From a virus (lineage: Duplodnaviria > Heunggongvirae > Uroviricota > Caudoviricetes): a stretch of DNA of 64,000 nucleotides. This document shows, in pieces, positions 1-64,000 of this stretch. Numbering within the stretch: position 1 is the first letter of the stretch; each line of letters begins with the position of its first letter. Location of the stretch: the IMG/VR virus record IMGVR_UViG_3300029846_000001. The stretch is one strand, 5' to 3'. The notes beneath the pieces were generated by a model. The model had not been told where the DNA came from. It ran no database searches and was given only the letters and a program-made list of their open reading frames with translations. The position numbers were made by a program, and so were the translations under genes.

Positions 1-1
1 C

Positions 2-460
2 GTGCCCGACTCCCAGCGCTCCGCTATTCTGGCTAATATGAACGCCATAGCTGGAAGCAATATAGCCAAGTACATTAACGAAGTAAATTTCAATAACGCA
101 AGGCAAATAAACGAAGCTGATAGATTCAATGAAATGGCTTATGTTCAGACAGACGATAAGAACATAGCGGAAAGGCAACGTTATGAATCCGGGTTATTGA
201 AGGCTATGGCTATAAGGGATGAAAATCTTGCTCGTTATTATGACAGCATAAACAGTGAGATACAGAATAAGTTCAATGTTCGTACATCATTGAATACCAT
301 AGCTTCCATAGCTCCAAATATGAGAATGCTTCCAAGTGGTCAAATTATTTACGTTCAAGGTAATCAGGATGTGATGAATATGGGTGATTATTCCACACCT
401 TACTTGAGAAGTTTAAATGAAGAAGATGATGAAATTAAAAGAAGAAGGAGGACCAAATAG
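2..460 (+). CDS. 3' fragment (152 aa) of a gene starting upstream of the window; hypothetical, probably part of structural block
   Basis: Open frame from window edge, ends 1 nt before the 1019-aa gene (ATG at 460); Asn/Ile-rich composition like neighbours. Confidence 0.5.
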   Translation: MPDSQRSAILANMNAIAGSNIAKYINEVNFNNARQINEADRFNEMAYVQTDDKNIAERQRYESGLLKAMAIRDENLARYYDSINSEIQNKFNVRTSLNTIASIAPNMRMLPSGQIIYVQGNQDVMNMGDYSTPYLRSLNEEDDEIKRRRRTK

Positions 461-3400
461 TGGCTTCACAGTATAGTATTTTAAGGCAATATGCCCCGTA
501 TGTTAGTCCTTACAACATAGATCTTGTTAAGGACGTCATGATGTACAAACAGCAGAAGGTTGATGCTGCTCGTGAAAAGATCTATACCCAGGTAGATTAT
601 CTTATGGGTCAAGAGATAGATAAGCCTGAAGCCCGCGCTTATATGGAAGATAAGATGTCAGGTGTGATTGCTAACATCAATCAAAAATTCAAAGGCGTGG
701 ATCTTTCTTCTGATGGTGTTACGAGAGCCATACAAGGAGAGATAAGTTCGGTGTTAGATGATACGGTCATTAACGCGATTGCCGGCACAAAAGAAGGCAA
801 GAGGGTTATGAAGGAAATAGAATCTATAAAACAGAATCATCCTGAACTTTATTCTCCTATTAATGAATGGCATGCTTTGGACCCTTATTACAAATGGAGG
901 TCAGATGGTAAAGCAGGATCAAGGTTGGGAGGTCTTCATTATTCTCCTTATGTCGATTATACTAAGGAGATAAATAAGCTGGTCAGTGATTTTAGGAAAA
1001 ACAACGAAGGCAAGAAGATTCAGACAACAGAATATGATGTTAAAGGTAATCCTACTGGTGGAATCATAGAAGTCAACGTAGATGAGCTTACTGATTCCCA
1101 GATAAGGAATTTTGTGTCTGCTAACTTATCTGAAAACATGAGGAATCAGATGAGAATAGAAGCATCATACATGGCAGCTACCAATCCGGTGTTCAGTAAT
1201 CCGGATTTGGTTAGTCAATACATTGGGTCTTATGTCGAAAGATACGATAGGCACATAGGAGCATTGGAAGCAAAAAAGAAATCAGTAGGGGATAATAAGG
1301 ATATTATTGATCGTATTGACAGTCAGATACAGGAAGCTAAAAATCAGAAAGCAGAAGCCAAGAGGGAGGCAGATATGATAATAGCTTCATCAGATCCGGT
1401 AGCGGCTGCTAATTTTGTTGTTACCAATAATCTTTTCGATAAGATGACTGATGCATGGAGATACGACAATACAAGTTTTGAAAGGAAGAAAGATGATCTT
1501 TATTTTGCAAGGTTGGCAGAGGATAGGGCTCAGCAAAAGTTTTTGACTGATAATGCTAAGTCTATGGTTGAAATATCGTTGGCAAAAGAGCAACTTGCAC
1601 AGGCTAAGATTGAAACCGAATACATGCGTACTTACGGTTCCAAGATGGGCACTGAAAGCTCATCCGGAGGCACAAGAGGAGCAGGCGGTGTAGGAGTGCC
1701 GATGGCTCCTATGGACGGGCCTACGGCTATCAATTCTGGAACGGGTAAGATAGGATCTGTTAATTTGGCTAATATCCCTTATGAACAACTCACATCTTCT
1801 TCCACAGAGCGTAGAGCAAATTTATTGAAATTATATAATTCATTATCTCCTACAGACAGAAGTAATATCGTTGCAGCATCATACGAAGAAGAAAAAACTG
1901 ACCCAGGATTGTATGCTAATATGACTCCTGAAGAACGGATATATTCTTATTTAAAAAATAATGGAGGTCAGAAAAACGGATATTTTGGACAAGGAAATAA
2001 CAGATTGTCTGAAGCTTATGATGCTTTACTTCTTTCTGATTCTAAGGCAAATGGAGCTACAAAGGCTATAAATAACATAACTGATTATCAAATAGATAAT
2101 ATAGTTACTAAAAAAAATAAGGATATTATCAGTAAAGTTCGTAATGCTAAGTTTATGAAAGGAAATTCTTTTATAAATCTTACCGATACAGATGATAAGG
2201 CTGGAGCCTTCCTGCTCGCCACAGCCATAACAACTGGTGTATCTGATGCCGTAGGGTTCAGAGAATACATGATGGACCCTTCAAGAGGAATAGATATTCT
2301 TAGTGCTATATCTCCGTCATTAGGAGCTAAGGCGAGTGCCGGCAAGTTGGGGAAAAACATATCTGATGCTATTACAAGCGAGAATAATGGTTCTTCTACT
2401 GGTACATTGGCTCTTATTAATGGAATGAAGAAACTCAACGGCGATCCTGATTTTAATATATCAGATTATATGACCATAGATAAGGATGGTGATATAGATT
2501 TAAAAGATTATCAGGAAGGTGAACCATTAACTATTACCCAGCTAAGATATGCTGAGAAAAACAGTAGAGTGTCTGATATGATAGCAGGTCAGATGCAGGA
2601 TGAGATAAAAATGTCTGTATCTCCTGATCAGATTTCTGATAAGTTATCTCAGTATCATTACCTTGATTCTTACAAAAGATACAATTGGAATGCCGATTCA
2701 CCGGAAAAGTCTTTGCAGAAGGCTCAGTTTAGAAGATTGTCTGGTTACATGGCAGGAAAGGTAAATAATCTGGATCCTACTGCTATTAATGCCATTAATA
2801 TGGATGCCGAGATAGATAATGGCACTGTTAGAAGATTCTTGACTGCTCAAGTAGGTTCCGGTAAAAATTCTTATGTTACAGAAAGGGTTGAGATTACGAA
2901 TGACGAGCTTCTTAAGGCGGGTATAGATCCTTCGGTCGAGGAGCGTAATTATCCGGTGGATGGTTACAAATCAAGTTTTGGAACCTGTGATTTTGTAGAT
3001 ACCGGAAAGAAGGAAGGTTATTCTTATGATAAGTATCTTATACGTAATGGTCTTCCCCGTTTGGCTTCTAAGGCTGATGTTAAGAATGATCTTTATGATA
3101 TAGTAAAGGTTCATGGTTCTTACCTTAAGCCAGAAGAAATGAATGTTGTTAAAACCCTTGTTGATAATTTTATTGACATGTCTGATAACATATCAGTTCA
3201 GTTGGAGGGAATGGATGACAGGGGTTCAAGAGAGGTAGCGGTCAATTTCTATGACAAAAGGACTAAAAATTCTAAAAATCCTGCATTGTTGTTCTCGGAT
3301 TTTGTTCCTTTGGATCCAGGTAATGATGAGTATGCGGATTACTGGAATAGCATTCACCAGAAGTGTCCTCAGTACTTCTTTGTAAAATACGTGAAGGAGG

Positions 3401-3519
3401 CTGTTCAAGAACGTCTTGATCAGATGAGGGATCCGTATATGAGAGGAATAAATATCACGCCCAATATGAATGACAAGTTTAGTAAGTTGAACGATTTTTT
3501 GCAGAAAATTTATGGCTGA
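460..3519 (+). CDS. giant hypothetical protein, 1019 aa (virion/structural-associated?)
   Basis: 1019-aa uninterrupted ORF; 8-nt ATGGCTGA start/stop overlap with next giant gene indicates translational coupling; Gly-rich segment GTRGAGGVGVPMAPMDGP. Confidence 0.8.
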   Translation: MASQYSILRQYAPYVSPYNIDLVKDVMMYKQQKVDAAREKIYTQVDYLMGQEIDKPEARAYMEDKMSGVIANINQKFKGVDLSSDGVTRAIQGEISSVLDDTVINAIAGTKEGKRVMKEIESIKQNHPELYSPINEWHALDPYYKWRSDGKAGSRLGGLHYSPYVDYTKEINKLVSDFRKNNEGKKIQTTEYDVKGNPTGGIIEVNVDELTDSQIRNFVSANLSENMRNQMRIEASYMAATNPVFSNPDLVSQYIGSYVERYDRHIGALEAKKKSVGDNKDIIDRIDSQIQEAKNQKAEAKREADMIIASSDPVAAANFVVTNNLFDKMTDAWRYDNTSFERKKDDLYFARLAEDRAQQKFLTDNAKSMVEISLAKEQLAQAKIETEYMRTYGSKMGTESSSGGTRGAGGVGVPMAPMDGPTAINSGTGKIGSVNLANIPYEQLTSSSTERRANLLKLYNSLSPTDRSNIVAASYEEEKTDPGLYANMTPEERIYSYLKNNGGQKNGYFGQGNNRLSEAYDALLLSDSKANGATKAINNITDYQIDNIVTKKNKDIISKVRNAKFMKGNSFINLTDTDDKAGAFLLATAITTGVSDAVGFREYMMDPSRGIDILSAISPSLGAKASAGKLGKNISDAITSENNGSSTGTLALINGMKKLNGDPDFNISDYMTIDKDGDIDLKDYQEGEPLTITQLRYAEKNSRVSDMIAGQMQDEIKMSVSPDQISDKLSQYHYLDSYKRYNWNADSPEKSLQKAQFRRLSGYMAGKVNNLDPTAINAINMDAEIDNGTVRRFLTAQVGSGKNSYVTERVEITNDELLKAGIDPSVEERNYPVDGYKSSFGTCDFVDTGKKEGYSYDKYLIRNGLPRLASKADVKNDLYDIVKVHGSYLKPEEMNVVKTLVDNFIDMSDNISVQLEGMDDRGSREVAVNFYDKRTKNSKNPALLFSDFVPLDPGNDEYADYWNSIHQKCPQYFFVKYVKEAVQERLDQMRDPYMRGINITPNMNDKFSKLNDFLQKIYG

Positions 3520-6500
3520 CAATAATATAGATAGATATAATCCTGCTGCTAAAACCACTTACGAAGATGTGGCAAGGCAAAGGAAATTAGCCGAAGAAGA
3601 GAATTACACTCCGGCTACATTACCAGAGACGACAACGCCTCTGGTTCCTAATTATATGCCTGGTGAAGGTGTGTATGCCCAACCTAAATTTCCGGATTAC
3701 GCATCAAGGATAGCTGCTGTCGAATACGAAGAACCGTATATAGCCAAGGAGATAAGCAACAGCTACTCGGAGGCACTGGCTCGTAACAGCTACAGGGGGG
3801 CTACACCTGCCCCGCCGCCTCTTAATCCCTATGGACCGAAGGTAAGTATCCGTGAAAGTCATCAGATGGGTAATGATGGGGTATGGCGTACAAAATATTC
3901 TAACTATATTCCGGGTATAAACAATGAAGATTATTATGCCAGGAGACAGAGCGGATGGAGTAAGTTTTGGAATGGTGTAGGCAAATTCGCTTTAAAATCC
4001 GCATTGTACGGTGCACAAGGAGTTGTGTCATTGCCTGACAAACTTATCAATATGGCATCTGAGGGAAGTTACAAAGCTGCGTTAAACACTAACATGGATA
4101 AGTTTGTAGGTGATCTTGACCAGCAAATAGACATGCTTCTTCCCCATTATTACAAGAAAGAGGTAGAAGATTATAATTTTGGTCAGAAGCTTTTTAAGGA
4201 TACCGGTAATTTCTTGTGGAATGACGTCCTTGGTAATGGTATGTCTTTTACCGTAGGAGCCATGATATCAGCGTACATGACCGGAGGACTTGGAGTTGGA
4301 TCATTGGGTAATATAGGCGCTAAATTAGGTGGAAGAATCGGAGCTAAGTTAGCAGCAAGGCAAGCTGCCAATAGGGGCATAGGAAGCCTTAAAAGCGTGT
4401 TTAACGACTATGTAAGAAAAGGAGTTGCTACCGGAAGAAATGTAGGGGAGGCGGCTAAGACCATGACGTTGTTGGCTACCAGTGCCGGATTCGAGTCATC
4501 GGTTGAAGCAAATTCTTTTATGAAGCAATCTGAGTCTGATTTCAAGGATTATTATCGTAAGATTTATGGTCGTGATCCCAATGCAGAGGAAATGGCTGTT
4601 TTTCGTAATTCTAATGCTGATGTAGGTAGTGCTATATTTGCCGCCAATATGGGTATCGTAGGATTATCTAACTGGCTTCTTTTTGGTAAGTATATAGGGT
4701 TAGGAGGCAAGGCTATACCAGGGTTGGAAAAGAGGCTCAACAAGCATTTATTTGGATTAGGGACGGAAGTTGCGAAGCCGGGAGAGATGGCTATTAAAAT
4801 AACCAATCCCAATATAGGACAGAAGATAGCAGGCAATGTTTTCAATATCATGAAAAGACCGGTATCTGAAGGCTTATGGGAAGAAGGATCTCAAGGTGCT
4901 GTTCAGAATACGGCTGAGGAATATGTTAAGTCAAGATATGATAATGTCGCCATGAACGGAGCCGTTGATGTTCTTGATGCTATTTCTGAAGGATTTAAAA
5001 AGCAATATACGTCTAAAGAAGGATGGACTGAAATAGGAATCGGTGCTATTATCGGTTCTTTGTTTGGTATGAGAGAAGGCTTCTTTGGGGTGAAAGAGTA
5101 TAGTAATAGTCAGATCTTGCTGGAAAGGCAAGTGAATGAATATAACAAAGCATCTTCTAATCTTAACACGGCGGCTTTGAATACGTTGAAAAAATCAATG
5201 AGTTTAGGGCCTCAAGTTCGTTCCGATGCCCAGTCTATGACTGGTAAGGAGCTTGATGATGCTATGTTTGAAAAGATGTCTATTGACAACCAAATGGGAA
5301 CCTTAGAGGATTCGGCTGAAAATTTCCGGCAGATGATTGATATGATGCCTATTTCGGAAATAGCCGAAGCTAATGGAATGTCTTTGGAAGAGGCAAAGAA
5401 ATACAAGGACTCTATTATTGATAATTATAATAATCGTCTTTCGGATTTCAGATCTGCCCAGAGTTTTGCCGAAGATCTTATAGGTGATGATTCTAAGATT
5501 GAGTTTAGGAAATACGTGGCTCGTAATGCTTTTCTTGGTCTTCAATCGGAATCAAGAATGAAAGACATAGCTTCTGTCATAGAAACGCTTTCGGGGCAGC
5601 CTCGCGTGGCGGATGCTCTAAGTACGTTCTCCCGGCTGTCGGACAGGGCAAGGGAGCGGGCGATGGCTATCCGTGGCATACGGTCAAGAATAGAAGAACT
5701 TGAATCCGAAATAGAAGATCTTGCTACCCGCCCTCGCAACGTAGAAGGGAAAGATCCACAAGCTGAATCCATACAACGAAAAACCAAAGAATTGGAAAGC
5801 CTTAGAACCAATTACAACAATTCGTTGTCTGAGTTATCAACGTTAATAGGAAAAGAGTTTTCGATAGAAGAGCTGGTAAGTAAAACCGAATCTGTTTTAT
5901 CATCTCCTCTTTCTCCCATAAGTTCACAAGATGTGATAGAAGCCTATGATACGCTTGTGGCTTTTGATGATTATTTTAATGTAAAATCAAGACAGGAAAA
6001 GAAGTTTACAGCCAAAGACAAAGCCATGAGATCCTTGGTAAATGAATACCGAAGAAGTTTGATGGACTATAGGAATATGAATAACTTCTTGTCTAAGATG
6101 CTTGATAAAAGATTCTTAGCTGAGGAAAACAGGGGGTTTTCAAAAGCGCTGTCTTCTCTATGGTCTACTCCTTATAAAGGGGATGACAAGGTTCCTGATT
6201 TTGCAGAGTCTAATAAAGTTGGTGAATATGACACTGATGAGGTAGTAGATCAAGCTGTGTCAGAAGGTAAGATTTCGGAAGACGAAGCTTGGACTATCAA
6301 GGCTTTTATGCATGCTCTTGATAAAGTAAGGGAAGATAGGATGAAGGAAGCAGAAGATGATATAAAAGAGTCACCGCTTACGGAGTCTGTATCGGATGAA
6401 GATTATGAGGCTGCTATGGATAATCCTATTATGGTTCCGGCCGTAAGGCAGTCTATAATTGATAAACTATATACAGGTAATGCCGATCTTCTTACTGAGA

Positions 6501-9500
6501 GAGAAAAAGATGTGTATGATAAATACAAACAAGATTTTGATGATTATGTATCGTCTTTGGGTGACAGTCCCGTTAATCTCATAAAATCATTATCTGAAAA
6601 GGCTGATAGGCTTACAAGTCCGAGATCTGTGTATGAGGATAATAAAGCTATTATTGATATGGCTAAATCCAATTTGGAACCAGATCAAAGGAAGGAACTT
6701 GATGATGCTATTTCTTCGTATGTTGATATAATGAACAGACGGGACAAAGGGGAGAAAGTTGACGAAGATAAGCTTGCCGATTCGGTATTTACCATAGAAG
6801 ATCTTGGCCAGGTTGGAAACATCACGGATCTCCTTCCTTATATCGAACAAAACAGGATTATTGATAAAGGTCGTATTTCCGAATCTACGTTAAGTAATTT
6901 TGGGGAGGATGATGCTAATATAGATTCTCTTGTAAATGAATTAGACGAATCTGATAATACGCCGGGAGCCAATATAGATAGCGCCCAGAATCCAGAGACG
7001 TTGATGGTAAGAAGAATCTCCAATGACGGCAATGAAAGGTATGAAATTGCAGGTCTTAGAGCCGATAAATTTATATCTTCTATAAAATCATTGGTTCCTA
7101 TTCAAATAAGCTCTGAAACGAACGCTAATGGTACTAAAAGGTATTCTCTTAACATAGGTGGAGAAACGGCTACTATAATTGAACTGCCTTATCATGCGAG
7201 ATGGTCTATAGACAAAGAATCGGCTCGTGTTCTTAACCGTTACACAGATGTGTCTATTCAGGACGTGGGTAATTCATATTCTTTGGTTTATAAGCGTCTT
7301 GATTCAGACGAATTGGTTCCGTACAGAACAGGTGTTGGATTCGGAGAGAATGAAGTAGATAAAATAGATCAGGAAGCATTATCTTCTTTGAAGAAAGGAG
7401 ATAAGGTTAATCTTGAGATAGATGCAAATGATACCTATAATCAGTCTCTTTTTGCCGAATACAATGATGCTGTTCAGTCCGGTGATAAAAAAAGAATAGA
7501 ATCTGCTGAAAATAAGCTGGTATCCAATATGGTTATCAAGGTCATGAGTGGAAACAGATTCGTTTCTGTTGTAAAAGCTGACACAGGAGGCATAGATGGT
7601 ATAAGTAAGATAAGAAGAACGGCTTTTAACAAGTGGAAGAAGGACGCCGGCCGGTCGGCCACCATCAACGTCGGCACGCATGTTGTTGCCCAGACCCTTC
7701 CTGGAAGACCGGTGTTTAACATGAGAGTAAACGGTCAAGGATATGGTCAGGTAGAAAATCTCCCTATTACCGAAAAAGGAGCTGAAAAAGTATCTGATGT
7801 CGGATATGTATTAAATGGCAAAGTCGTGCTTAAGAACGGATCTAAATACACAGGCTTCCCATTTGCTTATTCTATATTAAATGACAAGGGGAATAATTAC
7901 AAAAATGTAAGAGTTCCGGTAGTTGTCATCAAAGGCAAAAACGGTCTTAATTATCTTTTCCCGGTTAGTCTACGTTCTGTGGAATCAGAGGAAGGAAAGA
8001 AATGGATTTCTTTTATAGATATGCTGCTTGAATCAGGTGACTCTGAATTGTTACAGATGGGTCAAGATGATATACAAGATCTTAATGCGTATCTAACCAA
8101 GTTAGGCCTTGATCCGGCTTCGTATCAAGTATCGTATTTGAATCCTATTTCAGGGCTTAGAAAAGCTCGTGAGGCTATAGAAAAATTATCTACGGTTCCT
8201 GATGTTGTTAAATGGGTAGAAGATGAAAGCAGGAATGTGAAAGACATTGTGATGTCTGAAGTAGAATCTGGAATAGATTTCGAAGGTGAGATGTTTGTCG
8301 CTCCTAAGATCAGGATTCAGTTTGGTAAATCATCTTCCAGACCTAAATCACTTATAGAAGATGATCTCCCTTTCTCCGATGAGGGTAAGACCGTTACTTC
8401 CAAGGAAGATGTGGATATTTACGAAGATGAAATGCCAGAGGAAGACCCTGTCCGGGGGACTCGGCCGGCGCCACCAGCCCAGCCGGCTCCTGCGGCACAA
8501 GCTACGCAGTCCTTACATGGCAAGAAGCGCACCTCCAGAAAAAACTTCTCTCTTATGTTAAACGAAATAGAATCTCATATAGAAAAAGAAGGATTGCCGT
8601 CTTATGCTAATATTTTTGATTTTATAGCAAGGAAGATTGTAGGAGGTGATTTGAGGTTTCTTCGTGAGAGAGGTAATCCTAAAAGCCTTAAGGAAGAAAT
8701 GGGATTAGAACCTAAAGGAACAGTAGGTGATAAAATATCCACTCCTTCTAAAAAGGGAGGTAAGACCTTAGAAGAATATGTTTCTTGGCTTCGTTCTCAA
8801 ACAGATCAGGTGGTGGTTGATTATGTTGGTCCAAGATCTGACGAACAAATTATATCAGAGTTGAAAAACTTTTTGAAATATATTAATTTTGTTCCAAGCA
8901 AGGCTTTGAATTATTCTCTTAGAGTCAATGGCATGGATGCCCTAAAAGAATATGGCACAAAAGAGGAAGTAGAAAAAATGGAATCTGACATCAATAGTTT
9001 GGTTTCTGAAGTTTTGCCTACGGTAGATAATCAAACTGTAGAAGATGTTTCTACTGCAATAGAATTAAATAACCTGCCTGCCATATGGAGACCTATGGAA
9101 AGCCTTGATATGACAAACGAGGAAAAAATAGAGTTTTTGAATAACGTAGCAGATTTCCTTAGCGGCATTCCAGAGTATGATGCTGTTGTGGAGTCTATAG
9201 AGTCAGAATCAGATAATATTTTAAATGATGGAAAAGAAGGAAGTGCAGAAGGCGGTGCAGTACGCGCTGAGGAAGATGGCGATAAAAAGGGAGATGGAAA
9301 AAGAGAAGGACAACCCAGAGATGATGGCAAAGCTGAGGGAGATGTCTATTTACCTGGATCTGAAGAAGGAAGAGTAGATAACTATAAGAAGAACGGAGAT
9401 AAGTTCTCTGATATTGCCGAAGTTACTTTATGGTTACTTAGAAGGGCTGCCGGCATAACCTCTATCCCGGAAGGAGAAGAGGTTTATGTAGAGGGGGATG

Positions 9501-10153
9501 AAGTTAATAGCATTATGACCGATATGGAATCAAGGTACGGGATAGACACCATCAACCACTCGCATACGACTAAGGCTATAAGGGATCTTAACGGCGTATC
9601 AGGTTATAAAGTAGAATACGGCTTAACCTTTTTAACATACGATCCTTTTATTAGAATATCCAATCCAAGGAAAGAATCTAAGGCCGAGAAAGACGAACCT
9701 CGTATATCCGAAGAACCGCTTACTCACATATCAAGGGTAACAACCCCTTATTTCCTGTACGGCGGTGATGAAGCATATACATCTGTTCCGGCTAAGGTAG
9801 AACCTATACCGGAGAAGATAATGGGTCGTAATGGCATTAAATTTGGTATGAGTGTAGTCGAGTTAACCAAATTAGGGTACAAAAAAGCTGGTGGAAACTG
9901 GATATATAAATTCTATATGAACTCAGGTGTGTATGATTTGTATAATATCAGTACCGGTGAAGCGTTTAGGGCAAAACCGAATCTTGGAGTTAAGATAAGT
10001 TCCAGTGCATTCATCCGCTCTTTATCTCAATCTGGTAGAAAAATACAAAATATGATGAGTAATATGAGCCAGGAAGAGATAGACAGGAATAAGAATCTCG
10101 TAGAAGGTTCTGATAATTCGGATTCGATAAATGAGTTAAATAAAGAGTGTTGA
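3512..10153 (+). CDS. giant hypothetical protein, 2213 aa (virion/ejected or tail protein?)
   Basis: 2213-aa uninterrupted ORF; coiled-coil-rich, acidic Gly/Asp-rich tract (AEEDGDKKGDGKREGQPRDDGKAEGD), Pro/Ala linker (RPAPPAQPAPAAQ); size class typical of phage ejected/tail proteins. Confidence 0.85.
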   Translation: MADNNIDRYNPAAKTTYEDVARQRKLAEEENYTPATLPETTTPLVPNYMPGEGVYAQPKFPDYASRIAAVEYEEPYIAKEISNSYSEALARNSYRGATPAPPPLNPYGPKVSIRESHQMGNDGVWRTKYSNYIPGINNEDYYARRQSGWSKFWNGVGKFALKSALYGAQGVVSLPDKLINMASEGSYKAALNTNMDKFVGDLDQQIDMLLPHYYKKEVEDYNFGQKLFKDTGNFLWNDVLGNGMSFTVGAMISAYMTGGLGVGSLGNIGAKLGGRIGAKLAARQAANRGIGSLKSVFNDYVRKGVATGRNVGEAAKTMTLLATSAGFESSVEANSFMKQSESDFKDYYRKIYGRDPNAEEMAVFRNSNADVGSAIFAANMGIVGLSNWLLFGKYIGLGGKAIPGLEKRLNKHLFGLGTEVAKPGEMAIKITNPNIGQKIAGNVFNIMKRPVSEGLWEEGSQGAVQNTAEEYVKSRYDNVAMNGAVDVLDAISEGFKKQYTSKEGWTEIGIGAIIGSLFGMREGFFGVKEYSNSQILLERQVNEYNKASSNLNTAALNTLKKSMSLGPQVRSDAQSMTGKELDDAMFEKMSIDNQMGTLEDSAENFRQMIDMMPISEIAEANGMSLEEAKKYKDSIIDNYNNRLSDFRSAQSFAEDLIGDDSKIEFRKYVARNAFLGLQSESRMKDIASVIETLSGQPRVADALSTFSRLSDRARERAMAIRGIRSRIEELESEIEDLATRPRNVEGKDPQAESIQRKTKELESLRTNYNNSLSELSTLIGKEFSIEELVSKTESVLSSPLSPISSQDVIEAYDTLVAFDDYFNVKSRQEKKFTAKDKAMRSLVNEYRRSLMDYRNMNNFLSKMLDKRFLAEENRGFSKALSSLWSTPYKGDDKVPDFAESNKVGEYDTDEVVDQAVSEGKISEDEAWTIKAFMHALDKVREDRMKEAEDDIKESPLTESVSDEDYEAAMDNPIMVPAVRQSIIDKLYTGNADLLTEREKDVYDKYKQDFDDYVSSLGDSPVNLIKSLSEKADRLTSPRSVYEDNKAIIDMAKSNLEPDQRKELDDAISSYVDIMNRRDKGEKVDEDKLADSVFTIEDLGQVGNITDLLPYIEQNRIIDKGRISESTLSNFGEDDANIDSLVNELDESDNTPGANIDSAQNPETLMVRRISNDGNERYEIAGLRADKFISSIKSLVPIQISSETNANGTKRYSLNIGGETATIIELPYHARWSIDKESARVLNRYTDVSIQDVGNSYSLVYKRLDSDELVPYRTGVGFGENEVDKIDQEALSSLKKGDKVNLEIDANDTYNQSLFAEYNDAVQSGDKKRIESAENKLVSNMVIKVMSGNRFVSVVKADTGGIDGISKIRRTAFNKWKKDAGRSATINVGTHVVAQTLPGRPVFNMRVNGQGYGQVENLPITEKGAEKVSDVGYVLNGKVVLKNGSKYTGFPFAYSILNDKGNNYKNVRVPVVVIKGKNGLNYLFPVSLRSVESEEGKKWISFIDMLLESGDSELLQMGQDDIQDLNAYLTKLGLDPASYQVSYLNPISGLRKAREAIEKLSTVPDVVKWVEDESRNVKDIVMSEVESGIDFEGEMFVAPKIRIQFGKSSSRPKSLIEDDLPFSDEGKTVTSKEDVDIYEDEMPEEDPVRGTRPAPPAQPAPAAQATQSLHGKKRTSRKNFSLMLNEIESHIEKEGLPSYANIFDFIARKIVGGDLRFLRERGNPKSLKEEMGLEPKGTVGDKISTPSKKGGKTLEEYVSWLRSQTDQVVVDYVGPRSDEQIISELKNFLKYINFVPSKALNYSLRVNGMDALKEYGTKEEVEKMESDINSLVSEVLPTVDNQTVEDVSTAIELNNLPAIWRPMESLDMTNEEKIEFLNNVADFLSGIPEYDAVVESIESESDNILNDGKEGSAEGGAVRAEEDGDKKGDGKREGQPRDDGKAEGDVYLPGSEEGRVDNYKKNGDKFSDIAEVTLWLLRRAAGITSIPEGEEVYVEGDEVNSIMTDMESRYGIDTINHSHTTKAIRDLNGVSGYKVEYGLTFLTYDPFIRISNPRKESKAEKDEPRISEEPLTHISRVTTPYFLYGGDEAYTSVPAKVEPIPEKIMGRNGIKFGMSVVELTKLGYKKAGGNWIYKFYMNSGVYDLYNISTGEAFRAKPNLGVKISSSAFIRSLSQSGRKIQNMMSNMSQEEIDRNKNLVEGSDNSDSINELNKEC

Positions 10154-10155
10154 GT

Positions 10156-10698
10156 ATGAGAAGGAGATACGAAGATGTTTCAGGTCTTGTTCAGTATCAG
10201 TTGAAGACCAATCAGCAGGGGAATATAGAGGTTTATGTTGATGACAGGTTTGTTGGAAACGTAAGTGAAGGAGTCTGCAATTGGAAGGATATTGAATACA
10301 AGAGCAAAGTTACTATATCTTTGAAAGGAGTCGAGGATAAGGCTAAAACTTTAAGTAAAAGAGTCGGTCCCTATTGTCACATTTATAGCATATTTGGAGG
10401 AAATGAATCTTATCATGAAGGTCCGGATAGTAATATAAAAAAGAGTCCGGTTACCACCTTTATAATGTATTGTTATAAAAATGGGGATATTACAACTACC
10501 ACCACTTATACTAAAAATTTATCTGGAACTCTTCAGATAGGTAAAACACAATTGACTATCAATTACAAACAAAGTAAAAGTCAGTCTTTTTCTGGTGGTG
10601 ATAAAGATTATGTAACATCCGTATCTGATTTCCCTTTTGTTACTGGTCCAGGAGATAATAGCGTTGAGTTTGAAGGAGAGGGAAGATTAATAGTTTAA
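10156..10698 (+). CDS. small protein with MRRRY N-terminus (MRRR-leader family member 1)
   Basis: ATG 3 nt after stop of 2213-aa gene; ORF track lists GTG start at 10147; N-terminus MRRRYEDVSG shared with three other genes. Confidence 0.6.
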   Translation: MRRRYEDVSGLVQYQLKTNQQGNIEVYVDDRFVGNVSEGVCNWKDIEYKSKVTISLKGVEDKAKTLSKRVGPYCHIYSIFGGNESYHEGPDSNIKKSPVTTFIMYCYKNGDITTTTTYTKNLSGTLQIGKTQLTINYKQSKSQSFSGGDKDYVTSVSDFPFVTGPGDNSVEFEGEGRLIV

Positions 10699-10774
10699 AC
10701 AAAGGCTTCGCATTATGAAATAGAAGTTTCATAATTTCTATTTTTATAGTATTTTGTCTAAAATATTTATCACT

Positions 10775-10801
10775 ATGGGTGTCAAATGTCAGATAGAAAA
10801 A
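10775..10801 (+). repeat. direct repeat of the first 27 nt of the 752-aa gene (atgggtgtcaaatgtcagatagaaaaa; second copy 11425-11451)
   Basis: Identical 27-mer at 10775 and 11425; at 10775 it is fused to the copy of the 3' end of the 2213-aa gene, a recombination junction. Confidence 0.8.
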
Positions 10802-10802
10802 T

Positions 10803-10866
10803 AAGAATCTCGTAGAAGGTTCTGATAATTCGGATTCGATAAATAAGTTAAACAAGGAGTGTTGAG
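10803..10866 (+). repeat. direct repeat: near-identical copy of the last 64 nt of the 2213-aa gene (10090-10153), preserving the reading frame (NKNLVEGSDNSDSINKLNKEC*) but preceded by TAG
   Basis: aagaatctcgtagaaggttctgataattcggattcgataaat(g/a)agttaaa(t/c)aa(a/g)gagtgttgagtatgagaaggagat present at 10090-10170 and 10800-10880. Confidence 0.85.
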
Positions 10867-10867
10867 T

Positions 10868-11398
10868 ATGAGAAGGAGATTTTTTAATGCTGCGGATAAT
10901 TTTATGGGAGGATGTTATAATAAGTTATCCAATGAAGATATAAAAAGGCTTGGAGGAAAAAGACCTTATGTATGTCAGTTTAATAAAATTCATATACATA
11001 TAGGACCTGTATTAAAAGATCATGATTCTGATGTTAGTTACATAATGTTTAATAGTAATTGGAATCAAGGTGGTTATGAATCTATGGTTTATAATCATAG
11101 CAATAATGGTATTTTTATATTAGGTGAAAACAAAATTGGTAACATAGAAGATCATATACAAGATCTAACATATTGGTACGAATATGATCCAAGCATTAAT
11201 GAAAATTATTGTTATTTTTATTATGAGGCTAATAACAGCGGAAATGCTATCAAGTTGAATGGTGAGTTTGGTGATACCAGTACTGTTTTCAACATTCCCA
11301 GCTTGGAAGTCACCACTCTTCGTGATGGCAGTTTGAGTTTTCCGGAGATTTATATAGAAGGAATTTGGGATCCGTCATTGTATAAGTCGGTTTTATAA
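10868..11398 (+). CDS. small protein with MRRRF N-terminus (MRRR-leader family member 2)
   Basis: ORF (track start 10859 is GTG; ATG at 10868); N-terminus MRRRFFNAAD; preceded by duplicated 3' end of the upstream giant gene, so a tandem paralog or cassette of 10156-10698. Confidence 0.6.
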   Translation: MRRRFFNAADNFMGGCYNKLSNEDIKRLGGKRPYVCQFNKIHIHIGPVLKDHDSDVSYIMFNSNWNQGGYESMVYNHSNNGIFILGENKIGNIEDHIQDLTYWYEYDPSINENYCYFYYEANNSGNAIKLNGEFGDTSTVFNIPSLEVTTLRDGSLSFPEIYIEGIWDPSLYKSVL

Positions 11399-11424
11399 TT
11401 AACTTTGCAAAAAAGTTAATTACA

Positions 11425-13683
11425 ATGGGTGTCAAATGTCAGATAGAAAAAAAGGAAAATGAAATAAAACGGGTTAAGGCTCCTAACGGGGAGCCTTCCG
11501 TTCTTTACGAAAGTGCTTTAAAAGTATTAGGAAACAGCGAGCGGGCCCTTCAGGTATGGGCTAAGGCTTACACTCCTGGTTTTTTGTCGTATTACGGTCA
11601 TTGGAATAACCCGGCTCCAGGGGAGATGTTTAACACCGATCCCAATGGCGAACCTCTTTTAGAAGATGTGCTGTCGTATATGAAGCGTCAGACTTATTTT
11701 GCTGATCCTTTAACGGCTCAGGATGTTAAGGATGTAAGGGATTTCCTTTTGTCTACTCATTATTTTTTCAATGCGTCTTCATTGTCTAATGCTATTCTCT
11801 TCGATTTTTATGTAGATGGCAGTTTGATACTGAATGAGCAGAAATTAAGGAGATCCGGTTTGTATGATGAAACAGAAATAAGTCGTATTTTATCCGATCC
11901 TTCTGTTTTAAACGAGGTTTCGACTTCCATGAGAAAGTTAATAGATTCTTCTATTAACGAACATGATAGGGAAAAGGATAATTATTTTATGTCTGTTGAC
12001 TATCAGTATGGTCCTATTGTTTACAAGGAGGGAGTGTTTAACCAATTTGGTAAAAAAGTACCATATAATCCTTCTGAGCTTTATTGGGCTATGGGCAAAA
12101 CAGTAGCCGGCATAAAAAACTTTTCTGAATTTTCATCTGCTTTTGAATCGTTGAGAAACTCATACCCTGAACTGGTTGAGAAATTCGTTTCTGATAAAGA
12201 ATTTGCCGAATCTATGTTTGATGAGTTCTCATCTACGAATAAGATTCCGGTAATAAACATAGAAGGGGATGATGTGGTAGAAGGCAAGAGAAGATCCTTG
12301 TCTAAGCTACAAGATCTGTCTTATTACAATCCTGGCAAAATAGAGTTCCTAAGAGCTCGTATATCAGCTTATTTACATAGGGCTAATGCCGACACCGAAT
12401 CCGATTTAAGAAGCATGATATGGGATATAGAAGAGGCTTGTACGTGGTTTGGCATAGATATAATAGGGACATCGGAAACTTATGATGGCACAGAAGAATC
12501 TTTGAATAAGATAGATAATTTGATGCTGGATCTTGATATTTATGTGGCCAGGCATAATGATGTAAATTATGCTCCAACGCTGGCATCTTCTATAGATGAT
12601 GTTCTTGGTGATAGTACAGACTATTATTTTGGATTATTGCCGGAGTATATGGATAATTTGAATATCGTTTATTCTGAATCCGATATAGACCCAGTAGAGG
12701 CATTTGAGAAACATTCATTGCTTAAGGTAGGAGATAATCTATATCAAAGGATCAGCAAAGATGATCTTAACGAGATGTATCAAATATCAACAGTATTAGC
12801 CAAGCACAACCTAACTCATTTTTCTACTAAAATATATCCTGAATCTTGTTTTAAGAACGGCGTTTTGGATAAAGAGAAAGTACGGAACGTAGATGATAAT
12901 ACGCTCATGGCTTCCATTAAAAAATACGTCAGATCGTTCATGGATTCTCAGAACACAGAGGACATGATAATGACCAGGATGGCGTTTGGGCACCCTGCGG
13001 TACTTGACGTTCCTTACGTGGATGTGGATCGGGAGTATAGTCGATACATGAACAAAAAACAAGATAGCGAAAACCCATTATCCTTATTCGATTTATACCA
13101 ATCTTACCTTGACAACAAACTCCATAAAACAAAATTATATGATAATGCCTATAAGTATCTTGACTTCAAACCTGGTCCATCTTTGGGTCTTATTTCTGAT
13201 GATCCTGATATTTTGAAATCAATAGAATTATCTTTATCTGGAAAAGACAGGTTGATGTTGTTTGATTATAGCATGACCAGTACCGACCCTTCTTTATCAG
13301 AATTGTTTTATTTGGAGAGGTATGACCCTTCGTATGCTGGGAATGATTTTGAACACTATTTTTACACCAGGCACCCGTATTTGTTAAAAGAAAAATCGGG
13401 TTCTAATATCGTAGAGCAAGATGGTGTTATAACAGCAGAAGGTATTTATGATAATTTTATAAGAGTAGGTAATAAGATATGGTCTAAAGTAAGCGAGAGT
13501 AGTTCCGGCTCTATCTACCAAAATCTGACAGGAACCGAATCGGAGGTGAAATACGATTCTACTCAGAAGGCTAAGACGGTAGAAACTGATTACGCTCCAT
13601 ACCAAAACAGATCTGGCTTGACGCAAGACATGACCGTAAGCAAGTCTGAATTGGATGATCTTAACAAATTGGAATGCAGGTAA
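11425..13683 (+). CDS. hypothetical protein, 752 aa (structural-block protein)
   Basis: 752-aa ORF, co-directional with the giant genes, followed by a hairpin terminator. Confidence 0.75.
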   Translation: MGVKCQIEKKENEIKRVKAPNGEPSVLYESALKVLGNSERALQVWAKAYTPGFLSYYGHWNNPAPGEMFNTDPNGEPLLEDVLSYMKRQTYFADPLTAQDVKDVRDFLLSTHYFFNASSLSNAILFDFYVDGSLILNEQKLRRSGLYDETEISRILSDPSVLNEVSTSMRKLIDSSINEHDREKDNYFMSVDYQYGPIVYKEGVFNQFGKKVPYNPSELYWAMGKTVAGIKNFSEFSSAFESLRNSYPELVEKFVSDKEFAESMFDEFSSTNKIPVINIEGDDVVEGKRRSLSKLQDLSYYNPGKIEFLRARISAYLHRANADTESDLRSMIWDIEEACTWFGIDIIGTSETYDGTEESLNKIDNLMLDLDIYVARHNDVNYAPTLASSIDDVLGDSTDYYFGLLPEYMDNLNIVYSESDIDPVEAFEKHSLLKVGDNLYQRISKDDLNEMYQISTVLAKHNLTHFSTKIYPESCFKNGVLDKEKVRNVDDNTLMASIKKYVRSFMDSQNTEDMIMTRMAFGHPAVLDVPYVDVDREYSRYMNKKQDSENPLSLFDLYQSYLDNKLHKTKLYDNAYKYLDFKPGPSLGLISDDPDILKSIELSLSGKDRLMLFDYSMTSTDPSLSELFYLERYDPSYAGNDFEHYFYTRHPYLLKEKSGSNIVEQDGVITAEGIYDNFIRVGNKIWSKVSESSSGSIYQNLTGTESEVKYDSTQKAKTVETDYAPYQNRSGLTQDMTVSKSELDDLNKLECR

Positions 13684-13721
13684 TTTTTGTATATATATAG
13701 TTTTTTCATAGTTATAATTTG

Positions 13722-13756
13722 GGAAGTGAGGCTTGTGAAAGTCTCACTTTTCTTAT
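13722..13756 (+). terminator. putative Rho-independent terminator (aagtgag / ctcactt stem followed by a T-run)
   Basis: 7-bp inverted repeat 13724-13730 / 13743-13749 followed by ttttcttat, 40 nt after the stop of the 752-aa gene. Confidence 0.4.
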
Positions 13757-13903
13757 ATATGCACGTATATCAATAACATACAAGAAAAGTTAGATTTTCA
13801 TTGTTTATGAATTATTTTTATTAAGTTTGCAATATTAGTTTCAGGAAGGGATTATGGAAATAAGGAAAAAGTAAGAACCGAACGTAACTAATAACAGTAG
13901 GAA

Positions 13904-14101
13904 ATGAGAATCAGTACCATCAAACGTAACAACAGCATTCATCTTATGTATAAAAACATTATGAATGATTTAGGTCAATTAAGAACTGTAGTTTCAAAAT
14001 CCTATATTTATAATCTGATACAAAATCAAACCGGATTAAGTATCAGAACTATATCCCATGTCTTGAATCACACAAAAGAACAGGATACAGATTCTTTGTG
14101 A
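13904..14101 (+). CDS. small putative helix-turn-helix DNA-binding protein (65 aa)
   Basis: Segment SKSYIYNLIQNQTGLSIRTISHVLNH resembles a classic HTH; sits alone in a 700-bp AT-rich intergenic island. Confidence 0.3.
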   Translation: MRISTIKRNNSIHLMYKNIMNDLGQLRTVVSKSYIYNLIQNQTGLSIRTISHVLNHTKEQDTDSL

Positions 14102-14183
14102 AAGGCATACATTTTCCTACATTTGTGTGTTCTTTAGTTTTTAGATTTAAGTTTTTCATGGTATTAGTTTAGATTAGTGTAGA

Positions 14184-14222
14184 TCAGGGCTCGCAGTGAT
14201 GCGGGCCCTGGTTTGATTTAAA
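14184..14222 (+). terminator. putative terminator hairpin (cagggc...gccctg) followed by a weak T-run
   Basis: GC-rich 6-7-bp stem cagggctcgcagtgatgcgggccctg, then gtttgattt. Confidence 0.3.
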
Positions 14223-14388
14223 AAGTATTAAAATATTTGCTATTTAAAATCCTGTTCCTATCTTTGCTCCAGAAACAATGAACAACGAGATCCCACCTCT
14301 GGTTGTTTGATGTTGAAAGATATTTTTGGCTCATTAGGGTTTGTCATAGTGGGATCTGACATTCTCTTTTGGGCCTATTTTTTTTATC

Positions 14389-14964
14389 ATGGATAAAGTT
14401 TCTGTTTTTGAAAGTTCGGATTTTGGAGAGCTTAGAATTATTGTAGATCCAAAAGGAGATGTTTGGTTTGTGGCGTCAGATGTGGCTAAATCTCTTGGAT
14501 ATATAAATGCTAAAGATGCGGTAAAAAGACATGTAGATGATGATGATTCTATGCTTTTGCAAGTATCTGATAATCAATGGGGCGTAAAACGATCTATATT
14601 GAAAACCAGATATATAGATAGTATAAGAATAATTAATGAATCTGGTTTATATTCTCTTATATTATCTTCAAAATTAGAGTCTGCTAAGAGATTTAAGAAA
14701 TGGGTAACATCTGAGGTTCTTCCTTCTATTCGTAAAACAGGAGAATATAAAACAAGTTCCGGTGGAAAGGGAATTTTGGTCCCTGACTTTTCTAATCCGG
14801 CAGATGCAGCAAGAGCCTGGGCTGATCAATATGAAGCTGCTCAAAAAGCTATAGCCGAAAAGTCGCAGGCAGAGGCAGAAGCCGTCGTTCTGATGGGACG
14901 TACATGGAGTACGGACATGGGTTCCTTCCTCCTTATGATCATTACGGTATGCATGAGAAGATGA
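14389..14964 (+). CDS. Bro-N / KilA-N-like domain protein (phage antirepressor-like)
   Basis: GELRIIVDPKGDVWFVASDVAKSLGY ... SGLYSLILSSKLESAKRFKKWVTSEVLPSIRKTGEY matches the Bro-N family N-terminal domain; the C-terminus appears to change frame (see 14856-15170). Confidence 0.7.
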   Translation: MDKVSVFESSDFGELRIIVDPKGDVWFVASDVAKSLGYINAKDAVKRHVDDDDSMLLQVSDNQWGVKRSILKTRYIDSIRIINESGLYSLILSSKLESAKRFKKWVTSEVLPSIRKTGEYKTSSGGKGILVPDFSNPADAARAWADQYEAAQKAIAEKSQAEAEAVVLMGRTWSTDMGSFLLMIITVCMRR

Positions 14965-15170
14965 AGGAAATGGAAGAACGCGAAAACGAGCTGGAAGAAA
15001 GGGAAAGAAGGCTCGAAGAGCGCGAACGTCGTCATGAAATGGAGGACCGGGAATACCGGAGGATGGGTTACGAATCCTACCCGACCGATTACTATGGAGA
15101 CGACAGATACTACGGTGACGGACCTCAGATGCGTAGAGGTCGCGGACGTGGCAGAGGTCGTTCTTATTGA
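14856..15170 (+). CDS. Glu/Arg-rich and RG-repeat C-terminal segment in the -1 frame relative to Bro-N (possible frameshifted C-terminal extension)
   Basis: The frame is open from 14856 (PKVAGRGRSRRSDGTYMEYGHG...) through EERENELEERERRLEERERRHEMEDREYRR ... RRGRGRGRGRSY*; it overlaps the last 36 codons of the Bro-N ORF; locally GC-rich. Confidence 0.35.
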   Translation, partial: RKVAGRGRSRRSDGTYMEYGHGFLPPYDHYGMHEKMKEMEERENELEERERRLEERERRHEMEDREYRRMGYESYPTDYYGDDRYYGDGPQMRRGRGRGRGRSY

Positions 15171-15263
15171 GGAGCAGACGCAGAGGATCCAGCTTATCAG
15201 AAATATGTAGATACTTACGGCTACCATTTTTCTAATGCTCTCGCTGATGAGGCGGTAAAGAAG

Positions 15264-15557
15264 ATGGTCAACGTCGATGGATCCAAGAGGATCTGGAAGC
15301 AGCCGGAAATAAAAGATATTTTTGAAAAGTGCGGAGCGAAGAAGCCGGATAAAGCGACATGGGGCGATGTCCAATATGTCTTTGCAATGTACTATTCGGA
15401 TGGTTTTCCGAAGGTCTTCAAATGTGAGAACGAGTTGGTGAAAGCTACGTTAATGTATTTGGATGATCCGGATGCTCCCGAAGGAGTAGCCTTTATAAGA
15501 TGGCTTGCCGTGCAAGATTACCTCGGCGAAAAAATAAACTGGAAGGATCTGACCTGA
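15264..15557 (+). CDS. hypothetical protein, 97 aa
   Basis: ORF in a co-directional island, followed by a terminator-like hairpin. Confidence 0.45.
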   Translation: MVNVDGSKRIWKQPEIKDIFEKCGAKKPDKATWGDVQYVFAMYYSDGFPKVFKCENELVKATLMYLDDPDAPEGVAFIRWLAVQDYLGEKINWKDLT

Positions 15558-15918
15558 GATCCAGATCCAGGTCCTTCCGGTGGTGCGGGAGCCATAGTAA
15601 AAAATATGATTCCCGCATTCCCGTTTTTCCCGTTTGGAAAAAAAGGAATAAAAATATTATACCGGTCGGCGGGCAATAGAATACCCGTGGCCGGTTTGTT
15701 TCACATAACTTTTTTTTGACATGAATATAGCACACGAATCTAAATCGAATAAAACCCCATTGTATTTAATAGGAGAGTTGATTGGCGTACCGAATACGGT
15801 TATGGACTCAGCATTGCATGAACTGAGAGATAGAATAGACAAAGACCCTAAATATAAAGATGTTAAAAATTGGCTCGAGTCTTTACCCAAGATCTGAACC
15901 TGTTTTTTCAATACCAGG

Positions 15919-15950
15919 CCCGATGCGATTTTAACGTATCGGGTTTTTAT
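15919..15950 (+). terminator. putative Rho-independent terminator (cccgat...atcggg followed by ttttta)
   Basis: 6-bp stem 15919-15924 / 15938-15943 followed by a T-run. Confidence 0.4.
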
Positions 15951-16023
15951 TTTAATTCATATTGTTTTATTTCAAATCTAATTAATTCATGAATGTCGTA
16001 CATTTGTTGAAAAAGTATTTTTT

Positions 16024-16251
16024 ATGGAAAATAAGGAAGATTACGTTGGTTACGAAGATCAAGAACTGTGTAACCGGTATTACAAAGAGGCTGAAGCCAT
16101 GAGACAAAAGCAGGACTGGTCTCGGCTTAGGGCTGTCCCTGCTCCGGCTAAGGGAACGCCATCGCCCGGCTGGGGTCAGCTTGGACGTGGAAATGGTGTC
16201 AGTGTTAAGTACGTTAGCATCAATTCAGGATTAGGAGGGGACAGATTATGA
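16024..16251 (+). CDS. hypothetical protein, 75 aa
   Basis: ORF; 4-nt overlap (ATGA) with the next ORF suggests coupling. Confidence 0.35.
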   Translation: MENKEDYVGYEDQELCNRYYKEAEAMRQKQDWSRLRAVPAPAKGTPSPGWGQLGRGNGVSVKYVSINSGLGGDRL

Positions 16252-16463
16252 CTGTAGAAGAATTGGCTAATAAAAGATACGGTGGCGAATTTGTTTTCAT
16301 GTTTGGTCATCTTGAAGGTAGAACAAGATTCGTTTTTGAATGCTTTGATCCAAGACCTGATCATGAAGGTAAAAACACTTATATAGTTTCTTATTTTGAT
16401 AAGGGACTTCGTAGAAGAGATGTGGTAGATGTGCCATGTTATATGAATGTTTTAGCAAAATAA
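16248..16463 (+). CDS. hypothetical protein, 71 aa
   Basis: ORF coupled to the upstream ORF. Confidence 0.4.
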   Translation: MTVEELANKRYGGEFVFMFGHLEGRTRFVFECFDPRPDHEGKNTYIVSYFDKGLRRRDVVDVPCYMNVLAK

Positions 16464-16483
16464 ATTAAAATATTGTAAATATC

Positions 16484-17119
16484 GTGGTTAGAATCGCATA
16501 TTTCGGAACCGATGGCTGCCCCGGTCATCACGTTATTCCAATACGAGGTAAATTTACGGAAGAGGATGTTAAGGTAATAGAATCTGTAGATTGTGATGAT
16601 TTCTATAAGGTGTTTGATGTCATGCGTTTTAAGATAGCTGAGTTTAAAGGATGGACGATATTAGGAATCCCGGCAAGCTTAGACGATCATAGACCTGGAA
16701 GCAAAACCGTTATCTTCATAGAGGGTGAAGCTAACGAAACTGACTTTATGGAAGTTATACAAGAGTATTCTTTTCTTAAAAATAAGGTAAAGAAACTTGC
16801 CGAATTGTATCATGATGGAGAATGGCTTGCGACTGGTAAATTGAATCAAGATCCGCCTACTAACAAGGAGCGGTTTCAATTTACGTTAGACAAGGATGAT
16901 ATTATTAACCTGATTAGGGGAGTCGATTTAGATCCTTATTCTGATGTGGCGAATGAAATGGAGAAAATCGGATTGGGATCATCATCTGATTCTTCATATG
17001 AGGGTCCCACATGGTCTTGGTTTGTTAACAAAGTAGAACTTTGGCAGAAGAATAATGTATGGGATAGTTTCTCCGCTGAGTTTTTGTGGGGTTTGTATTG
17101 TAGGATAAAGAAAGTATAG
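16484..17119 (+). CDS. hypothetical protein, 211 aa
   Basis: ORF (track start may be GTG); no recognisable motif. Confidence 0.5.
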   Translation: MVRIAYFGTDGCPGHHVIPIRGKFTEEDVKVIESVDCDDFYKVFDVMRFKIAEFKGWTILGIPASLDDHRPGSKTVIFIEGEANETDFMEVIQEYSFLKNKVKKLAELYHDGEWLATGKLNQDPPTNKERFQFTLDKDDIINLIRGVDLDPYSDVANEMEKIGLGSSSDSSYEGPTWSWFVNKVELWQKNNVWDSFSAEFLWGLYCRIKKV

Positions 17120-17142
17120 TAACAATTAATTTAAAACAAATC

Positions 17143-18006
17143 ATGGAATTAAAAGATTTTAAAGATGTGGTTAGAGTAATGACAAAAGAAGAGTTCGAAT
17201 CAACAATCGAAGAAGATATTAAATTCGTTGAGGGATTCAAGAATTTCTTAAAACATGATGATGCCACGAGGATAGTAGAGCATATCAAGTCTGTGTTAGA
17301 AGCATCAGTAGATTATTACTATCCTAATCATCCTGAAGTAGAATTTGAAAAAGATTTTAATATACAATACGATGTCAATAATATCTTGAACAAATACGGC
17401 CACACCGAAATGGGTATGTATAAAATACAGCTCTATATAGAGAATATTTTGGGTAGTATTCAAAACAAGAAGCCTGTAGACGTGGGAGAAGTCTCTGACG
17501 GATACCACACTTTCAATGAATTGTATCGGTATCGCATGTTGTATAACGCTGCCTTCTTTAATCTATTAGCCAGAAACGGACAGGTTGAAGTTTGCAAATC
17601 AAGGAGACACAGCGACGGAGAAAAATGCTTCGGTTCTGATGATTGGTTTATTGTGATGGCGATCCTACCTACCGGTCAGGTATCTAATCACTATGAAAGC
17701 AAATACTGGGATTTGTTTGATGTTCCTGAAAGAGAAACTGCTTTCGAATACGATGGCCATACACCAAATGAAGCTGCCGACAGACTTAAAAAGTATCTCA
17801 AATTGCCTCGTCGTGGCATGACATTCGAACAGGCTTTAGAACGGCTTAAATTAGGTCGTAAGATAAAAAGAATCGATTGGGGTAAAAAGTATATCTGTAT
17901 GTTTGACGTAAATATATTGATGGTAGATACAGGTCAAAAAGTAGCATCAAATTGGAATCCAACCGAACATGATATTATGTCTAATGACTGGGAGATTGCG
18001 GGATGA
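17143..18006 (+). CDS. hypothetical protein, 287 aa
   Basis: ORF; C-terminal W/K-rich segment (MTFEQALERLKLGRKIKRIDWGKKYICMFD...DWEI) of unknown function. Confidence 0.55.
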   Translation: MELKDFKDVVRVMTKEEFESTIEEDIKFVEGFKNFLKHDDATRIVEHIKSVLEASVDYYYPNHPEVEFEKDFNIQYDVNNILNKYGHTEMGMYKIQLYIENILGSIQNKKPVDVGEVSDGYHTFNELYRYRMLYNAAFFNLLARNGQVEVCKSRRHSDGEKCFGSDDWFIVMAILPTGQVSNHYESKYWDLFDVPERETAFEYDGHTPNEAADRLKKYLKLPRRGMTFEQALERLKLGRKIKRIDWGKKYICMFDVNILMVDTGQKVASNWNPTEHDIMSNDWEIAG

Positions 18007-18042
18007 GTTTGTATATCCGAAATAACATTAAAACAATATAAT

Positions 18043-18268
18043 TTTATTATAAGGTTTTAATGTACCATAAATGGTCCGGATATTAGCCTAAGCCTTGAAA
18101 CGAAGGCTACGTTATTTAAGAATAGATAGTTACCTACGGATGTTTACCCAAGTCTGTAGCTCTAAGGTAAGTGATTAAACAGTTCTGGTATTCAGGAACG
18201 GTGTTGCTTACTAAAAACCTTAAATAACATTGGCGATGGGTACTAACAGAGTTTTACTCTGACTTATG
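18043..18268 (+). ncRNA. candidate omega RNA (IscB guide RNA scaffold), copy A, directly upstream of iscB
   Basis: About 225-nt noncoding element ending 30 nt before the iscB ATG; a homologous inverted copy at 47930-48170 shows compensatory base changes (e.g. stem ctacgg/ctgtag versus caagga/ttcttg around the conserved loop atgtttacccaagt); small hairpin accataaatggt at its 5' side. Confidence 0.55.
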
Positions 18269-18297
18269 TTGAATAAACATTAAAAACGTTTGTAGAT

Positions 18298-19518
18298 ATG
18301 GTGTACGTACAAGACATAAATGGTAAACCTTTGATGCCCACAACAAGGCATGGTAAGGTTAGACGACTGCTTAAAGACAAAAAGGCAGTTGTTGTAAACC
18401 TATGTCCGTTTACCATCAAATTAATGTACGTTACATCTGATTACAAACAGGAAATTGTTTTAGGCGTTGATGCTGGAACTAAACATGTTGGTCTATCAGC
18501 AACGACGAAAAGCAAAGAACTTTACAGCAGTGAAGTAATTCTTAGAAATGATATCGTAGATCTTTTGTCTACCAGAAGAGAGCTACGGAAAGCAAGACGG
18601 AACAGGTTAAGATATAGAAAACCTCGTTTTGATAACAGAGTAAAAAGCAAGCGTCTAGGATGGATAGCACCTTCGGTGAAATACAAAGTAGACGCCCATA
18701 TTCGTGTTGTTGAAAATGTTTGCTCTATATTACCAATATCTCGTATTGTTATTGAAGTAGCTCAATTCGATACTCAAAAGATTAAGAATCCTGAGATATC
18801 AGGTAAAGAATACCAGGAAGGTGATCAACTTGAGTTGTGGAACACAAGGGAGTATGTTTTAGCAAGAGATGGACATAAATGCCAGTATTGTAAAGGCAAG
18901 TCAAAAGATTCTATACTGAATGTTCATCATATTGAGTCTCGAAAAACCGGAGGGGATTCCCCTTCTAATCTTATAACTTTATGTGAAACATGTCACAAAG
19001 AATACCATAAAGGTAATATAGATTTAAAGATCAGAAGAGGCAAGTCGCTTCGCGACGCAGCCGTAATGGGAATTATGAAATGGAGGTTGTATGAAGAGTT
19101 AAAATCCAGATACGACAGAGTTTTTATGACGTTTGGTTACATTACGAAACATAATCGGATTAAATATGGGATTGAAAAATCCCATACATCCGACGCGTTT
19201 GTCATTTCTAAGAATATTAATGCGAAACGAATCGAACGTCAATATTTAAAACGTTTAATTCGTAGACATAATAGACAAATACATAAAATGAAAATTTTAA
19301 AAGGGGGGAAGAAGAAAAACAATCAAGCTCCTTTTGAGGTTTTCGGTTTTAGGTTGTTTGATAAAGTGTTGTATAACAATAAAATATTCTTTGTTTATGG
19401 AAGGAGAAAATCAGGGAGTTTCAATATCAGGGATTTCAACGGAGAAAATTCAAAAGATGTTTCACGCAAAAAGTTTAAACTCATTAGAGGGAAGAGGCAT
19501 CCGATTATATTAAAGTAA
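18298..19518 (+). CDS. iscB: IscB, an OMEGA-system RNA-guided nuclease (IS200/IS605-associated Cas9 ancestor), 406 aa
   Basis: PLMP motif (DINGKPLMPTTRHGK); RuvC-I (LGVDAGTKHVGLS); Arg-rich bridge helix (RRELRKARRNRLRYRKPRF); RuvC-II (IVIEVAQFD); HNH (CQYCKG...NVHHIESRKTGGDSPSNLITLCETCHKEYH); RuvC-III (KSHTSDAFVIS). Confidence 0.85.
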   Translation: MVYVQDINGKPLMPTTRHGKVRRLLKDKKAVVVNLCPFTIKLMYVTSDYKQEIVLGVDAGTKHVGLSATTKSKELYSSEVILRNDIVDLLSTRRELRKARRNRLRYRKPRFDNRVKSKRLGWIAPSVKYKVDAHIRVVENVCSILPISRIVIEVAQFDTQKIKNPEISGKEYQEGDQLELWNTREYVLARDGHKCQYCKGKSKDSILNVHHIESRKTGGDSPSNLITLCETCHKEYHKGNIDLKIRRGKSLRDAAVMGIMKWRLYEELKSRYDRVFMTFGYITKHNRIKYGIEKSHTSDAFVISKNINAKRIERQYLKRLIRRHNRQIHKMKILKGGKKKNNQAPFEVFGFRLFDKVLYNNKIFFVYGRRKSGSFNIRDFNGENSKDVSRKKFKLIRGKRHPIILK

Positions 19519-19555
19519 ATGAACGGATTTAATAAATTTAATAGAAAAACGTATC

Positions 19556-19861
19556 ATGTATAATAAAGAAATAGTAATATGCGCGGCCATCTGGGTGCAG
19601 GACGGCAAGAAGCGTCCTCATCAGCCCACCAATATACCATCCGGCGCCGTATTTTGTGGATTGAGACATTGTTCTATCATTTCTCAGTTTGCGGCATACG
19701 GTATAGCTCATAAAAACCGCAGTGTTCAAGGATTTTTGACAAGCAAGAACCGGTTTCTGACGAGAGAAGAAGCGTCTGAGCTTGTTAAGAACAATAATCA
19801 GGAGATGGTAGTAGATAGGAATGCTATTAGAGAACAATTGTATTCAGAAGATTTATATTAA
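19556..19861 (+). CDS. hypothetical protein, 101 aa
   Basis: ORF immediately downstream of iscB. Confidence 0.45.
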   Translation: MYNKEIVICAAIWVQDGKKRPHQPTNIPSGAVFCGLRHCSIISQFAAYGIAHKNRSVQGFLTSKNRFLTREEASELVKNNNQEMVVDRNAIREQLYSEDLY

Positions 19862-19878
19862 CTAAAAAACAAAACAAC

Positions 19879-20235
19879 ATGGGGTTTAAAATCAAAAAGT
19901 CAATCATTTATAATATGATGAACGGCAGTCGGGTAGAGTACGAATTTGACAATACCAAGGATTTTGATTATATTACATTTAAGGGTGATGGCAAAGAGTC
20001 TTTTTCATTTAACGTAATCCTTGTTAAACAATTAATTGAAACATTTGAAATCATGTTGCAGGATATATATTCTGATAATTATAAGCTTAAGGTTTATGCT
20101 GGTAATTGCATAGCTCAATTGAACGTAAATCCAAAGGACTCAAGTGAATCCTTTTTTGACGTATATGATAAAGATGAAACGAAACTGATATATGGAATAG
20201 AGATCGGTATTCTGAAAGAAATGTTTGGCATATGA
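19879..20235 (+). CDS. hypothetical protein, 118 aa
   Basis: ORF; ATGA overlap with the next ORF. Confidence 0.5.
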   Translation: MGFKIKKSIIYNMMNGSRVEYEFDNTKDFDYITFKGDGKESFSFNVILVKQLIETFEIMLQDIYSDNYKLKVYAGNCIAQLNVNPKDSSESFFDVYDKDETKLIYGIEIGILKEMFGI

Positions 20236-20552
20236 TTACTAAACAAGATATACAAGCAGCAGCATCGTATATTTTCCGAAGCAGTTTTGTCTCAGAAGAC
20301 CAGGCAAGGAAAGTAACGATAAGAGCCGGTAATAACGCTACCAAGAACCTTGTCAAGACCTTCAGAGGAAAGTTGTTCAAGAAGGCTTTTGGAAGAGCTC
20401 GTAGAGGAAAGGATATCAGTTCTTTTGAAAGACAAGAAAAAGAAAGTGGTTTTAATTTTCTTTATAATCCTAATAATGGTCGTATGCGAAGCGGTCATAT
20501 TATAATAGACGGAATTGGTCTGTTTAAACAAATAATAGAGTCGGGTACGTAA
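20232..20552 (+). CDS. hypothetical basic protein, 106 aa
   Basis: ORF; Lys/Arg-rich (KKAFGRARRGK). Confidence 0.5.
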   Translation: MITKQDIQAAASYIFRSSFVSEDQARKVTIRAGNNATKNLVKTFRGKLFKKAFGRARRGKDISSFERQEKESGFNFLYNPNNGRMRSGHIIIDGIGLFKQIIESGT

Positions 20553-20570
20553 GTTATCCGACTTTTTTAT
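20539..20570 (+). terminator. putative Rho-independent terminator (agtcgg...ccgact followed by tttttta)
   Basis: 6-bp stem overlapping the stop codon, followed by a T6 run. Confidence 0.45.
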
Positions 20571-20581
20571 ATATTTGTGGC

Positions 20582-20905
20582 ATGGCAAGAGGTTATTATT
20601 GGATACCACAAACAGATGAAACGTTAAATGGCAGAAGCTATTACGTGGCTAAGATAGTAGGAGATATCACGTTTGATACTAAACGAAAAAGAATCGTATT
20701 TCAAGCTGATAGGTATTTCCCTGTAGGATCTGTTTTCCATTTTACGCACAATTGCTTCAATTATATCATAACTTGCCGACTTCGTAAGCCGGGGCTTTGG
20801 TTTGAAGCCAGGAGAGAGGATTCGGGCCCTATTTGCCCTGAAGATATTGAGCGCTTTGAATCGGGAAGGTTTATACACCGAGATGGGTACATGCATTACA
20901 TATAA
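20582..20905 (+). CDS. hypothetical protein, 107 aa
   Basis: ORF between two terminator-like hairpins. Confidence 0.45.
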   Translation: MARGYYWIPQTDETLNGRSYYVAKIVGDITFDTKRKRIVFQADRYFPVGSVFHFTHNCFNYIITCRLRKPGLWFEARREDSGPICPEDIERFESGRFIHRDGYMHYI

Positions 20906-20958
20906 GCTGAACTTGACGATTTTTCGTCAGATTATAATTTTTTTATCATATCATTTTT

Positions 20959-20997
20959 AAGCCATCAGACTGAGAAGTTAGATGGCTTTATTTTTTA
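20959..20997 (+). terminator. putative Rho-independent terminator (aagccatc...gatggctt followed by tattttttat)
   Basis: 8-bp perfect stem 20959-20966 / 20981-20988 followed by a T-run. Confidence 0.5.
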
Positions 20998-21048
20998 TGA
21001 TATGCTTGATTTTTAACTACCTTTGTCTCATAACAAAAATGTTTTATC

Positions 21049-24000
21049 ATGGTATCAACGTGTATTATTAAAAGAGATAATAAAAAGAAAGTTGTTTCTG
21101 TCTCTACCAGATCAGGGGACAGGTCTATGTTGTTTGATAAGATAGCATCTATTCCTCTTATGGAGAACAGGGAACGGGCTACTACTGTTTTTAAAACCGT
21201 ATTTTCCAACAAGTTCTTAAAGGCTTTTGGCGACTGGAGAAAGAGAGTGCCTATCAACAAACAGGCTTATAATAAGGTAAAATCCAACATCGATCTTATC
21301 CCAGAAGCCTACAGAGAAAGGGTGCTGGATAAGGCTTCTAAGATGAGTAACCCTGTTCTTGTGTCAAAATCAGATGCACCTTATGAAATCCGAGAATCGG
21401 GCTTTGGATTTTACAGCCAAGATCTGGGTGATAATATTATGTTGGTAGATGCTATGGTCCCGTCAAGTATTTCCGTACCGGAAGAACCAGGAATAGACGC
21501 CGGGCAGTATTTACAAGATGCTATATCTTCGGACTTCACTCCCGTATCTGTGGTACAGGATAAGGGTGTTAATTATATGGTTATAAAAGACGGTCTTAAG
21601 ATATTTAGCCCAGAGGAGTTACCAGAAACAGATTCTAATCCTGTGGGTGTAACGTATCAGACCGGAGAGCCTCGTTTGTTTTTCATGAACGATCGTAGTC
21701 AATTATTTGAAGATTACGGAGAAGCTCTTCGCTCTGGCGGGAATGATATCAGAATAGGGTTCTTATCAGGCACCGTTCAGGAATCTGCCGTGGATGGCGT
21801 GGCAGACATTACTTACAAAGCTGGAAAGTATGTTCTTAATAATCTCAAATCTTTTATACCGGTCATGACCGCTTCTGCTTCTACTTCTTTATCAACAAAA
21901 GGTGGTATAATTAACTACCTTATAAAGAAAGGTCTTTTGTCCGGATCTAAGATATTCGATTCTGAAACAAGAAGCTATTATCTTACAGGAGAAGGTCATA
22001 CAGGACAAATTAGACTTTTCAATTCAGCCTTATCATACACCGAGCTCCGTAATCATTTTGGTTCCGATGTTTCCATGAACGACCAAGGTATGATAACCAT
22101 AAGCTCGTTGGATAATAGTAAGGTAACTATGAGACTCGCCACCGGAGGAACGGAAAGGGTTAGCAAAGAGCAGATAAAGAACGATCTTAAGTCGGGAAGA
22201 TACAATGAATTGGACGCCAAGTACGATCATTTTGATGCGCTTGTAGTTTCATTCATATTAGAAGACAACGATCTTTACGCTGATACTAAAGCTAAGATCG
22301 TATCAGATTATAGCAGGCAGGAACGTGATCAACGAAATTCTATTGTCGAGATACTGAAAACTCTTGGCGTTAGTGTCATAGGTATGACCGATTATATAGA
22401 GAAGTACCAAACCAAATACGGGCATGAACCTTCTGCTAAGGCATTGGCGGATATTGCCAATAACGTAATAGCAGTTGGTGAAGATGCTACTTTATCTGAT
22501 TTAGTAGAAGAAACAGCCCACTTCCTTGTAGAGGCATACAGAGATCAGAATGCTGTTGAGGCTGTTCTGCAAGATGTAGAAGGTACGGAAGAGTGGAACC
22601 AGTATGCAGGTCAGTATTATAATACATACGGTAAAGCGTATGAAGGAGCTGAGCTTGATAATGCTGTTAGGAGAGAAATTCTTGGAAAGATCCTCGCCAG
22701 GGAGATGCAGACCGGCACAGCACAGGCGCCGGTAGAGCCCACCTCCTTCCTGGGGCGCGTCCGGCGGCTTTTCTCTGGAATAGTAAGCTGGCTTAAATCA
22801 GCTTTATCAACCCAAAGACAAGATTTGAATAACGTTATTAAAAACATTCGTGATCTTGCCATTACTGACATAGATAAAGGATTTGACACTTCTCTGTTAA
22901 AGGATAATGACTTTACATTATACTCCCTTTCTTCTATGAACAAGAACAAGTTTCTTGAGTCTAAGATCAGATCGCTAAGAAAAACATTAAGAGACTTACG
23001 TCAGATAAGCTCTGATAGGGCTGTAACTACGTCTATGACCCTTGCGCAGCTTAAGACCATAGAAGATAAGATAAATAAGGTAGAGACCGAAATAGACAAG
23101 AATGAGATGGCGGCTGCCATGAACAGCATGATCTCTACAGCCGAAGCTCAGGTCAGATACTTAAGCAATGTGGTGAACACCATCCTTCATGGTGATACCA
23201 AAGACGGCAAGCTTCATTTCAATACCAATGATCGAAAGAACGTAGATATTATCAACAATCAGGTTCTTCCGATCATGAACGATCTTCGAGGATATATCCG
23301 TAACAGAAGTACCGAATTTGATGAACGTGAAAAGCAGGATTATACAAATAGGATCAATACCGTCATTGCCGACATCAATGGTATTCAGTCTGATATTAAA
23401 TCAGTACAAGACCTTGATGAAAGCACGTTGCTTGATAAGTTAATGAACGAACTTCATGTGCCGGCAGATAAGGTAAAGAGAGTAAAAGAATTTTTCGACA
23501 AGGTTCAACACGATGTTTCTTGGATAAGTAGGTGGTTTGGTATATTAGAGCATTCTTCCAGTCCGTTCAATAACGCTCTTGGAGCTATGATTGCCAAAGA
23601 CAATTACAATGCGATGGTGAATGCCCAGCCCGCCATATCCGATTTCCTGGCATATGCGAAAAAGCATGGTTTTAACAAATCTGAATTTGAAAAACTGCTT
23701 CAGAAAGTAGATGGCAAAACTTCTAATTACCTTCGTAGTGCTCTTGATATGGCTAAATACGATCGTAATAAGAAGCTGGCGCAGATGCGAGCGTTTGCGA
23801 CTGCCATGAACATAGAGATATCAGAAGAAGAAATTGGTGATGTGGTTGACAATAACCGTAATTACGTATTTAAAAGAGAAGTAGTTGACAAGGATGGAAA
23901 TACGGTTACTGAAAACGCTAAATTCAAACCATCGTCTGATAGAGTTAATACCGATATTTTTACCATCGAGCAGGAAAAGATCTATACAGAGCAGATGGAA

Positions 24001-27000
24001 AAGTGGGATGCTGAAAATTCGGAACTGGAATTTAGCGAAAGTTATGCCACAAGAATGGAATCCATATACAAAAAGGCTGAAGAAGAATTAGGGCATCCGG
24101 TTTCTCAAACAACCAAAGAATACCTTAATGCTCTATCCAGGCAAAAACGGATATTGAGGCAGCCTTTTATTGATAGCGGTGGTAATTTTGATGAGGTTGC
24201 CTATTTTAAAAGCAGCAATTACGAAGAAGAAGGACTGCTTCGTAAACAACGTAAGGAAGCAGCTTCAGAATACATATATGTAGGAACCAGGAGAGTGGAA
24301 AAAACCGGCGACCAACTTAAGATGGCTAAAGAAATACAAGCTATAAATGAAGTTTGGAGAAAGGAATCAAATAATGTTACCAATGCCGTATCAGAATCGT
24401 TTTTGCAAAAATTAAGAACGATTCAGAGCGAGTCGGGAGGAGAAGCTGCGCTGAAGACACTTATGTTGGGAGGTCACCTGTCGTTCAATGATCGGTTTTG
24501 GAATGAAGTAGAATCGGAACAGTCGGCGCGTACCGAATCAAATAACAAGGCTTCGTATCTTAAAATGGCGCATGATATCATTAGTTCTACGACAAGTGAT
24601 AGAGATGCGACTGACGTGGATTCGATTGTGAAAGATATAGAAAAAAATAAGGCCATTATCAAGGAAATAATCGGAAACAACCGAGATGTGGCTGATATCG
24701 GAGAAATTAACGAAGCGACATTTACCTCATCTGAAAGAGATGCTTTTAGGGCCGCATCTGAAGCTATTGAAGCTGATTACGCTATCTTAATAGATTATGC
24801 TAAGATGGTGGGTCTTGAAGATATTGATAAGTACCTTACTAAAAGCAGTAAGGCCGAAAACGAAGTAAATCAGTCTTATTTAAATGCTCTTGCTGACTCC
24901 AAGGAAGTGGAATGGAAGTTCGTACAACGTCATACTACGGCGAAGAAAGCAAAAAGGATTCAGGCTTTAAGGGATAAGCTGTTTAAGGCTGCTGATAACC
25001 GATATCTGTTTACCGTATCTGAAACCAACTACCTGTCAGAAAAGCTTGGTATAAGCAAAGAATTAGACGGTAGAGATTTCAGGAATGCTGTTAATGCTAA
25101 GATGGCCAGCTTGTTTTTAAATAATACAAGAGAAGAGGGCATAGAAGAGACCAATGCTATTGTTAATGAATTTGCCAGGAGCCAGGTCTTTTCGTACTAT
25201 AAACGCATGGCGCCTACCGGATATGCGGCCATGATCGACAAAATAGGTCGAGGTGAGATAGATGTGGCGCAGATGGTTAAGGACGTACAAAACGGTACAT
25301 CCACCCAAGATTATGGCATGGACATATCGTACCTGTCTTTCGACCCTGCAAGGGCATGGGTGGCTGAATCTGAAGCCGAAAATAGCGGTCGTAATCCTGA
25401 TTATGTAAAAGATCATGGGTATGGTCATCGCATGCCTAAGAAAAGCCTGTATCGTGATGAATCGTATCTCAATGACTTTGGTATCAAGTATGATGCTGAC
25501 GGTAATGAAGTTGCTACTAAAAACGTAGAGCAGTGGAATATGATTCAAAAACTCAAGGAAATAAAAAGACAATCCCTTGATCTATACAAAGAGCAGAGTC
25601 CCAATTTGTATGCTATTCCACAGATATCAAAACAAGACATAGAACGTATGGAAGGATTGGGTATTAACTTCAAAAATACGGTTCGTAATTTTGTATCAGA
25701 TCTGTGCCTGGACAGAGTAGACGATTCTCTATATGGTAAGACCAGGCAAGGGGAAGTATATGATCCGGAAGACAGACTTAGGTCTATACCTAAATACTAC
25801 ATATATGAGTTGGAGAACCAAGATGATGTATCTCACGATTTTGGCTACTCTTATTCGATGCTTATGATGCAGTCATCGTTATATAACGAAAAGCAGAAGT
25901 CTATAGAGCTTGCCCAAGGACTGGAGCAGATGTTACTGAATAAACAATTTGAAGGCGGTAAGAAGGCTGAAGCAACCCAAGCATATCAGATGTTCAGGGA
26001 CTTCTTCAACGATCATTATTATGGCATTAGGATGAACACCAAAAAACTTACGGTGAACATCGGAGGATATACGGTAGACCTTACAAGAATTATGATGGCT
26101 GTTGAAAGATTTATGTCGGTTATGAACTTGGCACTGTCTCCGTTTGTGGCAGCTACCGGCGCCCTGACAGGTCATATCAACCTCATCATGGAATCTGCCG
26201 TAGGACAGTATATAAGCAAAGACTCCCTTAAATACGCATCGGCTGAGTTTTCACGTCTTGCGCCATCTTGTATAGCAGAAACCGGAGACATAGATAGGAA
26301 AAGCAAATTATATGTCATAGGTGAGAGAATGGGGATATTCAATATCCGAAATCGTATGTATGGTGCCGGATACAATAGAGCAGCCAGGACCTTAATGCGT
26401 TCGCCTATGTATGCTTTTATGGAAATCCTGAACTACCCTCTTGATCCGCAGGTTATGATTGCTACTATGGACAATGTTCGTTATTACAAAGGCCGGTTCT
26501 ATACGTTCCAAGATTTCAAGATGGAAAAAGAACGTAATAAAGAACAGAGTACCATAAAAAGAGAATGGAACGCATTAAAAGATCGTACTTTATGGAGTAT
26601 GGTAGATGTCGTGGATGGGAAGGTGGTTGTAAAGCCCGGATCGGGTGTTACTGTTGAGGAAGTTGAAACCCAGATGGCTATAACCAGAAATCAGGTTCGT
26701 AGCTTGTCACAGATATGTAACGGATCTTTGAATGAAGAAAACCGAACTGCCGCATCGCGCAACTGGATAGCCAGGTTCATGACCGCCCACCGAGGATGGT
26801 TGGTGCTGGCGGCTCAACGTCTGTGGAAAAGACGTGGCTTCAATTTCCAGACAATGCAAGAAGAGGAAGGGTTGTCAATTACGTTAAAGAATATGATAGC
26901 CAAAACATTTAGCCTGGCTTCCGAGTCTGGTATGAAAAACATCATAGATGCCTGGAACGAAAATAAAGACAATATGAATGAGGTAGAAAAAACTAATCTC

Positions 27001-27471
27001 AAACGCCTCAGTGTCTATGCCGGCACGTTTCTTATCATGCAAGCCGTATCTATGCTTCTTGCCGGATGGCGTGATGATGATGAAAACGAAGAAAGTTGGC
27101 TTACTCAATTTGGATCCTATGTCGGATTCAGAACCATAAACGAAATAGCTTCACAGATGCCGTTTATTATGGAGCTTAACGTGGTAGATATCATTAACGA
27201 TCCGTTTGTTATGGGGCGAAAACTGAAGGATCTTACCGATCTTAGGAATTATTCACTTGATAAAGTAACATCCGGTACATACAAGGGAGAGTCTAAGTTA
27301 TTTAGGCAACTCGCCAAACAGACGTTTATCAAACAATGGTATAATATCAAGACGCCGGAAGACGTAGCGCGCGCCTATAATTGGTGGCAGCAGACGAACA
27401 ACAAGTCAATGATGTTCTTCATCGGCGCTACTCCTGATTCGGAAGGGGACGATGATGTTAGCTACAAGTAG
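21049..27471 (+). CDS. giant hypothetical protein, 2140 aa (virion/tail/ejected protein; coiled-coil-rich, hydrophobic C-terminal segments)
   Basis: 2140-aa uninterrupted ORF; long helical/coiled-coil stretches; C-terminal hydrophobic helices (TFLIMQAVSMLLAGW); followed by a strong terminator. Confidence 0.85.
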   Translation: MVSTCIIKRDNKKKVVSVSTRSGDRSMLFDKIASIPLMENRERATTVFKTVFSNKFLKAFGDWRKRVPINKQAYNKVKSNIDLIPEAYRERVLDKASKMSNPVLVSKSDAPYEIRESGFGFYSQDLGDNIMLVDAMVPSSISVPEEPGIDAGQYLQDAISSDFTPVSVVQDKGVNYMVIKDGLKIFSPEELPETDSNPVGVTYQTGEPRLFFMNDRSQLFEDYGEALRSGGNDIRIGFLSGTVQESAVDGVADITYKAGKYVLNNLKSFIPVMTASASTSLSTKGGIINYLIKKGLLSGSKIFDSETRSYYLTGEGHTGQIRLFNSALSYTELRNHFGSDVSMNDQGMITISSLDNSKVTMRLATGGTERVSKEQIKNDLKSGRYNELDAKYDHFDALVVSFILEDNDLYADTKAKIVSDYSRQERDQRNSIVEILKTLGVSVIGMTDYIEKYQTKYGHEPSAKALADIANNVIAVGEDATLSDLVEETAHFLVEAYRDQNAVEAVLQDVEGTEEWNQYAGQYYNTYGKAYEGAELDNAVRREILGKILAREMQTGTAQAPVEPTSFLGRVRRLFSGIVSWLKSALSTQRQDLNNVIKNIRDLAITDIDKGFDTSLLKDNDFTLYSLSSMNKNKFLESKIRSLRKTLRDLRQISSDRAVTTSMTLAQLKTIEDKINKVETEIDKNEMAAAMNSMISTAEAQVRYLSNVVNTILHGDTKDGKLHFNTNDRKNVDIINNQVLPIMNDLRGYIRNRSTEFDEREKQDYTNRINTVIADINGIQSDIKSVQDLDESTLLDKLMNELHVPADKVKRVKEFFDKVQHDVSWISRWFGILEHSSSPFNNALGAMIAKDNYNAMVNAQPAISDFLAYAKKHGFNKSEFEKLLQKVDGKTSNYLRSALDMAKYDRNKKLAQMRAFATAMNIEISEEEIGDVVDNNRNYVFKREVVDKDGNTVTENAKFKPSSDRVNTDIFTIEQEKIYTEQMEKWDAENSELEFSESYATRMESIYKKAEEELGHPVSQTTKEYLNALSRQKRILRQPFIDSGGNFDEVAYFKSSNYEEEGLLRKQRKEAASEYIYVGTRRVEKTGDQLKMAKEIQAINEVWRKESNNVTNAVSESFLQKLRTIQSESGGEAALKTLMLGGHLSFNDRFWNEVESEQSARTESNNKASYLKMAHDIISSTTSDRDATDVDSIVKDIEKNKAIIKEIIGNNRDVADIGEINEATFTSSERDAFRAASEAIEADYAILIDYAKMVGLEDIDKYLTKSSKAENEVNQSYLNALADSKEVEWKFVQRHTTAKKAKRIQALRDKLFKAADNRYLFTVSETNYLSEKLGISKELDGRDFRNAVNAKMASLFLNNTREEGIEETNAIVNEFARSQVFSYYKRMAPTGYAAMIDKIGRGEIDVAQMVKDVQNGTSTQDYGMDISYLSFDPARAWVAESEAENSGRNPDYVKDHGYGHRMPKKSLYRDESYLNDFGIKYDADGNEVATKNVEQWNMIQKLKEIKRQSLDLYKEQSPNLYAIPQISKQDIERMEGLGINFKNTVRNFVSDLCLDRVDDSLYGKTRQGEVYDPEDRLRSIPKYYIYELENQDDVSHDFGYSYSMLMMQSSLYNEKQKSIELAQGLEQMLLNKQFEGGKKAEATQAYQMFRDFFNDHYYGIRMNTKKLTVNIGGYTVDLTRIMMAVERFMSVMNLALSPFVAATGALTGHINLIMESAVGQYISKDSLKYASAEFSRLAPSCIAETGDIDRKSKLYVIGERMGIFNIRNRMYGAGYNRAARTLMRSPMYAFMEILNYPLDPQVMIATMDNVRYYKGRFYTFQDFKMEKERNKEQSTIKREWNALKDRTLWSMVDVVDGKVVVKPGSGVTVEEVETQMAITRNQVRSLSQICNGSLNEENRTAASRNWIARFMTAHRGWLVLAAQRLWKRRGFNFQTMQEEEGLSITLKNMIAKTFSLASESGMKNIIDAWNENKDNMNEVEKTNLKRLSVYAGTFLIMQAVSMLLAGWRDDDENEESWLTQFGSYVGFRTINEIASQMPFIMELNVVDIINDPFVMGRKLKDLTDLRNYSLDKVTSGTYKGESKLFRQLAKQTFIKQWYNIKTPEDVARAYNWWQQTNNKSMMFFIGATPDSEGDDDVSYK

Positions 27472-27607
27472 ACGAAGAATATCGGACTTGCATTGTTTTT
27501 GTATGATTCCAATATGCTATATTAGCATCGTCAAAGAGTAGATTGTACGTTTTTTGTTCTTACTTGAAAGATTATGTAGGTTTAATTTTTTCTGAAATTG
27601 TTTTCTT

Positions 27608-27650
27608 ACCGGTTCTCAGTCATAGATGATAGGGAACCGGTTTCTTTTAT
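27608..27650 (+). terminator. Rho-independent terminator (accggttc...gaaccggt followed by ttcttttat)
   Basis: 8-bp perfect stem 27608-27615 / 27634-27641 followed by a T-run. Confidence 0.5.
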
Positions 27651-27684
27651 GTTGTCAATTATTGCTATCTTGCAAACAAAAATC

Positions 27685-28099
27685 ATGAGACGAAGATTTC
27701 AAATAGGGATGGGGGGTAAATCCCTCGCTTATAATCAATAAAGGCATATATATCCAACATGTAGACGGAGGATTATATACGAAAGAAAATTGGTCTAATA
27801 AAGGATATTCCAATAATCTATGCAATGGAATAGCTCTTGTAGATAAAGTGTGTTTTGTTATAGCCACCGAATATATTGGCACATTTCGTTGGGGTAAGGA
27901 TGGAGAAATAGACAATATATTTGCACAAGATAGTTCTAATATGGGAACTATTAAAAAGGATTATTGGGGGCGTGAAAATCAGAATGCGTATCTTGAATAT
28001 GATACCAGTAATACAGATTACGCTTTTAATAAAGCTAATAGCTATTTATTTAAAAATGGTCAAAATGGATATGTAGGTGGCGCCGGAGAGTTTTTTTGA
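27685..28099 (+). CDS. MRRR-leader family member 3, split by a G6 homopolymer: MRRRFQIGMGGKSLAYNQ* in frame 1; a -1 shift at 27711-27716 joins it to the 27848-28099 ORF (total about 137 aa)
   Basis: ATGAGACGAAGATTT start like the other family members; a 6-G run immediately after codon 9; the downstream frame is open from a TAG that overlaps the G-run through to 28099. Confidence 0.4.
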
Positions 28100-28302
28100 T
28101 ATCATTGTATGCGAATGAAATAAACGAATGCCTTTTAATGGTAGGAGGTACGATAATGAGTAATAGAATGTGGACATCCACTCGAAATACAAAATTTTCC
28201 TATTCGTGGTATTATGATATAAACATCCAAGGAGACCATTTGGATACAGGTTCAAGGGATAGTTCACATTATGTCCGCCCTTTTACTGAATTAATTTTAT
28301 GA
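28096..28302 (+). CDS. hypothetical protein, 68 aa (TTG start in track; internal ATG possible)
   Basis: ORF only. Confidence 0.3.
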   Translation: MISLYANEINECLLMVGGTIMSNRMWTSTRNTKFSYSWYYDINIQGDHLDTGSRDSSHYVRPFTELIL

Positions 28303-28306
28303 AATT

Positions 28307-28756
28307 ATGAGAAGAAGATTTGAAAATATTAAGACAGTTGCCGGCGTCAAGATCCCTGTTTTTGCTTGTTCGATTTCGGCCCCTACAACCACATGGCGAA
28401 ATCCTGTACCTATTCTTGGTTGTAGATACCGATCTAATGGAGCAACTATGGCGGCTTCCTATGTTTTAGATGAAATTAATAATAGCAAGGTATGTACGAT
28501 GGGCGGTAATCCTATAAGTTGTACGATATCAAATTCTGGACAATATATCCAGGCTTACTTTAATGAAGGACAGGTAACAGGTGATATTATATTACAGTTT
28601 ACGATTGGAGACGTTTTTTATTATTTCTTTATTACAGAAGGATCCAATCAAGTACCTCAACTGAAATTAAGTCCAAGTACTCACCTTATTCATTCAATAT
28701 ATAAGATAAGTACAATTGGCAGCTTTGTCCCTATTGATACCTATGTGGAATTATAA
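28307..28756 (+). CDS. small protein with MRRRF N-terminus (MRRR-leader family member 4), 149 aa
   Basis: N-terminus MRRRFENIKT; Cys-containing, beta-rich composition. Confidence 0.55.
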   Translation: MRRRFENIKTVAGVKIPVFACSISAPTTTWRNPVPILGCRYRSNGATMAASYVLDEINNSKVCTMGGNPISCTISNSGQYIQAYFNEGQVTGDIILQFTIGDVFYYFFITEGSNQVPQLKLSPSTHLIHSIYKISTIGSFVPIDTYVEL

Positions 28757-28822
28757 TAAAAGATATAAAAATAGTAATAAAATGTATTAGTATAAGATAA
28801 GACGGTTATTAATCATATATTA

Positions 28823-28867
28823 CAATAATCCCCAACCGTACACCTATTGTATGGCCGGGGATTATTG
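28823..28867. terminator. bidirectional terminator-like hairpin between convergent gene blocks (11-bp perfect inverted repeat caataatcccc / ggggattattg)
   Basis: Lies exactly between the end of the plus-strand block (28756) and the end of the minus-strand block (28871). Confidence 0.4.
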
Positions 28868-28870
28868 TAG

Positions 28871-29128
28871 TTACCATCTTCTCTTGTAACAAGAGTCCAC
28901 TACCTTTACCTTTTCTTCTTTGTTCTTACCATAATTAAATTCATACGCATCTTCGAATGAATAAAAAACAGCATAACGCGCCATGCCAAACATATCGTAT
29001 TTTATTCCGTTTTTCCATTTCCCAAAAATGTTTTGATATTGGCACCAATATTCTACCTCCCCATTAGTTGATTTCCTTTCAACTATTCTAAGAAGAATAT
29101 GAAATAAGTTCCTAAGCATCAACTTCAT
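28871..29128 (-). CDS. hypothetical protein, 85 aa
   Basis: ORF, last gene of the minus-strand block. Confidence 0.45.
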   Translation of the reverse strand: MKLMLRNLFHILLRIVERKSTNGEVEYWCQYQNIFGKWKNGIKYDMFGMARYAVFYSFEDAYEFNYGKNKEEKVKVVDSCYKRRW

Positions 29129-29600
29129 GACCTTCCCTATCTGTGAAAACTAAACCAATACCTTCTATAATATATCCTACTACAGGGGCTTTGTCAAATT
29201 CCTCCTTCGTAGCCCAAGTAGCATTATCAGGCATCAGATCCTTAAATGCATCCGAAACATCACCCTGACACCAGCAATTGTTTGATGCAACAATGCCTTT
29301 CCCTTCGATATTGATATACATTTTTCTTCCACCACATCCAAGGCTGTTCCATCCACTCGGTACGTTTTCCACCATAGGCTTAAGCACCCAGCTTTCACCG
29401 TCTATCCTAACCCATCCCGGATCGTCTTTGTGTTTGTCGTACATATTTTGCCAAAAAGAGCATTCGTAGCACCATCCCTTGTCTTCCATGATAGTTCTTA
29501 TCTCACACCTTTCAAATCCATCTGCATCCATCGTGTGCGGAGAATGAGGCTGGTGAGGGGTGCCACATTTTGGGCATACGAGTTTTAAATTATTTTCCAT
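29112..29600 (-). CDS. hypothetical Cys-rich protein, 162 aa
   Basis: CPKCG...C.YEC motifs suggest metal binding. Confidence 0.5.
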   Translation of the reverse strand: MENNLKLVCPKCGTPHQPHSPHTMDADGFERCEIRTIMEDKGWCYECSFWQNMYDKHKDDPGWVRIDGESWVLKPMVENVPSGWNSLGCGGRKMYINIEGKGIVASNNCWCQGDVSDAFKDLMPDNATWATKEEFDKAPVVGYIIEGIGLVFTDREGHEVDA

Positions 29601-29601
29601 A

Positions 29602-29838
29602 TTATTTCACTTTTACGATCTTAATAGAATCTCCGATATTGTATTCCCCTTGGCGTCCAACGAATTTTATAAGCCTATTATTATAAAATATTGAAATTCT
29701 TTCGTCTTCACCATAATACATTATACATCCATCTTCTAAAGGACGTAGATCATATATAACCCATCCGTTATTAACCTGACTATCATCATGCGAACATGAT
29801 GATAACACAAGTGCCATCAATAAAATAAAATACCTCAT
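29602..29838 (-). CDS. putative lipoprotein, 78 aa
   Basis: N-terminus MRYFILLMALVLSSC resembles a lipoprotein signal peptide with lipobox Cys. Confidence 0.5.
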   Translation of the reverse strand: MRYFILLMALVLSSCSHDDSQVNNGWVIYDLRPLEDGCIMYYGEDERISIFYNNRLIKFVGRQGEYNIGDSIKIVKVK

Positions 29839-29844
29839 ATTTTT

Positions 29845-30036
29845 TCAACATAAAAATTTATAACCTGTTTTTACTGCTTCCGCTTCTTCTCTTGTATCAA
29901 ACATTAAGGTAGTGACAGCTCCTATGCCTTCACAAACGTAAGATACTTTTACCCACCACCTAAAAATCCCAGAGCCGTAATCATCATAGTACGGCTCGGA
30001 AAGAACTTCTTCTACATACCCATCCAAATAATTCAC
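29845..30036 (-). CDS. hypothetical protein, 63 aa
   Basis: ORF tiled in block. Confidence 0.4.
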   Translation of the reverse strand: MNYLDGYVEEVLSEPYYDDYGSGIFRWWVKVSYVCEGIGAVTTLMFDTREEAEAVKTGYKFLC

Positions 30037-30755
30037 GATTGCTCCTCCTTATTTTTAGATTCTGCCTCTTCGAGTATGTTGATCACCTTATCGACAATAT
30101 CCGAATCAGACATTTTCTCAATAAAAACATCCATTGCCTTAGTTATGTCATTGGCTTCTTTTTCTTCAAGAGCTATTTCTCCACCGGTAATAGCATCAGA
30201 TAATGATGTAGATAAGTGTCTTATCTTATCAATGCTCATAAACGTAAATGGATTACCACCCCAGCCACCACCCATTTCTTTCATGATCTGATATCCACCT
30301 GAGATAAGTCTGCCTGATGTCGTAGCCAAGGAGGATACGATTAGGGACAGTACCGCCGCTTCCGTCCGCTCCTCGGACACACCCCTCGACCACACGGCTG
30401 CCCTTATAGCGCCGGCCAGGTCGTTTATGTATGGCATGAGGCAATCTTCCATCGCTTGTGTTATATCAGCTATAACCTCACTACGCTCTTTATTTATGTA
30501 GTAGATAGAAGCATTGTACCTCTTTATCTCTTTGTCCATGTCATTTAAAAGACGCTTGATATTGTGCTTATACATAGGACCGCCTTTAACCACTCCCTTC
30601 AGCTTAAGAATGTAATTATAAGCCTGGTCGTTTACGAACAACGTCATGGTCTCAACCGTTGAATGAAGCGTGTTAAGACTGTTAAGAATCTTATCGAAAT
30701 TATTTATCAAATAAGCTTTTCTGGTTTTTGCTGCGTAATTAATCATCGCATTCAA
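30033..30755 (-). CDS. hypothetical protein, 240 aa
   Basis: ORF tiled in block (ATGA-type overlaps with neighbours). Confidence 0.55.
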   Translation of the reverse strand: MNAMINYAAKTRKAYLINNFDKILNSLNTLHSTVETMTLFVNDQAYNYILKLKGVVKGGPMYKHNIKRLLNDMDKEIKRYNASIYYINKERSEVIADITQAMEDCLMPYINDLAGAIRAAVWSRGVSEERTEAAVLSLIVSSLATTSGRLISGGYQIMKEMGGGWGGNPFTFMSIDKIRHLSTSLSDAITGGEIALEEKEANDITKAMDVFIEKMSDSDIVDKVINILEEAESKNKEEQS

Positions 30756-31269
30756 ATTTTAGATTTTCAAGTTCATTCAATTGTTTCTTAATAGATTCGA
30801 TCAGGTGCGCTCTCCGTTCCTCTGCATGTTTTAAAGCTTCTTCTTTGCTCTCAAAAGCATCCATTCCTATTTCATAAGGAGTGAACCTATCAGGGATGTC
30901 GGCTAACAAAAGACCACCATACTCTTCTATTTTAGCTTTTACTTTTCTTATTATACCGTCTCTCAGGCACGCATCCGTAACCCATATAAATCTATCACAT
31001 TCTTCTAATTCCCTTTCGTACAATTCATACCATTTCGGCTTAGGGAATCTTAATGTGAATCTAATTTCGGTATCTTTCTCTAAGACATTAATATCATACG
31101 CCTCCGGCCACAGTTCTTTTATACTGTCTTCGTCTTCAGCATACGCCACCAATACAAATGAATTACTGGATTCTGCGCTACACCAATATGGATATTTTAT
31201 AGGCCATTTGACTGGACGGTGGTCGTTACCGCAGTCGGATTTTTTAATGTAAAATCTTGCTCTAATCAT
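30739..31269 (-). CDS. hypothetical protein, 176 aa
   Basis: ORF tiled in block. Confidence 0.5.
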   Translation of the reverse strand: MIRARFYIKKSDCGNDHRPVKWPIKYPYWCSAESSNSFVLVAYAEDEDSIKELWPEAYDINVLEKDTEIRFTLRFPKPKWYELYERELEECDRFIWVTDACLRDGIIRKVKAKIEEYGGLLLADIPDRFTPYEIGMDAFESKEEALKHAEERRAHLIESIKKQLNELENLKFECDD

Positions 31270-32519
31270 GATTCTTTTATTCTTTTAAGTATATGTTCAA
31301 TAACTTTAATAGTCCACCCGTTTCCCAACATCTTGTACTGTTGGGTTTCGCTGCATTCCCATTTATACCAATCTGGTACAGTCTGTAACCTGGAGCACTC
31401 TGTAGGGGTTAATCTTCTTATTCTGAAATCGCCATGTAATGCTCTCTGTATGATAAAATTGTTTCTATCATATGAATTACAAGATAATGTTGGAGCCTTA
31501 TCTTCATGAAATCCACCTTTGTTAAATCCTCTTGGTATTTGGAAAATAAGATTATCTTTCTGAACTGTTGTGAGACAATTGGATTTTCCATCGTTTTTAA
31601 ATTCAATCATCTGAACTGTTTTAAGACCAGATTCTCTACATGTAGGTTTTTCTGGATTCCTACCTCTCATTGCTACACAAATAAGATCGTACATGTATTT
31701 ACCCTTTACGGTAACAGTATTGGATTTTTCATCTTTTGTTTTAATATTAGCTCCATAATAATTTCCCTTGTCGTGATTTCTTTTTAAGTGAAAAGCTAAA
31801 TTGTTTAAAACTTTTTCAGATAAGTAATATTTTTCATCTACTTCATATTTCGCTATATCACTTATAGTCAAACCTTCGTCTTTAGGTTGAGGGATAATGC
31901 CGCCTTGAATATTAGTCCAATAAATACGTTTCCTGGTTTGAGCGGAAACAAGTGCTGAATTAATATGATTGCCTTTACACCCTATAGCATCATCAAATAC
32001 CGGCTCCCATTTCTTTCCCATCTTAACGTTCTCAAGAAGAAATAATACATCAGGATTAGTTTTTCTTACATCATTCAAAATACGAATAAACTCCCAGAAT
32101 AAGTAAGACTGACCGGCAAATTCAAATCCTTGTTTTTTTAATTCAAGATACTCATTAAGTGATTTGATTTCTATTCCTTCTACGGTAGACAACCCTTTTC
32201 TTTTTCCAGAAAAGGACATATCCGTACATGGGCTGCCGGCTAAAATAAGATCTATGTGTCCAAGATCTTCTACATTCAAATCCCTTACATCTCCTACTTG
32301 TATAGTATTAGGGAAATTTAATTGCGTTTGTTTAATAGCAAACTTATCTATTTCTGATGCATAATATACTTCAGGTGTGATCCCTATTTTTTTTAACGCT
32401 ATTTGACCACATGACATTCCGTCAAATAAACTTAACACTCTCATGGCATTATACACATTTTTCAATTTTAATTGATTTTGATGATAGATACATATTCCAT
32501 GTTCCTCTGCCTTTGTCAC
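31266..32519 (-). CDS. DNA (cytosine-5)-methyltransferase
   Basis: Motif I LFDGMSCG; motif IV GSPCTDMS (catalytic Pro-Cys); motif VI ENV (LLENVKMG); motif X MLGNGWTIKV; the real start may be the internal Met at about 32444. Confidence 0.85.
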   Translation of the reverse strand: MTKAEEHGICIYHQNQLKLKNVYNAMRVLSLFDGMSCGQIALKKIGITPEVYYASEIDKFAIKQTQLNFPNTIQVGDVRDLNVEDLGHIDLILAGSPCTDMSFSGKRKGLSTVEGIEIKSLNEYLELKKQGFEFAGQSYLFWEFIRILNDVRKTNPDVLFLLENVKMGKKWEPVFDDAIGCKGNHINSALVSAQTRKRIYWTNIQGGIIPQPKDEGLTISDIAKYEVDEKYYLSEKVLNNLAFHLKRNHDKGNYYGANIKTKDEKSNTVTVKGKYMYDLICVAMRGRNPEKPTCRESGLKTVQMIEFKNDGKSNCLTTVQKDNLIFQIPRGFNKGGFHEDKAPTLSCNSYDRNNFIIQRALHGDFRIRRLTPTECSRLQTVPDWYKWECSETQQYKMLGNGWTIKVIEHILKRIKES

Positions 32520-32757
32520 CTTTTTCGTTTTGTTTTTGGATTGTCAAGTACAGATCTCCGTCTTCACATACTTCAACTTTTTTCAAGAAGCCTATCATTT
32601 CATCTCCTGTTTCGTGTAAAATACGGATCTTATCTCCTTCTTTTAACCCATAATTGGAATCAAAATATTCTTTTTTGATTCTATCAATATTGTCTTTATG
32701 TTTTTTTATAGCATAAAGCTCTTCTCTTAATAAATAATTTAGTTGTTCTATTGTCAT
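32449..32757 (-). CDS. hypothetical protein, 102 aa
   Basis: ORF; overlaps only the questionable N-terminal extension of the methyltransferase. Confidence 0.45.
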   Translation of the reverse strand: MTIEQLNYLLREELYAIKKHKDNIDRIKKEYFDSNYGLKEGDKIRILHETGDEMIGFLKKVEVCEDGDLYLTIQKQNEKGDKGRGTWNMYLSSKSIKIEKCV

Positions 32758-33320
32758 TTCTTTTCCTCCTTATTTAATGGTATCAACCCTTTTCCATGCT
32801 TGTCATACCACAGCATAGCTATGCAGTTCCATGCACATTGTGCAAGATGAAAACATCCTGTATCGGAATCCACTCTTTCTCCTTTCATGTATTCCATCAG
32901 GTGTCGAAACATTGCAGCTCGATACCGCTCAAATCCGTTGTCAAGATTCTGCCAATTATTAGACCCATATTTTTTGGCTCCGGCATGATAGACTTTTACA
33001 ATGTCCTCAATTTCTTCCATCGGAAGCAAATCCCATCGTAGTTTGTCGTCAATGATGTCATTTTTCACTGATTTTATTGAAGTACTTTTTTCTGGATCTC
33101 CTACACGAATAAGTTCCATAATGTCTGTTTCTATAATAATTGCGTCTCCATTGTAATAAACTTCAGCAAACTTGTCATTTTCTTTTATGTTTGTTGCTGA
33201 AGTCACTAAAGATCCTTTGTATATTATAGTGTTTTTATCTATCTTATCATCTTTCAGTGTTTGAAAAATAGATCCTTTTGGATAAAGGATGTTTTTAGTA
33301 TTATTGTCCATTTTTTCCAT
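32754..33320 (-). CDS. hypothetical protein, 188 aa (C-terminal region YHAGAKKYGSNNW...RHLMEYMKGE is reminiscent of phage dNTP pyrophosphohydrolase-like domains; weak)
   Basis: ORF; motif recognition from memory only. Confidence 0.45.
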   Translation of the reverse strand: MEKMDNNTKNILYPKGSIFQTLKDDKIDKNTIIYKGSLVTSATNIKENDKFAEVYYNGDAIIIETDIMELIRVGDPEKSTSIKSVKNDIIDDKLRWDLLPMEEIEDIVKVYHAGAKKYGSNNWQNLDNGFERYRAAMFRHLMEYMKGERVDSDTGCFHLAQCAWNCIAMLWYDKHGKGLIPLNKEEKK

Positions 33321-33364
33321 CGTTTTATCGTTGTTTTAATCAATTAGTATAATGATATAGTCCA

Positions 33365-33736
33365 TTATTTTTCTTCTTCGCCTATAAAGCGATCAAATTC
33401 TTCTCCGCTCATAACAATGCGGTTAATGATAATTATGCCGTTATTGCTATAATCATCATCTTTAACTCCCATATCATCAAGCTCCTTCTTTAATTCTTCA
33501 AATGTGGAACCTGTCTTGCTTTTAAAAAATAAAGTAGCATGTACAACCTTTCCGTTGTTTAGTTTTACTCTCACGGTATAGACATATCCTTTTTCCTCTT
33601 CATCCTTTTTGTTGACACCATCAAGGATGCTATTTATCATGTTCTTATCCTCACGTGATAGGTTAGATATGGCTATTCTGCCCTTCAACCTAAATATTTC
33701 GTTTTCGTTCATGACTTTCTGTTTTATTGTTTTCAA
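33365..33736 (-). CDS. hypothetical protein, 123 aa
   Basis: ORF tiled in block. Confidence 0.45.
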   Translation of the reverse strand: MKTIKQKVMNENEIFRLKGRIAISNLSREDKNMINSILDGVNKKDEEEKGYVYTVRVKLNNGKVVHATLFFKSKTGSTFEELKKELDDMGVKDDDYSNNGIIIINRIVMSGEEFDRFIGEEEK

Positions 33737-33995
33737 AATATTGTCTTACGGCTTCTATGGCTTTATCGTCATCAAAAGCTTCTTCAAACTCCGTGTAGAA
33801 CCTATCTCGCTCCATGCAGAATGTGTTTTTCCCTTCCGGTATAGGACGGAACACAACCACCCTCTCTTCAGCGTGATCGGTTCCTATTATGTTATTATCT
33901 AAGATAATAGAATACCTTCTTGAACTTTTGTTGATAACAACATCATGTTGAAGACCATACAATTTAAGTATTTCCCTTAATTCACTTGTTTCCAT
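33690..33995 (-). CDS. hypothetical protein, 101 aa
   Basis: ORF tiled in block. Confidence 0.4.
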   Translation of the reverse strand: METSELREILKLYGLQHDVVINKSSRRYSIILDNNIIGTDHAEERVVVFRPIPEGKNTFCMERDRFYTEFEEAFDDDKAIEAVRQYFENNKTESHERKRNI

Positions 33996-34352
33996 TTATA
34001 TTATTCCTTCCAAATTTACTTTAATAGAACCATTTATAGTTTTAATGCTCCCATCTATGGTTGAAATCACATCATCTAAATCGTTTATAATGCCTTCCAT
34101 GTCATCAACCACCTCTTCCATATCAGCTACAGCCTGATCTGATTCCCAATATTTTTCTGAGTCTTGTAACGATTCCGGTATATTATCTCTCGCCTCAGTC
34201 TCTTCGTCTAAAATCATATCAACATCATCTTTGGCTGAATTTATGTTATACTTCAACTCCGATAACTTTGATTTGATGTATTCAAAATCTGTTTTATACT
34301 TATCTACGTTTTTAATAACACCCAATATTTTTTTTCTTCTCTTGTCGTTCAT
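33996..34352 (-). CDS. hypothetical acidic protein, 118 aa
   Basis: ORF; Asp/Glu-rich. Confidence 0.45.
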   Translation of the reverse strand: MNDKRRKKILGVIKNVDKYKTDFEYIKSKLSELKYNINSAKDDVDMILDEETEARDNIPESLQDSEKYWESDQAVADMEEVVDDMEGIINDLDDVISTIDGSIKTINGSIKVNLEGII

Positions 34353-35770
34353 GCTTTTATTCTATTATAATATTCGATAATCTTTTCTTTTCTATCTCCT
34401 GGTTTTACTGCCATATTCTCAGCCAAGAACCTAAAATACGACACCGGTATGTCCTTGAATCTAATTCCTTCATATTTTCCAAACCACATTATTATACTGT
34501 CAAGATCGTCTTCTCTCCTACCATCTCCATTCACAGATTTAAGCGAGGCTGCCCGGCGAAGGATTTCGTCTTTGGTAATAATATCACCCATCCTTATATT
34601 GGACAGAAGTTGATCGCCGGCAAACATACACCAGCCTTTAGAAGGGAATTGTTCGATTGTCAAGTCTTCTATCCGACCGAAACGCCTCATGTTGTCGCAG
34701 CAATCAACTATCAGTGCCTCTTTCTTGTCAGGATGGATGCGAACGGCACGGCCTACAATCTGGTAAAATACTGAATATGAGAATGTTGGACGCCCAAACA
34801 TCACACAGTCAAGTTCAGGAAAGTCAAATCCGGTAGCAAGCGTTGAATAATTAAAAACCACCTTCAACTTGCCTTCTTTGAAATCGGATATGATTTGTTC
34901 TCTTTTCTTTTTGGTTGTTAGCGATGTTACGACACCGGTTATGGCTCCCATCTTGGCATTCATGAACTCTGATATTCTATTACATGATTCAATAGAATCC
35001 ATGCAAACCAAAATGGCTTTACGTTCGTTCATAAGTTGAAGAAGGCGCTTGTAGATAGAGTTGTTTAAGCCATTTCGTACAATACTTTCTTTAATAGATT
35101 CGTTGGTGTATTCAGCTCCGGTGCTGTTCAATATCAGAGCCGATTCATCAAAAGACCATCGTTCGTACTTAAGTGGACACCAAAACCCTTGAGAAGTTAA
35201 TTCTTGTATTTGAGTCACATGAACTATTTTCTTGAAGAAATTATGCTCGTCTTTCGTCAGCATATTGAGCTTGCTGTAGTTTCCTTCCAGCATGGAACTG
35301 TAGGTTCGGAGGCGGCAGGGAGTGGCGGTGAAGCCCAGCACCTTCGCCTCTGGGAACCTGTTCATAAACTCCATAAATTCAGAACCTTCTTCAGGAGAAT
35401 ACCCGCTATGCACCTCATCTATCAATAATGTGTCTATCCCTATATCTTTCAACCTTGCTACGTCTTTCTTTATGCTTTTAAGTGTAGCATAAGTCATAGC
35501 CGATAACTCTTTTTTTTTACATGAAGCAGAATATATGGTAGGTTTAGAACCGAATGATACAGCCTTCGCATAATTCTGCTCCAGAATCTCTTTAGATGGC
35601 TGTAATACAAGGATAGGTCTTTTTAATTCATGAGCTATCTTGCTAATTATCAAAGACTTCCCCGCTGCACACGGCAAGACTTCTATGCCAGGCTTCTTAG
35701 ATCTTCCTGTAAGGAACTTAAGCCCGGCATCTACTGCCTCTTTTTGGTAAGGTCTAAGTTCAAAGCCCAT
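34349..35770 (-). CDS. superfamily-2 DEAD/DEAH-box type DNA helicase, 473 aa
   Basis: RPYQKEAV (Q-motif-like); motif I LPCAAGKS; motif II LIDEVH; motif III GFTATP; C-terminal W/F-rich domain (MWFGKYEGIRFKDIPVSYFRFL). Confidence 0.75.
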   Translation of the reverse strand: MGFELRPYQKEAVDAGLKFLTGRSKKPGIEVLPCAAGKSLIISKIAHELKRPILVLQPSKEILEQNYAKAVSFGSKPTIYSASCKKKELSAMTYATLKSIKKDVARLKDIGIDTLLIDEVHSGYSPEEGSEFMEFMNRFPEAKVLGFTATPCRLRTYSSMLEGNYSKLNMLTKDEHNFFKKIVHVTQIQELTSQGFWCPLKYERWSFDESALILNSTGAEYTNESIKESIVRNGLNNSIYKRLLQLMNERKAILVCMDSIESCNRISEFMNAKMGAITGVVTSLTTKKKREQIISDFKEGKLKVVFNYSTLATGFDFPELDCVMFGRPTFSYSVFYQIVGRAVRIHPDKKEALIVDCCDNMRRFGRIEDLTIEQFPSKGWCMFAGDQLLSNIRMGDIITKDEILRRAASLKSVNGDGRREDDLDSIIMWFGKYEGIRFKDIPVSYFRFLAENMAVKPGDRKEKIIEYYNRIKA

Positions 35771-36137
35771 CGCAATCTATTTTACTGTTTTTTGAAAGTT
35801 CTATTATCGCCTCTTTCAACATCTCCCTTGCTTTATCTTCGTTATCTTCAAGCAAGCATACACTGCACGATATGCCCATACGATCCCCATAAGCCTCGGC
35901 ATTACCTAATGTGAATGCGCAGCAGTAATCATAATCCATGTTTTTTGCTACGGCAATAAACTGATTATCTTCTATCAGTACAGCATATTCAGCATCAGTT
36001 TCACACATGATAATGGCTTTATCTTTTTTTATAGACAACACCTTGTTTCTGAAAAGTCCGTTATAAATCCATAGTTCTTTTCCTGTATTTTTATAAAGCA
36101 CAGCCATATCTTCCTTGATTGTGACTTCTTTTTTCAT
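35760..36137 (-). CDS. hypothetical protein, 125 aa
   Basis: ORF tiled in block. Confidence 0.45.
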   Translation of the reverse strand: MKKEVTIKEDMAVLYKNTGKELWIYNGLFRNKVLSIKKDKAIIMCETDAEYAVLIEDNQFIAVAKNMDYDYCCAFTLGNAEAYGDRMGISCSVCLLEDNEDKAREMLKEAIIELSKNSKIDCDGL

Positions 36138-36140
36138 GAC

Positions 36141-36470
36141 TTACTTGTGTTTAACATCAGTAATTAAAATGTATTTTTTAACAATATCTTCAAGACTCAC
36201 AGAAGAACGTATATATGGTTTTTCTTCGTACTCATATAGAACGTACCCTTCTTTTATGTCTAATATCTTAATCACATGCTTGCCTCTTTCAAATGGATCC
36301 TCAAAGTAGTTCTTATGTTCGTATCTTTGACCTACTTTGATTTTGTCAGTTTTCTTCTTCATCTTATAACGATCTACTGCTCTACCTGTTTTTATGAAAG
36401 CTGTCGTGAGCAAGTATAATAAAACTAAATACAAAAGGATCGCTACTCCACATATTAGATCTTCTTTCAT
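36141..36470 (-). CDS. hypothetical membrane-anchored protein, 109 aa
   Basis: N-terminal hydrophobic helix ILLYLVLLYLLTTAFI. Confidence 0.45.
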   Translation of the reverse strand: MKEDLICGVAILLYLVLLYLLTTAFIKTGRAVDRYKMKKKTDKIKVGQRYEHKNYFEDPFERGKHVIKILDIKEGYVLYEYEEKPYIRSSVSLEDIVKKYILITDVKHK

Positions 36471-36636
36471 TGGACTCCCTTTAAGTAGTTAAACCATATA
36501 TCCTCCAGCTTCTCCTGAAGTTCAAATGCTTTCTTGAAATTCCCACATCTTACAGCAACGTCTCTCATGTATTCTACGTTTATAACTTCCGGATCTTGCC
36601 GGTATTTTGTTCTTAACTTTTGAACGTCCTCGTATT

Positions 36637-37656
36637 TCATCGTTTTATCTTTTTAGACGGATCCCAATCCGAAGAGAAAGGGCATTCGTTTTTGTTATGT
36701 AATCCAAAGTCACAATAATAACACAGTGCTGACGGGCAGGGTAGCTTGTTTTGCGAAACAGGCTGGCTTAGGGTGGCACGCCGCTTGCTATACCTGGCTC
36801 CTTCTGCTCCCTGGATGTACGCTTGAAATGATTTTACACTATTATCTTCAAAATCATACATTTTAGACAAAGTGTCATTTAGCATCTCTATAGATTTTGT
36901 TTTACGTTCCTCATCTACCTTAACCTTTTGGTACTGCCTGGTCCTGGTAAAGAAATAGATGTTCATATCTGGTAGAACCCCACCATATCTTCTATAGATG
37001 TAAAATGAATATATAGGATGCTGTAAATTTGTTTCCAACTTCTTAGAATCAAAAACCTTATTACCTGATTTCCAATCTATGACATAATGGTGAACTACGT
37101 TCTTGCTTTTTATAGCCAGATGAAGGTCTACCGATCCTACTATGTACACATGAGTATGAATTACTCCATTTATGTTAACAGGCTTAGGAAGACGGTACGG
37201 CAGCACAAAATCTTCTTCGACTCCAACTATAGCGCTGTGTCTGATAAGTTTCTCGCAGGGATTAAGATCACTATCAGCTATCATAAACCTATTGCCGTCT
37301 TTTTTGAACAGATCCACAATCCAAGCAAGAAGCTCCCCGGATTGCTTCATGGCTATCATCATATTTTCCGGTGATTGCCAAGGTATGTCTTCTTGGTAAG
37401 CATAGTAACTTATAGCTTCCCCCAGGTCTTTTCCAGAAGGCTGTCTTCCGTTCTTAAAGAAGTATTCCAGTGTCTTATGGATAACCGTACCATAAGACGT
37501 AGCTTCTTGTTTTTCCGTAGACCTTTTGCCCTCTACGTAAGTCTTATACCATTTCATTGGACAAGTAAGAAACGTGTCTATCTGGGAATAAGATATGGCA
37601 AGACGTTTCACGCCATTAAACTCCTTATATAGCAAATGCGTTTCCGGGACCATCAT
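36637..37656 (-). CDS. Cas4/RecB-like PD-(D/E)XK nuclease with Fe-S cysteine cluster, 339 aa
   Basis: N-terminal Cys (TCPMKWY); core VDLHLAIK...IDWKSG; C-terminal CPSALCYYCDFGLHNKNECPF gives the C...C-x2-C-x(n)-C pattern of Cas4/AddB-type nucleases. Confidence 0.55.
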   Translation of the reverse strand: MMVPETHLLYKEFNGVKRLAISYSQIDTFLTCPMKWYKTYVEGKRSTEKQEATSYGTVIHKTLEYFFKNGRQPSGKDLGEAISYYAYQEDIPWQSPENMMIAMKQSGELLAWIVDLFKKDGNRFMIADSDLNPCEKLIRHSAIVGVEEDFVLPYRLPKPVNINGVIHTHVYIVGSVDLHLAIKSKNVVHHYVIDWKSGNKVFDSKKLETNLQHPIYSFYIYRRYGGVLPDMNIYFFTRTRQYQKVKVDEERKTKSIEMLNDTLSKMYDFEDNSVKSFQAYIQGAEGARYSKRRATLSQPVSQNKLPCPSALCYYCDFGLHNKNECPFSSDWDPSKKIKR

Positions 37657-38012
37657 AAGTCATTGTCTTTAAATCCTTCCGGGTAATATACGACATACTT
37701 CTTACCGTCCTCCGGCGTCATGGCGAACTGCATGTAGTTATTACGATTACGATGCTTGCCATCCAATCCTCGTTTCCAATACAGGATACCGTCTATATCC
37801 ACATAAGACCGTCCGCGTTCGGCTCTAACCACGTCCGTGTGTAGCAGATACCCGTCGGAAGACACGATCCACACTTTATCCCCTTTGTTTAAATAAGATA
37901 TTCTTTTTCTTACAACAACCTTTTTCTTATTATCCAATACAAATTCCTCATCCGTCATATTCTTCATCCTCCTCTTCTTCTGTTTCAAAATCAATTCCAT
38001 AACACTGATCAT
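37653..38012 (-). CDS. hypothetical protein, 119 aa
   Basis: ORF tiled in block. Confidence 0.45.
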   Translation of the reverse strand: MISVMELILKQKKRRMKNMTDEEFVLDNKKKVVVRKRISYLNKGDKVWIVSSDGYLLHTDVVRAERGRSYVDIDGILYWKRGLDGKHRNRNNYMQFAMTPEDGKKYVVYYPEGFKDNDL

Positions 38013-38055
38013 AATGTCCGGTCAGTTCTTCTGGTTCTAAATCTTGTCCAAAATC

Positions 38056-38097
38056 CATATTAAAAATATATTAATACATATTAAAAATATATTAATC
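38056..38097. repeat. perfect tandem direct repeat, 2 x 21 bp (catattaaaaatatattaat) upstream of the flotillin gene
   Basis: Seen directly; AT-rich intergenic region ahead of the flotillin/NfeD/ACP genes. Confidence 0.7.
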
Positions 38098-38196
38098 AAT
38101 AAAGCACTAAAAATCACTATTCCTGCTGGCATGAAATCTATAAATGCTGCTTTTGCTTCTTCAATTAGGCCCAAGTGTAACCTTGGGCCATTGTAT

Positions 38197-39897
38197 TTAT
38201 TTTTTGTCATCTCCTTTTAACTTCTTTAAAGTATCTGCAATCGGAAGCTGATCAATGACTCCCAATGCCGGAGCGACGGTCTTAACAACATTGTTAAGGA
38301 AATTACCGGTACTGTTCTGACCGCCGTCAAATACCGTGATATTTCCGAGGTTAATGTGCTCGAACGCCTTAACCTGTTCTCCAGCAATTTCTTTCCACTG
38401 ATTAACCATCTTGTACTGGATGGCTATCTGAGGATTGGATTCTGCTGCTTCCACCATAGCCTTAAATCCGTCGGCTTCTGCCATCAACGACTTTTTCTTA
38501 CCTTCGGCTTCTGCCTCCAGCTTCATCTGAATAGCTTTTGCTTCCGCTTCTGCTTTTGCCAAATGTGCTGCTGCTTCGGCATCAGCCCGACGTTTGATTT
38601 TCTCAGCTTCAGCATCAGCTTGCAACATAGCCTCCTGCTTCTGAATTTCAGCCGGCACAATCTTTTCAGCTTTAAGCGCAGCTTGAACCTTCTTAGCTTT
38701 AGCTTCTTCCACTTCTTTATCAGCAAGCTCTTTTGCCGTTTTCACAGCCGCTTCCGATTTAACTCTCTCTTCTCCGGCTTTCTTTTCTGATTGAGCTTTG
38801 ATAACCTGTAGCTCTGATTCTGATACAGCAACCTCTTTCTGGGCATTGTTATAACCCACAGATGCGTTTTTCTCAGCTTCAGCTTTCTTGATCTGAGCTT
38901 CGGAATCTTGGATTGCTATAGCTGCCTGTTTATCAGCTTCAGCTTTATTCTTCCCGACTTCTTCCATTCTTTCGGCTTCAGCTTTGTTTACTTCAAGTTC
39001 TGCCTTAGATTTTGCGATCGCTGATTCCTTATCAGTCAAAGTCTTTGCAATAACCGCAGCCCTATCTCTATCGGCTTGAGCTACACCGATCTGTTTTTCT
39101 TTATCGGTTAAAGCCAAAGCTACTTCTTTTTCTTTCTTTGTTTCAGCTACTACCGTTTCCTTTTCTTTTTCAGTATAGGCAATTTGAATCTCTTGCTCTT
39201 TTTGGGTATTAGCTACAGCCGTTTCTTTTTCCTTTTGCTGTACAGCAATCTTAATAGCACCCAGCTTTTCCTGTTCTTCGATATTAGCCTGTGCTTCGTT
39301 CAGGGCCTTACTTTCAGCTTCTTTGCCAAGATTCATGATATAGCCGGCTTCGTCTCTGATGTCACTGATGTTGATATTTAGGAGGTAAAGACCTAACTTA
39401 TTAAGTTCGTTATCAATGTTTTTTCTTGCCTTATCCAAAAACTCATCCCTGTCAGAATTAAGTTTTTCAATCGTCATTTCAGCAATGATCAAACGCATTT
39501 GGCCATAAACAATATCCGTAATAAGATTTTCAGTAGATTCAGTATCCATCCCCAAAAGCCTTTCTGCTGCATTCTGCATAATTTCAGGATTTGTGCTGAT
39601 TGCTACTGTAATAGTAGTAGGTACATCCACTCTGATATTTTGAGACGACAAAGCACCGGTGAGCCTACAATCTATTTGCATAGGCTCCATAGACAAAATA
39701 TCATAGCTTTGAATAATAGGCAAGACGAATGCCGCTCCACCATGATATAATTTCGCCGATTTCTTTTCCCCACCTGTCTTACCATAAACGACCAAGACTT
39801 GATTAGGCTTACATCTACGATACCTTGATAAGACTCCGATGATTGTCAAAATAATCACTACAGCTAAAATAGCTGACACGTACATGATTGTTGTCAT
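38197..39897 (-). CDS. flotillin-like SPFH/band-7 protein (YqiK/FloT family), 566 aa
   Basis: N-terminal TM helix; SPFH core; very long Glu/Ala-rich coiled coil (KAEAEKNAS, ADAEAAAHLAKAEAEAKA), the characteristic flotillin EA-repeat region. Confidence 0.75.
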   Translation of the reverse strand: MTTIMYVSAILAVVIILTIIGVLSRYRRCKPNQVLVVYGKTGGEKKSAKLYHGGAAFVLPIIQSYDILSMEPMQIDCRLTGALSSQNIRVDVPTTITVAISTNPEIMQNAAERLLGMDTESTENLITDIVYGQMRLIIAEMTIEKLNSDRDEFLDKARKNIDNELNKLGLYLLNINISDIRDEAGYIMNLGKEAESKALNEAQANIEEQEKLGAIKIAVQQKEKETAVANTQKEQEIQIAYTEKEKETVVAETKKEKEVALALTDKEKQIGVAQADRDRAAVIAKTLTDKESAIAKSKAELEVNKAEAERMEEVGKNKAEADKQAAIAIQDSEAQIKKAEAEKNASVGYNNAQKEVAVSESELQVIKAQSEKKAGEERVKSEAAVKTAKELADKEVEEAKAKKVQAALKAEKIVPAEIQKQEAMLQADAEAEKIKRRADAEAAAHLAKAEAEAKAIQMKLEAEAEGKKKSLMAEADGFKAMVEAAESNPQIAIQYKMVNQWKEIAGEQVKAFEHINLGNITVFDGGQNSTGNFLNNVVKTVAPALGVIDQLPIADTLKKLKGDDKK

Positions 39898-39928
39898 AAC
39901 TTTTAAAATTTAATTGCTGATAAAAAAA

Positions 39929-40423
39929 TTAGATACTTAATTCTCCTTCTTCGTATTTTATATTCACCTTGTCACCGTTTTTGTAATTTTTTCCAGACAA
40001 GCACCTCACTCTCATCTGTTCCTGTCTTCCATTTTTCGAAATATTTACCATATAATGATTCTTCCCTGATCTAAATACTATCTCCACTTCTCTGCCATTT
40101 AAATCTTCCGGACATTCGTACACCATTTCTTGCTTTAACTTAAGAAGTAACTTATATACGTAAAACAAAACGATAAAGAAAAACGACCCTATTACGACCC
40201 CTATTAAATGGGAACCCGAAAAGTATGTGGTCCAGCTATATCCAAGAATAAAATGTGTTATGCCTTTGAATGATATGATGTCCGACAAAGACATGCTTAA
40301 ATCAGAAGCGTTATCAATGTCAATATCCGTATCCAGATCAGATCCTAATATCGACAATAAAAACTGTATAACAAAAGCAAATGACGCTATTAAAGCCATG
40401 CATAAAATTATGTCACTTCCCAT
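39929..40423 (-). CDS. NfeD-like membrane protein (YqiJ/YuaF family), 164 aa
   Basis: N-terminal hydrophobic helices plus C-terminal beta-rich soluble domain; immediately upstream of and co-directional with the flotillin gene, the conserved NfeD-flotillin pairing. Confidence 0.6.
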   Translation of the reverse strand: MGSDIILCMALIASFAFVIQFLLSILGSDLDTDIDIDNASDLSMSLSDIISFKGITHFILGYSWTTYFSGSHLIGVVIGSFFFIVLFYVYKLLLKLKQEMVYECPEDLNGREVEIVFRSGKNHYMVNISKNGRQEQMRVRCLSGKNYKNGDKVNIKYEEGELSI

Positions 40424-40664
40424 ACCCTTCTGTTATTATTTTGTAAACAAGATCAGTCATATCTTTGATGGATTCTGTATCATAATCAATAATAACGATA
40501 TTGAATTTTTGTTCCACCATCGCATCAAGCTCAATTCGATCAATAGAATCTAATCCAAGTTCTTTAAACGTCACATCTTCTTCATGAACTATATCCATTT
40601 CCGAATTAAGAAACTGAGTAATAATTATATCCTCTATTATCTTTCTAATTCTTACTTTTTCCAT
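40413..40664 (-). CDS. acyl carrier protein-like, 83 aa
   Basis: KELGLDSIDRIELDAMVEQKF matches the ACP phosphopantetheine-attachment signature (LGxDSLDxVEL, Ser in DS); acidic and small. Confidence 0.6.
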   Translation of the reverse strand: MEKVRIRKIIEDIIITQFLNSEMDIVHEEDVTFKELGLDSIDRIELDAMVEQKFNIVIIDYDTESIKDMTDLVYKIITEGYGK

Positions 40665-41365
40665 TGCTTTCTAATTTTGTTAAATAAATATGTTTTTATG
40701 TTTTTCAATCGTTCTTTGTCTGTTTCCGCACTTCCGGTAAACAAATAATCCGGATTGCCTTTAGCCGGCGGCGTAGGCAATTTAGATACGGCAAACAACC
40801 AATCCATTTCCTTATTCTTCTTAGGCTCCAAATAAGGCTCGGTAGCGATCTTAAATTTTTCAGCTATTAAGTCAAAGAGCTTTGAGTTTTTAAGGTTCAT
40901 ATGGACTGAAAAAGCCTGAGAAGGCGGTTTCCATATGAAGTTACATAAGCTCATTGTGTAATCTCCTGACTCTGCTATATAAGATTCCGTTACTTGAAGT
41001 ATGACCTCTTTCTTAAATGAAGTATTACCCATAAACCAACACAATCTGGATTCCGCTTCTTTTCTGCTGACACCTATGTCTTTTGAATATGATTCGTACA
41101 TTCCTATCATAATCTTCAACGTTTCCAGAACCTCGTCTGTCATTTCCGGTGTCTCTATATAATTCACAAAAGACGTTCCTTTGTTGGTCAATCTCATCAC
41201 GCCTGATTTTAATTTCTCAACCAGGCCAAGCTCTATATATCTACCAGCATCTTCTTCCTGCATGGCTTCGATCATAACCGAATCCTTCTGTCTTATGGCA
41301 AGAAGATTAGCGAGATCATTAGGAGTCATGTCTGATGCTGTAAGTTGTCTGAAATTGATGTACAT
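40652..41365 (-). CDS. hypothetical protein, 237 aa
   Basis: ORF tiled in block. Confidence 0.5.
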   Translation of the reverse strand: MYINFRQLTASDMTPNDLANLLAIRQKDSVMIEAMQEEDAGRYIELGLVEKLKSGVMRLTNKGTSFVNYIETPEMTDEVLETLKIMIGMYESYSKDIGVSRKEAESRLCWFMGNTSFKKEVILQVTESYIAESGDYTMSLCNFIWKPPSQAFSVHMNLKNSKLFDLIAEKFKIATEPYLEPKKNKEMDWLFAVSKLPTPPAKGNPDYLFTGSAETDKERLKNIKTYLFNKIRKQWKK

Positions 41366-41367
41366 TC

Positions 41368-41574
41368 CTAATCAGCTTTAATGAAAATAACATCTCTATT
41401 ATCCTCCCTCTCCGCGTGACTACACGGACCTGCAATCACATGCACTGCCCCGCATGTAAAGTAATTGAATATACATCCTTCACATCCTGCATTTGGCGCC
41501 GTAGGTTCCACACATTTTAATCTCACAAGTCCGGCATCAAACACTTCTCCTACTTTAAATTCCTTCTTTTCCAT
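41368..41574 (-). CDS. hypothetical Cys-rich small protein, 68 aa
   Basis: CVEPTAPNAGCEGCIFNYFTCGAVHVIAGPC. Confidence 0.4.
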   Translation of the reverse strand: MEKKEFKVGEVFDAGLVRLKCVEPTAPNAGCEGCIFNYFTCGAVHVIAGPCSHAEREDNRDVIFIKAD

Positions 41575-41589
41575 ATTTCCTCCTTGTTT

Positions 41590-42192
41590 TTAACTGTTGT
41601 ACCCTTCTTTGATAATCGAATTTCTACCGGTAGACACCGACTGACGGAGATCATCATGTACAGAATCTACCGTAGAATACTTGTTTCTGGTTGTAAAAAT
41701 AACTTCCAGCATCTCCTTGTAATCACCTAAAGCCACTTCGTATCTTGGATCCACTTTGGCTTTTCTTTCAGCCTCGGCATTACTTTTAGCCAGCTCTCGG
41801 TCGAGAAGGTCTTCTTTGATCCGGTCAGCAATCATATCAAGTTCTTTTTTAATAACTTCTCCTGCTGCCCGAAGTTGACCTTCTACGTCACCAAGCTGGT
41901 CTTGGACGGTACCTATTTCTTTCTTTAGACGATCGTATTCGTTAATCATACCCATATCACCTGCATAGCCGGAAAAGTCCTTGATTATTCTGGTTCCTTC
42001 TTTAAGGAGCTCAATGACTCGTCTTTTGCGTTCTCTGCTTATTAAAGACGGAAGACGATAATTCATATCCGCTACTGCTTTATCATGTATGGAGTTGATT
42101 AAAAACATCTCTCTTTCATCCCCTGCGAACTCAGTAAGAACCAAAAGGAACTTACTTATCAGGTATTCGTTTTCTTCTACGGTAAGTCTCAT
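41590..42192 (-). CDS. hypothetical coiled-coil protein, 200 aa
   Basis: ORF tiled in block. Confidence 0.5.
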   Translation of the reverse strand: MRLTVEENEYLISKFLLVLTEFAGDEREMFLINSIHDKAVADMNYRLPSLISRERKRRVIELLKEGTRIIKDFSGYAGDMGMINEYDRLKKEIGTVQDQLGDVEGQLRAAGEVIKKELDMIADRIKEDLLDRELAKSNAEAERKAKVDPRYEVALGDYKEMLEVIFTTRNKYSTVDSVHDDLRQSVSTGRNSIIKEGYNS

Positions 42193-42205
42193 ACGTTTCT
42201 TTTTT

Positions 42206-43339
42206 TTAATATACTGACTGTTCTTCCTTTACCTCTTGTTCTTGATCTTGATTGTTCGTAACGTCTTCCACAGTATAGAGCTTGGGCGGCGTCGGCGGCT
42301 GGTTGGGGTTCACGAACTTCGTCCCTCCCTCCCCGTACATCCATCCATGCCCCGGCAGGATCTCTGGGTGGATTGTATTAGTAAGCTCTTCCATACTAAC
42401 TTGCCTTACCTTCAGTATATGATGAAACACCAGTCCGGCTGTCCTGAATGATGTTTTGTTTTCAGTTTTAAACCGGTCAAGAGTCTGATACCAGTCTTTC
42501 CCAAATATCATATACTTGTCCAGCCCGTATCTGCGAGGATTATGCAAACCTATCATTAACGTACATAGTTGCCCCAGCGTATCAGACTGATAAAAGTCAG
42601 AAAGACGGGGAGGCTGCTCTTGAGGGCTTTTTATCCTTCCTTCTATCTCTCTGTTGAATTGGGATATGATGAGGAAAAATATGTTTTTATATACTAATTT
42701 AGCCTCGTTCATAATCGCCACCAAATCATCTATAGCCGACTTAGGATCCAATCCCATTCTTTTTATCAAAGCAATATGATCGACTTTAAATATTATAAGA
42801 CGTTTGTCTTTATGCTTAGTAGCTATATGATATACAGCCGCCTCAAACTCTTTTACCGTACACGGAGCGTCGATGTATATTATATTATTTCTGATTTCAC
42901 CTTGAAGGATTTCAAACATCCTCATCTCTTCTACTGTATTAGAATCTTGCCTTCTTAATATTTCAGGAGCCCGCTTTTTCATATCCTGGCTCATTCTGCG
43001 AAGAAGAAGATCCTGAGGATTCATTTCGAACTCGCAATTAACAAGAAAATAATCTTCTGCCTGCGGGTTGATCATCGGATTCATCACATTTTCCAATATC
43101 TTTTGGGCCACATACGATTTACCTACAGATGGCCGGGCTCCTATGGCAATAGCGTGCTGAGGGAAAATACCTCCAAGCAAAGCCTCATCAATATAATCGT
43201 ATCCGGTTTTAGCGGGGATAAGCTCTCCCCGCCTGTATTTCAAGATATTCTCATACGCCTCTTCCATAACCTGTTTAGAGGTTTTGAATATCCTTCTAAT
43301 ATCTATCCTATTTGCTATCTCCTCGTGCATTTTTGTCAC
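42206..43339 (-). CDS. DnaB-like replicative helicase (RecA-fold C-terminal domain), 377 aa
   Basis: Walker A GARPSVGKSYVA; Walker B-like hydrophobic strand followed by D (LIIFKVDHIAL); overall DnaB C-terminal domain arrangement. Confidence 0.65.
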   Translation of the reverse strand: MTKMHEEIANRIDIRRIFKTSKQVMEEAYENILKYRRGELIPAKTGYDYIDEALLGGIFPQHAIAIGARPSVGKSYVAQKILENVMNPMINPQAEDYFLVNCEFEMNPQDLLLRRMSQDMKKRAPEILRRQDSNTVEEMRMFEILQGEIRNNIIYIDAPCTVKEFEAAVYHIATKHKDKRLIIFKVDHIALIKRMGLDPKSAIDDLVAIMNEAKLVYKNIFFLIISQFNREIEGRIKSPQEQPPRLSDFYQSDTLGQLCTLMIGLHNPRRYGLDKYMIFGKDWYQTLDRFKTENKTSFRTAGLVFHHILKVRQVSMEELTNTIHPEILPGHGWMYGEGGTKFVNPNQPPTPPKLYTVEDVTNNQDQEQEVKEEQSVY

Positions 43340-43619
43340 CTTTTGTATCCGATTTGGATCCCCTATTAGCTTTTACTGATTTATACCTAAGACCGTTCTT
43401 GGTATGAGAACAATCCTTGCCTTTTCTCCAGCCCTTACCCTTCTTCTTGTCCGTTTCGTAGTTTTTACGACCAAGCTCCCGGCGTTTGGCTTTCTGTTCC
43501 GGTCTGGCATTTATCTCCTTGTCTTTTTTAGCCTTTTTCTTCCTGGCTTCGGGATGAGTCCTGTAGTACTCTGTTGATCTGCCCATCTTCTTACATTTTT
43601 TTGATTGATAATAGCACAA
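43308..43619 (-). CDS. highly basic Lys/Arg-rich small protein, 103 aa (histone-like/DNA-binding?)
   Basis: Composition about 40% K+R (KKKAKKDKEINARPEQKAKRRELGRKNYETDKKKGKGWRKGK). Confidence 0.4.
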   Translation of the reverse strand: MCYYQSKKCKKMGRSTEYYRTHPEARKKKAKKDKEINARPEQKAKRRELGRKNYETDKKKGKGWRKGKDCSHTKNGLRYKSVKANRGSKSDTKGDKNARGDSK

Positions 43620-43637
43620 AGATAGGCAATTCTCGCC

Positions 43638-44204
43638 CTATTTCAACCTGCCGTAACTCATATCAGGATCACACCAGACATACCCGTCTTTCTCATCATG
43701 AAGATACTCAGGACATCCTCTACATGCGCTACTTCCTGACACTATTTGATTGTTTTTATTAGGGCACTTATCTCCAGGTTTATGCCATTCTATTCTCGAA
43801 CCTGATCGCTCTTTGTTTACATGACAGAATTGAAATACTTTTCCCATCGTCTTCTCGCCAAACATACCTATATGTGTGTACTCTTCCGGTATAGATAGAA
43901 ATTCAGATAAATCTTTATACATCCTTTCCCGTTCCTCCGGCGTAGACCATAATCTGTCAAGTTCGGCATGGACTCTTATCTTAAGAGACCTCAGTGATGG
44001 CCCCGCAAGCCGGCCTTTAGCTTTTCCCTTATTCGGCCCTGATTCATGAACACCGACATAAGCGTTGCATGGTTTGCACATCATAACCATCCCTAAGCCT
44101 TTTCTGCTATATATTTTATCGGCATTTACCAGCTCAGTTTCTCTTCCGCAATAAGGACAAATTTCACCTCTTAAAACCCGTTGTCGGCGCTCATTAAGTT
44201 CCAT
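43638..44204 (-). CDS. hypothetical zinc-ribbon protein, 188 aa
   Basis: CPYCG...CKPCNAYVG Cys pairs. Confidence 0.45.
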   Translation of the reverse strand: MELNERRQRVLRGEICPYCGRETELVNADKIYSRKGLGMVMMCKPCNAYVGVHESGPNKGKAKGRLAGPSLRSLKIRVHAELDRLWSTPEERERMYKDLSEFLSIPEEYTHIGMFGEKTMGKVFQFCHVNKERSGSRIEWHKPGDKCPNKNNQIVSGSSACRGCPEYLHDEKDGYVWCDPDMSYGRLK

Positions 44205-44446
44205 ACCCTATTCTTTTGTTTTTCTTTAAACTTTTCATACAAACTGCTTTCAGTTTCCATTTCTGAGATCTCTACCTCTACGTCCTCTCTTTTGAAAATT
44301 ACTTTCTTGGCTGTCGGATACGCACATTTAGAGATACGAATAGCATTACGAATAGCGTAAACAAAATACGTTTCTGGTGACGATTCGATCACCACTACCT
44401 CATTTAAAGTGTTTTTGTAATTTTCCATATTATCTACTTGCTTCAA
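44171..44446 (-). CDS. hypothetical protein, 91 aa
   Basis: ORF tiled in block. Confidence 0.4.
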   Translation of the reverse strand: MKQVDNMENYKNTLNEVVVIESSPETYFVYAIRNAIRISKCAYPTAKKVIFKREDVEVEISEMETESSLYEKFKEKQKNRVWNLMSADNGF

Positions 44447-44783
44447 TTATATAACCCGGATGATCTTCGCACGCCTCTTTATATTCGATAAGAAACTTAA
44501 GAAATGAATCATAAGACCCCCATCCATTTTCTGGCTCGTATTTCAAAAGACTTTTTCTCTTGGAGATCATAATACATATACCTTTTGTAAGTACATTCTT
44601 CATCTCATTGGTATATATTTCTCTATACAATTCTTCTGGTCTCCAAACATAATCGTACAGCGTTTCTTTATTTTCTGATACGAATATTCTTTGTGCCATC
44701 TTGTTCATGTTGTGGGTGATGTTTGCAACCCATTCACGATCCTCTTCTTTCTTCTTACTTTTAATATAAACGTCCAGGCTCAT
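44430..44783 (-). CDS. hypothetical protein, 117 aa
   Basis: ORF tiled in block. Confidence 0.45.
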   Translation of the reverse strand: MSLDVYIKSKKKEEDREWVANITHNMNKMAQRIFVSENKETLYDYVWRPEELYREIYTNEMKNVLTKGICIMISKRKSLLKYEPENGWGSYDSFLKFLIEYKEACEDHPGYIIEASR

Positions 44784-45774
44784 ACTGTTTTTCTTTTACC
44801 TTGTTATTGATTATCAAATCTGCCACATCATCTCCGTCTCCTACATTTTCAACATTTTGAAGATAGTCCGATACTTTTATCCTTGACTTCATCATCATCC
44901 CATCTATCTTTTTACTCCATGTCTCAAATGCTTGTCCTTTGTCCGGAAAAGCTACAGTCTTTCTATCTTTTAAAACATCTATCACTTCCGGCCTTAGATT
45001 CTGCAACCCACCGGTAGCTACAAATAACTCATCTGGTTTATTCACAGCGCATATAATAGCCGTCTTTTCTGATTCCACCAGATTAACCACCTTATCCGGA
45101 TACTGGCTTAGAAGATGCTCTCCGAACAGGCATTGCCTAAACAAGAAGTCTCTTGCATGCAACGAGTGATAAAACATAACATGAGGCCGCTCATTGTCAC
45201 CGTCTTTTTCCTTCACTCTTTTTACATCAATCTCATTCCCCTGGCTGTCGGTCTTTATATAAAAGTCCATGATCTTGCCGGTTCTACATACAAAATCTTT
45301 GTCTATCTGCCAGAATATACAACATCCTTTCCATCCCCATAAGTCCATTGTTCCTACATGATACCTCCTGAATACATCAGACACCCTTTCTTTTCCCCAT
45401 AGAGATGATAAAAATCTAAATACAGTGTTTCTATCGTCTGGAACTACAGTCCTCTCAAACTCGCTAAAAGGTATGTAATTTACAACGTCAGGATTTACAG
45501 GAGGGCGATAAGCTCTTATACACTTGTTTCCTGAAATCCAAAGATCTTTGTCACCTACATCCTTACCAGTAGGTCGTTTATCGTAACCGCAAGTCCGTTC
45601 ATGATCGCATCTTCCGAACTCGTTGCCAACAACCTGACCTGTTGCCACATCAATATAAGGAGTGAGGCACCGGCTTTTTCCGCAAGCCGGGCAGGTCAGC
45701 TTCAGTCGGCTCCTTCCGGGCCTGCGGTCAAGTTGAAACCGAGGTACGTTTTCGTATCTTCTGAAATCAAGCAT
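44761..45774 (-). CDS. putative DNA primase (zinc ribbon + TOPRIM-like domain), 337 aa
   Basis: CPACGKSRCLTP...CDHERTCGY zinc ribbon; TOPRIM-like Glu (LVESEKTAIICAV) and D-x-G (AFPDKGQAFE); located next to the helicase. Confidence 0.55.
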   Translation of the reverse strand: MLDFRRYENVPRFQLDRRPGRSRLKLTCPACGKSRCLTPYIDVATGQVVGNEFGRCDHERTCGYDKRPTGKDVGDKDLWISGNKCIRAYRPPVNPDVVNYIPFSEFERTVVPDDRNTVFRFLSSLWGKERVSDVFRRYHVGTMDLWGWKGCCIFWQIDKDFVCRTGKIMDFYIKTDSQGNEIDVKRVKEKDGDNERPHVMFYHSLHARDFLFRQCLFGEHLLSQYPDKVVNLVESEKTAIICAVNKPDELFVATGGLQNLRPEVIDVLKDRKTVAFPDKGQAFETWSKKIDGMMMKSRIKVSDYLQNVENVGDGDDVADLIINNKVKEKQYEPGRLY

Positions 45775-46117
45775 TTTGAACTCCTCTCATTGCTTCTATG
45801 ATTCTATCTGCTATAGTTATAGACCATGACACCACATCTGGTACATATACTCCGCAATCTATCTCTCCTTTTCTATGCAGTGTTTTGATAAACTCAATAG
45901 AATAAGCCTTAACAAGATCGAATCTACGTTGTTCCCAGTCTACATCTTTGTTTTCATCATCCACAGGAAGGGTATCAAGATAATAATTTAAACTCCCATT
46001 TATCACACTTCCGTTGCTGTCATAGAATTGTATTTTGTCATAGTCGCTTCTTATGGTTGAACCACTGAAGGTGATTACGTCTATTACCTCCCCGGTTCTT
46101 CTAATTTTTCTTTTCAT
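45767..46117 (-). CDS. hypothetical protein, 116 aa
   Basis: ORF tiled in block. Confidence 0.45.
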   Translation of the reverse strand: MKRKIRRTGEVIDVITFSGSTIRSDYDKIQFYDSNGSVINGSLNYYLDTLPVDDENKDVDWEQRRFDLVKAYSIEFIKTLHRKGEIDCGVYVPDVVSWSITIADRIIEAMRGVQNA

Positions 46118-46347
46118 ACTCTTCTTGTGTTTCTAACCAGTATAGGCATTATTACATTAACATTCTTGCCATATTTCTCATAAGATGTGAGTATGCATAT
46201 TGCATACTTATCCCCTATCTTCAAATCTTTCGATAATCTTAATCTTGACCCCCTTTTGATGTTAATAAAATAATCACCAAAAGGATTGATACATATCGGT
46301 TTTACGATTTCCACATAATCTCCTTCAGGAATAACAATATCACTCAT
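46114..46347 (-). CDS. hypothetical protein, 77 aa
   Basis: ORF tiled in block. Confidence 0.4.
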   Translation of the reverse strand: MSDIVIPEGDYVEIVKPICINPFGDYFINIKRGSRLRLSKDLKIGDKYAICILTSYEKYGKNVNVIMPILVRNTRRV

Positions 46348-47663
46348 ATTACGAATCTTTTAGACATTTCCTCAGCAATATCATATACAACAATATGATC
46401 CTCTTCATTGTATGGCTTATTGATATTCAGCACTCCTTTTCTTACCTTAAACCTCTTATCTTTTCTAAGGTGATTCAACATCCCTTGTTGGAATACACAG
46501 TCTGCCTTCTCCATAGCAGCATTTTTATCAGACCATTCTTTTAGCGTATAACCTTTACTGTTCGTGCTTTTTGGAGAAAAATTCATAATGCGTGCGTCAA
46601 TTCCGTACCAGTTTTTAACCATTCTCCTTTCAGCCTCCAATTGAAAAGCATGTTCATTTCGTATGTCACCCGATTTAAAATCTAAGATAACAATCTCTTC
46701 TTTCTCCACTTCTCTCACTTCCTTCTTCGGATCGCCTTTTTTGAACTGCCCCGTAGCCCTTTGATACACGGCTCCAAAATAACCTTCTTCTTTGTACTTG
46801 AATGTCATTTTAACCATCGCATCTATCGGCGTAGCTACCAAATAATCTTCTAATGATAATATTCTTTCAATCATCATCGGCTTAACCTTATACTCCGAAC
46901 AAAATTTAGCAAACTTCATAACTCTGACAATCATATCGTCAAGATCATCTATGCTACCAAAGAATTTGTCAAGATTCTTTTTTGATATTTTAAGCTTGCC
47001 TTCTTGCACTGTCTTAACTATAAAACTTCGATTTAAGACCATATCTCTACCCGTCAAGTACAATCCGTATAGGTAGTGCATGATCGTTCCTTTATCTGCA
47101 TCATATTCTGATACTTCTTCCGGATTGCGACCAATCATCCTCATCTCCTGTCTCCATTCTTGAAGAGCCGTCTTGTCATCTACGAATCCGTCTCTAATCA
47201 TGGTTGTTACCGAGGCGTATATCTTGGCTGTCCCATCGTCCATCTTTCTTACATAAAAACGATTACCGTCTAATGTCAATCTTACGAATTTGGGAGTCTC
47301 AATCTTCTTTAACTCATCACAGATATAAAACGGCTCTAACGTTTCCTGATTTTCTGTAAACGGATTCGAATCCTCTTCTCCAGGGTTAGAAGCGGCTTCC
47401 TCCGCCGGAGCTTCCGGTTCCTCCTTCTGGGCCTGCTCTGGCTCAGGCGCCGGCTCTTCAACTATTGGAACCTGCCCGCCTCTTTCTGCTATGTCTCTGT
47501 TCTTTATTAAAGACATAACCTCCTTCTTCAACTGCTCTGGTGTTTGATTAGGATTTGACACCGACATCACAACATCGTTCATTCTAAACAACGTATTCCC
47601 TTCTCCTTCCACCATAGGAACAAATCCTAAATCTGTCAATATTTTTATTTTCTGTTCTATCAT
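46344..47663 (-). CDS. hypothetical protein, 439 aa; possible nuclease/recombination protein (weak PD-(D/E)XK-like ILDFKSGD...QLEAER)
   Basis: Large ORF; Pro/Glu-rich acidic linker (PAPEPEQAQKEEPEAPAEEAASNPGEED). Confidence 0.5.
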   Translation of the reverse strand: MIEQKIKILTDLGFVPMVEGEGNTLFRMNDVVMSVSNPNQTPEQLKKEVMSLIKNRDIAERGGQVPIVEEPAPEPEQAQKEEPEAPAEEAASNPGEEDSNPFTENQETLEPFYICDELKKIETPKFVRLTLDGNRFYVRKMDDGTAKIYASVTTMIRDGFVDDKTALQEWRQEMRMIGRNPEEVSEYDADKGTIMHYLYGLYLTGRDMVLNRSFIVKTVQEGKLKISKKNLDKFFGSIDDLDDMIVRVMKFAKFCSEYKVKPMMIERILSLEDYLVATPIDAMVKMTFKYKEEGYFGAVYQRATGQFKKGDPKKEVREVEKEEIVILDFKSGDIRNEHAFQLEAERRMVKNWYGIDARIMNFSPKSTNSKGYTLKEWSDKNAAMEKADCVFQQGMLNHLRKDKRFKVRKGVLNINKPYNEEDHIVVYDIAEEMSKRFVI

Positions 47664-47836
47664 CGCAATTCCCCAATTAATGCTTCTTTAATATAATACA
47701 ATACAGTTTCAGCCTCATCCACATCTGCGGCTGCTCCCTCAAAATCAATTTCTCTCTCACTCTCTCCTCTTTTTACGTTGGCAATGAAAATAATTTCATC
47801 GTCAGCTTCTATTGTAACCTTATATTTTTTTCTCAT
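47660..47836 (-). CDS. small hypothetical protein (about 58 aa), coupled by ATGA overlap to the 439-aa gene
   Basis: Hand-translated MRKKYKVTIEADDEIIFIANVKRGESEREIDFEGAAADVDEAETVLYYIKEALIGELR*; below the ORF-track length cutoff. Confidence 0.3.
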   Translation of the reverse strand: MRKKYKVTIEADDEIIFIANVKRGESEREIDFEGAAADVDEAETVLYYIKEALIGELR

Positions 47837-47929
47837 ATCCCATATTCTATTAAATATATTTAAAGCTATTCATCCGTTTTAATACATCCCCTCGGAGACC
47901 TTTCGGTCTCCTTGGTAGATGTAAATCCC

Positions 47930-48170
47930 GTTAGGGATAAGTCAGGATTTCTCCTGTAAGTACCCATCGCCAATGTTATTTTGAGGTTTTATATAATGGC
48001 AACACTGTTTCGTCAAATACACTACTCCTGTTTAATCACCATTCTTAGAGCAAGAAACTTGGGTAAACATTCCTTGGTAACTATTTATTCTCAAATAACG
48101 TAGCCTTTGTTTCAAGGCTTAGGCTAATAACCCGATCTCTGAAAGAGATGTATTAAACTTTTATAATAGA
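47930..48170 (-). ncRNA. omega-RNA-like structured element, copy B (solo, inverted relative to copy A at 18043-18268)
   Basis: Reverse complement aligns with copy A across about 230 nt with compensatory substitutions in predicted stems; 5' variable hairpin atctctttcagagat; followed (in transcript direction) by the strong hairpin GGAGACC-GAAA-GGTCTCC (plus coords 47893-47910); no nuclease gene adjacent. Confidence 0.5.
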
Positions 48171-48187
48171 ATTATATTAGTTTAATA

Positions 48188-48709
48188 CTATTTGGGGTTA
48201 TATCTGTCAATTATTTCAATAATCAACCTACCTCTTTCTTTAATCATTCCCCTGCTTTCCATATCCAGTACCTTCTTTACCGCATACTTCCACACAAAAG
48301 GAAATTCTGTTTCAAGTTTATCAAATTCCATCCGGTCAAGATACATGTCGAATACCGTATGCTCCGATTCATGAAGGAAAACTATATTATCCCTGCAAGT
48401 AGCAACCGACTTATATATCCTTTTCGGAAGTATGTGACAGACGTTACATACTGTAGGAAAATGAATAGCCTTACCGGTCATAGACATTCGAATAGTACTC
48501 AACTCCTCCAACATAAGACGAAAAAACCCGGATAAATCCGGGTTCTCTAACTTTTTCTTCTTGCTGCTGTTTTTAATGGATGTAATTCTGTCTTTTTTCT
48601 TCGGAGTCAACTCTTTGCTCCTGCAAGCCTGGCATAAGCCATGACTTCTTATCATTACTTTTCGTCCGCATTTTTCGCAGACGTATAGCTTCTTTTCCTT
48701 GCTTTCCAT
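48188..48709 (-). CDS. hypothetical zinc-ribbon protein, 173 aa
   Basis: CEKCGRKV...CQACR N-terminal Cys pairs; basic linker. Confidence 0.5.
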   Translation of the reverse strand: MESKEKKLYVCEKCGRKVMIRSHGLCQACRSKELTPKKKDRITSIKNSSKKKKLENPDLSGFFRLMLEELSTIRMSMTGKAIHFPTVCNVCHILPKRIYKSVATCRDNIVFLHESEHTVFDMYLDRMEFDKLETEFPFVWKYAVKKVLDMESRGMIKERGRLIIEIIDRYNPK

Positions 48710-48894
48710 TCGAATAATAATGATATTATTGAAAAGAATAATCCCGCTGAAGCCAGTAGATAAGGTACGTTCATTAATAATTTATATACCTCGTCTGTCT
48801 TAATCACTATCAGAAGGAAAGCGCCTGCTGAAAGCAATGATATTATCGCCACAACAAGCGCTATGTTGGAAACTACATCAGCCTTACTCTTCAC
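48655..48894 (-). CDS. small membrane protein, 79 aa
   Basis: Two hydrophobic helices (IALVVAIISLLSAGAFLLIVI, LLASAGLFFSIISLLF). Confidence 0.4.
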   Translation of the reverse strand: MKSKADVVSNIALVVAIISLLSAGAFLLIVIKTDEVYKLLMNVPYLLASAGLFFSIISLLFEWKARKRSYTSAKNADEK

Positions 48895-49354
48895 TCTTCT
48901 TCTCGCCTAATTTTTCAGCTCCCTTCTGAAGATCGTATTTAAACACTTCAATGATTTTCGTTTCCACAATAGACTCGCAATTCCAGTCTCCTAACGTACC
49001 CTGCATACCTTTAGTCAACACAGCTTCGGCATCCTTAGGATTGCCGGCCTGGATATACATATAGCATGGAGTTTTCTTTTCTTTACCTTTCTTTTCATCC
49101 AGTGTAATGTAATTCACCTTACACTTATACCAGTACTCAGCTTCTCCGTTGAAGAAGATTTCCGACACTTTAATAGGATTAATTTTTACAACCTCGAAAG
49201 AATTGTACAAATCCTTGAAGATCTCCAACGATCTTGATTCTGCCTCTGTGTAAGACAAGGCATCCACTAAATACTTTTCAGTTACTTTCTTTTTTTTGCC
49301 GTTCTCGATATTATCAATCTCGGCTTTTACCGTAATTTCAAACCATCTATTCAT
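48884..49354 (-). CDS. hypothetical protein, 156 aa
   Basis: ORF tiled in block. Confidence 0.5.
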   Translation of the reverse strand: MNRWFEITVKAEIDNIENGKKKKVTEKYLVDALSYTEAESRSLEIFKDLYNSFEVVKINPIKVSEIFFNGEAEYWYKCKVNYITLDEKKGKEKKTPCYMYIQAGNPKDAEAVLTKGMQGTLGDWNCESIVETKIIEVFKYDLQKGAEKLGEKKSEE

Positions 49355-49365
49355 TGTATTAATAT

Positions 49366-49620
49366 TTAATTAGTTGATTTCTTTCCTTTCTCTATACTAT
49401 TTTTAAATCTTTCAGAACACCACTGCAAAACGTCCATCATCATCATCTCATTGTTGGATAAGATACCTTTTATAATTAACGCCAATTGATGCTGTGACAT
49501 TCTTTGACTCATATCAAATCTTCTTTCCTCTTCATTTACTATCGTAGCCACGAAATACTTACACCCCTCTAAGTGCGTTAGGGCTTCAATCATAGCTTCT
49601 TTTATCTCTTTTTCTTCCAT
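49366..49620 (-). CDS. hypothetical protein, 84 aa
   Basis: ORF tiled in block. Confidence 0.45.
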   Translation of the reverse strand: MEEKEIKEAMIEALTHLEGCKYFVATIVNEEERRFDMSQRMSQHQLALIIKGILSNNEMMMMDVLQWCSERFKNSIEKGKKSTN

Positions 49621-49692
49621 CCTGTTTGTTTTTTGGACAAAGATATGTCTTTTGATAATAAAAAAGATTCAAAATGATTTAATTTAGCTTAA

Positions 49693-50361
49693 TTACTGCT
49701 CTTTTGATTCTTCCGGTATAGGCATGTCAAACTTTTTTCTGATAAACGACTCTGTTTCTTCATTAAACGGATAGGCCTCCTTGATAAATTTCATAGCTAC
49801 TTCCAGGTCGCCGTCTGCTATATCTTTATACCTTTCAAAGATACCAACCAGGTCATTGTTATATGAACGCTCTTGTTTTATGTTGTACACGTATTTCAAC
49901 ACCCTGTCTTTAATTTCATTGGCTTTTTTCACAGTATCATTGAAGGAATTTATACTTTCCAATTCTGGATCTTTGTTTTCCTTGTTTACCTTATCAAACT
50001 CTTCCTTGCTATATCCTGCTTCTCCTGTAATGGCTGGGCAAACACTTTCCCCTATGATCCGAAATTGTTCATACGAGCCTGTCAGAAACCTTGATTCTGT
50101 TTTAAATGCATTATATTTAACAAGCAAATTAGCCACCTCTGTTGCACCTTCTATGGTTCTAAAACCGATGCCGATATCTTTTAACATAAATACTGGAACT
50201 CCTGTTCTTGGATACACGACTTCTTTTTCGTTCTTTATATTCCAGTTTTTAGCTTCAATTGGAATACCTTTACCAGCAAGCTCTTTGTCTATATACAGAT
50301 ATATCTCTTTGCATGTCAATGACACAATCTCATCTCTGCTTAAATCAAAAACTGTTTTCAT
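49693..50361 (-). CDS. hypothetical protein, 222 aa
   Basis: ORF; the antisense 200-aa ORF 49781-50383(+) is judged spurious. Confidence 0.55.
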   Translation of the reverse strand: MKTVFDLSRDEIVSLTCKEIYLYIDKELAGKGIPIEAKNWNIKNEKEVVYPRTGVPVFMLKDIGIGFRTIEGATEVANLLVKYNAFKTESRFLTGSYEQFRIIGESVCPAITGEAGYSKEEFDKVNKENKDPELESINSFNDTVKKANEIKDRVLKYVYNIKQERSYNNDLVGIFERYKDIADGDLEVAMKFIKEAYPFNEETESFIRKKFDMPIPEESKEQ

Positions 50362-50561
50362 TTCTTTTTATTTATTAAATTAAACAATCTACTTCTTTGT
50401 TCGGGCTCCGTATATTCAACCCATATATCGGCTGCCACATTTCTAAGAAATTCCATAAAGTCTTGATGATCCCTGTATTCAGCAGAATCAACTTTTCTCA
50501 CAAAACTTAGAATTTCCTTTAACATCTTATTGTTTTCTTCAAGAAGTTCTCTGTCGGTCAT
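50358..50561 (-). CDS. hypothetical protein, 67 aa
   Basis: ORF tiled in block. Confidence 0.4.
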   Translation of the reverse strand: MTDRELLEENNKMLKEILSFVRKVDSAEYRDHQDFMEFLRNVAADIWVEYTEPEQRSRLFNLINKKK

Positions 50562-50567
50562 AACCTT

Positions 50568-50777
50568 TCATATTTTCTTCTTATGGTGTTGATTCTTTAC
50601 CGCTCCGGCTACCTCCGACAACTCCACGTCCCTTTCCATTGTTACCCGAAAATCTTCTTCTGTTAAAGAAAAAGACATAGTTAATGTAGGAGTATCCTTA
50701 AAATACCAATCACATAATTCTTTTAACTCTTTACGTTCATCCTCGTTTTTACATTTATGAATGGTAAGGTAATTCAT
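50568..50777 (-). CDS. hypothetical protein, 69 aa
   Basis: ORF tiled in block. Confidence 0.4.
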   Translation of the reverse strand: MNYLTIHKCKNEDERKELKELCDWYFKDTPTLTMSFSLTEEDFRVTMERDVELSEVAGAVKNQHHKKKI

Positions 50778-50850
50778 TCTTTCCTCTTTTTCTTTGTCTG
50801 TTAAATCTTTTTTTCATAATTCTAACTTTTAAAATTGAGTATATAATTAC

Positions 50851-51117
50851 CTAAGGTAATAGATCATCCAAATAAGCCCATGATTCCATTTCATCTAATC
50901 TGCATAAAATACATCCTGGACGGCTGGATATAAAAGTTCTGTTCTCTTCCAATATACCCATAATTGGATTCTTTGATCCTATTGTTGATTTCTTAGGGAG
51001 AAACACAATAAAACGGTGGCAATCTGGAATTACTGTTATAGAATGCCACACGCTGTTAATGCGCCATTCTGCACCAGCTTTAAAAAGAGGAACAGCAAAT
51101 TCTATATCTTGTTTCAT
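50851..51117 (-). CDS. hypothetical protein, 88 aa
   Basis: ORF tiled in block. Confidence 0.4.
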   Translation of the reverse strand: MKQDIEFAVPLFKAGAEWRINSVWHSITVIPDCHRFIVFLPKKSTIGSKNPIMGILEENRTFISSRPGCILCRLDEMESWAYLDDLLP

Positions 51118-51161
51118 GTCTTATTATTGTTTAATTAATTTAAATATTTTTAGTTTTGAAA

Positions 51162-51407
51162 TTATTTAATATGCTTATCGGCTGGATTGATTATCAATCC
51201 ATCGTCACATGAAGGGAATGATATGTTAGATTCTCCATTATCAAGATTAGTCAGTTTAACCGTTCCAGCATATTCATCATCCACAAAAAACAATTGACCC
51301 GAAGAAACCACAAACCTGCATTGATATGCATTCATCATTGCTCCAAGTTGTCTAATCTTAGTTTTAATCTCTAAAAGTTGAGCGTTGTTGATTATATTCT
51401 TATTCAT
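51162..51407 (-). CDS. hypothetical protein, 81 aa
   Basis: ORF tiled in block. Confidence 0.4.
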   Translation of the reverse strand: MNKNIINNAQLLEIKTKIRQLGAMMNAYQCRFVVSSGQLFFVDDEYAGTVKLTNLDNGESNISFPSCDDGLIINPADKHIK

Positions 51408-51560
51408 ATTTTATTAAAGTTTATCTATTATTTTGTCACCCATTTCCTGCCATTCATCACTCACGCTTATAACCAATCCTATGACAGTTGATGATAATAA
51501 CAATGTAAAAATAAGCCATAACAGAAAGCAGATAAAAACACATACATACCTCATGATTTT

Positions 51561-52307
51561 TTAGTTGTTAGATAAAAGCAAAATCGGTTCATTTGACTCC
51601 GCAATTGCTTTTATTTGTTCTGGATTGACAAAACTCTTAACTTGTTCGCTTATATTACAAATGGACTTGATCATATCAACGAATAATTTCGAGGTACATT
51701 CGTTACACTCCACTTCCATTACCTGTTTATATCTATTGTATGATATGCTCGTTACACAATTCAGCCAGTGCGCATAAGTTCCTTTTTCTGTATTTAACCT
51801 GCCGTATTCTACTTTTGTCTCTCCATTTCCATATTCAATTACTCTTTTTAGAAATGGTTTTGCATAAACACTAAAACCGAAAGGTTGGGTGTTTAAGGCA
51901 TCTAAACGGGAAGTTCCATCTCTCCATTTTCCATTTTCATCGCCTCCTGTCCATTCCTTAGAGGGGTTAGGGACAATATTTCCGTTTTTGTCATAGGAAA
52001 ACATGCAATTCGTTTCCAGTTGATACTTAATAACAGGCACTTCTTCTACTATTTTACAACTCAAACATCTCTTTAAAACTTCCCTGATTTGACTTTCCAA
52101 ATCAGAAAGTGCTATACTATTAAAATATCCTTCGTTGCCTAATCTGTTTGCAGGTAATTTGATCCCATAAGAATGAATCTTATCCACATCTTCTTTTGAT
52201 AAAGTAGTGGTAAACACTCCTTCTTTGGTGACATTCACTTTAGCAGTTACAGATAAACTGTTATTGGTATTCTTTTCCGTTATATTTAGTGTTGTTAATG
52301 CTGCCAT
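51561..52307 (-). CDS. hypothetical protein, 248 aa
   Basis: ORF tiled in block. Confidence 0.55.
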   Translation of the reverse strand: MAALTTLNITEKNTNNSLSVTAKVNVTKEGVFTTTLSKEDVDKIHSYGIKLPANRLGNEGYFNSIALSDLESQIREVLKRCLSCKIVEEVPVIKYQLETNCMFSYDKNGNIVPNPSKEWTGGDENGKWRDGTSRLDALNTQPFGFSVYAKPFLKRVIEYGNGETKVEYGRLNTEKGTYAHWLNCVTSISYNRYKQVMEVECNECTSKLFVDMIKSICNISEQVKSFVNPEQIKAIAESNEPILLLSNN

Positions 52308-52325
52308 AATCAGATCTTTTTTAAA

Positions 52326-52577
52326 TCAATTTGAATAAATATAATGCATTCCTGCTTCATATACCTTATGTACATCAGGGTCATTCTTGTCTTCCGGTTC
52401 CAATTCACTCTCTTCACAAGTATAATCCCATTCAGAGTTGTAGTACATATCCTCGTCTGTTTTCTCCAAGGAACAATCTTTCATTAGATTCATATTTTCT
52501 CCCCATACTGCAACTTCTTGTCGTTGCTCTTCTTCTGTCATAAGGGATATTTTGTCTTTTAATTCTTTCCAGGTCAT
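52326..52577 (-). CDS. hypothetical acidic protein, 83 aa
   Basis: ORF tiled in block. Confidence 0.4.
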   Translation of the reverse strand: MTWKELKDKISLMTEEEQRQEVAVWGENMNLMKDCSLEKTDEDMYYNSEWDYTCEESELEPEDKNDPDVHKVYEAGMHYIYSN

Positions 52578-52601
52578 GATTTCTAAAATATGATCAATAA
52601 T

Positions 52602-52985
52602 TCATTCTACATCAAAAAGTTGATCTAACACCAATAATTCTGCATCCATATCTTCATCTTTCGGGAAACGAACTTTTATGTTTCCGAACTTAGATGTCTT
52701 AAACAAGATGTAGGGGTTCATGTCTTCGGCGGTCACCGGTTTATATTCCTTGATTTCCGACATCTTGAGATACCAGTCGCCTATTTTCACAAATCCGGAG
52801 AAGACAGAACACAGATGCGCTTTTACAGACTGTATCTCCTTTTTATCTTTGAAAGGTATAATTTCCTCCTTCCCTCTTATCCTGATTGACAGGAAAGGAC
52901 AAATATTATCTGTTTCATTTTGGAACTTAAAGCCTGTTATAGCCTGCTTTGGGATTCTTCTCCCCATTAATACAAAATAGCTCAT
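52602..52985 (-). CDS. hypothetical protein, 127 aa
   Basis: ORF tiled in block. Confidence 0.45.
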   Translation of the reverse strand: MSYFVLMGRRIPKQAITGFKFQNETDNICPFLSIRIRGKEEIIPFKDKKEIQSVKAHLCSVFSGFVKIGDWYLKMSEIKEYKPVTAEDMNPYILFKTSKFGNIKVRFPKDEDMDAELLVLDQLFDVE

Positions 52986-52997
52986 TGTTGAAAATAT

Positions 52998-53795
52998 TTA
53001 ATTGGACATAAATATACAAGTTTTACTAAGATATCCTTCTGTCATCTCTATGAAATTCACACAATCTAATTTGCTTAATTTGTAAATCAATGCCGGATTG
53101 TGTATTATGGCTATAATTTGTGTTTGTGGTTTATGGAATGATAATACATTATAAATTTGCATTATATTGTCAATGTCAAGATTCCTGTCTGGCTCATCCA
53201 TGAGAACCGTGTATTCAAAACTGCTTTCTGCTAATGTTATGCGGTTTCTTTTATAATACTTCAACAGATTATCAATCCTTTTAATCCAAAACGCATTTGA
53301 TTTTTTCTTGTATTCTACAAGATCTTGTATTGGAAACGTATAATCCTTTTGACCGAACATTAAATTGAAAAGTGATTCCAATGATAACACCACTTTCTCT
53401 CCATAAGATCTTCTAATATTATTCACATACAAATCTAAGTTGCTGATGTTTTTCAATACACTATCTCGATTCATCTCCGCCGATGGCAATAAACGGAATA
53501 CTTTCCCTGCATAATCGGATGATATGTCAATCCCATCAAGAACCTTGTCATCATCATCAAATATAGGTGGAAAATCCAGTGCCTCGGTCGGCATTTCAGA
53601 GCACATGGATTTCTCGCATAACGCATACATTGATATGATGTTAAGTAAGGTTGATTTTCCACTACCGTTTTTACCTATAATTACATTCACTCCTGACTTG
53701 AAAATAAATTCTCTGCCATTTTCAAATGCTTCTATATCCGAAACATATTCAAATGGAGTTTTTGTATTGTCTTTTATTTTTACTGATGTTATCAT
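52998..53795 (-). CDS. stand-alone ABC-type ATPase (AAA_15/AAA_21-like), 265 aa
   Basis: Walker A GKNGSGKST; signature-like SYGEK; Walker B VLMDEPDRNLD; no fused nuclease or transporter domain. Confidence 0.7.
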   Translation of the reverse strand: MITSVKIKDNTKTPFEYVSDIEAFENGREFIFKSGVNVIIGKNGSGKSTLLNIISMYALCEKSMCSEMPTEALDFPPIFDDDDKVLDGIDISSDYAGKVFRLLPSAEMNRDSVLKNISNLDLYVNNIRRSYGEKVVLSLESLFNLMFGQKDYTFPIQDLVEYKKKSNAFWIKRIDNLLKYYKRNRITLAESSFEYTVLMDEPDRNLDIDNIMQIYNVLSFHKPQTQIIAIIHNPALIYKLSKLDCVNFIEMTEGYLSKTCIFMSN

Positions 53796-53813
53796 TGTAA
53801 TCCTTTTTAAAAA

Positions 53814-54083
53814 TCAATTACCGTCCGAACCATGTCTCCGATGTGCTTGTTGCCGGTGCCCGTGAGGCCACTGGAGAAGACCACGTACCACGCGGCGGCC
53901 TGGCTGCTCTGCCCACTCCCTGTATCCTACGTTAAAACCAATAGGATCATACCTTTTGATCATAGTACCATAATTCTCTCTACCGCAATACCTGTTCTTT
54001 CCTCCAATGATCCATGCCTCATCGTCTCTATCTGGAGATATGGAGTTAAGAAACTTCTCATAATCTTTTCTACTCTTTCCCAT
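53814..54083 (-). CDS. hypothetical protein, 89 aa; the C-terminal 30 aa are encoded by a strongly GC-rich patch
   Basis: ORF; the 3' end (53814-53930) is about 60% GC against an AT-rich background. Confidence 0.4.
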   Translation of the reverse strand: MGKSRKDYEKFLNSISPDRDDEAWIIGGKNRYCGRENYGTMIKRYDPIGFNVGYREWAEQPGRRVVRGLLQWPHGHRQQAHRRHGSDGN

Positions 54084-54438
54084 CTTTGTCTTGATTTAAG
54101 CAATAGTTAATAAAATAAGCAACCTGTTCATTTTCCCCTGTATTATCAAAATCACCTAAAGTCATATCATCATAGTCCAGCAGAACCATACGAAAATCGT
54201 TTTTTTTGACATACACCTCCGTTAAAAACATAGGAATCCCAGCAATTTCTATTATCACCGGAAACTGATCATCGAAGTCAAACGCATCATTAGTTTCTTT
54301 AAACTCTTTAAATTCTTTGAATTTTAGCTTTATACTTCCACCGTTCTCCACTAATGCCTCTTTGATGTACTTTAATCTTTTTGCATTCAGATCAACCTCT
54401 GCTTTTTCTATTTCTTTGTACAATTCATTCAGATCCAT
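54070..54438 (-). CDS. hypothetical protein, 122 aa
   Basis: ORF tiled in block. Confidence 0.45.
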   Translation of the reverse strand: MDLNELYKEIEKAEVDLNAKRLKYIKEALVENGGSIKLKFKEFKEFKETNDAFDFDDQFPVIIEIAGIPMFLTEVYVKKNDFRMVLLDYDDMTLGDFDNTGENEQVAYFINYCLNQDKDGKE

Positions 54439-54940
54439 ATTCCACTATATTTATGTTATCGAATTTTTCTTTTATAACATCCAAGGCACCACACTCGTTT
54501 GTTACCATAACATACTTTCCTGGCTTCATTCTCCACAGATTGAAATACCTTGTCACATTTATAATGTTATTAAATAATGATATTTCGTATCTTGTGTTCC
54601 CATTTTCATCATGTCCCGCTTTTTTAAAATAACATAGGGTCGGCTTGTATTTGAAATAATTAAAAAGCCTATACCATCCCTTCCCGTTACATGTTTCACG
54701 ATTCCATATTCCAGTAAGCTTCCTATATCCCCTTACCGGTATTTTCTCTATTTTTTTTGGTACGATCTTGACATACTCTCCTTCTCCGATTGGTATAGTC
54801 ATATTACCTGTCTCTTCCGTGCAAAAGTATTCTATTTCAGATGCCATGTCTTTATATACATAGAACCGGTATAGGTTCCCGTCAGGGTCTACCCGATCCA
54901 TGTAATATAATATCACTTTGTCTACTTTTATCTTTTTCAT
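54425..54940 (-). CDS. hypothetical protein, 171 aa
   Basis: ORF tiled in block. Confidence 0.5.
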   Translation of the reverse strand: MKKIKVDKVILYYMDRVDPDGNLYRFYVYKDMASEIEYFCTEETGNMTIPIGEGEYVKIVPKKIEKIPVRGYRKLTGIWNRETCNGKGWYRLFNYFKYKPTLCYFKKAGHDENGNTRYEISLFNNIINVTRYFNLWRMKPGKYVMVTNECGALDVIKEKFDNINIVEYGSE

Positions 54941-55248
54941 TCCTTTATTCTCCTTATCTTTAAATCGTTATTCCCACAGTATTCCTTCAACCAACTATCC
55001 GTTAGATAACGATTAACTCTATCGTATTTCTTTTTCGGACCCTTGCTCCAGAATTTCCATTCGTTTGTGATATTGTACCCATATTTATCAAACCAATGGA
55101 TATAATACACTACGTTACCGTACAAATCCACTCTTTTTCTTTCCTGTATGACTACCTCGTAAGGTATCTTCTTGTCTCTTTTCTCCATCTTTGTCCTCCT
55201 TTCTTGAATAAAAAAACGGCACCTATCTTCGCAGACCAGTGCCGGCAA
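54937..55248 (-). CDS. hypothetical protein, 103 aa
   Basis: ORF tiled in block. Confidence 0.45.
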   Translation of the reverse strand: MPALVCEDRCRFFIQERRTKMEKRDKKIPYEVVIQERKRVDLYGNVVYYIHWFDKYGYNITNEWKFWSKGPKKKYDRVNRYLTDSWLKEYCGNNDLKIRRIKE

Positions 55249-55265
55249 CTAACTCGCATGGAAAA

Positions 55266-55676
55266 CTACTTAACCTCAACTAATTCTACAGAGCTGTAGA
55301 ATTTAGTGAAGCTACCAACAAATTCTCTTATATCTTTATATTCTTCTGGTCGTTTTCTGTTACCGTCTTTTATATAATTTACCCACAGTCTATCTTCTAT
55401 GCTCTTAATCGCATTTTCTATAGTAAATTCGTCGCTGACACACATTAAACACGAAGACCCTGTTTTCTTATGTGGTTTATATACCCTTGAAAAAGACCAC
55501 ATTTTTATCCTGTCGTATATATATCCGTTGTTTGGATAAACGAATCCTATCCGGCTGTCACCTTCTTTGGCATAAAATACACCTGGCTCCTTCCCGCCCT
55601 TTCTATATACTACGAATCCTTTTTCTTTTAGGATCTTAACCACTTTATTTAATTTATTTTCTACGTTCATTTTCAT
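55266..55676 (-). CDS. hypothetical protein, 136 aa
   Basis: ORF tiled in block. Confidence 0.45.
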   Translation of the reverse strand: MKMNVENKLNKVVKILKEKGFVVYRKGGKEPGVFYAKEGDSRIGFVYPNNGYIYDRIKMWSFSRVYKPHKKTGSSCLMCVSDEFTIENAIKSIEDRLWVNYIKDGNRKRPEEYKDIREFVGSFTKFYSSVELVEVK

Positions 55677-56127
55677 GCAAAAATTTAAAAACGACCTTCA
55701 TTACATTTCCAAAGTTCTCCACCTTAACCCACTCGTGAGCTACTGCTCTAAGTACGGATGTTTCGTATGTCGGAATATCGTCTTCTTCAACCACCTTACA
55801 AGAAGCCAGAACTCCTTCTGTCGGCTTTAGTCCGAGGTCATGCAGCTCGCAGAGACCGCCCGGCTGGCGGAATGCGCACCACCCGTCTTTCTCTGTTGGC
55901 TGGATCATCGCTATTGGTTTTTCTTTCACTGCAAGATACCCTACCATCCACATTGTTTCTTTTAACCTGTCAGCGTATCCGGCATCTATGATAGCCTCTA
56001 TGTCTTTTGGCGTACCAATACAAGGAACTTTACACATGTTTTTACATTTATCACATGTACAAGGTTGCTCCCATCTGTTATGATCTATGCCTACCAACTT
56101 CTTTATCCGTTCTACTTCTTCTTTCAT
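55654..56127 (-). CDS. hypothetical Cys-rich protein, 157 aa
   Basis: CTCDKCKNMCKVPC cluster. Confidence 0.5.
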   Translation of the reverse strand: MKEEVERIKKLVGIDHNRWEQPCTCDKCKNMCKVPCIGTPKDIEAIIDAGYADRLKETMWMVGYLAVKEKPIAMIQPTEKDGWCAFRQPGGLCELHDLGLKPTEGVLASCKVVEEDDIPTYETSVLRAVAHEWVKVENFGNVMKVVFKFLHENERRK

Positions 56128-56128
56128 A

Positions 56129-56410
56129 TTATACTATCTCTGCTAGTTTTTCATAATACAACTTCATTTCCGGTGAAGCATATTCCATGAATGCTTCGAA
56201 TAAGTAGGGTACCTCTATTATCATATTCACATTACAACCTTCTGCCTGTGAAAGAGATTCAAGATCATTGCTGTATGAACACGTTACATGAGCTCCTACA
56301 TTAAACACATGTAAATCTAATCTTACATATTCCATACATAAATCTAACGCTTTAAACAAGTTCTCTACCTCAATCTCCTGAAATAGGTCTATAAACATCC
56401 TTAAATCCAT
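56129..56410 (-). CDS. hypothetical protein, 93 aa
   Basis: ORF tiled in block. Confidence 0.4.
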   Translation of the reverse strand: MDLRMFIDLFQEIEVENLFKALDLCMEYVRLDLHVFNVGAHVTCSYSNDLESLSQAEGCNVNMIIEVPYLFEAFMEYASPEMKLYYEKLAEIV

Positions 56411-56793
56411 TATTTTACCACCCTTTCTACATGTTTAATTAATACTACTGCTATTCCATTGCCGGTTTTTATCGCACATTCCGATCCCCTTATCCATTCT
56501 ACACACCCTACATACTTTTCCGTAGCATGAAATCCGGGATTGTATTTTCCAGATGTACTGAACTCTACCGTATCCCCTACCTTCAGATCATCAAAAGCGA
56601 CAGACCATGTGGTCCAAATTCTATCATGTCTCCCAGGCTGAATGGCCCCAATTACGCCCTTCTTACGACCGTTTTTTATTGCCCTTAGTATTATCTTTCT
56701 ATCACCTTCGATAAGGCTGCAAAAGCGCCCGTAAAAGGTCAAATCAACCTGTTTTCCTCCTATTTCTTCTCTTATTTTTGTTATTCTGTTCAT
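56410..56793 (-). CDS. hypothetical protein, 127 aa
   Basis: ORF tiled in block. Confidence 0.45.
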   Translation of the reverse strand: MNRITKIREEIGGKQVDLTFYGRFCSLIEGDRKIILRAIKNGRKKGVIGAIQPGRHDRIWTTWSVAFDDLKVGDTVEFSTSGKYNPGFHATEKYVGCVEWIRGSECAIKTGNGIAVVLIKHVERVVK

Positions 56794-57037
56794 TTTCTGA
56801 TTTTGTTTTATTTTTTTCTCTGTTTTTTCTATCTTCTATAGAAGATGATAATAACATTATCTTTTCTATGTTACTTTTTGACTGTAAAAAAGAATCGCAT
56901 TTCATTACTACTACCACCTTCTTAAGTTCCCCATTATCGTATAGCGATACACGCATCATGTTTTGCACCTCGTCCACTATCAGACCTGGAGTAGTCTTAG
57001 CCATTTTGCGTAGCTTATTATACTCCGGTCTTTCCAT
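56744..57037 (-). CDS. hypothetical protein, 97 aa (basic C-terminus)
   Basis: ORF; overlaps its neighbour by 50 nt, so the start is uncertain. Confidence 0.35.
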   Translation of the reverse strand: MERPEYNKLRKMAKTTPGLIVDEVQNMMRVSLYDNGELKKVVVVMKCDSFLQSKSNIEKIMLLSSSIEDRKNREKNKTKSENEQNNKNKRRNRRKTG

Positions 57038-57302
57038 TTCCTCTGTTTATTACTCTATAGTATTTATCCTTATCCCCTTCTTTCAACTTCTCCAGATAGA
57101 AAATTCCATCATGTAAATGAGACAAACAAAACCTGTATCCGTATTTCTGTACTCTTCTTACATGATCCCGCAGTCTTATCTCTTCACTTTTGTCTTGTAC
57201 TTTGATTTTAATACTGTCTCCTTCTTTGATTGTGTATAAAATAGTTTGAATCTCTTCTTTTTTCATCTTATAAAATATTTTAACGGCAGCACCTATACTC
57301 AC
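57018..57302 (-). CDS. hypothetical protein, 94 aa
   Basis: ORF tiled in block. Confidence 0.4.
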   Translation of the reverse strand: MSIGAAVKIFYKMKKEEIQTILYTIKEGDSIKIKVQDKSEEIRLRDHVRRVQKYGYRFCLSHLHDGIFYLEKLKEGDKDKYYRVINRGNGKTGV

Positions 57303-57329
57303 GCACCACTACTGCCTTATGTTTAACAA

Positions 57330-58139
57330 TTAAATACTTAACTCTTCAATGGTCAAGCCTTTTTCTTTTGCCCACTTTAGCATCGCGCATAATTCTGTTT
57401 CTGACTTATATTTCGGATCACGCCACGCCCATCCGAATTTATCCAGGACATGATGATATAATTCGTCGGCCTTTGCCGTGTAAATGTCTTTGAATAAATG
57501 CTCCGAACCTTCCGGTATAAGCATCTCTGTTGTTGCAAAATCGGAATACGATAAACATCCGTAAGCATATTCTGTTATTTCACTCCATGCTTCTCCGGCT
57601 TTAAATCCAAATTCTTTTACAAAAGCCAAAGTTAGATACATATTTAATAATATTGTTACATCATATCCGGAATCCGACTTTCTTTCTATTATTTCCTTTT
57701 CAAATTCCTTTAAATCTTCAGGTCCTAAAAAGATGTATCCTGATACCGACCGGTAATTAGTCTCCGCATACTTCTTGCATTTATCATCATTGACAATCTT
57801 ACTAATGTTAGATAACATCTTTTGCCTCCATTCATCACAAAACTCTACCTCTACGTTCATCCAATCAGTACCATAATTATATTCTTTCGGATATCCGACC
57901 GATGTTACCTTTATACTATTCACGCCATATCCGTAAAGGCGTTCACTTACCTCATTCGCCCATTCCTGTACAAAAGGAATAAACTTATTGTAATAAGAAT
58001 CAAAATCAAAATCCGATTCCTCCTCATATTCTGGCATCTCTTCATAATCCTGTTCAAAGAAATGACGAGGATCTGCTATTGTTTCGTAGAAACTTACGTT
58101 AATGAAACAAAACTCGTTGGTTGTCGTTTTTAATATCAT
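57330..58139 (-). CDS. hypothetical protein, 269 aa
   Basis: ORF tiled in block. Confidence 0.55.
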   Translation of the reverse strand: MILKTTTNEFCFINVSFYETIADPRHFFEQDYEEMPEYEEESDFDFDSYYNKFIPFVQEWANEVSERLYGYGVNSIKVTSVGYPKEYNYGTDWMNVEVEFCDEWRQKMLSNISKIVNDDKCKKYAETNYRSVSGYIFLGPEDLKEFEKEIIERKSDSGYDVTILLNMYLTLAFVKEFGFKAGEAWSEITEYAYGCLSYSDFATTEMLIPEGSEHLFKDIYTAKADELYHHVLDKFGWAWRDPKYKSETELCAMLKWAKEKGLTIEELSI

Positions 58140-58390
58140 AACTTTTTGTATTTACGTACATTTTTCTTGCCATAGAATCTACACATGGCACGAATCTGAC
58201 TATAAAATACTTTTGTCCTCCTGGCCTCAAAGTATTTAAACATTTCTTCATTCTTTGTTTCCCAAACGTAATCCGTTTGGGAACTCATGCGATCTTTCTC
58301 CTTGCGTGAATAATGGTAATATGATACCACAACACGTTTCATACCATTCTTTACAGGTACGATATTTACGTCTATACTATTCTCTGTCAT
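58136..58390 (-). CDS. hypothetical protein, 84 aa
   Basis: ORF tiled in block. Confidence 0.4.
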   Translation of the reverse strand: MTENSIDVNIVPVKNGMKRVVVSYYHYSRKEKDRMSSQTDYVWETKNEEMFKYFEARRTKVFYSQIRAMCRFYGKKNVRKYKKL

Positions 58391-58509
58391 ATTATTATTG
58401 TTTTATGCATTATACAAATACAAAGAGCGCATACCTTCACAGGCCGGCGCTCCTTTCAATAAAAATGAAAAAACTAATATTACATAAACATATTGTTTTC
58501 TACTCTTTA

Positions 58510-58743
58510 TTACAATACTTTTGTTCCGCAATTATTATATCTTCCGTACTCTTTTTTCGTATCATTCAAGATTTCAAAAACCATCTTCTTGTGATCTTCG
58601 TTTGGTAACCTATCCTTAACAGCCGATATTACGCCCGCTATAGACGTGAATCCTGAATCTGTTATTGAACACAGCAACACACCTCTGTTGGCGCCGGTGC
58701 TTATTGCTGACGCCTTTATAATATCATTTTTATATATTCTCAT
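58510..58743 (-). CDS. hypothetical protein, 77 aa
   Basis: ORF tiled in block. Confidence 0.4.
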   Translation of the reverse strand: MRIYKNDIIKASAISTGANRGVLLCSITDSGFTSIAGVISAVKDRLPNEDHKKMVFEILNDTKKEYGRYNNCGTKVL

Positions 58744-58764
58744 AACTCTTTTGTTTTATTGTTT

Positions 58765-58857
58765 GTGAGATGCCCAGAATCGAACCAGGACCGGCACATA
58801 CATACCGGCACGCCGCGCCATCCCTCTATGATACACAAATAGACATGCCTATTCTCA
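58765..58857 (-). tRNA. tRNA-like element A (canonical T-arm; long, possibly type II or intron-containing; cloverleaf not verified)
   Basis: Minus-strand reading gives ...cctgg-TTCGATT-ctggg-catctca-c with a 5' partner tgagaat 5 bp from the inner end; lies in a 170-bp noncoding gap. Confidence 0.3.
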
Positions 58858-58917
58858 CGAACCGACATGCCAAAACCCAAAACTTAATTTGATGAATAAA
58901 ATAGATTAACAAAAATA

Positions 58918-59232
58918 CTATTCTAACTCTTTTATAATATCTTTCACAATATTCAGCCTTACCTCCTTCGTTTCTGGACTAATACAACCAAACCACCCAT
59001 AAAACGTTCTTGTTTCCTCTGGTTCTGTGGCCATACTTATCTTCTCTTCCAATTCCGGGAAATATATTCTCACCATTTCGTCTGAACGAAACTCATAGAT
59101 ATTTTTATGTGTTTTGAAATACATAAACACTACATTTCTTAACGCAACACATATGTATTCCCCATCCTCTAACCTATCAATCATCTCATATACCTTTTTC
59201 CATATGAATAATCGCTCTTCTTTTGTAAACAT
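58918..59232 (-). CDS. hypothetical protein, 104 aa
   Basis: ORF tiled in block. Confidence 0.45.
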   Translation of the reverse strand: MFTKEERLFIWKKVYEMIDRLEDGEYICVALRNVVFMYFKTHKNIYEFRSDEMVRIYFPELEEKISMATEPEETRTFYGWFGCISPETKEVRLNIVKDIIKELE

Positions 59233-59240
59233 ATTCTTCT

Positions 59241-59588
59241 TTATTTTTGTGGTATTATTTGACTGTACGCAGACTTTTCCATGTACACAATACTATGCTC
59301 CTGTCCAAGTATTTTCTTTGCTGCTTCTTTCTTTATCGCGCAATATCTCCCTGTACGATACGGATTCTTTTGATCTGATCCATCCTCAACTTCGATAATA
59401 AAACAACCTCCGTCATCTATTATCTTTTTGCAATTGTCACATATTTCTCCCGTGCATATATGATGCGGCGCCTGCCCTTTGATGTTATTCCCTAATAAAG
59501 CAATCCCCATCTCTTCACCGCATACTATGCATAGTTCTATGGATGGATTCAACCCATGCTCTGGATGCAATACAATACCGTCTTTCAT
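59241..59588 (-). CDS. hypothetical zinc-binding protein, 115 aa
   Basis: CIVCGEE...HHICTGEICDNCKK Cys/His clusters. Confidence 0.45.
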   Translation of the reverse strand: MKDGIVLHPEHGLNPSIELCIVCGEEMGIALLGNNIKGQAPHHICTGEICDNCKKIIDDGGCFIIEVEDGSDQKNPYRTGRYCAIKKEAAKKILGQEHSIVYMEKSAYSQIIPQK

Positions 59589-59989
59589 TTTCTATCCTCC
59601 TTTATTAATTCTATTATAAACTTTTTATCTTGTTCCCACAATGGCAGCCCTTCTTTTACTGTGTATGCCACTGTTTCCCTCTCTCCTATTAATCGCACGG
59701 CAATCTCTCTTGCTTTCAAGTCATCCTCCTCATGCGATTTGTTTATTAAATCATAGGCACATGATTCCACCTTTTGCCTTTCGATTATTATCGAACCCAT
59801 TAACTCGCTTATATGCGATCCTAAAAACGATAAGACATTAATAGCTTTCCCAATATCATTTGAAATAGCACTTGCTAAATACATCTTATCCATATACTCC
59901 GGCAAAGCCTCGTATGCCGTTTCTATGTTTTTATACTGATTTTCGTTTACCTCCCTTTTAATCAGTTCTTCAAATTCTTCTTTTAACAT
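59585..59989 (-). CDS. hypothetical protein, about 135 aa (start trimmed to the internal Met MLKEEFEEL)
   Basis: The ORF-track N-terminal 49 codons read through the tRNA-like element B and are unlikely to be coding. Confidence 0.5.
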   Translation of the reverse strand: MLKEEFEELIKREVNENQYKNIETAYEALPEYMDKMYLASAISNDIGKAINVLSFLGSHISELMGSIIIERQKVESCAYDLINKSHEEDDLKAREIAVRLIGERETVAYTVKEGLPLWEQDKKFIIELIKEDRK

Positions 59990-60012
59990 GTTCTTCCCTA
60001 TTTTAATGTTGT

Positions 60013-60079
60013 GTGAGATCGCCGGAATCGAACCGACTTGCTGCACCATGAATCCCATAAAGCAAGTGCTCCGATCTTC
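60013..60079 (-). tRNA. tRNA-like element B (canonical T-arm gtcgg-TTCGATT-ccggc, acceptor-like pairing gaagatc/gatctca; short D-arm, non-canonical)
   Basis: Minus-strand T-arm plus 3' acceptor strand with a 5-bp complementary 5' strand; total about 67 nt; not foldable into a standard cloverleaf by eye. Confidence 0.3.
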
Positions 60080-60325
60080 GCAGACGGGAGCACTCTGTCT
60101 AAAGCATAAGAAAATTAATGAAGAAATTTTTCTCACTTACGCCATAGCATCTAAAATAGCTATCAGCACTATTTCTATGACAAACATAATAGAAAATATC
60201 TTAAATGCCTTTTTCATATCGCTATCTCCTCCTTTTTATTTTTTTTTAGTTCCACAATAAACTGTTCCGGCTCTGCTCCGACCTACGTTCCACCTACAAC
60301 CGCAGGCCTTAGCCCAAGGCGCCGC

Positions 60326-60586
60326 CTACTCCCCCTCTATGGCAGCCTGTTCGTACCTACAAAGCCAGTCTCCATCTACACAACTAACACTACGCGATAA
60401 TAAACATTTATCCTTATAACAATCATTAAAAATACACCCCTCACAACTGTAATCCTTAACTTCTTCACAGCTAACTACCTTAGCATATACTATACCATCA
60501 CCGTCTTCTATTCCTTTTACCCCAAAAATAGAACCTTCTTCCTCCTTACTCAAATCTAAGTCAGGCGCAAAATCATATACGGGCAT
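60326..60586 (-). CDS. hypothetical Cys-rich protein, 86 aa
   Basis: CEEVKDYSCEGCIFNDCYKDKCLLSRSVSCVDGDWLC. Confidence 0.45.
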   Translation of the reverse strand: MPVYDFAPDLDLSKEEEGSIFGVKGIEDGDGIVYAKVVSCEEVKDYSCEGCIFNDCYKDKCLLSRSVSCVDGDWLCRYEQAAIEGE

Positions 60587-60685
60587 GTTGGTTATGTTTT
60601 AATTGTTATACATTCCGATTACTACTAATCTATAGAATATAGTTTTCAACTCTCAACCTATTGAATTTTGTAGAATAAACTCACA

Positions 60686-61200
60686 TTATGCTGTTTTAAA
60701 GCACTGTAAGTCTTAATTTTGTAGGAAAACCCTACATAATGCTGTTTTAAAACGCTGATCTGTTGAATTTTGTGGGAAGGGACTATAGAACGCTGTTTTA
60801 AAACGCTGATAGTCTTAATCTTGTTGAATAGTCTTAATTTTGTTGAGCTGATAGTCTTAATTTTGTTGAGAAGGGACTATAGAACGCTGTTTTAAAACGC
60901 TGATAGTCTTAATCTTGTTGAATAGTCTTAATTTTGTTGAGAGGAAGTGCCCTATTTTGTTGAGAAGGGACTATAGAACGCTGTTTTAAAACGCTGATCT
61001 GTTGAATTTTGGGGGAAGGGACTATAGAACGCTGTTTTAAAACGCTGATAGTCTTAATCTTGTTGAATAGTCTTAATTTTGTTGAGAGGAAGTGCCCTAT
61101 TTTGTTGAGAAGGGACTATAGAACGCTGTTTTAAAACGCTGATAGTCTTAATTTTGTTGAGAGGAAGTGCCCTATTTTGTTGAGAGGAAGTGCCCTCCCT
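60686..61200. repeat. complex iteron array: about 7 copies of aagggactatagaacgctgttttaaaacgctgat, about 9 of agtcttaat(c/t)ttgttga(a/g) and 4 of aggaagtgccctattttgttgag (candidate replication origin or regulator-binding array)
   Basis: Seen directly; the core gttttaaaac is a perfect 10-bp palindrome; sits in a 780-bp noncoding gap inside the minus-strand early block. Confidence 0.85.
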
Positions 61201-61365
61201 CTCCCCAACCCCGGCTGATCCTCCGACTTTCCGCATAGAACCTGCGCTCTGGAGCCTCACTACAGGCATACGGAGAACGCTACTGAGCTATACTATGGCA
61301 TGGGATATGGGGTGTTTGGAGATAATATCATTCCATAGAGAAAATAGAGACCTTCAGCCCACGCC

Positions 61366-61551
61366 CTACCGTCTGCTTCTCCTATCAAGATAGATATTCA
61401 AGCCTATAATCAAAGCCAATAAGGAAAAGCAAAAGACCATTACAATATTATACTGATCCGGTCCGTACTCCAACATAGAACGAATACCAACCGACAGAAA
61501 ATAAAAGTCAGCTACTAATAAAAACCACCACATAAAATAAAAAAAATACAA
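61366..61551 (-). CDS. small membrane protein, 61 aa
   Basis: Two hydrophobic helices; ORF just above the length cutoff. Confidence 0.3.
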   Translation of the reverse strand: MYFFYFMWWFLLVADFYFLSVGIRSMLEYGPDQYNIVMVFCFSLLALIIGLNIYLDRRSRR

Positions 61552-61904
61552 TAAGTATGTCCGAAAATACGGGTATTATAAAACCTAACTAATTGATAAT
61601 CAAGCATACCTCATTTTTAAAAAAAATACAATAAGCCTAATTTTCAATCCATAGAGACGAAAAAGGCGGCATCCGACGCCCTATTTTGGGTCAGAAAACC
61701 GCCTAAAGTTTCGTTTTAGACCAATTTTAACGGCATGATATAGACAAAATACCGGCATTATATCCAAACTATCCTATTTTAGTTTCGTTTTAGACCAATA
61801 TAGCTCACATCCGCCGTTCACTCTCAGAATATCTTACCCTTAAATTGAAAGGATAGGATACGAAAATAGGGCTGCTCCGATATTCGGAACAACCCTACTC
61901 CTGT

Positions 61905-62111
61905 TTAAATACTGTTTATGTTTTCTTTCACGTATGTTCGTGATGTATGGACTTTGCGTTTGCATTTGTCCTTTCCTGTATCGGCATGATACGCTTCTTT
62001 GAGATCACGATACAACATAAATTCACGATACGCTCTTTTCCGCTTTTCTTTAGCTTCTTTCCTGGACAGACCGCGGACGTCTACCATATGAGATTTAAAT
62101 TTCCTTTCCAT
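61905..62111 (-). CDS. small basic protein, 68 aa
   Basis: Lys/Arg-rich (SRKEAKEKRKRAYREF). Confidence 0.35.
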   Translation of the reverse strand: MERKFKSHMVDVRGLSRKEAKEKRKRAYREFMLYRDLKEAYHADTGKDKCKRKVHTSRTYVKENINSI

Positions 62112-62130
62112 TTTCTTTATGCTTTAATTA

Positions 62131-62304
62131 TGATTAACTCCAGCGGTTAAGAGCTTCGATATAGAAACCCTCCGCCTCTTTATACTCACTTTCGCTCAAT
62201 GTTTCCACCGTCTCGATATAGTTACGCAATGTTATTTTTACGCAACTGTTTTTAGATTTATTGAACGCTTCAATTAAAGCGTTGATCATTGCTTTCTTTT
62301 CCAT
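62131..62304 (-). CDS. small hypothetical protein, about 57 aa (MEKKAMINALIEAFNKSKNSCVKITLRNYIETVETLSESEYKEAEGFYIEALNRWS)
   Basis: Hand-translated; below the ORF-track cutoff. Confidence 0.3.
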
Positions 62305-62320
62305 GCTATTATATTATTTA

Positions 62321-62384
62321 GAGGTTGCTCCGGAATCGAACCGGACGCGCATTCCTATCCTATAGAGATTTTATGCTACAACCA
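62321..62384 (-). tRNA. tRNA-like element C (perfect T-arm tccgg-TTCGATT-ccgga plus acceptor-like gcaacct; the 5' half cannot be placed, so a fragment or intron-containing gene)
   Basis: The minus-strand T-arm is a perfect 5-bp stem with a canonical T-loop; the nearest complementary 5' strand (tggttgt) is only 63 nt away, too close for a full tRNA; lies in a 570-bp noncoding region. Confidence 0.25.
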
Positions 62385-62881
62385 ACAGCCCGTAATTAGT
62401 ACGTAGTTCTTGCGTACAGGCTCGTACTATGTTGTTATTATATTTTCCGTCTGCTACACAACTTAGCCACAAATAAAGGCGATTGTGTCCTTGCGTTTTG
62501 ATACGGCACGTCCCTACATGGTAGGCTACATGCTTGTACCCTGTAATTTAATCTACAGCCTTGTTCTATTTTTCGTGTAAGCAAGTAAGACACGTTTCGA
62601 TCTGGAGATAAACCTCGTACAACGGCATGTTTTCCAAACTGTAATCACATACCTAACATAAACCATACCTATTCGGATAGTCCATGCAGTAATACCAGCC
62701 CTTTAATTGCCAACGGCAAGGGCAACGGTATATCTATCTCCAATATGTAAAATAACTCTCTATTTTGTCAGCTTCAGTCTAAAGCATACGCGGGACGTGC
62801 ACCCACTGACAACGGCGTACAGACGCGTTTAACGGTACGCGTCAAACCTTTGGAGAGCTTAACGGCGCTCTCCGTGCCTTG

Positions 62882-63421
62882 TTACTGCTGGTTGCTTTCA
62901 TGTGCGAGGTATTCACTTACACACTTTGCCACAGTGCGAATAGAATAAGATTTGATCTTAACAGCCACATAAGTAGATTTGTACTCGTCGGTTTCTTTTA
63001 CCAACCATTTAGTACTTTTTTTATTCTCCAATGATTCGGCAGTAGTAAAACCAAATGCTTTATATTCGCTACCGTAAACCACATTCTCAGCGCACCAATC
63101 AGCCGTTTTAGCTTCAATTCCTTTTTCTTTGTCCGCATTGGTATCCTTATATACTTTAGAGTATAAAGCAAATTTAACAAAGGTATTATCAACTTTCGGT
63201 AACATTTGGCTACACACGGCTACCAGGCTTTTTTTATCCTTGGCGAGGGCTGCAACCTTTACGGCGTATTCTGCCGGTATTTCCAAAGCCTTGCAAATAG
63301 CCTTTAGATCAGCTCCATTAGCAAATAGAGCGTTGTACAGTTTAACAGCACCTACCAAATTTGCAGCATTTTCTTTGATAACGGCATTCTGTAGTTTGTT
63401 TACATTTTTTTTCGTAATCAT
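62882..63421 (-). CDS. hypothetical protein, about 180 aa (start trimmed to MITKKNV)
   Basis: ORF; Ala/Lys-rich. Confidence 0.5.
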   Translation of the reverse strand: MITKKNVNKLQNAVIKENAANLVGAVKLYNALFANGADLKAICKALEIPAEYAVKVAALAKDKKSLVAVCSQMLPKVDNTFVKFALYSKVYKDTNADKEKGIEAKTADWCAENVVYGSEYKAFGFTTAESLENKKSTKWLVKETDEYKSTYVAVKIKSYSIRTVAKCVSEYLAHESNQQ

Positions 63422-63479
63422 ATCCCAATATATTTTAATTGTTAAACAAATGATATTCAAATTAATGACCCACAACGCA

Positions 63480-63830
63480 GGCAATTACAGATACATATAT
63501 AGTTAGCCCAACGGGTACACTATATAGGTTCACTATGTTAACTCGTAATCTCTCTCGATCACGACGCAAATATACGACAGTTATCAATACTACAAATATA
63601 TATGCTATCTTTTTTTTGTTAATTTGTATTAATTTCGATTATATTATCTGATTATCAGCAAGTTATAAAACGAACGAGAGCAGTGTTATACGCGTACATT
63701 AATATGTAGGATATATGCTTATTTAAGTGGCTTATAATCAATATGTTATAATAACACATTGATTATCAATAATTTAAATAAGTGGTTGATAATCAGAGAG
63801 TTTATATATTTGAGATAAAAACGCGTTTCC
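63480..63830. promoter_or_regulatory. AT-rich control region with repeated TGATTATCA / TGATAATCA motifs (4 copies, both orientations)
   Basis: Motifs at about 63646, 63760 and 63790 plus a degenerate copy at 63730; upstream of the first minus-strand gene. Confidence 0.3.
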
Positions 63831-63874
63831 GGTTTTCCAGCGAAGGGGGTGTGGGGAAGAAAACGCGTTTCGGG
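63827..63874. promoter_or_regulatory. two copies of the palindrome AAAACGCGTTTC spaced about 32 bp apart, in a locally G-rich stretch
   Basis: aaaacgcgtttcc at 63827-63839 and gaaaacgcgtttcggg at 63859-63874. Confidence 0.3.
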
Positions 63875-63900
63875 GGCGGGAGGTTCGTGATAGGTACCCC

Positions 63901-64000
63901 CTCTCTCCCATCACATAAACATCTTTCATATCCCTCATCACATAAACCTCTTTCTCATATCTCTCCCATCACATAAACATCTTTCATATCCCTCATCACA
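63901..64000. repeat. tandem direct repeats, about 58-60 bp period (ctctcccatcacataaacatctttcatatccctcatcacataaacctctttctcatat), running off the window edge
   Basis: At least 1.7 units visible; each unit is itself two diverged roughly 29-bp sub-repeats. Confidence 0.8.

What the first reader, a model, noticed from the sequence alone, without database searches (positions are those of the whole stretch)
47930..48170. Second, inverted, nuclease-less copy of the omega-RNA-like element 30 kb away, with compensatory covariation
The reverse complement of 47930-48170 aligns with 18043-18268 over about 230 nt. Several helices keep pairing through double substitutions (ctacgg/ctgtag becomes caagga/ttcttg around the invariant loop atgtttacccaagt). 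That is the signature of a structured functional RNA, not a decayed duplicate. Each copy has a different small hairpin at its 5' side: accataaatggt in copy A and atctctttcagagat in copy B. Copy B could be a trans-acting omega RNA with a different guide, giving multiplexed targeting by one IscB. It could instead be a solo IS200/605-type end. As an inverted repeat pair, the two copies could also mediate genome inversion.
Basis: seen in the sequence. Interest (0 to 1): 0.85.

Follow-up and report, generated by a model that had tools for sequence, protein, structure and literature searches.

The report
Nuclease-less guide-RNA mini-transposon in a crAss-like phage
The second copy is a real 365-base miniature mobile element that carries only the guide-RNA gene of an IscB (Cas9-ancestor) nuclease encoded 30 kb away, a known kind of element here found spreading among gut crAss-like phages.

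Summary
Window 48201-47925 (-) and 18013-18280 (+) are two copies of one structured RNA. Both pass the curated Rfam threshold for HEARO (RF02033), the IscB omega RNA (92.3 and 107.7 bits, cut-off 83). Across 56 relatives the helices are 88% paired, against 31-42% in slid controls, and 38 pairs show compensatory changes.

Copy B is not a stray duplicate or a lone transposon end. It is a complete 365-nt IscB-less mini-element (48201-47837): omega-RNA scaffold, a 39-nt hairpin, and about 47 nt homologous to the far end of the full IscB element. The related phage crAssE-Sib has the precise empty site. Eighty such mini-elements occur in IMG/VR phage contigs at 8 or more different sites, always directly 5' of an ATG.

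The guide would be the flank 48217-48202, which matches the empty site in crAssE-Sib exactly and is followed there by ATG.

Most likely this is a PATE-like non-autonomous IS200/IS605-type element whose omega RNA is used in trans by the IscB at 18298-19518 for homing. Trans use is inferred, not shown. There is no evidence for inversion. The kind is already known; the phage setting and the ATG target preference are new details.

The parts
47837..48201 (-). Complete IscB-less mini-element (copy B), 365 nt: ATAACCCC...GGGAT
   Evidence: It is absent from the precise empty site in crAssE-Sib (GACAGAT|ATGAGAAAA). The same element, 357-369 nt, occurs 80 times at 8 or more other sites.
47925..48201 (-). 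Omega-RNA (HEARO) scaffold of copy B, from the first helix to the last 3' hairpin ATCCCTAACGGGAT (47938-47925)
   Evidence: Rfam RF02033 scores 92.3 bits on 48201-47956 against a gathering score of 83. Helices are supported by covariation in 56 relatives. The two 3' hairpins lie outside the Rfam model and covary.
48202..48217 (-). Putative 16-nt guide of copy B (GAAATAATTGACAGAT), the last codons of the ninG-like gene 48188-48709
   Evidence: It lies immediately 5' of the scaffold, outside the element boundary. It is identical in the empty site of crAssE-Sib and is followed there by ATGAGA. It occurs once in the window. The 16-nt length is assumed by analogy with OgeuIscB.
47884..47922 (-). 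39-nt hairpin ACATCTACC AA GGAGACC GAAA GGTCTCC GA GGGGATGT, specific to the IscB-less elements
   Evidence: It is predicted in the minimum-energy fold. Divergent solo subfamilies keep the hairpin with different sequences, seen by eye in L043 and L013 and not formally counted. It has no T-run, so the terminator scan does not call it.
47837..47883 (-). Far end of the mini-element, homologous to the end of the full element downstream of iscB (19519-19555). This is the transposon left end in IS200/IS605 terms.
   Evidence: Shared AACGGAT...ATTTAATAGAA... directly before ATG in both copies.
47834..47836 (-). ATG directly after the element: candidate target-adjacent motif and start codon of the 58-aa gene 47660-47836
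   Evidence: Nearly all right flanks of solo and IscB-linked copies at about 30 distinct sites begin with ATG. The exceptions are L025/L082 (ATA) and one uncertain call, L216. The ATG is present once in the empty sites.
18013..19555 (+). Full IscB element (copy A): omega scaffold 18013-18280, iscB 18298-19518, far end 19519-19555, followed by ATG 19556
   Evidence: Rfam HEARO scores 107.7 bits. The ORF has Pfam RRXRR (4.8e-61) and HNH (4.7e-11) domains and matches OgeuIscB in the PDB at E = 2.6e-42. The element is absent from crAssE-Sib.
17997..18012 (+). Putative guide of copy A (TGCGGGATGAGTTTGT)
   Evidence: Flank 5' of the first helix. The left junction at this site differs among relatives.
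37995..38016 (-). Empty 'site 2' in the window (...GATCAGTGTT|ATGGAATTG, junction 38001|38000). Thirty-seven of the 80 mini-elements in related phages sit at this right flank, 27 of them at exactly this left junction.
   Evidence: The flanks of the filled sites are contiguous here with no duplicated or missing base.

Best explanation
Copy B is a miniature, non-autonomous IS200/IS605-type element (PATE-like) that has lost iscB but keeps the full omega-RNA gene and both element ends.

What is shown:
- It is inserted, without target duplication, between the ninG-like gene and the ATG of the next gene of an epsilon crAss-like phage.
- It is co-oriented with both genes.

What is inferred, step by step:
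1. Read-through transcription of the operon yields an RNA whose 5' part (about 16 nt, 48217-48202) is flank-derived guide and whose remainder is the IscB-binding scaffold.
2. The IscB made from 18298-19518 binds this second omega RNA in trans.
3. The complex cuts any co-infecting relative, or any excised copy, that carries the uninterrupted sequence GAAATAATTGACAGAT followed by ATG.
4. Repair from the element-bearing genome copies the mini-element back in. [quoted passage not shown]

Movement to new ATG-adjacent sites would need a Y1 TnpA supplied from elsewhere, and that transposase has not been found.
For: Identity as an omega RNA:
- Rfam HEARO scores above the gathering threshold for both copies.
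- In 56 relatives, 88% of cells are paired against 31-42% in slid controls, 38 pairs carry compensatory changes, and 0 of 500 shuffles reach the observed values on four of the five measures; the fifth, further pair types, was reached by 27 of 500.

Identity as a mobile element:
- crAssE-Sib has the exact empty site.
- The window itself has an exact empty 'site 2' that is filled in 27 relatives (37 copies share its right flank).
- The solo-specific motif gives 80 copies of 357-369 nt at 8 or more different right flanks.
- The far end is homologous to that of the full element.

Architecture matches published IscB elements. The scaffold is bounded by the transposon end, the guide is 5'-adjacent and outside the element, and transcription comes from the upstream gene in the same orientation (Meers et al. 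preprint). The same paper notes that PATEs often encode omega RNAs that must be used in trans.

Compatibility with the resident IscB:
- The B scaffold core is 91-92% identical to scaffolds linked to IscBs that are 87-94% identical to the window IscB.
- The IscB has RRXRR and HNH domains, and its RuvC and HNH motifs align with those of OgeuIscB.

Target logic: the guide plus ATG is present intact in crAssE-Sib.

Structure is kept in solo copies, including divergent solo subfamilies that carry their own compensatory changes.

At least 34 of 72 solo-bearing contigs also carry an IscB locus in an incomplete sample.
Against: - There is no expression, binding or cleavage data.
- Helix variants are shared between solo and IscB-linked copies. 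Structure in solo copies could therefore be maintained by gene conversion or recent origin rather than by selection on solo copies.
- Solo copies score slightly lower on pairing than linked copies (90% against 98% of core cells). Most of the difference comes from alignment offsets or from variants also seen next to IscB.
- No Y1 TnpA was found in the window or in the roughly 200 related loci held at that point, so the transposition step has no identified enzyme.
- For 38 of 72 solo contigs I could not establish whether an IscB is present.
- The ATG preference could partly reflect survivorship in a gene-dense genome rather than enzyme specificity.
- The 16-nt guide length is assumed by analogy.
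Confidence: 0.6

Rival explanations
1. The mini-element is mobile but its RNA is inert. It is mobilised in trans by a transposase and keeps the omega region only because that region overlaps the transposon end, or because it derives recently and repeatedly from full elements. IscB does not use it.
For: - Helix variants in solo copies are the same ones seen in IscB-linked copies, which is consistent with gene conversion or recent derivation.
- Solo copies pair slightly worse than linked copies.
- There are no functional data.
Against: - TnpA of IS200/IS605 elements recognises short subterminal hairpins (established knowledge; Meers et al.). It does not need a 277-nt scaffold, yet all 80 copies keep the whole scaffold at nearly constant length.
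- Divergent solo subfamilies (L013/L027, L037, L043/L113) keep the helices through their own compensatory changes.
- One variant (L038) has lost most of the far end but keeps the scaffold.
Confidence: 0.25
2. Copy B is a dead relic. An IscB element at this site lost its ORF by deletion, and the remnant is inherited vertically with no activity of any kind.
For: The architecture is that of an internal deletion: scaffold plus far end. One intermediate exists, L104, in which the scaffold is fused to the middle of iscB.
Against: - The same deletion derivative, with the same extra hairpin and ends, sits at 8 or more unrelated sites. It therefore spread after the deletion.
- Empty sites are precise.
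- No full-length IscB element was seen at site 1 in any relative.
Confidence: 0.07
3. The phage has domesticated the cassette as a cis-regulatory module for the downstream gene, for example a structured leader, a terminator or attenuator hairpin, and a new translation-initiation region. IscB plays no part.
For: Every copy sits exactly at the ATG of a co-oriented gene and supplies its upstream region. Solo copies carry a strong conserved hairpin before the far end.
Against: - Relatives function without the cassette at the same genes.
- Full IscB elements show the same ATG adjacency, so the position is explained by the element's target preference.
- Regulation does not require a complete HEARO fold.
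Confidence: 0.05
4. The two inverted copies act mainly as recombination substrates that invert the 30-kb segment between them.
For: The two copies are about 230 nt of 80-87% identical inverted sequence. One relative (L071) has chimeric flanks, which suggests recombination between solo copies at different sites.
Against: - The window is collinear with crAssE-Sib, which lacks both copies.
- Another contig with both copies has the same orientation and a 29.6-kb spacing.
- No chimeric junction, either A-left joined to a solo tail or ninG-left joined to IscB, appears among about 280 copies.
Confidence: 0.03

Closest known systems
HEARO RNA (Rfam RF02033), the omega RNA of IscB (OMEGA systems)
   Same: - Sequence and structure match above the curated threshold.
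- It has the same helices and the same pseudoknot-forming segments.
- The scaffold starts at the element boundary with the flank as 5' guide.
- It lies in the same orientation as the upstream gene.
   Different: No iscB follows copy B; the nearest iscB is 30 kb away on the other strand. Two extra 3' hairpins and, in solo copies, a further 39-nt hairpin lie outside the Rfam model.
PATEs (palindrome-associated transposable elements): protein-less derivatives of IS200/IS605 elements that still encode omega RNAs (Meers et al. preprint 10.1101/2023.03.14.532601)
   Same: - Both are short and carry no protein-coding gene.
- Both keep the two ends of the parent element and carry the guide-RNA gene.
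- Both are presumed to depend on a nuclease and a transposase encoded elsewhere.
   Different: - This one is of the IscB type, with the guide at the 5' side and the scaffold at the transposon right end.
- It resides in a virus rather than a bacterial chromosome.
- Its target-adjacent motif is ATG at gene starts.
- No cognate TnpA is known.
Free-standing homing endonucleases of T-even phages (Seg, Mob) and marker exclusion
   Same: The predicted outcome is the same: a phage-encoded nuclease cuts the allele of a co-infecting relative that lacks the insertion, and repair copies the insertion and its flanks.
   Different: Recognition is by RNA guide rather than by protein. One nuclease could serve several dispersed insertion sites through separate guide-RNA elements.
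CRISPR-Cas9 with tracrRNA and crRNA array
   Same: Both use a Cas9-family nuclease fold, guides encoded apart from the nuclease gene, and several guides per nuclease.
   Different: There is no repeat-spacer array, no adaptation genes and no separate tracrRNA. Each guide is fixed by the insertion site of its own mobile element.

Membership tests
HEARO / IscB omega RNA (Rfam RF02033) | Covariance-model score at or above the curated gathering threshold | tested here: met
   Copy B scores 92.3 bits and copy A 107.7 bits against a threshold of 83. Both are full-length matches to model positions 1-211.
HEARO / IscB omega RNA (Rfam RF02033) | Consensus helices maintained by compensatory substitutions | tested here: met
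   In 56 relatives, 88% of cells are paired against 31-42% in slid controls. Thirty-eight pairs and 331 cells have changes on both sides, and 0 of 500 shuffles reach the observed values on four of the five measures; the fifth, further pair types, was reached by 27 of 500.
HEARO / IscB omega RNA (Rfam RF02033) | Located directly upstream of, and co-oriented with, an iscB (HNH) ORF | tested here: not met
   This is met for copy A (iscB starts 17 nt after the scaffold). It is not met for copy B, which is followed by a hairpin, the element end and a 58-aa phage gene. This feature describes the usual context of the RNA, not its fold.
HEARO / IscB omega RNA (Rfam RF02033) | Scaffold 5' end coincides with the element boundary, with a flank-derived guide 5' of it | tested here: met
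   Homology to the crAssE-Sib empty site stops at the first helix. The left flanks differ at each insertion site while the scaffold start ATAACCCC is constant.
HEARO / IscB omega RNA (Rfam RF02033) | Transcribed, bound by IscB, and directs DNA cleavage | not testable with these tools
   No transcriptome or biochemical data are available.
IS200/IS605-type non-autonomous element (PATE-like) | Precise insertion without target-site duplication | tested here: met
   At site 2 the flanks are contiguous in the window with no duplicated or missing base. At site 1 the junction is consistent with no duplication; the 5-nt ambiguity GATAT arises from chance identity between element ends and flanks.
IS200/IS605-type non-autonomous element (PATE-like) | Conserved short target-adjacent motif next to one end only | tested here: met
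   ATG follows the far end at about 30 distinct sites for solo and full elements. The fourth base is A, G or T in my hand tally of about 24 linked sites. The other flank shows no conserved motif.
IS200/IS605-type non-autonomous element (PATE-like) | Subterminal hairpins at both ends that TnpA recognises | tested here: inconclusive
   Hairpins exist near both ends. Which ones, if any, are TnpA sites cannot be told without a cognate TnpA.
IS200/IS605-type non-autonomous element (PATE-like) | Mobilised by a Y1 (HUH) TnpA transposase | tested here: inconclusive
   No Y1_Tnp homolog was found in the window or in the roughly 200 related loci held at that point, using a Pfam-verified IS200 TnpA query. 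A scan of bacterial genomes found only two real copies of the family. TnpA may be host-encoded and divergent. According to Meers et al., only about 1.5% of iscB genes are associated with tnpA.
IS200/IS605-type non-autonomous element (PATE-like) | No protein-coding capacity | tested here: met
   The only ORF inside the element is a 40-aa TTG-started ORF on the opposite strand (47981-48103).
CRISPR array / tracrRNA | Direct repeats separated by spacers near the RNA | tested here: not met
   The repeat search finds no array at either locus.
Invertible DNA segment | Both orientations of the segment between the inverted repeats occur in related genomes | tested here: not met
   The window is collinear with crAssE-Sib and with contig _128407. 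No chimeric junctions were found.

The most novel reading that the evidence does not exclude
Epsilon crAss-like phages run a distributed, naturally multiplexed RNA-guided gene drive. A single IscB serves its own omega RNA plus one or more dispersed 365-nt omega-only mini-transposons. Each mini-transposon is parked exactly at the ATG of a phage gene, and each one programs cleavage of the corresponding uninterrupted allele in competing phages. Guide modules have separated physically from the nuclease gene and multiply on their own. This would be a living intermediate between 'one transposon, one guide' OMEGA elements and CRISPR-like systems with many guides per nuclease.
Probability: 0.4. Interest if true: 0.7.

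Novelty: new member of a known kind. Interest (0 to 1): 0.55.

Why it matters
If the trans use is real, one compact IscB in a phage is naturally reprogrammed by several independent guide-RNA elements. That would give a natural case of multiplexed IscB targeting and of RNA-guided homing between viruses.

It also supplies testable material:
- defined guide and target pairs with natural empty alleles (site 1 in crAssE-Sib, site 2 in this window);
- a simple candidate target-adjacent motif (ATG) for a 406-aa IscB;
- about 280 natural scaffold variants.

For annotation, it shows that HEARO hits without an adjacent HNH gene in phage genomes are mini-transposons, not decayed duplicates.

Tried and rejected
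- **RNAalifold consensus.** It gave only a partial and partly wrong structure, with a long 133-183 helix that disagrees with Rfam. I replaced it with a structure built from the Rfam alignment plus hand-checked helices.
- **Rfam placement of the first helix in copy A.** The AUAAUUUU pairing is poor. The real first helix is ATATCCG/CGGATAT at the element boundary.
- **Column-based counting of the small 5' hairpin.** This was dropped because MAFFT puts the A and B versions out of register.
- **Bacterial genome scan with the invariant 18-mer.** Of 11 hits, about as many as chance predicts for an 18-mer in 596 Gb, only two are real elements. This gave no host or TnpA lead beyond a Phocaeicola MAG contig.
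- **TnpA search.** Negative.
- **Sigma-70 promoter and terminator scan.** Uninformative. The only 'terminator' called is helix P2 of the scaffold, and the host is probably Bacteroidales, whose promoters the scan does not cover.
- **Literature.** No held paper links IscB to crAss-like phages. The original HEARO paper is not held. I recall that standalone omega RNAs were mentioned in Altae-Tran et al. 2021 but could not verify this.
- **Repeats carrying GGAATCGAACC at 58750, 59998 and 62306.** I suspected tRNA genes, but ARAGORN finds none in the window.
- **Source contig.** I first took contig _113417 (IscB 100% identical) as the source of the window. It carries its solo copy at site 2, not site 1, so it is a close relative and not the source.

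Full report

Yes. The reverse complement of the flagged stretch aligns with the region upstream of the ORF at 18298-19518. The repeat finder reports two inverted arms of 108 nt (86%) and 38 nt (87%).

A scan of the whole window against Rfam finds exactly two matches above any family's gathering score. Both are HEARO (RF02033):
- 18038-18247 (+): 107.7 bits
- 48201-47956 (-): 92.3 bits, against a threshold of 83

HEARO is the RNA now known as the omega RNA of IscB. The ORF after copy A is a 406-aa IscB. It has Pfam RRXRR (4.8e-61) and HNH (4.7e-11) domains. It matches the solved OgeuIscB structures at E = 2.6e-42, with the N-terminal PLMP segment, the RuvC-I aspartate motif, the HNH motif and RuvC-III all aligned.

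**2. True extent of the copies.**

At the 5' side each begins with a 7-bp helix that closes the 5' domain. In A this is ATATCCG (18013-18019) paired with CGGATAT. In B it is ATAACCC (48201-48195) paired with GGGTTAT. The two versions differ by compensatory changes.

At the 3' side two further hairpins follow the Rfam model, and both covary. The first is CAGAG/CTCTG in A against CAGGA/TCCTG in B. The second is ATGTT/AACAT in A against ATCCC/GGGAT in B.

**3. Covariation in the wider family.**

I collected relatives from IMG/VR with an invariant 18-mer and with the IscB protein. This gave 201 omega-RNA places, of which 164 are followed by IscB and about 30 are not.

I took 56 non-redundant sequences and a structure built from the Rfam alignment plus the extra helices:

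| Measure | Observed | Control |
|---|---|---|
| Cells forming standard pairs | 88% | 31-42% when 3' partners are slid by 1-3 columns |
| Pairs with changes on both sides | 38 of 73 | 24.7 mean in shuffles |
| Cells with changes on both sides | 331 | 95.7 mean in shuffles |
| Shuffles reaching the observed values | 0 of 500 on four of five measures (27 of 500 for further pair types) | |

The structured-RNA claim is secure.

There is one logical caveat. Every helix variant seen in copy B also occurs in IscB-linked copies elsewhere. Covariation between the two window copies therefore does not prove that copy B is under selection as a solo copy.

**4. What copy B is.**

The nearest deposited genome is phage crAssE-Sib (OR575929, 151 kb, 88% identical here). 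It is an epsilon crAss-like phage (PMC11054128). It has no IscB of this family.

At the copy-B locus its ninG gene overlaps the next gene...ATTGACAGAT|ATGAGAAAA. The window has 365 extra bases exactly there. The element is 48201-47837, and it consists of:
- the omega scaffold, 48201-47925;
- a 39-nt GC-rich hairpin, 47922-47884;
- about 47 nt, 47883-47837, homologous to the sequence between the iscB stop codon and the end of the full element at 19519-19555.

Copy B is therefore an internal-deletion derivative that keeps both element ends. It is not a solo end.

Among the related contigs the same derivative sits at many different places. A motif specific to it retrieves 77 stretches from IMG/VR. 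With the window this makes 80 copies of 357-369 nt at 8 or more distinct right flanks. More divergent IscB-less subfamilies have the same architecture at further sites.

The window itself contains one of those sites in the empty state. At 38001|38000 (-) the flanks of 27 filled copies are contiguous, with no base duplicated or lost. So the mini-element moved as such, by a mechanism that makes no target duplication. That is the hallmark of IS200/IS605 elements.

**5. Guide and target.**

Meers et al. describe IscB omega RNAs as follows: the scaffold derives from the transposon right end, the guide is 5'-adjacent and lies outside the element, and transcription has to come from upstream, which fits a bias for co-oriented upstream genes. 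Copy B matches this description.

- The scaffold starts at the boundary.
- Both neighbouring genes are co-oriented with it.
- The 16 nt before it (GAAATAATTGACAGAT, 48217-48202) are phage sequence that occurs once in the window.

They are scaffold.

Across about 30 distinct insertion sites of solo and full elements, the base triplet directly after the far end is ATG. It is usually the start codon of a co-oriented gene. The ATG is present once in the empty sites. I therefore read ATG as the target-adjacent motif, lying 3' of the protospacer as expected for IscB. Selection against gene disruption in a dense genome may contribute to this pattern.

In crAssE-Sib the copy-B guide sequence is intact and followed by ATGAGA. 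The window phage thus carries a guide that matches a real relative's empty allele. In the other direction, the window's empty site 2 matches the guide of the site-2 mini-elements carried by relatives.

**6. Can the resident IscB use it?**

This step is inferred. The evidence in favour:
- The core of the B scaffold is only 81% identical to the A scaffold. It is 91-92% identical to scaffolds sitting directly upstream of IscBs that are 87-94% identical to the window IscB. It falls within the range these proteins already use.
- Solo copies keep the core helices: 90% of cells paired against 98% for linked copies. Most of the difference comes from alignment offsets or from variants also seen next to IscB.
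- Divergent solo subfamilies have their own compensatory changes.
- At least 34 of 72 solo-bearing contigs also carry an IscB locus in my incomplete sample of partly fragmentary contigs.

The evidence against, or missing:
- There are no expression or biochemical data.
- Gene conversion from linked copies could maintain the structure.
- No Y1 TnpA was found in the window or in the roughly 200 related loci held at that point.
- The family is nearly absent from 185,579 bacterial and archaeal reference genomes. The transposase responsible for new insertions is unknown.

**7. Inversion.**

The window is collinear with crAssE-Sib across both loci. Another contig with both copies has the same orientation and a 29.6-kb spacing. 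No junction of the type an inversion would create was seen among about 280 copies. One contig (L071) does combine the left flank of one solo site with the right flank of another, which hints at recombination between co-oriented solo copies.

**8. Comparison with what is known, and verdict.**

The RNA is a member of HEARO / IscB omega RNA. The element is of the PATE type: protein-less IS200/IS605 derivatives that still encode omega RNAs and need a nuclease in trans. That concept is stated explicitly by Meers et al.. Homing into co-infecting phages is discussed as 'non-restorative transposon homing' in a 2026 review (PMC13565253).

I found no held paper linking IscB to crAss-like phages. The crAssE-Sib paper mentions only TnpB genes.

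New here are the viral setting, the scale of spread of a 365-nt IscB-type guide-only element, the ATG adjacency, and the natural guide and empty-site pairs.

- Interest: 0.55.
- Confidence that copy B is a HEARO-bearing mini-transposon: above 0.9.
- Confidence that it is used in trans by the window's IscB: about 0.55-0.6.

Noticed in passing
window 17143-18012 and loci L124-L142 (left junction of the full IscB element): The far (ATG) side of the element is constant, but the guide-side junction differs among relatives. At the copy-A site at least eight different left junctions cut progressively deeper into the upstream genes, while the right flank stays ATGTATAATAAAG. The solo elements show the same pattern: five left junctions at site 2, and two each at sites 3 and 7. 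This could reflect repeated adjacent deletions, perhaps from self-cleavage at a near-cognate ATA next to the guide match. It remains unexplained.
   Followed up: partly
window 17997-18012 compared with L002 2547-2822 (crAssE-Sib): In crAssE-Sib a 91-aa gene occupies the place of the IscB element. The window keeps only the first 10 nt of that gene. The present guide of copy A (TGCGGGATGAGTTTGT followed by ATG) therefore has no matching empty allele in crAssE-Sib, whereas the guide of the nuclease-less copy B does.
   Followed up: partly
window 17143-18006 (+): The gene directly upstream of the IscB element has a WDGH domain (1.3e-36) and a Tad2-like domain (Thoeris anti-defence 2, 6.4e-11). Several relatives have lost part or all of it through the junction deletions described above.
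   Followed up: no
window 37995-38016 (-): This is an unoccupied insertion site (GATCAGTGTT|ATGGAATTG). In 27 related contigs it is filled by the same mini-element. The window phage would be a target for those relatives.
   Followed up: yes
window 49437-49447 (-), inside ORF 49366-49620; locus L084: In L084 the mini-element sits inside the homolog of this 84-aa gene, just before an internal run of ATG codons (MMMM in the window). ATG adjacency is therefore not limited to true start codons.
   Followed up: partly
L071 (with L116 and L084): The solo copy in L071 has the left flank of one insertion site and the right flank of another. This suggests a deletion or rearrangement by recombination between two co-oriented mini-elements.
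   Followed up: partly
L104 2216-2388; L038 405-691; L025 and L082: Three kinds of variant were seen. In L104 the scaffold is fused directly to the middle of iscB, an intermediate deletion. In L038 a solo copy has lost most of its far end (335 nt). In L025 and L082 the flanking ATG of a full element reads ATA.
   Followed up: no
window 60664-61185: A dense block of direct repeats (units of about 51 and 94-145 nt containing AATTTTGT...GCTGTTTTAAA and ATAGTCTTAATTTTGTTGAGA). Its function is unknown; it could be an origin-like or promoter-array region.
   Followed up: no
window 10088-10168 / 10800-10880 and 10741-10807 / 11391-11457: Two pairs of direct repeats, 81 nt at 96% identity and 67 nt at 76%, spaced about 650-710 nt apart. 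They suggest a local tandem duplication of a small gene cassette.
   Followed up: no
L204 (contig labelled Vibrio olivae) and L206 (Candidatus Phocaeicola faecipullorum MAG): These are the only two real copies of this IscB and omega-RNA family among 185,579 reference genomes. The Vibrio label on a 20-kb contig carrying an 86%-identical IscB looks like contamination or a phage contig. The Phocaeicola MAG contig fits a Bacteroidales host.
   Followed up: no

Follow-up and report, generated by a model that had tools for sequence, protein, structure and literature searches.

Phage and plasmid replication origins, as in lambda, P1 and the lactococcal phages, are usually recognised by direct repeats together with a dyad in a noncoding gap of the replication module. 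Transcription-primed phage origins include the T7 primary origin, which consists of tandem promoters and an AT-rich stretch, and T4 oriF/oriG. Promoters of the Bacteroidota sigma-A type carry a -7 box, TAnnTTTG, and a -33 TTTG. Epsilon crAss-like phages, which account for an estimated 13–18% of crAss-like reads in human gut viromes, encode no DNA polymerase of their own and carry a minimal replication set (PMC7886860), which means that they must have an origin able to draw on host functions. We analysed a 64,000-nt stretch of DNA (the window) from a gut phage for which GenBank has a single close match, the Epsilon crAss-like phage csAssE-Sib (OR575929.1, 151,256 bp, human gut; ~89% identity). 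The window holds ~540 bp of repeated DNA in which every copy runs in the same direction, and this array is not mentioned in the genome literature on Epsilon crAss-like phages that we searched. The array is probably a docking site for replication start or early-gene control, and sequence alone cannot say which.

The locus shares with iteron origins (lambda ori, P1 oriR, R6K, lactococcal phage ori) a set of same-direction repeats that are unique in the genome and lie, with a dyad, in a noncoding gap of the replication block and in an AT-rich neighbourhood. By contrast, its unit is a 51-bp composite rather than a 17–22-bp iteron; there is no adjacent initiator gene, adjoining AT-rich segment or DnaA box; and copy number, even unit sequence, shifts between close relatives.

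Tandem Repeats Finder (TRF) returned periods of 51, 94, 145 and 239 for positions 60661–61196. Three repeat classes had been noticed here in a preliminary description, and all three are present far beyond chance, with none of 100 shuffles reaching the observed count for any of them. The 17-mer GCTGTTTTAAAACGCTG, which is the core of a 35-mer put at about seven copies, occurs seven times with at most three mismatches (positions 60690–61141; shuffle expectation 0.22). For the 19-mer ATAGTCTTAATTTTGTTGA, previously put at about nine copies, we counted eight (0.10 expected by shuffling) and three further degenerate copies at 60707, 60758 and 60997; for the 23-mer GAGGAAGTGCCCTATTTTGTTGA, put at four, there are three full copies (0 expected) and one truncated copy at 61184–61196. 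No copy of the 17-, 19- or 23-mer motif occurs elsewhere in the 64-kb window, and the two main motifs are absent elsewhere in the 151-kb csAssE-Sib genome. The classes are, however, not independent interleaved families. They are one composite 51-bp unit, of which csAssE-Sib has just three plain copies at the homologous site (locus L001, 7158–7311), and the 19- and 23-mers are recent internal duplications nested in that ancestral unit. The array and its two parts are:

60661–61196, + strand: the whole tandem array, defined by TRF periods, motif counts against shuffles and comparison with relatives
60661–60811, + strand: the three leftmost units, which keep the plain ancestral 51-nt form (TRF period 51, 3.0 copies; unit-by-unit listing)
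60805–61196, + strand: the expanded right part, with units lengthened by internal duplication of the 19-mer (ATAGTCTTAATYTTGTTGA) and the 23-mer

The left three units have diverged from one another, and their layout is that of the entire csAssE-Sib array. In the right part, the 23-mer copies the right array boundary (GAGGAAGTGCCCT...), and the copies closest to the C-rich tract at that boundary are the most alike. The array (32–41% GC, with 54–57% in the flanking segment) fills most of a noncoding gap at 60587–61365, whose 779 bp agree with the 780 bp given earlier; ORFs of 41, 67 and 71 aa inside the gap were ruled out as genes by non-triplet indels in relatives. A CRISPR array was rejected because the intervening sequence is itself repeated with a period of 51 nt, leaving no unique spacers.

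We built a logo of the unit from 53 distinct 51-nt units of relatives. The unit comprises three blocks, one of 17 bp that contains the GTTTTAAAAC palindrome, one of 13 bp that is T/G-rich and one of 9 bp. In the logo, CTACAnAAT is followed directly by GCTGTTTTAAA(A/G)C(G/A)CTG, giving 26 nt that include the GTTTTAAAAC palindrome, and the T/G block reads T(T/G)AATTTTGT(T)GG; the 13-bp block can also be written TnAATTTTGTTGG. The window's 19-mer is this T/G block plus its left spacer. All three blocks are near-invariant across the 53 distinct units while the spacers (positions 18–23 and 37–42) vary, which argues for purifying selection rather than simple homogenisation. In the window, the two larger blocks are placed as follows:

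60741–60757, + strand: Block A (GCTGTTTTAAAACGCTG), the 10-bp palindrome GTTTTAAAAC between two direct GCTG
60690, 60792, 60886, 60980, 61031 and 61125, + strand: other copies of Block A, with positions (nearly) invariant in the 53 distinct units
60851–60869, + strand: Block B (T[T/G]AATTTTGTTGG or ..GA), within the 19-mer, from motif counts and the logo
60809, 60828, 60903, 60922, 61048, 61067 and 61142, + strand: other copies of Block B, with degenerate copies at 60707, 60758 and 60997

Six Block B copies contain TAnnTTTG on the + strand (60714, 60835, 60858, 60929, 61074 and 61149). Across relatives, the first T of this box is present in only 55% of units; 45% carry G there and read GAATTTTG. 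We found no 10.2-bp harmonic within the 51-bp unit, and intrinsic curvature by 10-bp phasing inside the unit was rejected for that reason.

We next compared the locus among relatives. An exact-motif scan of IMG/VR gave 47 loci; ~44 are homologous and share both flanks with the window, and 51-nt spacing dominates among them. At least 80 further loci were gathered via a neighbouring protein, for 63 distinct complete arrays in all. Every one of these 63 keeps at least two units between the same flanks, at a flank-to-flank distance of 130–583 bp (median 248), and the array of the window is the longest. Variation in repeat copy number between isolates had been proposed as a check: both array length and copy number do vary among relatives, and copy number and unit type differ between otherwise near-identical genomes. 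The leftmost units are stable across contigs, the copies beside the right-hand pyrimidine tract are the most uniform, and other lineages have made their own independent internal duplications, usually of the 21-nt GTTGAATTTTGTTGGAAGGAA. The extra copies look like slippage products beside the purine/pyrimidine tract. Within the region, conservation is lowest in the array (72–85%, against 90–97% in the flanks). Judged from these comparisons, the array is a long-standing element of the phage group, with a core under selection and a fast-changing copy number. A scan of 185,579 species genomes for the array unit gave a single match, a 3.9-kb contig (L252, NZ_DXLG01000138.1) binned in a 'Veillonella sp.' MAG, probably by mistake rather than as a pointer to the host; these genomes gave no sign of an episomal or integrated state. 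Separately, segments 59600–60000 and 62100–62300 are present in only ~12–14 of 25–42 aligned relatives, as gene-sized presence/absence cassettes, one on each side of the array.

In csAssE-Sib, a plus-strand structural block occupies 17.4–110.8 kb, and a 57.7-kb minus-strand replication/early block wraps the record ends; the array lies ~18 kb into the latter. It sits in the one part of the replication/early gene block that is rich in noncoding DNA: ~2.3 kb within 60–64 kb is noncoding, and the 30 kb left of the array is tightly gene-packed. A terminator precedes the array, and a leftward gene string of ~30 kb follows it. The primase and helicases had been described as nearby, but in the window the primase and the DnaB-like helicase are 15–18 kb from the array. 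Its immediate surroundings are:

60326–60586, − strand: the first gene downstream of the array, encoding an acidic, Cys-rich protein of 86 aa that belongs to no known family
60587–60660, − strand: a 74-nt leader from the array to this first leftward gene, without a sense-strand TAnnTTTG
61193–61212, + strand: the pyrimidine tract CCCTCCCTCTCCCCAACCCC, directly adjoining the array and varying in length among relatives
61213–61365, no strand assigned: a conserved noncoding spacer from the tract to the membrane-protein gene, ~90–95% identical in relatives and with 1-nt indels
61366–61551, − strand: a small ORF, transcribed toward the array, whose 61-aa product has two hydrophobic helices and ends in a basic tail
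61538–61635, no strand assigned: an AT-rich stretch (24–25% GC) with two TAAAAAAAATACAATAAG copies, at 61538 and 61618
61663–61682, − strand: a terminator-like hairpin and then a T run, which would end a transcription unit entering from the right

On the gene (−) strand, the pyrimidine tract reads GGGG-N7-GGGGG-N3-GGG-N1-GGG, a G-quadruplex-type motif, and its length steps among relatives are not multiples of three. In the 190 nt right of the array, both strands fold worse than shuffles (z = +1.6), and 34 sequences contain 0 compensatory pairs. Rfam covariance models gave no match at E ≤ 1 on either strand of 58000–64000, and the window contains no tRNAs. The 61-aa ORF could encode a toxin, a holin-like protein or an exclusion protein. 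A hairpin is also found at the equivalent place in L056. C-rich segments to the left and right of the array were considered as direct repeats of a mobile element and rejected, since their alignment score equals that of shuffles. The 86-aa gene diverges faster than the surrounding DNA (72–93% amino acid identity). Host-type promoter boxes (TAnnTTTG) occur in the sense direction at 63574/63600, 60188 and 58917, and there is none between the terminator and the 86-aa gene. As a side observation, the fourth-best promoter-matrix match of the window (TCTATTTTTGGGGTAAAAGG) lies at 60523–60530 on the − strand, 56 nt inside the 86-aa ORF, and suggests an internal promoter or a mis-set start codon. The sense-strand third-codon-position AT skew of csAssE-Sib is ~−0.17 in the late genes, −0.06 upstream of the array (replication/nucleotide genes) and +0.04 in the small-gene block downstream. 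This skew steps at the array, so that the array separates gene classes, and the three classes may be different expression classes.

A loose AT-rich DNA pattern scan, the matches of which were mostly chance, yet recovered a sister clade with repeats at the same locus. The 16-kb GenBank fragment MT836733.1 belongs to this clade and encodes a homologue of the conserved 179-aa neighbour, at 32% identity. When turned to match the window, the fragment has the same layout: an operon end that includes a basic protein of 68 aa (weakly similar), a hairpin, the AAAATAYACAATAAG motif in two copies, a gene for a small membrane protein with two helices, a C-rich tract and, as its tandem array, seven CCTTGATTTR units. 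Eight more sister-clade members in IMG/VR have CCTTGATTTA, CCTTGGTTTC, CCATGGTTT or ~20-nt T/G-rich units there, and one member (L239) has a short degenerate array. The sister-clade repeats (9–21 bp, T/G-rich, with periods of 9–10 bp and 19–21 bp) always adjoin a C-rich tract, the equivalent of the tract in the window. Their core, TTGATTT or TTGGTTT, is similar to TTGAATTTT of Block B; the palindrome block is absent from the sister-clade arrays, and the TAnnTTTG box is absent from their units. The counterpart of the 61-aa ORF has 63 aa with the same build and position, is 94–100% identical within the clade and is preceded, just upstream, by both TAAAAAAAATACAATAAG copies. Repeat type does not co-vary with the 68-aa protein, the membrane protein or the protein of the next gene in the sister clade. 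Indeed, the repeat unit differs between genomes with identical neighbouring proteins, which is odd for a strictly sequence-specific initiator.

A second noncoding repeat region lies at 63590–64000, upstream of the 179-aa gene, and runs off the window; in csAssE-Sib it corresponds to ~1578–2225 of L050. It consists, in order, of an AT-rich stretch, a G-rich block (63836–63880), a C-rich tract and a tandem 27–31-nt array (CTCCCATCACATAAACATCTTTCATAT). This second array, at ~63.9 kb, is 2.7 kb from the first in a mirror arrangement and is present in 41 of 43 relatives, with 2–12.5 copies (58–375 bp) and one end fixed against the tract. Assemblies break there too, and numerous ~2.75-kb contigs are the segment between the first array and the second repeat region. 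The 2.7-kb module contains the small membrane-protein gene, the small basic protein, the terminator and AT-rich palindromes, and the array and its partner mark the only noncoding-rich control region of the replication block. The two mirror-placed hypervariable arrays might bracket this control module and act jointly as a strain-variable switch (a contingency locus) for the strength or timing of the early/replication programme and the origin, or as incompatibility determinants between co-infecting relatives, although we regard this idea as a long shot. To our knowledge, no such switch made of two bracketing arrays has been described in abundant gut crAss-like phages.

The array would most likely serve as a docking platform for multiple copies of one or two DNA-binding proteins. 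The preliminary description had read it as origin iterons or a dense operator array. The part of that reading that finds support is a protein-binding cis-element, as the locus is kept in 63 arrays and in the sister clade, and the blocks are kept while the spacers vary; the origin claim is neither confirmed nor refuted. Our best single guess, to which we give a probability of roughly 0.3, is that the array is a protein-assembly site marking the replication origin region. A dimer would sit on the GTTTTAAAAC palindrome, and a second factor would bind the T/G block. Opening would be helped by local transcription and by the AT-rich segment that lies 300 bp to the right. The phage's own DnaB-like helicase, its primase and its sliding clamp would next bring in the polymerase of the host, as Epsilon crAss-like phages encode none. 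Copies beyond the basic two or three units would arise by slippage beside the purine/pyrimidine tract and would be tolerated or merely tune function. Consistent with an origin, the direct repeats have 7–11 copies per block at this locus only, there are AT-rich segments at 61500–61650 and 63600–63800, and the array-like repeats of the sister clade share position, C-rich tract, membrane-protein gene and duplicated AT-rich motif. Iterons measure 17–22 bp and are spaced at multiples of the helical turn; here the main period is 51 bp, and the sub-repeats are of 19, 21 and 23 bp. Several observations count against an origin. The 51-bp unit lacks internal 10-bp phasing; the T/G block looks promoter-like; there are no DnaA boxes near the array; and no AT-rich unwinding element was found directly beside it, the nearest 24–25% GC stretch being ~300 bp off, beyond the small ORF. 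Ten neighbours and the 439-aa 'replication factor' were searched for a Rep-, O- or DnaA-like initiator, and none was found. Pfam, PHROG and NCBIfam assign no function to the neighbours, which match no initiator, partition or DNA-binding family; the conserved 179-aa neighbour has no sequence match in the PDB and a predicted structure too poor to use (pLDDT 41). GC skew had been suggested as a check on the origin. Across the whole csAssE-Sib genome, cumulative skew turns only at the gene-strand switches (17 and 110 kb), and the array shows no turn; since the skew tracks gene strand, it cannot place the origin anywhere. The third-codon-position skews do change at the array, in line with gene class, so they fit a transcription-unit boundary more closely than a switch in fork direction.

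We rate regulatory readings almost as highly as the origin reading. A phage or host regulator might bind the palindromes and T/G blocks and set the level or timing of transcription into the 86-aa gene and the ~30 kb behind it. The array lies at a transcription-unit boundary, with the hairpin at 61663–61682 on one side and the next gene 74 nt past the array on the other, and codon-position-3 composition changes class there; a 10-bp palindrome is typical of a dimeric-regulator site; and a small basic protein of 68 aa, with a weak sister-clade counterpart, is encoded just upstream. Against such an operator, no sense-strand TAnnTTTG promoter lies from the terminator to the 86-aa gene, an array length of 130–583 bp would keep altering promoter geometry, repeat type varies independently of the 68-aa protein and of other neighbours, and the palindrome block is missing in the sister clade. 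The box-bearing T/G blocks could instead make each unit a host-type promoter firing rightward (+), with a palindromic operator, a -7 box (TAATTTTG) and an initiation region, for an antisense or primer RNA. This RNA would cross the C-rich tract, run antisense to the membrane-protein gene and stop at the hairpin at 61663–61682, which could stop transcription both ways; it could silence the membrane-protein gene in the manner of type I toxin-antitoxin systems, or prime replication in the AT-rich segment in the manner of T7 and T4. Late genes of csAssE-Sib carry TAnnTTTG 22–28 nt before their start codons, with a subclass TAYCTTTGTKRAAAAA, and Block B has TAATTTTG and then TTGGAAAA, like these late promoters; when 128,000 positions are scored with a late-promoter matrix, five Block B copies rank among the top 19, each of them on the + strand, where the array has six exact -7 boxes. 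However, every copy goes back to one or two ancestral blocks, so the matrix match amounts to one or two events and not six. Moreover, the GAATTTTG form makes up 45% of units, some arrays (L072, L074) lack the canonical box, sister-clade units lack it altogether, and unlike Bacteroidota sigma-A promoters the boxes have no -33 TTTG at the right spacing (19–21 nt upstream) and are oriented against the flanking genes, with no gene in that direction. Both clades keep the small hydrophobic ORF at the same position and with the same build; the antisense RNA that a type I toxin-antitoxin pair would also need is predicted from the promoter-like boxes; downstream on the + strand there is no conserved ORF or structured RNA, and neither RNA structure nor covariation. 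The likeness to T7 and T4 origins lies in repeated promoter-like boxes aimed at an AT-rich segment a few hundred bp off, but the promoter activity of the array is only predicted, its boxes are imperfect in nearly half of units, and a gene stands between them and the AT-rich segment. Long intergenic RNAs from the early region are abundant in another crAss-like phage, phi14:2 (10.1101/2020.03.07.982082), but we rejected the analogy because those noncoding regions hold no comparable array. Taken together, tandem promoters are an unlikely explanation.

That the tract stalls replication and adjacent sequence is re-duplicated, yielding a largely neutral minisatellite of repeats with no role, would account for the different copy numbers and unit types of near-identical genomes, for the newest and most uniform copies adjoining the tract, for the second hypervariable array that also adjoins a C/G-rich tract, mirrored, 2.7 kb off, and for the independence of repeat type from neighbouring proteins. 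We nevertheless think it improbable that the array is neutral, since none of the 63 arrays has lost the core, old and diverged units keep the three blocks while their spacers drift, and a degenerate array persists at the sister-clade locus, as in L239. A packaging start site or genome end, where the repeats would bind the small terminase or lie beside a T7-like terminal redundancy, is very unlikely. Direct repeats are frequent at pac and cosB sites, and ~19 of 44 IMG/VR contigs and all three ENA/Logan contigs looked up end in or at the array. However, these ends are scattered within units, as expected of assembly breaks in repeats, and were rejected as physical termini; many ~150-kb contigs run through the array, the second array breaks assemblies likewise, and the terminase genes are ~21 kb from the array in csAssE-Sib. 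The F plasmid sopC and parC-type centromeres, to which a small partition protein binds, are likewise built of tandem repeats tens of bp long that each contain a palindromic core or short inverted repeat, and the sister-clade arrays, with 7–15 copies of a ~10-bp unit, look like parC/tubC arrays. By contrast with sopC, parC and tubC, no partition NTPase or recognisable centromere-binding protein is encoded nearby (ParA, ParM, TubZ and ParB-like/centromere-binding genes were all absent among the array neighbours), and the scan of 185,579 species genomes, with its one stray MAG contig, gave no evidence of plasmid life.

The array region offers a concrete fragment for assays of origin activity, protein binding and transcription starts. 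This array and its partner break short-read assemblies, a practical concern for assembling these phages, and because their copy number and unit type vary among near-identical genomes, they could serve as strain markers.

We made several further observations in the control region. A 577-bp gap at 62305–62881 (44% GC) has no ATG-started ORF of at least 40 aa; csAssE-Sib annotates a 95-aa gene in the matching stretch, and the gap could be what is left of a gene, or an RNA that has escaped annotation. Two copies of AGTTTCGTTTTAGACCAAT, at 61707–61725 and 61781–61799, occupy the spacer that follows the 68-aa gene. Four + strand copies of CATAGA(A/G)(A/C), at 61234, 61334, 61474 and 61650, lie within 420 nt right of the array and resemble the CTACAGAAT / CTATAGAAC block of the units. 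The palindrome TTGATWATCAA has 11 matches with at most one mismatch, against 4.5 expected, and clusters in the control region (61593–61603, 63759–63769 and 63786–63796), with other sites at 44807 and 51187. In relatives, it lies inside a 27–28-nt repeat of 2–2.6 copies upstream of the 179-aa gene, and it may be an operator.

Follow-up and report, generated by a model that had tools for sequence, protein, structure and literature searches.

The right-hand edge of a 64,000-nucleotide stretch of viral DNA (IMGVR_UViG_3300029846_000001; "the window" below is always this whole stretch) carries an AT-rich segment with palindromic motifs, a G-rich segment and tandem repeats, and raises the question of what such a region does in the genome to which it belongs. 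A preliminary description of this DNA had left three options: an origin of replication, a packaging site or terminal repeat, and a strongly regulated early promoter cluster. Comparison with relatives establishes a genuine, lineage-wide, non-coding control region in which the G-rich block and the array that follows it are real and constrained. As to its role, the reading that best suits the sequence is a regulated promoter/operator region, possibly divergent and with a non-coding rightward side, to which we would give an even chance of being correct. The features on which the argument turns are collected in table 1.

Table 1. Coordinates of the features discussed, numbered from the first letter of the window
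Feature	Position	Strand	Basis or remark
Array L	60640–61196		Nested periods of 19–239 bp; followed by a conserved C-rich element
179-aa gene, function unknown, first of a small leftward operon	62882–63421	−	ORF and translation; ATG at 63421
Predicted structured 5' leader of the operon, ~140 nt	63422–63566	−	Alignment folding
Bacteroides-type promoter candidate P(−), TTTG-N18-TATATTTG	63567–63596	−	Pattern match
Conserved core of the AT-rich block: T8 tract, TTGTTAATTTGTATTAATTTCGATT	63601–63648		Conservation 0.97–0.99
Box B1, TGATTATCA	63649–63657		Within 11-bp palindrome CTGATTATCAG
Imperfect AT-rich palindrome, 66 nt	63717–63783		~27-bp units in alternating orientation (B2–B4)
Box B2, TTATAATCA	63732–63740		One mismatch; left arm of the 66-nt palindrome
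Box B3, TGATTATCA	63760–63768		Within 11-bp palindrome TTGATTATCAA
Box B4, TGATAATCA	63787–63795		In spacer of the rightward promoter candidate
P(+) −7 box candidate, TATATTTG	63805–63812	+	6 nt before the G-rich element
Near-invariant G-rich element, 84 bp	63818–63901	+	Two AAACGCGTTT palindromes, four G-tracts
Array R, left part; hypervariable minisatellite, core CCCATCACATAAAC	63902–64000	+	Runs off the window

The phage and the setting of the region

Among GenBank phages, csAssE-Sib alone (OR575929; 151,256 bp, from the human gut) matches the last 1.2 kb of the window, at 84% identity. csAssE-Sib is an Epsilon crAss-like phage (PMC11054128), and on the strength of this match the window is assigned to an uncultured, ~150-kb gut Epsilon crAss-like phage. 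Phages of this group contribute 13–18% of the crAss-like phage reads of the human gut and have neither a DNA polymerase of their own nor the crAss transcription gene block (PMC7886860); the csAssE-Sib paper nonetheless analyses an RNA polymerase (PMC11054128). A term search of the csAssE-Sib description returned no mention of non-DGR repeats, promoters or intergenic features (PMC11054128).

The annotation of csAssE-Sib comprises a minus-strand block, running from ~110.9 kb across the end and start of the record to ~17.4 kb, and a plus-strand structural block that makes up the remainder. The region is homologous to approximately positions 1600–2170 of OR575929, that is, to the middle of the minus-strand block and not its edge. 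The adjoining gene had been taken for the first minus-strand gene, which is incorrect, as the minus-strand genes of csAssE-Sib extend ~15 kb further right. In that genome the region is flanked on the right by a hypothetical gene, an NrnA-like phosphodiesterase, a polynucleotide kinase, tRNAs, a dUTPase, SSB and a sliding clamp, and on the left by the 179-aa gene, a long run of small unknown genes and then replication genes. In the window, positions 63422–64000 sit between two minus-strand transcription units, and 60–64 kb is the least coding part of the whole stretch. The 2.7-kb neighbourhood is ~95% conserved overall, so that conservation by itself is weak evidence here.

Relatives were retrieved from IMG/VR with a conserved 42-mer of the G-rich block (107 stretches) and with a protein-based scan (130 retrieved, 80 kept). 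Array statistics cover 81 arrays from relatives that are unique and fully spanned; of 204 loci with the anchor, 165 span the array from end to end. Searches for known elements were negative: no Rfam 15 covariance model matched 60000–64000 at E ≤ 1, and ARAGORN found no tRNA in 60–64 kb. When the G-rich anchor was compared with 185,579 bacterial and archaeal genomes, the single match was a 3.9-kb contig in a Veillonella metagenome-assembled genome (MAG), probably misbinned, and these genomes gave no sign of a prophage or host copy. A scan of viral contigs for the palindrome pair recovered the same lineage and unrelated high-GC phages only. The neighbouring NrnA-like gene did not lead to the locus in distant relatives: a 37%-identical homologue in another phage contig, of a protein that occurs on contigs of up to 151,671 bp, sits in another context.

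The proposed leftward promoter and the palindromic boxes

The 179-aa protein has 334 homologues, with at least 87% identity among the 120 matches listed, and neither it nor the other operon proteins produced an informative match in Pfam or PHROG; its AlphaFold model is unusable (pLDDT 37.7, from a shallow alignment). The gene is more variable (conservation 0.86–0.93) than the non-coding DNA that flanks it. Read on the minus strand, the order of elements is the hairpin terminator of the upstream gene, the array, the 84-bp block (C-rich in this direction), the AT-rich block with its boxes, P(−), the leader and the ATG at 63421, the parts beyond the window being supplied by relatives.

Promoters of the Bacteroides type have the consensus TTTG at −33 and TAnnTTTG at −7. 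The −7 box of P(−), TATATTTG at 63567–63574 on the minus strand, is of this TAnnTTTG type and is invariant in 87 unique relatives, the invariant stretch around it reading GCAAATATAC on the plus strand (63566–63575). The −33 element is less regular: TTTG stands 18 bp upstream of the −7 box in the window, against a consensus spacing of 19–21 bp, and it is not conserved, being TATG in many relatives. The full −33/−7 pattern is marginally enriched in the window (7 matches vs 3.2 expected), and sense-oriented TAnnTTTG boxes are present in further intergenic gaps of the same phage.

The predicted leader has an alifold energy of −23.3 on the minus strand, compared with −8.7 for column shuffles (z −9.9); the plus strand gives z −3.8. 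A leader structured on the sense strand fits transcription from P(−). The leader contains TTTTAATTGTTAAACA at 63433–63448, a motif that is also present in the leader of the minus-strand gene starting at 60586; exact matches occur at 60597 and 63433 only. Further strongly structured sense-strand RNA segments are predicted in the same operon at 62600–62881 and 61640–61905. A plus-strand non-coding RNA in 61197–61905 was considered and ruled out, the structure signal there being on the minus strand.

Upstream of P(−) lies a 220-bp AT-rich block (63596–63816; 76.5% A+T vs 62% window-wide). Its conserved core, 40–85 bp upstream of the P(−) start, may be read as UP-element- or activator-site-like. 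The block contains three exact copies of TGATWATCA, at 63649, 63760 and 63787, which are three of the eight matches in the window and fall inside 147 bp; 1.55 matches are expected window-wide and none of 100 shuffles reaches eight. Four motifs had been reported from this stretch, of which three are exact and the fourth (TTATAATCA at 63732) carries one mismatch. Their description as lying in both orientations was a misreading: the motif reads as a 4-1-4 palindrome (TGAT-N-ATCA) whose central position is free, and only the base at that position differs between copies.

In 87 unique relatives the box cores are conserved while adjoining positions drift, and exactly three exact boxes are present in 56 of 80 relatives picked by the neighbouring protein alone. 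For B4, almost every one of 54 unique variants retains TGATAATCA, while the 7 nt on its left are hypervariable, with more than 10 forms. Conserved cores with drifting flanks are the pattern expected of sites for a dimeric regulator, and we read the boxes as putative sites of a dimeric DNA-binding regulator. A search of the operon proteins and neighbours with Pfam and PHROG found no DNA-binding family (HTH, RHH or other). The 66-nt palindrome spanning B2 to B4 has 32-nt arms that are 81% complementary and a DNA fold z of −2.8; by alifold the two strands give z −6.5 and −4.1, and a signal on both of them points to an inverted repeat at the DNA level. An inverted 18-nt copy of the B3 region occurs at 61586–61603. 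An invertible promoter segment was ruled out, 87 unique relatives being colinear across the inverted repeats.

At the other end of the AT-rich block, the candidate P(+) faces rightward. A perfect TAnnTTTG is found at its offset in 32 of 54 unique variants (nn being AT, GG, TG or AG), and the remaining 22 (40%) deviate from the consensus; at −33 there is just TTG, 17 bp upstream of the −7 box. P(+) is therefore suggestive and weaker than P(−). Past the array, the hairpins act mostly as terminators for the minus strand by their sequence; the commonest type also has a weak plus-strand T-run.

The G-rich block and the two arrays

The segment 63817–63901 is 39% G. The preliminary description of a G-rich segment with two palindromes is borne out, the 10-bp palindrome AAACGCGTTT occurring at 63819 and 63861 with 0.06 occurrences expected and none of 100 shuffles reaching two; the 12-mer AAAACGCGTTTC forms a direct repeat 42 bp apart in the same segment. 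Only 5 columns vary inside the element among 75 unique versions, and conservation over 63825–63900 is 0.98–0.99 in relatives picked by protein only. The anchor GGAGGTTCGTG...CCCC is present in all 80 protein-picked relatives and both palindromes in 73 of them. The block is more invariant than any nearby coding sequence. It contains four G-tracts (G5, G4, G5 and G3 at 63845, 63853, 63872 and 63878) separated by loops of 3, 15 and 1 nt, the central loop being long.

No significant fold of the block was found (DNA z 0.07 and −1.2; alignment folding 0.1 and −3.7), nor any covariation, and its variation has no period-3 pattern. A 55-aa ORF annotated over the block in OR575929 (WOZ57220.1) has its start within the variable array, where units of 27–35 bp shift the frame, and its variation is not codon-like, on which grounds we consider it probably spurious. 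The near-invariance of the G-rich block is left unaccounted for by the promoter model.

Array R begins directly after the block. The tandem array reported there is real, and its unit is 27–31 bp; the ~58-bp period given previously is the sum of a 27- and a 31-bp unit. Units of both lengths carry the core CATCACATAAAC, which occurs nowhere else in the window. That the repeats go on past 64000 is confirmed by the closest contig, which is identical over 99 nt and then continues for 59 nt more; it holds at least six cores and ends inside the array. The refuting condition set in the preliminary description, that the repeats are not conserved in relatives, does not hold: all 80 relatives picked by the neighbouring protein alone have the anchor, and the array follows it in the relatives read.

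Among the 81 unique arrays, length ranges from 72 to 479 bp (median 140) and the core ACAYAAA is present in 1–14 copies (mode 3), with two or fewer in 9 arrays. Spacing between units is continuous from 27 to 35 bp, with no preferred phase. The plus strand is 36% C and 1.0% G, G is avoided even at variable unit positions, and in relatives down to one core copy the tract is still rich in C and poor in G. By direct reading, every unit has stops in each of the three frames of the minus strand; on the plus strand, the frames reach TAA as 27- and 31-bp units shift them. The composition associated with Rho utilisation (~70–80 nt, C-rich, G-poor, unstructured) would be found in a rightward transcript only, the minimum array being 72 nt. 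Array R could serve as a strain-typing marker.

Array L lies 2.7 kb to the left of array R, and the two are the only intergenic arrays in the 64-kb window. Array L is the larger, at 106–584 bp in 62 unique versions (the window's being the longest), and among relatives it has only a weak strand bias. The idea that the two arrays are mirror-symmetric or have a Chi-like motif in common was rejected (alignment score 17–18 vs 15.9 ± 2.2 for shuffles; no common 6-mer).

Both arrays coincide with breaks in assemblies. In the contig ranges of 80 protein-selected IMG/VR contigs, 13 end 510–702 nt upstream of the start of the 179-aa gene, array R beginning at 481 nt, and ~13 end ~1550–1850 nt downstream of that gene, at array L. 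Dozens of Logan contigs with the 179-aa protein are 2.7–2.8 kb long (~2.75 kb) and consist of the inter-array segment alone. Tandem repeats disrupt short-read assembly, which is why so many contigs stop in the arrays; these contig ends have no bearing on physical ends. Such breaks explain fragmented or mis-started genomes of the lineage.

Competing readings and known systems

We propose that this intergenic region controls the transcription of a small leftward operon, and that the rightward segment to which it is joined is non-coding. The boxes would act as operators or activator sites for a regulator, and a weaker second promoter, the TAnnTTTG at 63805 with B4 in its spacer, may fire rightward, which would make the whole a divergent promoter/operator module. 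The predicted rightward transcript would have no coding potential, consisting of a G-rich leader and then at least ~70 nt of unstructured, C-rich and G-free sequence, which would be Rho-loading-like or sponge-like and end at the hairpin terminator of the neighbouring unit. Selection on the array would keep its composition and a minimum length and not its copy number. Among the options originally listed, the regulated promoter alone has direct sequence support, in the invariant −7 box, the boxes with conserved cores and the leader structured on the sense strand. Nowhere in the window are conserved non-coding signals packed more densely than in this region together with array L. Both lie beside the only predicted genome end, which makes them the obvious places to seek early promoters, an origin and regulator sites.

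A simpler account, and in our judgement a rather unlikely one, is that nothing but an ordinary promoter is present, the array being a neutral, slippage-prone minisatellite and the G-rich block conserved upstream regulatory DNA or a backup read-through insulator. Copy number does vary to an extreme degree between genomes otherwise 85–96% identical, but plus-strand G is excluded even at variable positions and in decayed arrays (1.0% G), and no array is shorter than 72 bp. Gene content to the right of the array likewise differs: some relatives have a phrog_1365 gene there, some have NrnA directly and some have other genes, and certain variants carry deletions that end in the array, as for a recombination-prone spot. 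The array nevertheless follows the anchor in the relatives read, and the anchor is found in 80 of 80 protein-picked relatives. Distant cultured relatives are without such arrays, which is in keeping with this account; in phi17:2 (Epsilon group; TerL 33% identical), 49 kb of the corresponding side contains no array between genes. The 84-bp block, on the other hand, exceeds nearby coding sequence in invariance.

If P(+) is real, the G-rich block and array could instead make up a dedicated non-coding unit, either an R-loop/G-quadruplex origin or the template of a repetitive, unstructured, C-rich RNA by which a host factor, for example Rho, is loaded or titrated. We consider this unlikely. Were the origin role true, a polymerase-less crAss-like lineage would recruit the host replisome via a transcription-primed origin; were the RNA role true, array length would be a rapidly evolving dosage knob. 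With array L, 2.7 kb off across the predicted end, the region would then make up a control module near the genome end of a kind not described before in Epsilon crAss-like phages.

A replication origin, as entertained in the preliminary description, is unsupported and, its two forms taken together, has little likelihood. The array units might be iterons for a phage initiator beside an AT-rich unwinding region, or rightward transcription of the G-rich block, by pairing G-rich RNA with a C-rich template, might leave a G-quadruplex-capable displaced strand and a persistent R-loop that primes or loads host replication. The general architecture fits, in that the most non-coding part of the window (60–64 kb) has direct repeats, a GC-rich block and AT-rich DNA (76%) that includes a 66-nt palindrome, and an origin here would suit a group with no DNA polymerase and a minimal replication set (PMC7886860; PMC11054128). 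The details do not: 9 of 81 unique arrays have one or two cores, the continuous 27–35 bp spacing is unlike that of phased iterons, no Rep, DnaA or O-like protein was found beside the region or among the annotated "replication" proteins tested, and by inspection neither the array core nor the boxes agree with the DnaA box TTATCCACA in more than 7 of its 9 positions. The sign of the GC skew in OR575929 switches only where gene strand does, at ~17.4 and ~110.8 kb; at the region there is a change of magnitude only, from about −0.32 on the left to −0.17 on the right. As a sign of an origin, GC skew is confounded here by gene strand.

Iteron origins (lambda ori, P1 oriR, plasmid iterons) also have direct repeats with a ~14-bp core near AT-rich and GC-rich segments, but their copies and spacing are fixed and phased, whereas here there are 1–14 copies at 27–35 bp, an 84-bp G-rich block parts the repeats from the AT-rich DNA, and no initiator gene was found. 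R-loop-primed origins are known from ColE1 RNA II, T4 oriF/oriG and mitochondrial CSBII. The region would resemble these by analogy in having a candidate promoter followed at once by four conserved G-tracts on the non-template strand; against this, P(+) is imperfect in 40% of variants.

A genome terminus at these coordinates is contradicted by the position of the genome end in csAssE-Sib. Base 1 of that genome was set by PhageTerm (p = 1.5e-22), with a single start point and no terminal repeat reported (PMC11054128). It is homologous to approximately position 61823 of the window, between the arrays, 1.66 kb left of the region and 2.08 kb from the repeats, and ~44 nt past the hairpin terminator (61867–61898) that closes the small operon starting at 63421. 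On this one relative's published analysis, the region is not a genome end; by the same homology, it belongs to an end-proximal module bounded by the two arrays and may be linked to the genome ends indirectly. There is only a slim chance that arrays L and R border a terminal repeat or terminase recognition region in which the palindromes are terminase or end-binding sites. The only two intergenic arrays do bracket a 2.7-kb segment holding the homologue of the csAssE-Sib start, and the inverted copy of the B3 region lies near the predicted terminus. However, the arrays and their flanks have neither significant similarity nor a common 6-mer, the terminase genes are ~20 kb away, and the contig ends in the arrays are an assembly effect. 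In T7, the terminal repeat is flanked by the short-repeat arrays SRL and SRR. Here too, two different short-repeat arrays bracket a segment with a predicted genome start; unlike in T7, the bracketed segment is 2.7 kb long and contains an operon, and 0.6 and 2.1 kb separate the arrays from that predicted start.

F sopC and R1 parC are tandem partition sites next to a promoter, which the variable-number tandem array beside a promoter here resembles. That the region is a centromere-like partition site, to whose tandem units a protein of the ParB/ParR type binds in a plasmid-like episome, is nevertheless highly improbable: a plasmid-like lifestyle has been proposed for the prototypic crAssphage (PMC10983915), but no ParA, ParB or ParR-like protein was found among the candidates tested with Pfam and PHROG, and none of the bacterial genomes scanned carries the element beyond the one 3.9-kb MAG contig.

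For the regulated promoter/operator reading, an architectural parallel is found in the divergent switch regions of phages, for example lambda PR/PRM with OR1–3. As in lambda, there are two outward-facing promoter candidates, here ~240 bp apart, with palindromic sites between and within them, one of which lies in a promoter spacer, and the sites have conserved cores and free flanks. Unlike in lambda, the region is flanked by neither a repressor gene nor a Cro-like one, its rightward unit does not code for protein, and most boxes lie 75–230 bp upstream of the leftward promoter and not over it. Among crAss-like phages, phi14:2 produces abundant non-coding RNAs from long intergenic regions in its early region (bioRxiv 10.1101/2020.03.07.982082). 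The window shares with it long conserved non-coding stretches among small early-type genes, with structured sense-strand RNA segments predicted here; it differs in that the lncRNA region of this cultured relative has no comparable tandem array, and there is no sequence similarity between the two. Finally, the RNA predicted from the rightward array, at least ~70 nt of repetitive, unstructured sequence with 36% C and 1% G, would be similar in kind to rut tracts and to CsrB-like sponge RNAs.

Array L and motifs common to distant sites

A second tandem array, array L, exceeds array R, the G-free minisatellite running past the window edge, in size and complexity. It has nested periods and two cores, TTAATTTTGTTGA and CTATAGAACGCTGTTTTAAAACGCTGATAGTC, and is followed by a conserved C-rich element (see table). 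In the minus sense, array L is directly upstream of the gene 60586<-60326. The array ranges from 106 to 584 bp among relatives, about one-sixth of contigs are broken at it, and it carries six -7-like TAATTTTG boxes on the plus strand that face away from the flanking genes.

Two motifs each occur at two distant sites in the window. The 16-nt motif TTTTAATTGTTAWACA, found at only two sites in the window as exact copies, is located 10-11 nt from the start codon of the first downstream gene of each array (minus sense), and may be a leader or regulatory element common to both array-side genes. An 18-nt element occurs in two inverted copies, so the putative factor binding the TGATWATCA boxes may, judging from this similarity, also be active near the predicted genome end.

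Features in, beside and between the two arrays (window coordinates)
Feature	Position	Strand	Remarks
16-nt motif TTTTAATTGTTAWACA	60597-60612; 63433-63448		Identical at both sites
Array L, tandem array	60640-61196		Nested periods 19/23/51/94/145/239
Conserved C-rich element	61190-61260		Adjoins array L
18-nt element TTGATTATCAAT(W)A(K)TTA	61586-61603; 63759-63776		Inverted relative to each other; 16/18 identical
Conserved non-coding folded segment	61640-61905	minus	alifold z -9.9 vs column-shuffled alignments
Direct repeat of AGTTTCGTTTTAGACCAAT	61708-61726; 61780-61798		Inside non-coding stretch 61200-61900
56-aa gene	62134-62304		Weak DUF6241 match
tRNA-like fragment	~62320-62400	minus	T-arm GGTTCGATTCCGG and acceptor-like end
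Conserved non-coding folded segment	62600-62881	minus	alifold z -18.7 vs column-shuffled alignments
WOZ57220.1, 55-aa hypothetical protein (annotated ORF)	63774-63941 by homology		L001 (relative) 1938-2105

Predicted genome end and structured RNA candidates

Base 1 of the close relative OR575929 (csAssE-Sib), placed by its authors with PhageTerm (PMC11054128), is homologous to window position ~61823. This position falls within a long conserved non-coding stretch that also holds the direct repeat of AGTTTCGTTTTAGACCAAT, and the surrounding DNA is a candidate for a pac site or for terminase recognition.

The two folded segments, for which an Rfam match is absent, have a much weaker fold signal on the plus strand than on the minus strand and are candidate structured non-coding RNAs within or after the small minus-strand operon that starts at 63421. 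The tRNA-like fragment, in non-coding DNA that is 93-99% conserved, was called by neither ARAGORN nor Rfam and could be a degenerate tRNA or tRNA-derived element. The 56-aa gene is missing in ~18% of aligned relatives (window 62100-62300).

Border of array R and matches in other contigs

The genes adjoining the right border of array R vary among close relatives (e.g., loci L001, L005, L117, L198, and L200), with a phrog_1365 gene present or absent, other genes inserted, or deletions ending in the array; in this respect the edge of the array acts like a site of recombination or module exchange. WOZ57220.1, which starts within the variable array and spans the invariant G-rich block, is probably not a real gene.

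In a Veillonella MAG, one 3.9-kb contig (NZ_DXLG01000138.1) is a piece of a phage of this lineage and breaks off in array R; its presence there is probably a binning error and not host evidence. Two unrelated high-GC IMG/VR contigs (L204 and L211) contain GAAACGCGTTTC two to three times in ~60 bp, seemingly within a coding region, and a GQGQ-type low-complexity stretch comes after that region. The copies could be iterons of an origin that lies inside a replication gene of these unrelated phages.
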